From a virus (Duplodnaviria > Heunggongvirae > Uroviricota > Caudoviricetes): a stretch of DNA of 4,247 bases. How positions within the stretch are numbered: position 1 is the stretch's first letter; each line of letters begins with the position of its first letter. The position numbers and the translations under genes are program-made. The DNA is taken from IMG/VR virus record IMGVR_UViG_2675903481_000017, one strand, 5' to 3'. Below are positions 1 to 4,247 of the stretch, one piece after another. A model generated the notes under the pieces. That model made no database searches. It was not told the origin of the DNA and was given only the letters and a program-made list of their open reading frames with translations.

Positions 1-651
1 GCATTGTTGATCGTCGCCAACCAGTACGGCCTTAATCCGTGGACGAAAGAAATTTACGCCTTCCCTGATAAGCAGAACGGCATTGTTCCGGTGGTGGGCG
101 TTGATGGCTGGTCCCGCATCATCAATGAAAACCAGCAGTTTGATGGTATGGACTTTGAGCAGGACAATGAATCATGTACATGCCGGATTTACCGCAAAGA
201 CCGCAATCATCCGATCTGCGTTACCGAGTGGATGGATGAATGCCGCCGCGAACCATTCAAAACCCGCGAAGGCAGAGAAATCACGGGGCCGTGGCAGTCG
301 CATCCCAAACGGATGTTACGGCATAAAGCCATGATTCAGTGTGCCCGTCTGGCCTTCGGATTTGCTGGTATCTATGACAAGGATGAAGCCGAGCGCATTG
401 TCGAAAATACCGCATACACTGCAGAACGTCAGCCGGAACGCGACATCACTCCGGTTAACGATGAAACCATGCAGGAGATTAACACTCTGCTGATTGCCCT
501 GGACAAAACATGGGATGACGACTTATTGCCGCTCTGTTCCCAGATATTTCGCCGCGACATTCGCGCATCGTCAGAACTGACACAGGCCGAAGCAGTGAAA
601 GCTCTTGGATTCCTGAAACAGAAAGCCACTGAGCAGAAGGTGGCAGCATGA
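1..651 (+). CDS. bet: Red-beta (Bet) single-strand annealing protein, RecT/Red-beta family; 5' end lies upstream of the window (partial)
   Basis: The frame is open from base 1 with no start codon in the window. The translation ([55 protein letters not shown] ... [15 protein letters not shown]) matches my recollection of the C-terminal ~215 residues of lambda Bet. The TGA stop at 649-651 overlaps the exo ATG (ATGA), as in lambda. Confidence 0.88.
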
Positions 652-1328
652 CACCGGACATTATCCTGCAGCGTACCGGGATCGACGTGAGAGCTGTCGA
701 ACAGGGGGATGATGCATGGCACAAATTACGGCTCGGCGTCATCACCGCTTCAGAAGTTCACAACGTGATAGCAAAGCCCCGCTCAGGAAAGAAGTGGCCT
801 GACATGAAAATGTCCTACTTCCACACCCTGCTGGCTGAGGTTTGCACCGGTGTGGCTCCGGAAGTTAATGCTAAGGCGCTGGCGTGGGGAAAACAGTACG
901 AGAACGACGCCAGAACCCTGTTTGAATTCACTTCCGGCGTGAATGTTACTGAATCCCCGATCATCTATCGCGACGAAAGTATGCGCACCGCCTGCTCTCC
1001 CGATGGTTTATGCAGTGACGGCAATGGCCTTGAGCTGAAATGCCCGTTTACCTCCCGGGATTTCATGAAGTTCCGGCTCGGTGGTTTCGAGGCCATAAAG
1101 TCGGCTTACATGGCCCAGGTGCAGTACAGCATGTGGGTGACACGAAAAGATGCCTGGTACTTTGCCAACTATGACCCACGAATGAAGCGTGAAGGCCTGC
1201 ATTATGTCGTGGTTGAGCGGGATGAAAAGTACATGGCGAGTTTTGACGAGATGGTGCCGGAGTTCATCGAAAAAATGGACGAAGCACTGGCTGAAATTGG
1301 TTTTGTATTTGGAGAGCAATGGCGATGA
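648..1328 (+). CDS. exo: Lambda-type 5'-3' exonuclease (Red-alpha, Exo), 226 aa
   Basis: The 226-aa translation [50 protein letters not shown]...[11 protein letters not shown] matches lambda Exo as I recall it, with a few substitutions. An AAGGTGG Shine-Dalgarno at 637-643 sits 4 nt before the ATG. Start is coupled to the bet stop (ATGA at 648-651). Confidence 0.92.
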
Positions 1329-1507
1329 CCCATCCTCACGATAATATCCGGGTAGGCGCGATCACTTTCGTCTACTCCGTTACAAAGCGAGGCTGGGTAT
1401 TTCACGGTCTTTCTGTTATCCGAAATCCGCTGAAAGCCCAGCGGCTGGCTGAGGAGATAAATAATAAACGGGGGGCGGTATGCACAAAGCATCTCCTGTT
1501 GAGTTAA
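1325..1507 (+). CDS. orf60a: Small early-left protein, 60 aa, lambda orf60a-like (function unknown)
   Basis: ATG at 1325 overlaps the exo TGA (ATGA at 1325-1328). Length of 60 codons and position directly after exo match lambda orf60a. The ORF track extends it 2 codons upstream (1319); the coupled ATG at 1325 is preferred. The name rests on recollection of the lambda map, not on a search. Confidence 0.65.
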
Positions 1508-1671
1508 GAACGAGTATTGATTTGGCACATAGCCTTGCTCAAATTGGAGTCAGGTTTGTGCCAATACCAGCAGAAACAGACGAAGAATTTCATACGTTAG
1601 CCACATCCCTTTCACAAAAGCTGGAAATGATGGTGGCGAAAGCAGAAGCAGATGAGAGAGACCAGGTATGA
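1480..1671 (+). CDS. orf63: Small early-left protein, 63 aa, lambda orf63-like (function unknown)
   Basis: 63 codons, with a 28-nt overlap onto the preceding ORF, as in the lambda orf60a/orf63 arrangement. A G-rich stretch (1471-1478) precedes the ATG at 1480. Acidic C-terminus (AEADERDQV). Confidence 0.65.
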   Translation: MHKASPVELRTSIDLAHSLAQIGVRFVPIPAETDEEFHTLATSLSQKLEMMVAKAEADERDQV

Positions 1672-1751
1672 CAACCACTGAATGCATTTTTCTGGCAGCG
1701 GGCTTCATATTCTGTGTGCTTATGCTTGCCGACATGGGGCTTGTTCAGTGA
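1668..1751 (+). CDS. Candidate 27-aa hydrophobic micro-protein (MTTTECIFLAAGFIFCVLMLADMGLVQ), possible single-pass membrane peptide
   Basis: Its ATG overlaps the orf63 stop (ATGA at 1668-1671), the same coupling geometry used at the bet/exo and exo/orf60a junctions. An uninterrupted hydrophobic core of about 20 residues. Below the ORF-track length cut-off. Competes with the 1682-1864 frame. Confidence 0.25.
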   Translation: MTTTECIFLAAGFIFCVLMLADMGLVQ

Positions 1752-1864
1752 CACCTCAGCAAGAAAACGCCCTTCGCAGCATTGCCCGTCAGGCTAATTC
1801 TGAAATCAAAAAAGTCAGACAGCAGTTTCCAAAAACGTCAATGACATTTGCCGTAGCGTACTGA
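1682..1864 (+). CDS. Small hypothetical protein, 60 aa (in the position where lambda carries orf61; identity uncertain)
   Basis: Open frame of 60 codons. The same frame is also open upstream from an ATG at 1652 but is interrupted by TGA at 1679-1681, immediately followed by this ATG. No convincing Shine-Dalgarno. It overlaps the alternative 27-aa frame at 1668-1751, so only one of the two is likely real. Confidence 0.4.
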   Translation: MHFSGSGLHILCAYACRHGACSVTPQQENALRSIARQANSEIKKVRQQFPKTSMTFAVAY

Positions 1865-1979
1865 AGAAGCACCGCGAAACGGTAACGCTGAAGGGATTCA
1901 CACCGACTCATTTAAGCCTGGCAATCGGCATGTTAAACGGCGTCTTTAAGGAACGATGAACATGAAAAGCAAAATTATC

Positions 1980-2002
1980 AGGGAGCTACAGGCTCCTTTT
2001 TT
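1980..2002 (+). terminator. Candidate rho-independent terminator (short GC stem plus T6 tract), + strand
   Basis: GGAGC (1982-1986) and GCTCC (1992-1996) form a 5-bp stem around a 5-nt loop, extendable by A-U/G-U pairs, followed by TTTTTT (1997-2002). Orientation fits pL-direction transcription. The stem is short, so the strength is modest. Confidence 0.3.
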
Positions 2003-2074
2003 ATTGTTCGCATTCACCCTCAAGCGTATTAACCAACAGTTCAGGGATTAATGAAAGATGGCAGACATCATTGA

Positions 2075-2084
2075 NNNNNNNNNN
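2075..2084. other. Run of 10 N (unresolved or masked bases)
   Basis: Literal nnnnnnnnnn in the sequence. The true length and content are unknown, so ORF calls crossing it are unreliable. Confidence 0.99.
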
Positions 2085-2189
2085 CGATCCGATAGATGAA
2101 CGAAGACGCCTGGCCGTTCAGGGTTGTCGGACTTGCGCCAGTTGCCAGCAAGATCTGGAGCTTATCCGCAAACAAAGGGGGATTAAGTG

Positions 2190-2516
2190 ATGGCTAACCT
2201 GCAACTTGCTGTTAAAAGTGAATACTTCGATGCCATGATTCGCGGAGAGAAAACGGAAGAGTATCGCTTGTGTAATGACTACTGGAATAAGCGAATTATG
2301 TTCCGGGAATATGACCGCCTGATTATCACAAAGGGATATCCGAAGCGCGACGATTCCAGTCGCAGAATTGATGTTCCGTATGACGGATATGAAGTGAAGA
2401 CAATCACACATCCGCACTTTGGCGATAAACCGGTAAAGGTGTTCGCTATAAAGGTGAATATCAGCACTGAATATCAATCCGCACAACACAAGGTCAAGAA
2501 TGTTCAGAGTGATTGA
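2190..2516 (+). CDS. ASCH-domain (PUA-like fold) protein, 108 aa; predicted nucleic-acid or modified-nucleoside binding or processing
   Basis: AAGGGGG Shine-Dalgarno at 2175-2181, 8 nt before the ATG at 2190 (the track's GTG at 2187 is less likely). The translation contains GEKTEEYR, a perfect match to the ASCH signature GxKxxExR, near the N-terminus. Size of about 110 aa is typical of stand-alone ASCH proteins. Confidence 0.7.
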   Translation: MANLQLAVKSEYFDAMIRGEKTEEYRLCNDYWNKRIMFREYDRLIITKGYPKRDDSSRRIDVPYDGYEVKTITHPHFGDKPVKVFAIKVNISTEYQSAQHKVKNVQSD

Positions 2517-2739
2517 CCCTAACACCTGGTACGTCGACCACCACGGCACTCCCTGCAAAATCCTGCGTTCTACCCACAACAAAGTTCACTACATCCGAAA
2601 AGGCAGAACATGTATCGCCAGCATGTTCCGCTTTAATCATGACTTTGAACCTGTGAATAAAGCTGATGCAGATCGGATAGCAGAAGAGATCGAAACGGCA
2701 GAACACATTAAGAAGTTACGTGACATGCGCAGGAAATAG
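2500..2739 (+). CDS. Hypothetical protein, 79 aa, translationally coupled to the ASCH gene; function unknown
   Basis: ATG at 2500 with AAGG at 2490-2493, 6 nt upstream. It overlaps the 3' end of the ASCH gene by 17 nt. The C-terminal third is basic and charged (EEIETAEHIKKLRDMRRK). I recognise no named family. Confidence 0.55.
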   Translation: MFRVIDPNTWYVDHHGTPCKILRSTHNKVHYIRKGRTCIASMFRFNHDFEPVNKADADRIAEEIETAEHIKKLRDMRRK

Positions 2740-2878
2740 AAAAATTGATAAATTCAATACTGCATTTCTCAGCATTAAATTTATCTCTATGACCAGTCAA
2801 GAGATGTACCTGCCATGAGCTTAATATCATGTCAGATATATCGGTCACAAACTCCCTCAGCAGCTAAGAGGAGGACAA
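2740..2878 (+). promoter_or_regulatory. AT-rich intergenic leader upstream of xis with a strong ribosome-binding site; possible promoter or regulatory region
   Basis: This is the longest non-coding gap in the window (139 bp, clearly AT-rich). A TTGATA -35-like hexamer sits at 2745-2750 but has no well-spaced -10 partner. AAGAGGAGG (2866-2874) lies 4 nt before the xis ATG. No consensus sigma70 promoter could be confirmed. Confidence 0.25.
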
Positions 2879-3115
2879 ATGTCTCGACTAATCACTTTAC
2901 AGGACTGGGCTAAAGAAGAATTTGGGGACTTAGCACCAAGTGAGCGAGTTCTGAAAAAATACGCGCAAGGGAAAATGATGGCCCCACCCGCTATAAAAGT
3001 TGGTCGCTACTGGATGATTGACCGAAATTCCCGTTTTGTAGGAACGCTTGCAGAACCGCAACTCCCAATAAACGCAAACCCAAAACTCCAAAGGATAATC
3101 GCTGATGGCTGCTAG
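2879..3115 (+). CDS. xis: Excisionase (lambda Xis-like), 78 aa
   Basis: Sits immediately upstream of int and overlaps it by 11 nt. The N-terminal ITLQDWAKEE and PPAIKVGRYWMI motifs align to lambda Xis YLTLQEWNAR and PPPVKDGREYLF, but the protein is clearly not lambda Xis itself. Strong Shine-Dalgarno. Confidence 0.8.
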   Translation: MSRLITLQDWAKEEFGDLAPSERVLKKYAQGKMMAPPAIKVGRYWMIDRNSRFVGTLAEPQLPINANPKLQRIIADGC

Positions 3116-4247
3116 ACCCCGATCTCACAAAATCTCTATACCCAATTTATATTGCAAATTAGATAAGCGAACCGGAAAGGTATATTGGCAATACAAACAT
3201 CCACTATCCGGTCGTTTTCATAGCTTAGGAACTGATGAGAATGAAGCAAAACAAGTTGCTACTGAAGCAAATACCATTATTGCTGAACAACGTACCAGAC
3301 AAATATTAAGCGTCAATGAGCGTCTGGAAAGAATGAAAGGCAGGCGCTCAGACATTACGGTGACAGAATGGCTTGATAAATATATTTCTATCCAAGAGGA
3401 CAGGCTGCAACATAATGAACTAAGACCCAACTCCTATCGGCAAAAAGGCAAACCCATTCGTCTTTTCCGTGAGCATTGTGGAATGCAACACCTCAAGGAT
3501 ATTACCGCACTTGATATTGCCGAAATAATTGATGCTGTAAAGGCTGAAGGTCATAACAGGATGGCGCAAGTCGTGAGAATGGTGTTGATCGACGTCTTCA
3601 AAGAAGCACAACACGCAGGACATGTTCCGCCAGGATTTAACCCAGCGCAGGCAACAAAACAACCGCGAAATCGAGTAAACCGCCAAAGATTGTCACTGCC
3701 CGAATGGCAGGCAATATTTGACAGCGTAAGCAGACGGCAGCCCTATTTAAAATGCGGCATGCTACTTGCTCTTGTTACTGGACAACGTTTAGGCGATATC
3801 TGCAATTTGAAATTCTCTGATATATGGGACGACATGTTGCACATTACTCAGGAAAAAACCGGTTCAAAACTTGCTATTCCGCTTAACCTGAAATGCGATG
3901 CTCTGAATATTACCCTTCGTGAAGTTATATCTCAGTGCAGGGATGCTGTTGTTAGTAAATATCTGGTCCATTACCGTCACACTACCTCTCAAGCAAACAG
4001 AGGAGACCAGGTTTCTGCGAATACTCTGACAACGGCTTTTAAAAAGGCCCGGGAAAAATGTGGCATAAAATGGGAGCAAGGAACTGCGCCCACATTTCAT
4101 GAGCAGCGATCTCTGTCAGAACGGTTATATCGGGAACAGGGTCTGGATACGCAAAAGTTGTTAGGCCATAAATCCAGAAAAATGACCGACCGATACAATG
4201 ATGATCGTGGTAAAGACTGGATTATCGTAGATATCAAAACAGCATAG
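3105..4247 (+). CDS. int: Site-specific tyrosine integrase, lambda Int family, 380 aa
   Basis: The N-terminus (RSHKISIPNLY...) aligns to the lambda Int arm-binding N-terminus (RRSHERRDLPPNLY). Conserved catalytic signatures are present: TGQRLGD (Arg), HEQRSLSERLY (His-x-x-Arg), LLGHKS (His), and the nucleophile Tyr in DRYNDDRG (codon TAC at 4194-4196). AT-rich with rare codons, typical of int genes. The TAG stop is the last triplet of the window. Confidence 0.93.
   Translation: MAARPRSHKISIPNLYCKLDKRTGKVYWQYKHPLSGRFHSLGTDENEAKQVATEANTIIAEQRTRQILSVNERLERMKGRRSDITVTEWLDKYISIQEDRLQHNELRPNSYRQKGKPIRLFREHCGMQHLKDITALDIAEIIDAVKAEGHNRMAQVVRMVLIDVFKEAQHAGHVPPGFNPAQATKQPRNRVNRQRLSLPEWQAIFDSVSRRQPYLKCGMLLALVTGQRLGDICNLKFSDIWDDMLHITQEKTGSKLAIPLNLKCDALNITLREVISQCRDAVVSKYLVHYRHTTSQANRGDQVSANTLTTAFKKAREKCGIKWEQGTAPTFHEQRSLSERLYREQGLDTQKLLGHKSRKMTDRYNDDRGKDWIIVDIKTA

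Follow-up and report, generated by a model that had tools for sequence, protein, structure and literature searches.

What does the DNA directly behind orf63 encode in the exo-xis block of lambdoid phages? This block influences the lysis-lysogeny decision and the induction of Shiga-toxin prophages, and orf61 is among its studied genes. We analyzed a viral stretch of 4,247 nt (the window, numbered from its first letter), which is the exo-xis part of a lambdoid prophage; its positions 1400-2000 are 100% identical to phages ev207 and PhiR63_2 and about 95.5% identical to lambda. Two small frames follow orf63 here. The first-pass annotation of the sequence had taken them to be mutually exclusive, with a 27-aa hydrophobic peptide on one side and a 60-aa frame interrupted by a stop on the other. 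With moderate confidence, we read them instead as two consecutive, translationally coupled genes of the pL (exo-xis) operon, namely a 27-codon gene for a membrane peptide followed by orf61, the latter a pseudogene in this window. Overlap with the peptide ORF is confined to an artefactual N-terminal extension of the longer frame (1682-1747).

The 76-nt gap between orf63 and orf61

The features leading into and filling the gap are the following.

4-651, + strand: bet, a gene of the exo-xis block
648-1328, + strand: exo, exo-xis block
1325-1507, + strand: orf60a, exo-xis block
1480-1671, + strand: orf63 (DUF1382), the upstream neighbor of the 27-aa ORF, its own TGA (1669-1671) lying within the ATGA that opens that ORF
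1668-1751, + strand: 27-aa hydrophobic mini-ORF, MTTTECIFLAAGFIFCVLMLADMGLVQ, sharing ATGA with the end of orf63 and GTGA with the beginning of orf61

We observed that the ATG at 1668-1670 overlaps the orf63 TGA, and that the 27-aa ORF ends with TGA 1749-1751 on top of the GTG that starts orf61. The ORF takes up the 76-nt gap exactly and overlaps each neighbor by 4 nt, and the chain on this strand runs from orf63 through ATGA (1668-1671) to the 27-aa ORF and through GTGA (1748-1751) to orf61. At the second site, the overlap reads ATGA in 114 and GTGA in 37 of 152 de-duplicated loci. All coordinates that the first-pass annotation had given for the peptide ORF were reproduced, as was its remark that ATGA overlaps also join bet to exo (648-651) and exo to orf60a (1325-1328). 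A 4-nt overlap likewise joins orf61 to a 31-aa ORF downstream, and joins divergent orf63 alleles to quite different downstream genes. Weak but correctly spaced SD sequences precede both 1668 (UGAGAGAGA, 6 nt upstream of the ATG) and 1748. As for the upstream partner in this chain, orf63 homologs match Pfam PF07131, and an NMR structure of lambda Orf63 has been published (PMC10869804).

The layout resembles termination-reinitiation coupling in phage operons in having a 4-nt overlap at both ends of the ORF. Unlike in ordinary ATGA/GTGA coupling, however, the space between two larger genes is here taken up exactly by a whole mini-gene, which would therefore act as a double-coupled link. In the mechanism that we propose, ribosomes ending orf63 at TGA 1669-1671 would restart at the overlapping ATG 1668, helped by the weak UGAGAGAGA, and would make a 27-aa peptide in which residues 6-26 are predicted to form one helix of the membrane-spanning type. 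The peptide would most likely insert in the inner membrane, early in lytic growth. The same ribosomes would then stop at TGA 1749-1751, on top of the orf61 start at 1748, and would therefore feed the translation of orf61.

The composition of the peptide points in the same direction. Residues 6-26 form a hydrophobic stretch with Glu5 and Gln27 flanking it and Asp22 near its end; the GRAVY value is 1.62, and the best 19-residue Kyte-Doolittle window is 2.33. The best 15-residue window (2.87) is the highest among the 79 window ORFs that encode 20 aa or more. The peptide also shares two attributes of small single-pass membrane proteins, a length of at most 50 aa and a hydrophobic segment of sufficient length to cross a membrane. 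It contains neither Lys nor Arg, which is unusual among small membrane proteins.

Could the gap nevertheless be a non-coding spacer, with an open hydrophobic frame and a skew in its substitutions arising by chance in a shallow, recombining population, or with the skew imposed by selection on an antisense ORF at 1550-1735? The openness of the frame is unremarkable because 51% of dinucleotide shuffles keep it open, and one haplotype (2 contigs) has ATA in place of ATG 1668, otherwise showing no decay; this change is silent for orf63, whose stop TGA becomes TAA. The hydrophobicity, however, is reached by just 0.18% of the open shuffles, and the joint chance of openness and such hydrophobicity is about 0.0009.

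Small single-helix membrane proteins such as KdpF (29 aa), MgtS (31 aa) and AcrZ (49 aa) are a close general likeness. Like them, the candidate peptide is shorter than 50 aa, with a single hydrophobic helix (about 21 residues) between short polar ends, lies in an operon and was missed by gene callers; it differs in having no sequence relationship to them, no known partner and no Lys or Arg at its ends. Type I toxin peptides (Hok, Ldr, TisB, Ibs and ShoB), for which a prophage setting is common, are similar in size and hydrophobic character. Unlike their genes, the 27-aa ORF lacks its own promoter, a long leader and an antisense RNA, being instead part of a polycistronic early operon in which translation couples it to its neighbors. 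A scan of both strands over 1300-2300 returned no sigma-70-like promoter site, and the whole window gave no Rfam match at an E-value of 1 or better; the promoter and antisense RNA of a type I toxin-antitoxin system were thus not found around this ORF.

The ORF is common wherever the locus occurs. ATG and all 27 codons are intact in 147 of the 152 de-duplicated loci (about 97%), the exact peptide is present on 981 contigs, and the locus itself is present in 3251 of 5426 complete E. coli genomes (60%). At no less than 90% identity, the ORF occurs in 175 phage records, among them lambda, 434, 21 and Stx1/Stx2 phages, and a tblastn search against phages returned peptide copies at this level of identity only. 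Deep orthologs were not found, because the module is confined to alleles with a DNA identity of 95% or more: the orf63 alleles that diverge (70-78% identity) precede unrelated genes, never a peptide, and hits from a scan of genome contigs for the peptide were mostly lambda contamination. Pfam, NCBIfam, PHROGs and PADLOC gave nothing significant for the peptide. None of the phage records inspected annotates the ORF, a few GenBank entries for E. coli carry it as a hypothetical protein, and the peptide sequence did not turn up in the searchable full-text literature. In its passages on this region, a review of lambda ribosome profiling (PMC8614690) gives extra products of 7 aa and 31 aa and no 27-aa one.

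Substitutions across 1672-1747

To assess coding constraint, we counted substitutions over 1672-1747 in 90 pooled haplotypes, which yielded 22 events, counted without placing them on a tree. Read in the peptide frame, these comprise 12 synonymous changes, 9 non-synonymous changes and 1 stop (p=0.003); for variants present in at least two haplotypes, the ratio is 8:3:1 (p=0.003). The sole stop event converts Q27 to a stop and costs the last residue only. Reading the same stretch in frame 2 gives 7 synonymous, 13 non-synonymous and 2 stop events (p=0.30), and the third frame gives 5:17. The dN/dS of the peptide frame, about 0.25, equals that of orf61 in its own frame and is lower than that of the experimentally validated orf63 (about 0.48). 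A first count on 56 haplotypes had been equivocal (6:6:1 against 5:7:1), and the frames separated only with the pooled 90. The 27-aa frame is under amino-acid constraint, for which support is moderate because the sample is shallow (22 events). The first-pass annotation had proposed a comparison with lambdoid genomes to decide which frame is conserved; synonymous bias was found in the 27-aa frame and not in the 1682-1747 part of the 60-aa frame. Its suggestion of a tiny hydrophobic product missed by annotation held up in that, with this synonymous excess and the top hydropathy, the 27-aa frame is the best-supported coding frame in 1672-1747.

A six-frame control bears on the spacer explanation. 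The antisense frame with coincident wobble positions (the minus-strand ORF 1550-1735) scored 10:12 (p=0.012), and it shares most of the peptide-frame signal by construction. Every change that is synonymous in this frame is synonymous for the peptide too, but not the reverse: three events are silent for the peptide only, and one of these destroys the antisense ATG. Over the two thirds that overlap orf63, the antisense ORF shows no constraint (5:9:1, p=0.5), and neither a promoter-like site nor a usable SD is present on its strand. We therefore rejected an antisense gene as the source of the signal, given that its own signal is a weaker subset and is missing where it overlaps orf63. Although the 22 events are uncorrected for phylogeny, a non-coding spacer is in our judgment very unlikely.

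A different alternative grants translation and denies the peptide a function: the mini-ORF would merely carry ribosomes from orf63 to the weak orf61 start, and its product would be degraded. The 4-nt overlaps at both ends, the weakness of the orf61 SD and the fact that coupling is the rule in the exo-xis operon all suit such a relay, as does a peptide that has no homolog or family. A mosaic orf61 allele (P0060/L102, see below) works without the peptide by means of its own SD. For a relay, any open frame would do; the amino-acid sequence, however, is constrained, and the extreme hydrophobicity is not explained by composition. Moreover, the ORF is kept intact in lambda and in 118 E. coli genomes in which orf61 is a pseudogene, although this could simply reflect a recent break in orf61. 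We consider a relay with a functionless peptide unlikely.

Taken with the preceding analyses, the 27-aa ORF is probably a new small membrane-peptide gene in a well-studied phage operon, its translation, membrane location and function being predictions. If one role is to be assigned, we infer that of a small inner-membrane peptide made early from pL, with the relay of ribosomes in second place.

The start and product of orf61

The features of frame 2 and of orf61 are listed here.

1652-1681, + strand: 9-codon remnant in frame 2, MRETRYDNH and a stop, matching the place where lambda orf61 is annotated to begin; TGA 1679-1681 closes it in the window
1682-1747, + strand: frame-2 stretch MHFSGSGLHILCAYACRHGACS, 22 codons, by which the N terminus of the 60-aa ORF in the window, and of the 93-aa Orf61 in other annotations, is extended
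1748-1864, + strand: truncated orf61 with a GTG start, 38 aa, VTPQQENALRSIARQANSEIKKVRQQFPKTSMTFAVAY, matching intact Orf61 to residue 28 (helix 1) and then out of frame
1808-1813, + strand: run of six A (A6); lambda has A7, which is lambda's own frameshift
1830/1831, + strand: point at which four nucleotides (GGAT) of the intact 434-type allele are deleted; the resulting frameshift inactivates orf61 in the window lineage
1831-1959, + strand: remnant of the C-terminal two thirds of Orf61, KNVNDICRSVLKKHRETVTLKGFTPTHLSLAIGMLNGVFKER and a stop, in frame 1 and without its own start codon
1956-2051, + strand: 31-aa ORF, its start linked through ATGA to the end of the orf61 C-terminal frame, and holding a terminator-like hairpin at 1980-1998

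Further downstream lie a TraR-like orf73 and genes for ASCH and DUF4222 proteins, followed by xis and int.

Frame 2 from ATG 1652 reads MRETRYDNH-stop-MHFSG...AVAY-stop, with TGA at 1679-1681, ATG at 1682 and the final stop at 1862-1864, just as the first-pass annotation had described it. One of its two suggestions, that TGA 1679 is a recent nonsense lesion relative to an ancestral orf61-like gene, perhaps specific to one lineage, did not survive comparison with other loci. The codon is TGA in 112 of the 152 de-duplicated loci and GGA, the lambda state, in 38; in an additional haplogroup it is AGA, and there the lambda-type ATG is gone as well (1653 T>C). TGA 1679 is the majority allele and not a recent lesion, and frame 2 upstream of 1748 is unconstrained. 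Position 1679 is the wobble base of peptide Thr4, where T, G and A all occur and are all synonymous. Since T is the consensus, the long annotated orf61 of lambda represents the unusual state, and since the codon is a stop in most loci, a lambda-type start cannot be general. ATG 1652 is probably not a functional start.

Where, then, does orf61 begin? In phage 434 the ORF is uninterrupted, and its conserved part is a 71-aa sequence (MTPQQENALRS...GVFKER) whose ATG overlaps the stop of the 27-aa ORF (ATGA). In the widespread mosaic allele P0060/L102 (344 member sequences), the 71-aa ORF stands directly behind a different, 250-aa gene and has its own GAGG SD and the same Met, with neither the peptide ORF nor the N-terminal extension. 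NCBI and the curated records of phages 21 and 434 also begin Orf61 at this Met. The start of the true Orf61, a protein of 71 aa with three helices, is at 1748 (GTG here, ATG in most relatives).

It might be argued that the long frame-2 protein is the real one (93 aa from 1682 where intact, 60 aa here, 61 aa from 1652 in lambda) and that the 27-aa ORF is an untranslated by-product. Most gene callers annotate the 93-aa form (997 contigs), PHROG 303 spans residues 1-93, nearly all loci have an open frame from 1682, publications on exo-xis take this product to be Orf61, and ribosome occupancy has been reported over the lambda orf61 region (PMC6213356). Against this stand several observations. The stretch 1682-1747 shows no synonymous excess in frame 2 and is preceded by no SD at a usable distance, and the same holds for the SD of ATG 1652; the extension is missing from the P0060/L102 allele and from the NCBI and curated starts. 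Where the 93-aa form has been modeled in the literature, the fold was limited to residues 24-93 and the position of the N-terminal helix was inconsistent (PMC8614690); the 71-aa form folds alone in our own model. When over-expressed, the annotated orf61 product was insoluble and aggregated (PMC6213356). These observations place the extension outside the conserved Orf61: in frame 2, 1682-1747 is an out-of-frame reading of the peptide ORF and carries no coding constraint of its own. A long frame-2 protein with a silent 27-aa ORF is accordingly an explanation to which we give a low probability.

The intact 71-aa Orf61 gave an AF2 model with a pLDDT of 85.7 and helices at residues 3-26, 32-49 and 54-64. 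It matches phrog_303 at E=4.7e-36, and within the exo-xis block its gene has orf63 on one side and the TraR-like orf73 on the other, the position expected for orf61. By sequence from 1748 in frame 2 and by this place, the window gene is the same gene as the Orf61 of lambda and Stx phages (PHROG 303); it differs in being broken, by the 4-nt deletion here (38 aa) and by one additional A in lambda, and the annotated N-termini of lambda (61 aa) and Stx-phage (93 aa) Orf61 appear over-extended.

Other identities for Orf61 were rejected. The NCBI name 'cell division protein ZapA' has behind it a sub-threshold match to Pfam PF05164 (16.1 bits against a cut-off of 23.8, E=0.014, residues 3-35 only). 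No NCBIfam model matched Orf61, and a Foldseek search of PDB with the model of pLDDT 85.7 gave no hit at E<1 (best E = 1.7) and no ZapA among the 50 matches listed. A homeodomain identity had no structural support. Apparent divergent homologs at 51-52% identity proved to be double-frameshifted, noisy contigs rather than real relatives.

Lesions in orf61 and the published mutants

The first-pass annotation had supposed that the longer frame carries a lesion relative to an ancestral gene. A lesion is present, but it is a different one from the TGA at 1679: the 434 and lambda genes can be matched base by base to window 1748-1831 and 1831-1959, and the 4-nt deletion at 1830/1831 reduces the product from 71 aa to 38 aa. 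Residues 1-28 equal the intact protein except for A23V. Because the deletion shifts the frame after residue 28, orf61 is a pseudogene in the window, and given the positions of the helices, the 38-aa stub retains helix 1 only; no uninterrupted frame for all three helices remains. This damage is already known: RefSeq labels the equivalent of 1748-1959 a 'frameshifted' pseudogene in NZ_CP033092, and the literature calls the gene 'truncated'. The orf61 annotation in PV340574 covers exactly 1748-1864. The 60-aa ORF at 1682-1864 and the 61-aa orf61 of lambda are composites, each consisting of the peptide gene read out of frame, the N-terminal part of the true orf61 and a frameshifted tail. Three elements had not appeared in the first-pass annotation, namely the overlap of TGA 1749-1751 with GTG 1748, the 4-nt deletion and the continuation of the Orf61 C terminus in frame 1 (1831-1959).

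Indels in orf61 are restricted to two lineages. Among 56 orf63-anchored haplotypes, we found them only in the lineages of the window (-4 nt) and of lambda (+1 A), and about 50 haplotypes retain the 71-aa frame. That frame persists in 126 of the 152 de-duplicated loci, while 17 loci are of the lambda type and 7 of the window type; the exact window allele is present in 118 of the 5426 complete E. coli genomes.

We also considered that orf61 might be alive here, through a -1 ribosomal slip or transcriptional slippage at C AAA AAA G (1807-1814) that would yield a 70-aa protein. The predicted -1 product equals P0071, a 70-aa protein that the same allele encodes when it has A7 and regains its frame, and the C-terminal remnant is still free of stops. 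The zero frame, however, reads ATC AAA AAA GTC, so that the heptamer is C_AAA_AAA, not the canonical X XXY YYZ of a dnaX-type -1 site. The 70 nt of RNA downstream of the A-run show no marked structure (-14.7 kcal/mol, z = -0.8 against shuffles), and A6 is short for transcriptional slippage. The restored A7 allele is present in 0 of the 5426 complete genomes and is known from one draft contig only. On these grounds, phase variation and programmed frameshifting at the A-run were rejected, and we regard a living orf61 in this lineage as exceedingly improbable.

The reading of a coupled peptide gene and a shorter orf61 has its main import in how published orf61 experiments should be read. The sole point mutation tested in lambda 'orf61', a 1-bp frameshift, delayed phage development (PMC4195576); we mapped this deletion to the equivalent of C1719 in the window, which is codon Leu18 of the peptide. 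In the delta-orf61 phages, the whole region was swapped for a scar, which removes the entire peptide ORF. Every published lambda orf61 mutation therefore also destroys the 27-aa ORF. The published genetics fit the peptide reading, and they are equally compatible with loss of the annotated 61-aa product of lambda or with polar effects. As lambda orf61 is a frameshifted stub and the published mutations hit the peptide gene too, it is conceivable, and we put it forward tentatively, that the peptide and not Orf61 underlies what has been seen in lambda 'orf61' mutants (a change in the timing of prophage induction, and more lysogenization). Were this so, lambda and most Stx phages would carry an unrecognized early membrane-acting micro-protein.

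Several consequences would follow if the two-gene reading is correct. The orf61 frames used for mutagenesis, over-expression, two-hybrid analysis and modeling would carry a spurious N terminus, and in lambda a frameshifted tail as well, which would explain the insoluble protein and the unstructured models. Lambda and the ev207/ExPEC prophage lineage would be natural orf61 knock-outs of independent origin. The orf61 phenotypes may need to be reassigned, because the peptide gene sits in the altered region of every published orf61 mutant and the locus occurs in about 60% of complete E. coli genomes and the peptide ORF in 175 phage records. The natural ATG-to-ATA variant, being silent for orf63, offers a ready-made start-codon knock-out of the peptide.

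Finally, the 31-aa ORF at 1956-2051, which according to PMC8614690 gave a 31-aa product in the ribosome profiling of lambda, is uncoupled in the window because the coupled chain ends at 1864 with the orf61 frameshift. In this region, a terminator, t2, has been predicted (PMC4195576).

Natural variants and mosaic joints at the orf63 stop codon

We observed a natural G>A substitution at the equivalent of window position 1670 in two loci, L072 and L086. This change converts the ATG of the 27-aa hydrophobic peptide to ATA and the overlapping orf63 stop codon from TGA to TAA, thereby knocking out the peptide start while remaining silent for orf63. Loci L105-L123 carry divergent orf63 alleles (70-78% identity), and precisely at the stop codon each passes into an unrelated downstream gene: a GTGA overlap leads into an Ea22-like gene or an ATGA overlap into a gene for MSKPTDEEIV..., so that the mosaic joints coincide with the 4-nt coupling overlaps. 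In the mosaic locus L102, a 250-aa gene (741-1493), for which no Pfam match was recorded, lies between orf60a and orf61 in place of orf63 and the peptide.

Lesions in orf61 and the ORF downstream

Orf61 helices 1 and 2 are connected by a linker (window about 1808-1835) in which several independent lesions fall:

lambda: +1 A
window lineage: -4 nt
locus L104, about 250-1500: IS insertion
Orf61 proteins P0071 (the 70-aa form) and P0075: compensated double indels, with ARQQFPD rewritten as SQTAVS or SDSSF

Either this linker is a hot spot for mutation, or it forms a loop tolerant of change. Downstream of orf61, the window holds two further features:

1956-2051, + strand: 31-aa ORF, MNMKSKIIRELQAPFLLFAFTLKRINQQFRD, starting with an ATGA in which the orf61 C-terminal frame ends
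1980-1998: terminator-like hairpin and T-run, inside the 31-aa ORF

As a result of the orf61 frameshift in the window, this ORF is uncoupled from orf61. The hairpin and T-run are the terminator t2 predicted by Bloch 2014 (PMC4195576). A 29-aa version of the ORF is annotated as a "putative secreted protein" in phage 21, and a product of 31 aa from this region was detected by lambda ribosome profiling, according to a review (PMC8614690).

Probable annotation artefacts and contaminating sequences

In the RefSeq record of ev207 (L001, NC_049949), orf63 is annotated with a length of just 37 aa (1659-1772), and the orf61 pseudogene is overlain by a 40-aa CDS on the minus strand (1890-2012; window 1789-1911). 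Both annotations appear to be gene-calling artefacts that arose from the orf61 frameshift. The 90% cluster of the peptide also takes in P0006 and P0007, both 428 aa long and drawn from Logan and ENA, which may be read-through or fusion calls. Our scan of genome contigs also returned lambda-identical orf63 loci (L004-L019) in assemblies whose labels include Shewanella, Pseudomonas, Bradyrhizobium, Paenibacillus, Kitasatospora and Oceanobacillus. Several sit on ~48 kb contigs, and these loci are almost certainly lambda DNA contamination. Within the window itself, 10 N (masked or unknown bases) occupy 2076-2085, inside the TraR/DksA-like orf73.

Follow-up and report, generated by a model that had tools for sequence, protein, structure and literature searches.

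The 4,247-nt stretch of caudoviricete DNA analysed here (IMG/VR record IMGVR_UViG_2675903481_000017; hereafter the window) joins recombination genes resembling those of phage lambda to a divergent xis-int module, raising the question of whether it records a noteworthy exchange or an ordinary state of lambdoid phages. An earlier note on the same DNA favoured an exchange, with non-lambda content starting at 1656. Our analysis reveals, on the plus strand, the order bet, exo, orf60a, orf63, a frameshifted orf61-like gene, a 31-aa ORF, orf73, an ASCH-like gene, a DUF4222 gene, an AT-rich leader, xis, and int (Table 1). Taken as a whole, the window very probably comes from a lambdoid prophage of the phage 21 type and covers the distal portion of its leftward early (pL) operon. 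Judged from its sequence, it is the recombination-to-integrase segment of such a prophage, and an ordinary example, previously sequenced and described.

Table 1. Features of the window, with the evidence for each assignment.
Feature	Coordinates	Strand	Evidence
bet (Red-beta/RecT annealase), last 216 codons, cut by window start	1..651	+	Pfam RecT, E 3e-28; annotated bet in UTI89 and phage 21
exo (lambda exonuclease)	648..1328	+	Pfam YqaJ, E 4e-30; 99.1% aa identity to phage 21 Exo
orf60a homologue (DUF1317)	1325..1507	+	Pfam DUF1317, E 8e-39
orf63 homologue (DUF1382)	1480..1671	+	Pfam DUF1382, E 9e-29; 93.7% aa identity to phage 21
orf61-like gene, frameshifted	1682..1959	+	Alignment with lambda and phage 21; matches phrog_26061 and phrog_303
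31-aa ORF (phage 21 CPT_21_39 equivalent)	1956..2051	+	ORF list and phage 21 annotation; conserved in lambda and phage 21
orf73 homologue (TraR/DksA-type C4 zinc finger)	2058..2190	+	Gap-filled UTI89 copy: Pfam zf-dskA_traR, E 7e-9
Mosaic junction relative to lambda	2181..2191		orf73 stop overlapping next-gene start; BLASTN alignment to lambda ends at 2180
ASCH-like accessory gene	2190..2516	+	phrog_625, E 2e-51; PGAP 'ASCH domain-containing'
DUF4222 gene	2500..2739	+	Pfam DUF4222, E 4e-19; phrog_285
AT-rich leader, GC 0.37	2740..2878		Composition; inverted repeat 2747-2785; xis Shine-Dalgarno AAGAGGAGG at 2866-2874
xis, phage 21-type excisionase	2879..3115	+	Pfam Exc PF07825; phrog_629, E 5e-36
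int, phage 21-type tyrosine integrase, 380 aa, complete	3105..4247	+	Pfam Arm-DNA-bind_1 and Phage_integrase; window ends at int stop

Local BLAST searches of phage and E. coli sequence collections gave matches to the whole window. Phage PhiR63_2 is 100% identical to it, phage ev207 99.8%, and phage 21 97.5%, and the prophage of E. coli UTI89 is likewise 100% identical, as are IHE3034, APEC O18, and others. Of 5426 complete E. coli genomes, 978 (about one-fifth) contain at least 80% of the window. The leader-xis-int segment (2740–4247) is found in 1592 of these genomes (about 29%) and in 28 phage records, among them a separate GenBank entry for int/xis/icd of phage 21 (M61865), which matches at 99.3% DNA identity; OL657228 matches likewise. 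The phage 21 record, whose source is given as Paris sewer in the late 1950s, already contains the complete arrangement. In particular, phage 21 (OL657228; M61865) shares the gene order of the whole window, with the ASCH-like protein and Orf73 100% identical, and its DNA is 96.2% identical to the window on the left and 98.75% on the right. Essentially uniform identity to one known phage, which the earlier note had taken to speak against its own proposal, is what these matches to phage 21, ev207, and PhiR63_2 display. The element appears to be a relative of phage 21 and not phage 21 itself, because divergence is uneven: 3.8% on the left, as great a distance as that between lambda and the window, and 1.25% on the right, with a cluster of differences at 2650–2730. 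The differences in the DUF4222 protein, which is 88.6% identical to that of phage 21, are clustered there.

Alignment with lambda (NC_001416) locates a single break. DNA identity is 96.6% over 1–2074 and 89.6% over 2085–2180 (the last 96 nt of orf73); beyond 2180, no lambda DNA aligns except for a 60-nt patch at 73% in int. The final bases common to both are AAGTGA, at 2185–2190, and a three-way alignment past this point has lambda entering ea22 and both the window and phage 21 entering the ASCH-like gene. Phages 1W, 1H12, D2, and VT2-Sakai break at the same position, with differing downstream content. Relative to lambda, the window has one sharp module boundary, located at a gene boundary. 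The proposed start of non-lambda content at 1656 is not upheld: the interval 1656–2180 is still 96–98% identical to lambda up to the less similar last 96 nt, placing the junction ~530 nt farther rightward. The intervening segment, said to be unlike lambda's ea22/ea8.5 region, fits that description at 2191–2878 (ASCH-like gene, DUF4222 gene, and leader), the only part that replaces lambda ea22, ea8.5, and orf55, but not at 1656–2180 (orf61-like gene, 31-aa ORF, and orf73). The mosaic pattern is real, but is textbook lambdoid modularity.

A run of 10 N at 2075–2084 interrupts orf73 and precedes the homology break by only ~100 nt, a position that might suggest that the junction was created in assembly by joining two unrelated contigs. 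However, UTI89 and many other complete genomes and phages continue across the gap, with flanks 100% identical to the window on either side; the N run stands for 99 nt of orf73, itself lambda-homologous, that UTI89, phage 21, and lambda all contain; and homology is lost only past the gap, at the orf73 stop. The contiguous matches across the N run rule out an assembly artefact, the probability of which is negligible.

The genes to the left of the junction are, as the earlier note stated, nearly identical to those of lambda at the protein level: 215 of 216 residues in Bet (99.5%), 98.7% in Exo, 98.3% in Orf60a, and 88.9% in Orf63. Orf73 is 90.4% identical to the product of lambda orf73, which is unannotated there. 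The values for Bet and Exo would suit a recent, notable hybrid in which a foreign integration module had only lately been attached to lambda's recombination genes here, and such hybrids exist: in phage D2, a left block 99.9% identical to lambda is joined via an Ea22 fragment to a 21-type xis/int. At the DNA level, however, the left block of the window has no special affinity to lambda: its identity is 96.3% with lambda, 96.5% with phage 21, 97.0% with 1W, and 96.4% with VT2-Sakai, and every pair among the sampled phages is 96–97% identical. Being equidistant from lambda, phage 21, 1W, 1H12, and VT2-Sakai, bet-orf73 is therefore a conserved block of the whole lambdoid pool, not specifically lambda's. 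The presence of the complete arrangement in phage 21 and in 978 complete E. coli genomes likewise argues against a recent hybrid, which we regard as extremely improbable.

The conserved exo-xis block of lambda and Stx phages comprises orf60a, orf63, orf61, orf73, and ea22 (PMC8614690), and lambda Orf73 is a TraR homologue (PMC9239242). The window contains this block in incomplete form: it has orf60a, orf63, and orf73, its orf61-like gene carries a frameshift, and ea22 is absent, because lambda homology stops exactly at the expected ea22 start. The frameshift is a 4-nt deletion (GGAT, lost after ~1831) that leaves an open frame stopping at 1864 and the remainder in another frame; the gene is labelled 'ZapA, frameshifted' by PGAP in UTI89 and, unlike in the window, is intact in phage 21. 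A terminator scan placed a terminator-like hairpin on the plus strand at 1980–1998, inside the 31-aa ORF.

The composition of the window shifts from left to right. Specifically, GC falls from 0.502 over 1–2186 to 0.437 over 2187–4247, GC3 is 0.58–0.61 in bet/exo versus 0.38–0.42 in xis/int, and the rare-codon fraction is 4–7% in bet/exo versus 13% in xis/int. These shifts could be read as the mark of an integration module recently imported from a lower-GC donor outside the lambdoid pool. However, lambda's own xis/int have similarly low values (GC 0.45–0.49, GC3 0.41–0.47) and 13–15% rare codons, and the GC/codon shift therefore does not mark the exchange. The drop, moreover, does not coincide with the breakpoint, starting already at orf63 (0.438), within the lambda-homologous block; Int carries the lambda-specific arm-binding domain and can be aligned with lambda Int over its full length; and, in the phage and E. 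coli collections searched, int/xis are restricted to E. coli phages and prophages. With these points against it, recent import from such a donor is very unlikely. Low GC is instead a family trait of lambdoid int modules, and the AT-rich, rare-codon integrase region described earlier is confirmed as a measurement but not as evidence of an exchange.

The xis and int products reveal the affinity of the right side. Xis is 100% identical to phage 21 Xis, 36% to e14 XisE, and 21% to lambda Xis (47 aa), and passes the Pfam Exc (PF07825) cut-off of 23 with 26.5 bits. Int is 99.2% identical to phage 21 Int, 60% to e14 IntE, and 34.8% (BLASTP) to 37% (MAFFT) to lambda Int. It contains an arm-binding domain (PF09003, E 2e-28) and a catalytic domain (PF00589, E 9e-24), and matches lambda Int structures 1z1b and 5j0n in the PDB end to end (E 2e-55). 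The description of both proteins as lambda-family yet divergent from lambda's own is thus accurate. The catalytic residues R228, K255, H332, R335, H355, and Y364 fall in invariant columns aligned with lambda Int, where their counterparts are R212, K235, H308, R311, H333, and Y342. Int and Xis are probably active.

The attachment site and the point at which lambda homology resumes lie outside the window, and both were read in UTI89 and phage 21. In the UTI89 copy (100% identical), icd lies 114 nt past int; beyond int are three TTTTGGGGAAG arm repeats, followed by a terminator and then the icd 3′ end. This region and the attP region of phage 21 are 95.3% identical, the crossover falls at CATATGGCGCAGCA, and the arm repeats and the phage-borne icd 3′ end are shared by phage 21. 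In lambda, attB is located between gal and bio. Because Int and Xis match those of phage 21 so closely, and because the UTI89 copy adjoins icd with phage 21 arm sites, the 21-type Int/Xis module of the window is predicted to set an attachment site other than lambda's, namely the icd 3′ end. Int and Xis would insert the prophage at the 3′ end of host icd and excise it from there; attP would lie just past the right end of the window, and a phage-borne replacement icd 3′ end would leave icd intact. The earlier idea of a module exchange that sets attachment specificity holds relative to lambda, with icd as the site, but not as a noteworthy junction of lambda with foreign DNA.

Comparison with other icd-integrated elements places the window among phage 21-type prophages. 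Phage 21 and e14 reportedly have an attB in common (Wang et al. 1997, as cited in PMC12803456). The e14 cryptic prophage of E. coli K-12, though located at icd, differs in having lit, ymfD/E, and ymfH as neighbours and in having no Red/exo-xis block beside xisE. The NC-SV prophage of E. coli NC101 is described as an icd-integrated lambdoid prophage, and the UTI89 prophage is of this kind. The svsR sRNA reported for NC-SV was considered as a feature of the window and rejected, as it sits at the cI 3′ end, outside the window. Lambda shares the operon layout ending in xis-int and the Int and Xis protein families, but has ea22, ea8.5, and orf55 in place of the ASCH-like and DUF4222 genes; with xis/int diverged and DNA alignment past 2180 confined to the 60-nt patch, the window and lambda are not the same element.

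The ASCH-like and DUF4222 genes appear to be cassettes that assort independently, with the former behaving as a presence/absence cassette. The ASCH-like gene is absent from 1W and 1H12, lies elsewhere in VT2-Sakai, and is found in Stx phages and P22-like Salmonella phages. In Stx phages of the VT2-Sakai/933W type, bet-orf73 is 96.4% identical to the window and the ASCH-like gene H0074 is 94.5% identical to 2191–2480; but orf73 is separated from the ASCH-like gene by an ea22-like gene and five more genes, and xis/int form an unrelated module that integrates at wrbA. The name ASCH for the 2190–2516 product stems from PGAP; its match to Pfam ASCH (PF04266) covers residues 6–28 only, at E 0.067 and 14.3 bits versus a cut-off of 21.2. 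A PDB sequence search with this protein returned no match, and an AlphaFold model from the single sequence, without an alignment, had a pLDDT of 43 and was unusable. None of the ASCH-like, DUF4222, and xis proteins had a model in NCBIfam.

The leader (2740–2878) is almost invariant across 21-type modules. The inverted repeat at 2747–2785 folds more stably in minus-strand RNA (−21.3 kcal/mol, z −4.1) than in plus-strand RNA (−7.4), and a U-rich tail lies behind the minus-strand hairpin. The curated phage 21 record carries no annotation of this hairpin. We speculate, tentatively and at rather low odds, that the hairpin may serve specifically to terminate transcripts antisense to int/xis. If so, it may insulate the exo-xis genes or delimit an antisense RNA controlling int/xis expression in icd-integrated prophages; one candidate source of transcripts would be read-through from host icd, which points into the prophage. 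A consensus scan found no minus-strand promoter within int/xis, and sigma-70 and terminator consensus scans of the window yielded site counts not above those of shuffled sequence. The CII motif TTGYN6TTGY had no match within the window, and TTGCN6TTGC with one mismatch had two sites (832 and 1716), below chance and with none near xis; no pI-like promoter could be placed by these scans. An Rfam search of the whole window, with E up to 1, returned no match.

Our results suggest how the arrangement may have arisen. The left of the boundary is the block common to all sampled lambdoid phages (96–97% DNA identity), and the right is phage 21's ASCH-DUF4222-xis-int instead of lambda's ea22-ea8.5-orf55-xis-int. 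The two were presumably brought together by the usual lambdoid route, that is, recombination in conserved flanks or illegitimate gene-boundary joins kept by selection, and cassettes such as ASCH and DUF4222 were probably reshuffled one by one later. The exchange is likely to be old and widely inherited and not recent in this genome. The value of the finding is mainly one of annotation: the window exemplifies standard lambdoid mosaicism, in which a conserved Red/exo-xis block, assorting cassettes, and an icd integration module are combined. What it adds in precision is the exact junction, at the orf73 stop and next-gene start, which has been reused by several phage lineages.

Comparison of the window with lambda (NC_001416) reveals a break in homology at the orf73 stop codon. 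BLASTN matches lambda over 1-2074 (96.6% identity) and 2085-2180 (89.6%); right of 2180, the only match is a 60-nt, 73% patch within int. In a three-way alignment of the window, lambda, and phage 21 (OL657228), the last common bases are AAGTGA (2185-2190), in which the orf73 stop codon and the start of the following gene overlap; past this point, lambda continues to ea22, and the window and phage 21 continue to an ASCH-like gene. The junction therefore lies within 1656-2878, where an earlier note had proposed it, some 530 nt in from the left edge of that interval, which had been set too far left. The intervening content, which the note had considered non-lambda throughout, is so only from the ASCH-like gene on: homology to lambda persists through the orf61 region, the 31-aa ORF, and orf73. 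Orf73 has been described previously (PMC9239242, PMC8614690); it lacks annotation in NC_001416, and tblastn finds the lambda copy at 90.4%. The 10 N at 2075-2084 stand in for 99 nt of orf73 coding sequence that UTI89, phage 21, and lambda all have; they reflect masking or a gap and have no biological meaning.

Features of the window, compiled from the ORF list and the annotations of identical or near-identical records
Feature	Position	Strand	Pfam
bet, 3′ part	1-651	+	RecT
exo	648-1328	+	YqaJ
orf60a	1325-1507	+	DUF1317
orf63	1480-1671	+	DUF1382
orf61-like gene, frameshifted	1682-1959	+	
31-aa ORF	1956-2051	+	
orf73, TraR/DksA zinc finger	2058-2190	+	zf-dskA_traR
ASCH-like gene	2190-2516	+	
DUF4222 gene	2500-2739	+	DUF4222
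AT-rich leader	2740-2878		
xis	2879-3115	+	Exc
int	3105-4247	+	Arm-DNA-bind_1 plus Phage_integrase

PHROGs assignments of the window genes are concordant with the Pfam assignments; the Pfam ASCH match is subthreshold, and the ASCH name is provisional. As the note had proposed, Bet (215/216 aa identical) and Exo (98.7%) are near-identical to their lambda counterparts; of the two small ORFs described likewise, Orf60a is (98.3%), but Orf63 is lower (88.9%). Int and Xis are indeed of the lambda family yet divergent: Int has 34.8% identity to lambda Int (37% by MAFFT), retains the six catalytic residues, and aligns over its full length with lambda Int structures (E 2e-55), and Xis has 21% identity over 47 aa. 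The composition shift cited as a sign of exchange is real, with GC of 0.502 in 1-2186 vs 0.437 in 2187-4247, GC3 of 0.58-0.61 in bet/exo vs 0.38-0.42 in xis/int, and rare codons of 4-7% vs 13%, but it is not diagnostic. Lambda xis/int are alike (GC 0.45-0.49, GC3 0.41-0.47, rare codons 13-15%), and the fall begins at orf63 (GC 0.438), inside the block common to lambda. Low GC characterizes lambdoid integration regions as a family and does not mark this exchange.

The left block (bet-orf73) is not lambda's own. Its identity is 96.3% to lambda, 96.5% to phage 21, 97.0% to phage 1W, 96.1% to phage 1H12, and 96.4% to VT2-Sakai, and these five are equally distant among themselves. We therefore reject the reading of the window as a lambda hybrid, its bet-orf73 being no nearer lambda than other lambdoid phages; the block is a conserved block of the entire lambdoid pool. 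Past the junction, identity to phage 21 is 98.75%: 27 of 2163 nt differ, and roughly half of these differences are located in the 3′ half of DUF4222. Divergence from phage 21 is thus 3.8% on the left vs 1.25% on the right, a significant difference (z about 5, from alignment counts) that fits a left block that is conserved but old and an integration module that is young or strongly constrained. Only phage D2 (OM475427; 501-4576 of L006, the D2 sequence) joins a 99.9% lambda-identical bet-orf73 to 21-type xis/int, and it is a literal lambda/21 integration-module hybrid. The joint in D2 runs through a chimeric 'Ea22' ORF, in which the Ea22 N-terminus is fused to the 3′ part of DUF4222 from window 2627, to 21-type xis/int and an icd fragment.

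The junction is a gene boundary that has been used repeatedly, and the accessory genes are cassettes. In phages 1W and 1H12, the aligned portions of the window are 1-2194 and 2496-4247, so that precisely the ASCH-like gene is missing; in D2, they are 1-2180 and 2627-4247, the Ea22 fragment lying between; and VT2-Sakai aligns to 1-2180, followed by an ea22-like gene, five more genes, and then an ASCH-like gene (L007, the VT2-Sakai sequence, 7240-7529; window 2191-2480, 94.5%). Beyond the latter, VT2-Sakai differs in having an unrelated xis/int at wrbA; 21-type phages differ from lambda in having no ea22. Within the phage collection, 367 records match any part of the window; the ASCH/DUF4222 segment is in 193, of which only 8 have the two genes together, and 28 records match the xis-int segment, all at least 98.9% identical. 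The xis-int segment also occurs in 1592 of 5426 complete E. coli genomes. The ASCH-like gene itself is a discrete presence/absence cassette with edges at gene starts and stops, absent in 1W and 1H12 (L004/L005 2785-2823), at another position in VT2-Sakai, and found also in P22-like Salmonella phages.

Several smaller features accompany these genes. Compared with lambda and phage 21, the orf61-like gene has lost 4 nt (GGAT) after about 1831 and is thereby frameshifted (PGAP label in UTI89, 'ZapA, frameshifted'). In the adjacent A-run (window 1808-1813), lambda has one extra A, and its 61-aa orf61 is therefore itself a truncated reading of a longer gene, annotated at 71-93 aa in phage 21 and VT2-Sakai. 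A 27-codon ORF (1668-1751) encoding a strongly hydrophobic peptide (MTTTECIFLAAGFIFCVLMLADMGLVQ) begins in an ATGA shared with the orf63 stop and overlaps the frame of the orf61-like gene; it is conserved at the DNA level in lambda and phage 21, and a PHROG search gave no match. The 31-aa ORF lying between the orf61-like gene and orf73 contains a + strand terminator-like hairpin (1980-1998; AGGGAGCT-aca-GGCTCCTT, then TTTTATTGTT) that lambda and phage 21 conserve; it may act as one of the terminators in the leftward operon. Ahead of xis, the AT-rich leader contains a 16-bp imperfect inverted repeat (2747-2785), nearly invariant across phage 21, 1W, 1H12, and D2 and without annotation in the phage 21 record. 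As minus-strand RNA, its predicted hairpin (−21.3 kcal/mol, z −4.1, then U-rich tail AAUUUUUCUAUUU; + strand just −7.4) resembles an intrinsic terminator that would act on transcripts antisense to int/xis.

The feature is already known. Full-length identity to the window is 100% for phage PhiR63_2, 99.8% for phage ev207, and 97.5% for phage 21; prophages in UTI89, IHE3034, APEC O18, and many other E. coli match at 100%, and at least 80% of the window is present in 978 of 5426 complete E. coli genomes. The nearest known element is phage 21 (int-xis-icd record, M61865), followed by many E. coli prophages integrated in icd, then e14 (IntE 60%, XisE 36% identity), then lambda, for the left block only. 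The closest integrase homolog, for which phage 21 or e14 at icd had been suggested, is phage 21-type, and the UTI89 prophage copy is at icd, which lies 114 nt past int. In the intervening spacer (8337-8450 of L001, the UTI89 prophage locus, just past the right end of the window), three tandem TTTTGGGGAAG arm-type repeats and a terminator hairpin of high GC separate int from the phage-borne icd 3′ end. Together with that end, the spacer is 95.3% identical to the annotated attP region of phage 21, the repeats and hairpin being identical to its P1-P3 region; phage 21 homology stops at CATATGGCGCAGCA, from which host icd continues.

In lambda and phage 21, these genes are transcribed leftward from pL, Int recombines attP with attB together with host factors, and Xis directs excision. 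The host is known to tolerate insertion at the 3′ end of icd because the phage brings a substitute 3′ end. A CII-dependent int promoter was looked for in the window, and none could be placed. The Int and Xis encoded in the window are probably active. The proposed modular exchange holds relative to lambda, without being a notable new junction: the module arrangement would have arisen well before this genome, as lambdoid phages recombined with one another.

Follow-up and report, generated by a model that had tools for sequence, protein, structure and literature searches.

Gene content of the exo-xis region

The window (the whole 4,247-nucleotide stretch of DNA analysed here) originates from phage ev207 (NC_049949, Jouyvirus), a relative of phage 21: megablast searches with positions 1900-2900 revealed 100% identity to ev207 and 97.5% identity to phage 21. 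On the plus strand, which is that of the pL early-left transcript, the genes lie in the order bet (partial), exo, orf60a, orf63, an orf61-like gene, orf73 (TraR-like), an ASCH gene, a DUF4222 gene, xis and int (Table 1). Matches to the Pfam families DUF1317 (lambda orf60a), DUF1382 (orf63) and zf-dskA_traR were obtained in the exo-xis stretch. Together with the annotation of ev207 and phage 21, they place the ASCH and DUF4222 genes between exo and xis, on the strand transcribed from pL and beside orf60a, orf63, orf61 and orf73. The orf73-like gene appears to be truncated in the window, because a run of 10 Ns (2075-2084) within it masks 99 bases of real phage sequence. The full gene, recovered from NC_049949, encodes 73 aa in the intact phage, and its stop codon overlaps the ATG of the ASCH gene by 1 nt, making it the true upstream neighbour of this gene.

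Table 1. Features of the window from orf73 to int, with their positions, strand and the evidence on which they are based.
Feature	Position (nt)	Strand	Basis
orf73-like TraR/DksA C4 zinc-finger gene	2059..2190	+	Pfam zf-dskA_traR, 26.7 bits; PHROG 54
ASCH/PUA-like gene, 108 aa (94-aa conserved core and 14-aa extension)	2190..2516	+	RefSeq YP_009909672
Codons of the ASCH octapeptide, G19-E-K21-T-E-E24-Y-R26	2244..2267	+	Motif match; alignment of 50 homologues
Lineage-specific read-through tail of ASCH, Y95-D108 and stop codon	2472..2516	+	DNA alignment of ev207, phage 21, ev017 and 4A7; translations of homologues
DUF4222 (RgdR-family) gene, 79 aa, pI 9.56	2500..2739	+	RefSeq YP_009909671
AT-rich spacer before xis, 139 nt	2740..2878	.	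Imperfect hairpin 2747-2785 (pattern scan)
Excisionase gene (xis)	2879..3115	+	Pfam Exc, 26.5 bits; PHROG 629
Lambda-family tyrosine integrase gene, phage 21 type, icd attachment	3105..4247	+	Pfam Arm-DNA-bind_1 and Phage_integrase; phage 21/ev207 annotation

In lambda, orf60a, orf63, orf61, orf73 and ea22 make up a conserved block, with variable genes after it, and Orf73 is TraR-like (PMC8614690). Given this layout, the earlier note was correct in placing the two genes in the ea22/ea8.5 slot of the pL early-left operon. The slot was described as the interval between the Red genes and xis-int, which holds, with the qualification that the conserved genes orf60a, orf63, the orf61-like gene and orf73 also lie in this interval. 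The lambda exo-xis genes (orf60a, orf63, orf61, orf73, ea22, ea8.5 and orf55) thus occupy the same position in the same operon as the genes described here; they are small, non-essential and early, and they tune the lysis-lysogeny decision and host physiology. The two regions differ in that ea22 and ea8.5 are absent from the window, the slot being occupied by the ASCH and DUF4222 genes, which are unrelated to them. Related phages can grow lytically without the exo-xis region: deletions of the whole region alter lysogenisation and host gene expression, leaving lytic growth unchanged (PMC10789677). The G+C content falls from 51-52% in bet and exo (4-1328) to 43-46% in the ASCH, DUF4222, xis and int genes (2190-4247), consistent with separate modules of mosaic origin.

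Several smaller features of the stretch were also recorded. An ORF of 27 codons (1668-1751, plus strand) encoding a highly hydrophobic peptide (MTTTECIFLAAGFIFCVLMLADMGLVQ), the ATG of which overlaps the stop codon of the orf63-like gene, carries no annotation in ev207; a "putative membrane protein" (orf61-like) is annotated nearby in phage 21. The orf61-like ORF (60 aa; 1682-1864, plus strand) gave a sub-threshold match to Pfam ZapA (18.5 bits, for a cutoff of 23.8), and the gene calls of ev207 and phage 21 disagree over this stretch. Upstream from orf73, within a small ORF (1956-2051), a GC hairpin followed by TTTTATTGTT resembles a terminator (1980-1998, plus strand) and could be a pL-operon terminator read through under N antitermination; shuffled sequence gave promoter and terminator matches at least as often as positions 1300-3200 did. 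The imperfect hairpin in the spacer preceding xis has 16 pairs and an RNA fold z-score of -2.3, and at least the first 20 or so nucleotides of this spacer (through 2760) are retained in 4A7, ev017 and phage 21. An Rfam scan of the whole window, including this hairpin, yielded no match.

The two genes and the origin of their overlap

The earlier note described two overlapping plus-strand ORFs of 108 and 79 aa sharing 17 nt (ATGTTCAGAGTGATTGA), the shorter encoding a basic protein, and all these features were confirmed (Table 1). On the sequence evidence, both ORFs are real coding genes. They already bear RefSeq names ("ASCH domain-containing protein" and "DUF4222 domain-containing protein"), their products match PHROG 625 (E 2e-51) and PHROG 285 (E 6e-37), respectively, and 654 ASCH and 86 DUF4222 homologues were found in a large protein collection. 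Substitutions between ASCH homologues cluster at third codon positions (22/12/47 for the comparison with a Jerseyvirus copy). The ASCH frame also has a GTG codon at 2187, but the ATG at 2190 is favoured as the start, because homologues have a GTG at the position of the latter. A different reading of the locus is that one or both of these ORFs are decaying or non-functional filler, the real product being encoded by a long ORF antisense to ASCH (2118-2582, minus strand; 154 aa), which is open in the homologues; the dispensability of the exo-xis region for lytic growth is compatible with such a view. We nevertheless consider it extremely improbable. TTA, CTA and TCA codons are absent from the ASCH gene, and their absence suffices to keep open the antisense frame aligned with its codons, the substitutions fall mainly at third positions of the sense codons, and the strong PHROG and Pfam matches are on the sense strand, with motifs conserved across genera, including the virulent Jerseyviruses and Ralstonia phages. 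The antisense ORF was rejected as a gene and considered to be a compositional artefact.

The overlap between the two genes is a recent mutational accident and not a conserved coupling device. Codon 95 of the ASCH frame is TAT in ev207 and TAA in ev017, VT2-Sakai, HK022 and MG40, in which the frame ends after residue 94; most ASCH homologues are, likewise, 93-96 aa long. In ev017, the ASCH stop codon lies 25 nt ahead of the DUF4222 ATG and there is no overlap, whereas, in ev207, the ASCH frame continues for 14 codons, to a TGA located within DUF4222. In phage 21, this TGA is also changed, and the ASCH ORF is longer still. The 17-nt overlap can, thus, be attributed to loss of the stop codon within the lineage, as seen in the alignment: the ancestral TAA would have become TAT, and translation would run 14 codons into DUF4222. 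The additional tail is the part of the predicted ASCH model with lower pLDDT values (79, then 60).

Distribution of the two genes in phages and Escherichia coli

The two genes had been interpreted in the earlier note as a two-gene cassette encoding a functional pair, and the distribution of the genes does not support this interpretation. Among 50,697 phage records searched with tblastn, ASCH was found in 332 and DUF4222 in 116, whereas the junction between them, counted with a 321-nt probe across ASCH/DUF4222 at a coverage of at least 80%, was present in eight (ev207, PhiR63_2, phage 21, ev017 and PhiR57_1, some of which have been entered twice). In 5,426 complete E. coli genomes, the corresponding numbers were 1,462 (27%) for ASCH, 2,324 (43%) for DUF4222 and 690 for the junction. 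The phages bearing ASCH include Salmonella P22-like phages, virulent Jerseyviruses, Stx phages, HK022 and phages of Klebsiella, Ralstonia and Erwinia.

The survey of related lambdoid phages that had been proposed as a check on the cassette found each gene without the other in close relatives. In phage 4A7, the same orf73 is followed by a 47-nt spacer in place of ASCH and then by a nearly identical DUF4222-xis-int segment. DUF4222 immediately precedes xis, with no ASCH gene, in BP-4795 and phi24B, and a Klebsiella phage lacking ASCH has a TraR-like gene, DUF4222 and then int, its sole annotated recombination gene; the usual position of DUF4222 is, indeed, that of the last or near-last gene of the pL operon before xis/int. 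Conversely, ASCH occurs without DUF4222 in VT2-Sakai/933W (L0064), the P22-like phage MG40, a Jerseyvirus and a Citrobacter prophage, and, in a set of prophages, a 97%-identical ASCH gene is found not near xis but just upstream from the small terminase gene. ASCH is more regularly preceded by a gene of the EaA type (DUF550/DUF551). The genes found after ASCH in other phages are small and Cys-rich (encoding 112 aa, 92 aa or, for 933W L0063, 103 aa) and unrelated to each other; none was identified as a remote DUF4222 member by HMM or BLASTP searches. The arrangement is, therefore, not maintained across relatives, as indicated by the counts, the lack of overlap in ev017 and the presence of other genes downstream from ASCH, and the two genes do not form a dedicated module: they assort independently in both phages and E. 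coli. The 690 E. coli genomes in which they lie side by side imply that their co-expression is common, though not obligatory.

These data bear directly on the earlier reading of the two genes as a translationally coupled module acting on modified nucleic acid, possibly in counter-defence. The 17-nt overlap, co-transcription from pL and the adjacency of the genes in 690 E. coli genomes and eight phage records are all consistent with such a module, as is the carriage of anti-restriction genes by the lambdoid early-left operon, one of which, ral, is annotated upstream in both ev207 and phage 21. Nevertheless, each gene is far more common without the other, near-identical DUF4222 genes directly follow orf73 with no intervening ASCH, ASCH copies with 88-89% protein identity have unrelated genes downstream, and, in ev017, a stop codon and 25 nt lie between the two genes. 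Nothing was found to support the suggested role in counter-defence: neither protein had a match at E 1 or better in PADLOC-DB, a set of models of defence rather than anti-defence, and the literature searched contained no link between ASCH and anti-defence. We consider a coupled module to be very unlikely. In our view, a lambdoid phage resembling phage 21 probably carries, in its pL early-left (exo-xis) operon, two accessory genes that belong to separate, common and named families and have become neighbours by mosaic recombination and not through cooperation.

Relationships and possible functions of the two proteins

A profile HMM search of both proteins, as suggested in the earlier note, gave different outcomes for the two. 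The longer protein reached 14.3 bits with the Pfam ASCH model (PF04266), below the gathering cutoff of 21.2 and over residues 6-28 only, and an E of 0.01 or better with this model was obtained for five of 50 members of its family; the 79-aa protein was placed well above the cutoff of the DUF4222 model. No match was obtained in NCBIfam for either protein, and phmmer searches of PDB sequences with both yielded nothing. A profile of 50 ASCH homologues retrieved no ASCH chain from PDB, its sole match being a chance one to a ribosomal protein (E 0.1). Alignment with E. coli YqfB by hhalign was not significant (probability 0.5%, E 0.12) and was limited to one stretch (residues 10-26 of both proteins), and it is within this short, non-significant stretch that the motif of the phage protein is in register with G19/K21/T24/R26 of YqfB.

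The perfect GxKxxExR signature reported previously is, nevertheless, present as an octapeptide of the GKER type (Table 1). Across 50 aligned homologues (36-76% identity), K21 never varies, and conservation reaches at least 90% at G19, E24 and R26; conserved residues specific to the family are found outside the octapeptide, at W32, R35, G49-Y50-P51, H74 and F77. Structure prediction, another of the checks proposed, yielded a confident model with a PUA-like beta-barrel resembling solved ASCH structures, albeit with modest scores: Foldseek searches of PDB gave nothing at E 0.001 or better, with ASCH proteins as the best matches. Among the structural neighbours are the readers EVE, YTH, SRA and McrB-N, together with the ribonuclease ZmASCH. 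NCBI also names the relatives "ASCH domain-containing protein". The previous assignment to the ASCH/PUA-like proteins is, thus, upheld by the fold, the conserved GxKxxExR and the RefSeq/PGAP naming, despite the sub-threshold Pfam score, and we conclude that the 108-aa protein is a stand-alone protein of the GKER type and a divergent member of the ASCH/PUA-like superfamily. In ten longer proteins (198-478 aa) with an ASCH-like domain, no Pfam domain was identified at an E of 0.001 or better, and such fusions therefore provide no functional clue.

YqfB and the GKER-type ASCH proteins (TthASCH 2DP9, EOLA1, the ASCH domain of TRIP4 and ZmASCH) are, like the phage protein, small, stand-alone PUA-like beta-barrels of about 100 aa, and they share with it an N-terminal GxKxxExR with conserved Lys and Glu residues, which falls in register with K21/T24/R26 of YqfB in the non-significant hhalign alignment. 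They differ from it in that there is no significant sequence match and structural similarity is modest, and in that the phage-borne family has conserved GYP and HxHF motifs of its own. The direct homologues, with 50-100% identity and a core of 93-96 aa, are the PHROG 625 members of lambdoid, P22-like, Stx (933W L0064), HK022, Jersey-like and Ralstonia phages. They lie mostly in early accessory regions and often begin at the stop codon of an EaA (DUF550/DUF551) gene, whereas the copy in the window follows orf73 rather than EaA and has a 14-aa read-through tail overlapping the next gene.

[quoted passage not shown] The removal of ac4C by all 19 proteins in this 2026 preprint strengthens the case for an action of the phage protein on RNA or modified nucleosides, as postulated in the earlier note. 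With its conserved Lys-Glu catalytic pair, the phage protein most likely binds RNA, and, by the precedent of other ASCH proteins, it may remove the N4-acyl group from cytidine by hydrolysis. According to the literature, ac4C in E. coli is found primarily at position 34 of elongator tRNA-Met, and the natural target in this host would be this ac4C34 or the free nucleoside. Our best guess is that the protein would be an RNA-directed N4-acylcytidine amidohydrolase or an RNA-binding protein, made early in infection; the similarity to the ASCH proteins assayed is distant, and the host already has YqfB, so an advantage for the phage is not obvious.

The protein might, alternatively, have no amidohydrolase activity, acting instead as a reader or binder of RNA or modified bases, or as a single-strand RNA nuclease of the ZmASCH type altering host RNA stability early in infection. 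The readers and the ribonuclease among its structural neighbours are compatible with such a role, some databases name its homologues "RNA-binding protein", and the conserved residues W32, R35, G49-Y50-P51, H74 and F77 have not been described for YqfB. However, the Lys and Glu residues essential for deacetylation are the best-conserved residues of the phage family, and even ZmASCH lowered tRNA ac4C in the preprint. We regard this alternative as unlikely, although worth bearing in mind.

The 79-aa protein, which the earlier note could not place in any family, belongs to DUF4222 (PF13973), the RgdR family, with a score of 68.5 bits for a cutoff of 27, residues 4-53 spanning the full 53-position model. 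The only member of this family to have been studied, RgdR (ECs1581), is encoded by the cryptic prophage CP-933C/Sp7 of E. coli O157:H7; it is a basic, 99-aa protein that activates LEE1 and type III secretion and represses motility, with pleiotropic effects on transcription and weak, non-specific DNA binding, and has been proposed to be a cofactor of other regulators (PMC3378721). RgdR, as retrieved from the Sakai genome, scored 82 bits with the same DUF4222 model and displayed 24% identity to the protein of the window over 68 residues (E 7e-6). Both are small, basic, prophage-encoded DUF4222 proteins in which the core is conserved and the C-terminal part beyond it varies. In addition to their low identity, they differ in length (79 rather than 99 aa), in the occurrence of P-N-T where RgdR has its RGD motif (residues 20-22), which modulates the activation of type III secretion, and in location, beside xis in a lambdoid pL operon for the former and beside the primase gene of a P4-like element for RgdR; furthermore, most hosts of the copy in the window lack LEE.

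The DUF4222 protein, which is small and basic, is predicted to fold into an SH3/Tudor-like barrel with a helix at its C-terminal end, and UvrD/PcrA, CarD and Mfd are represented among its structural matches by their RNAP-interacting domains. SH3-like barrels match many structures weakly, and such a predicted fold probably says little about partners. The protein would most likely be a small RgdR-like cofactor altering host or phage transcription. The literature on the phi24B DUF4222 gene (vb_24B_1c) contained no data specific to this gene, deletions of the whole region alone having been described. Eac of the P22-like phage MG40, encoded just before xis, displayed 28% identity to the phi24B DUF4222 protein over 83 aa by BLASTP (E ~1e-4, in a nine-sequence database); it has no Pfam match and may be a remote relative of DUF4222.

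Both genes are very common, and RefSeq already lists them under these family names; the finding is, in this sense, an ordinary one. The gains of this analysis are the link between the 79-aa protein and RgdR, the sole DUF4222 member studied, and the recognition of the overlap as a mutational accident. The remaining interest lies in a hypothesis that can be tested, the removal of ac4C from tRNA by phage ASCH, an accessory family widespread in phages. Extending this to both proteins, PHROG 625 might act early in infection as a phage eraser of ac4C34 in the elongator tRNA-Met of the host, altering decoding, with DUF4222/RgdR proteins as Tudor-like RNAP-binding cofactors, a joint proposal that we consider rather improbable as a whole. 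If DUF4222 proteins are cofactors of RNAP, then the exo-xis region, with its adjoining TraR-like orf73, would be a cluster of RNAP modulators. If phage ASCH proteins do remove ac4C from tRNA, an accessory family that is very widespread in phages would thereby gain its first function.
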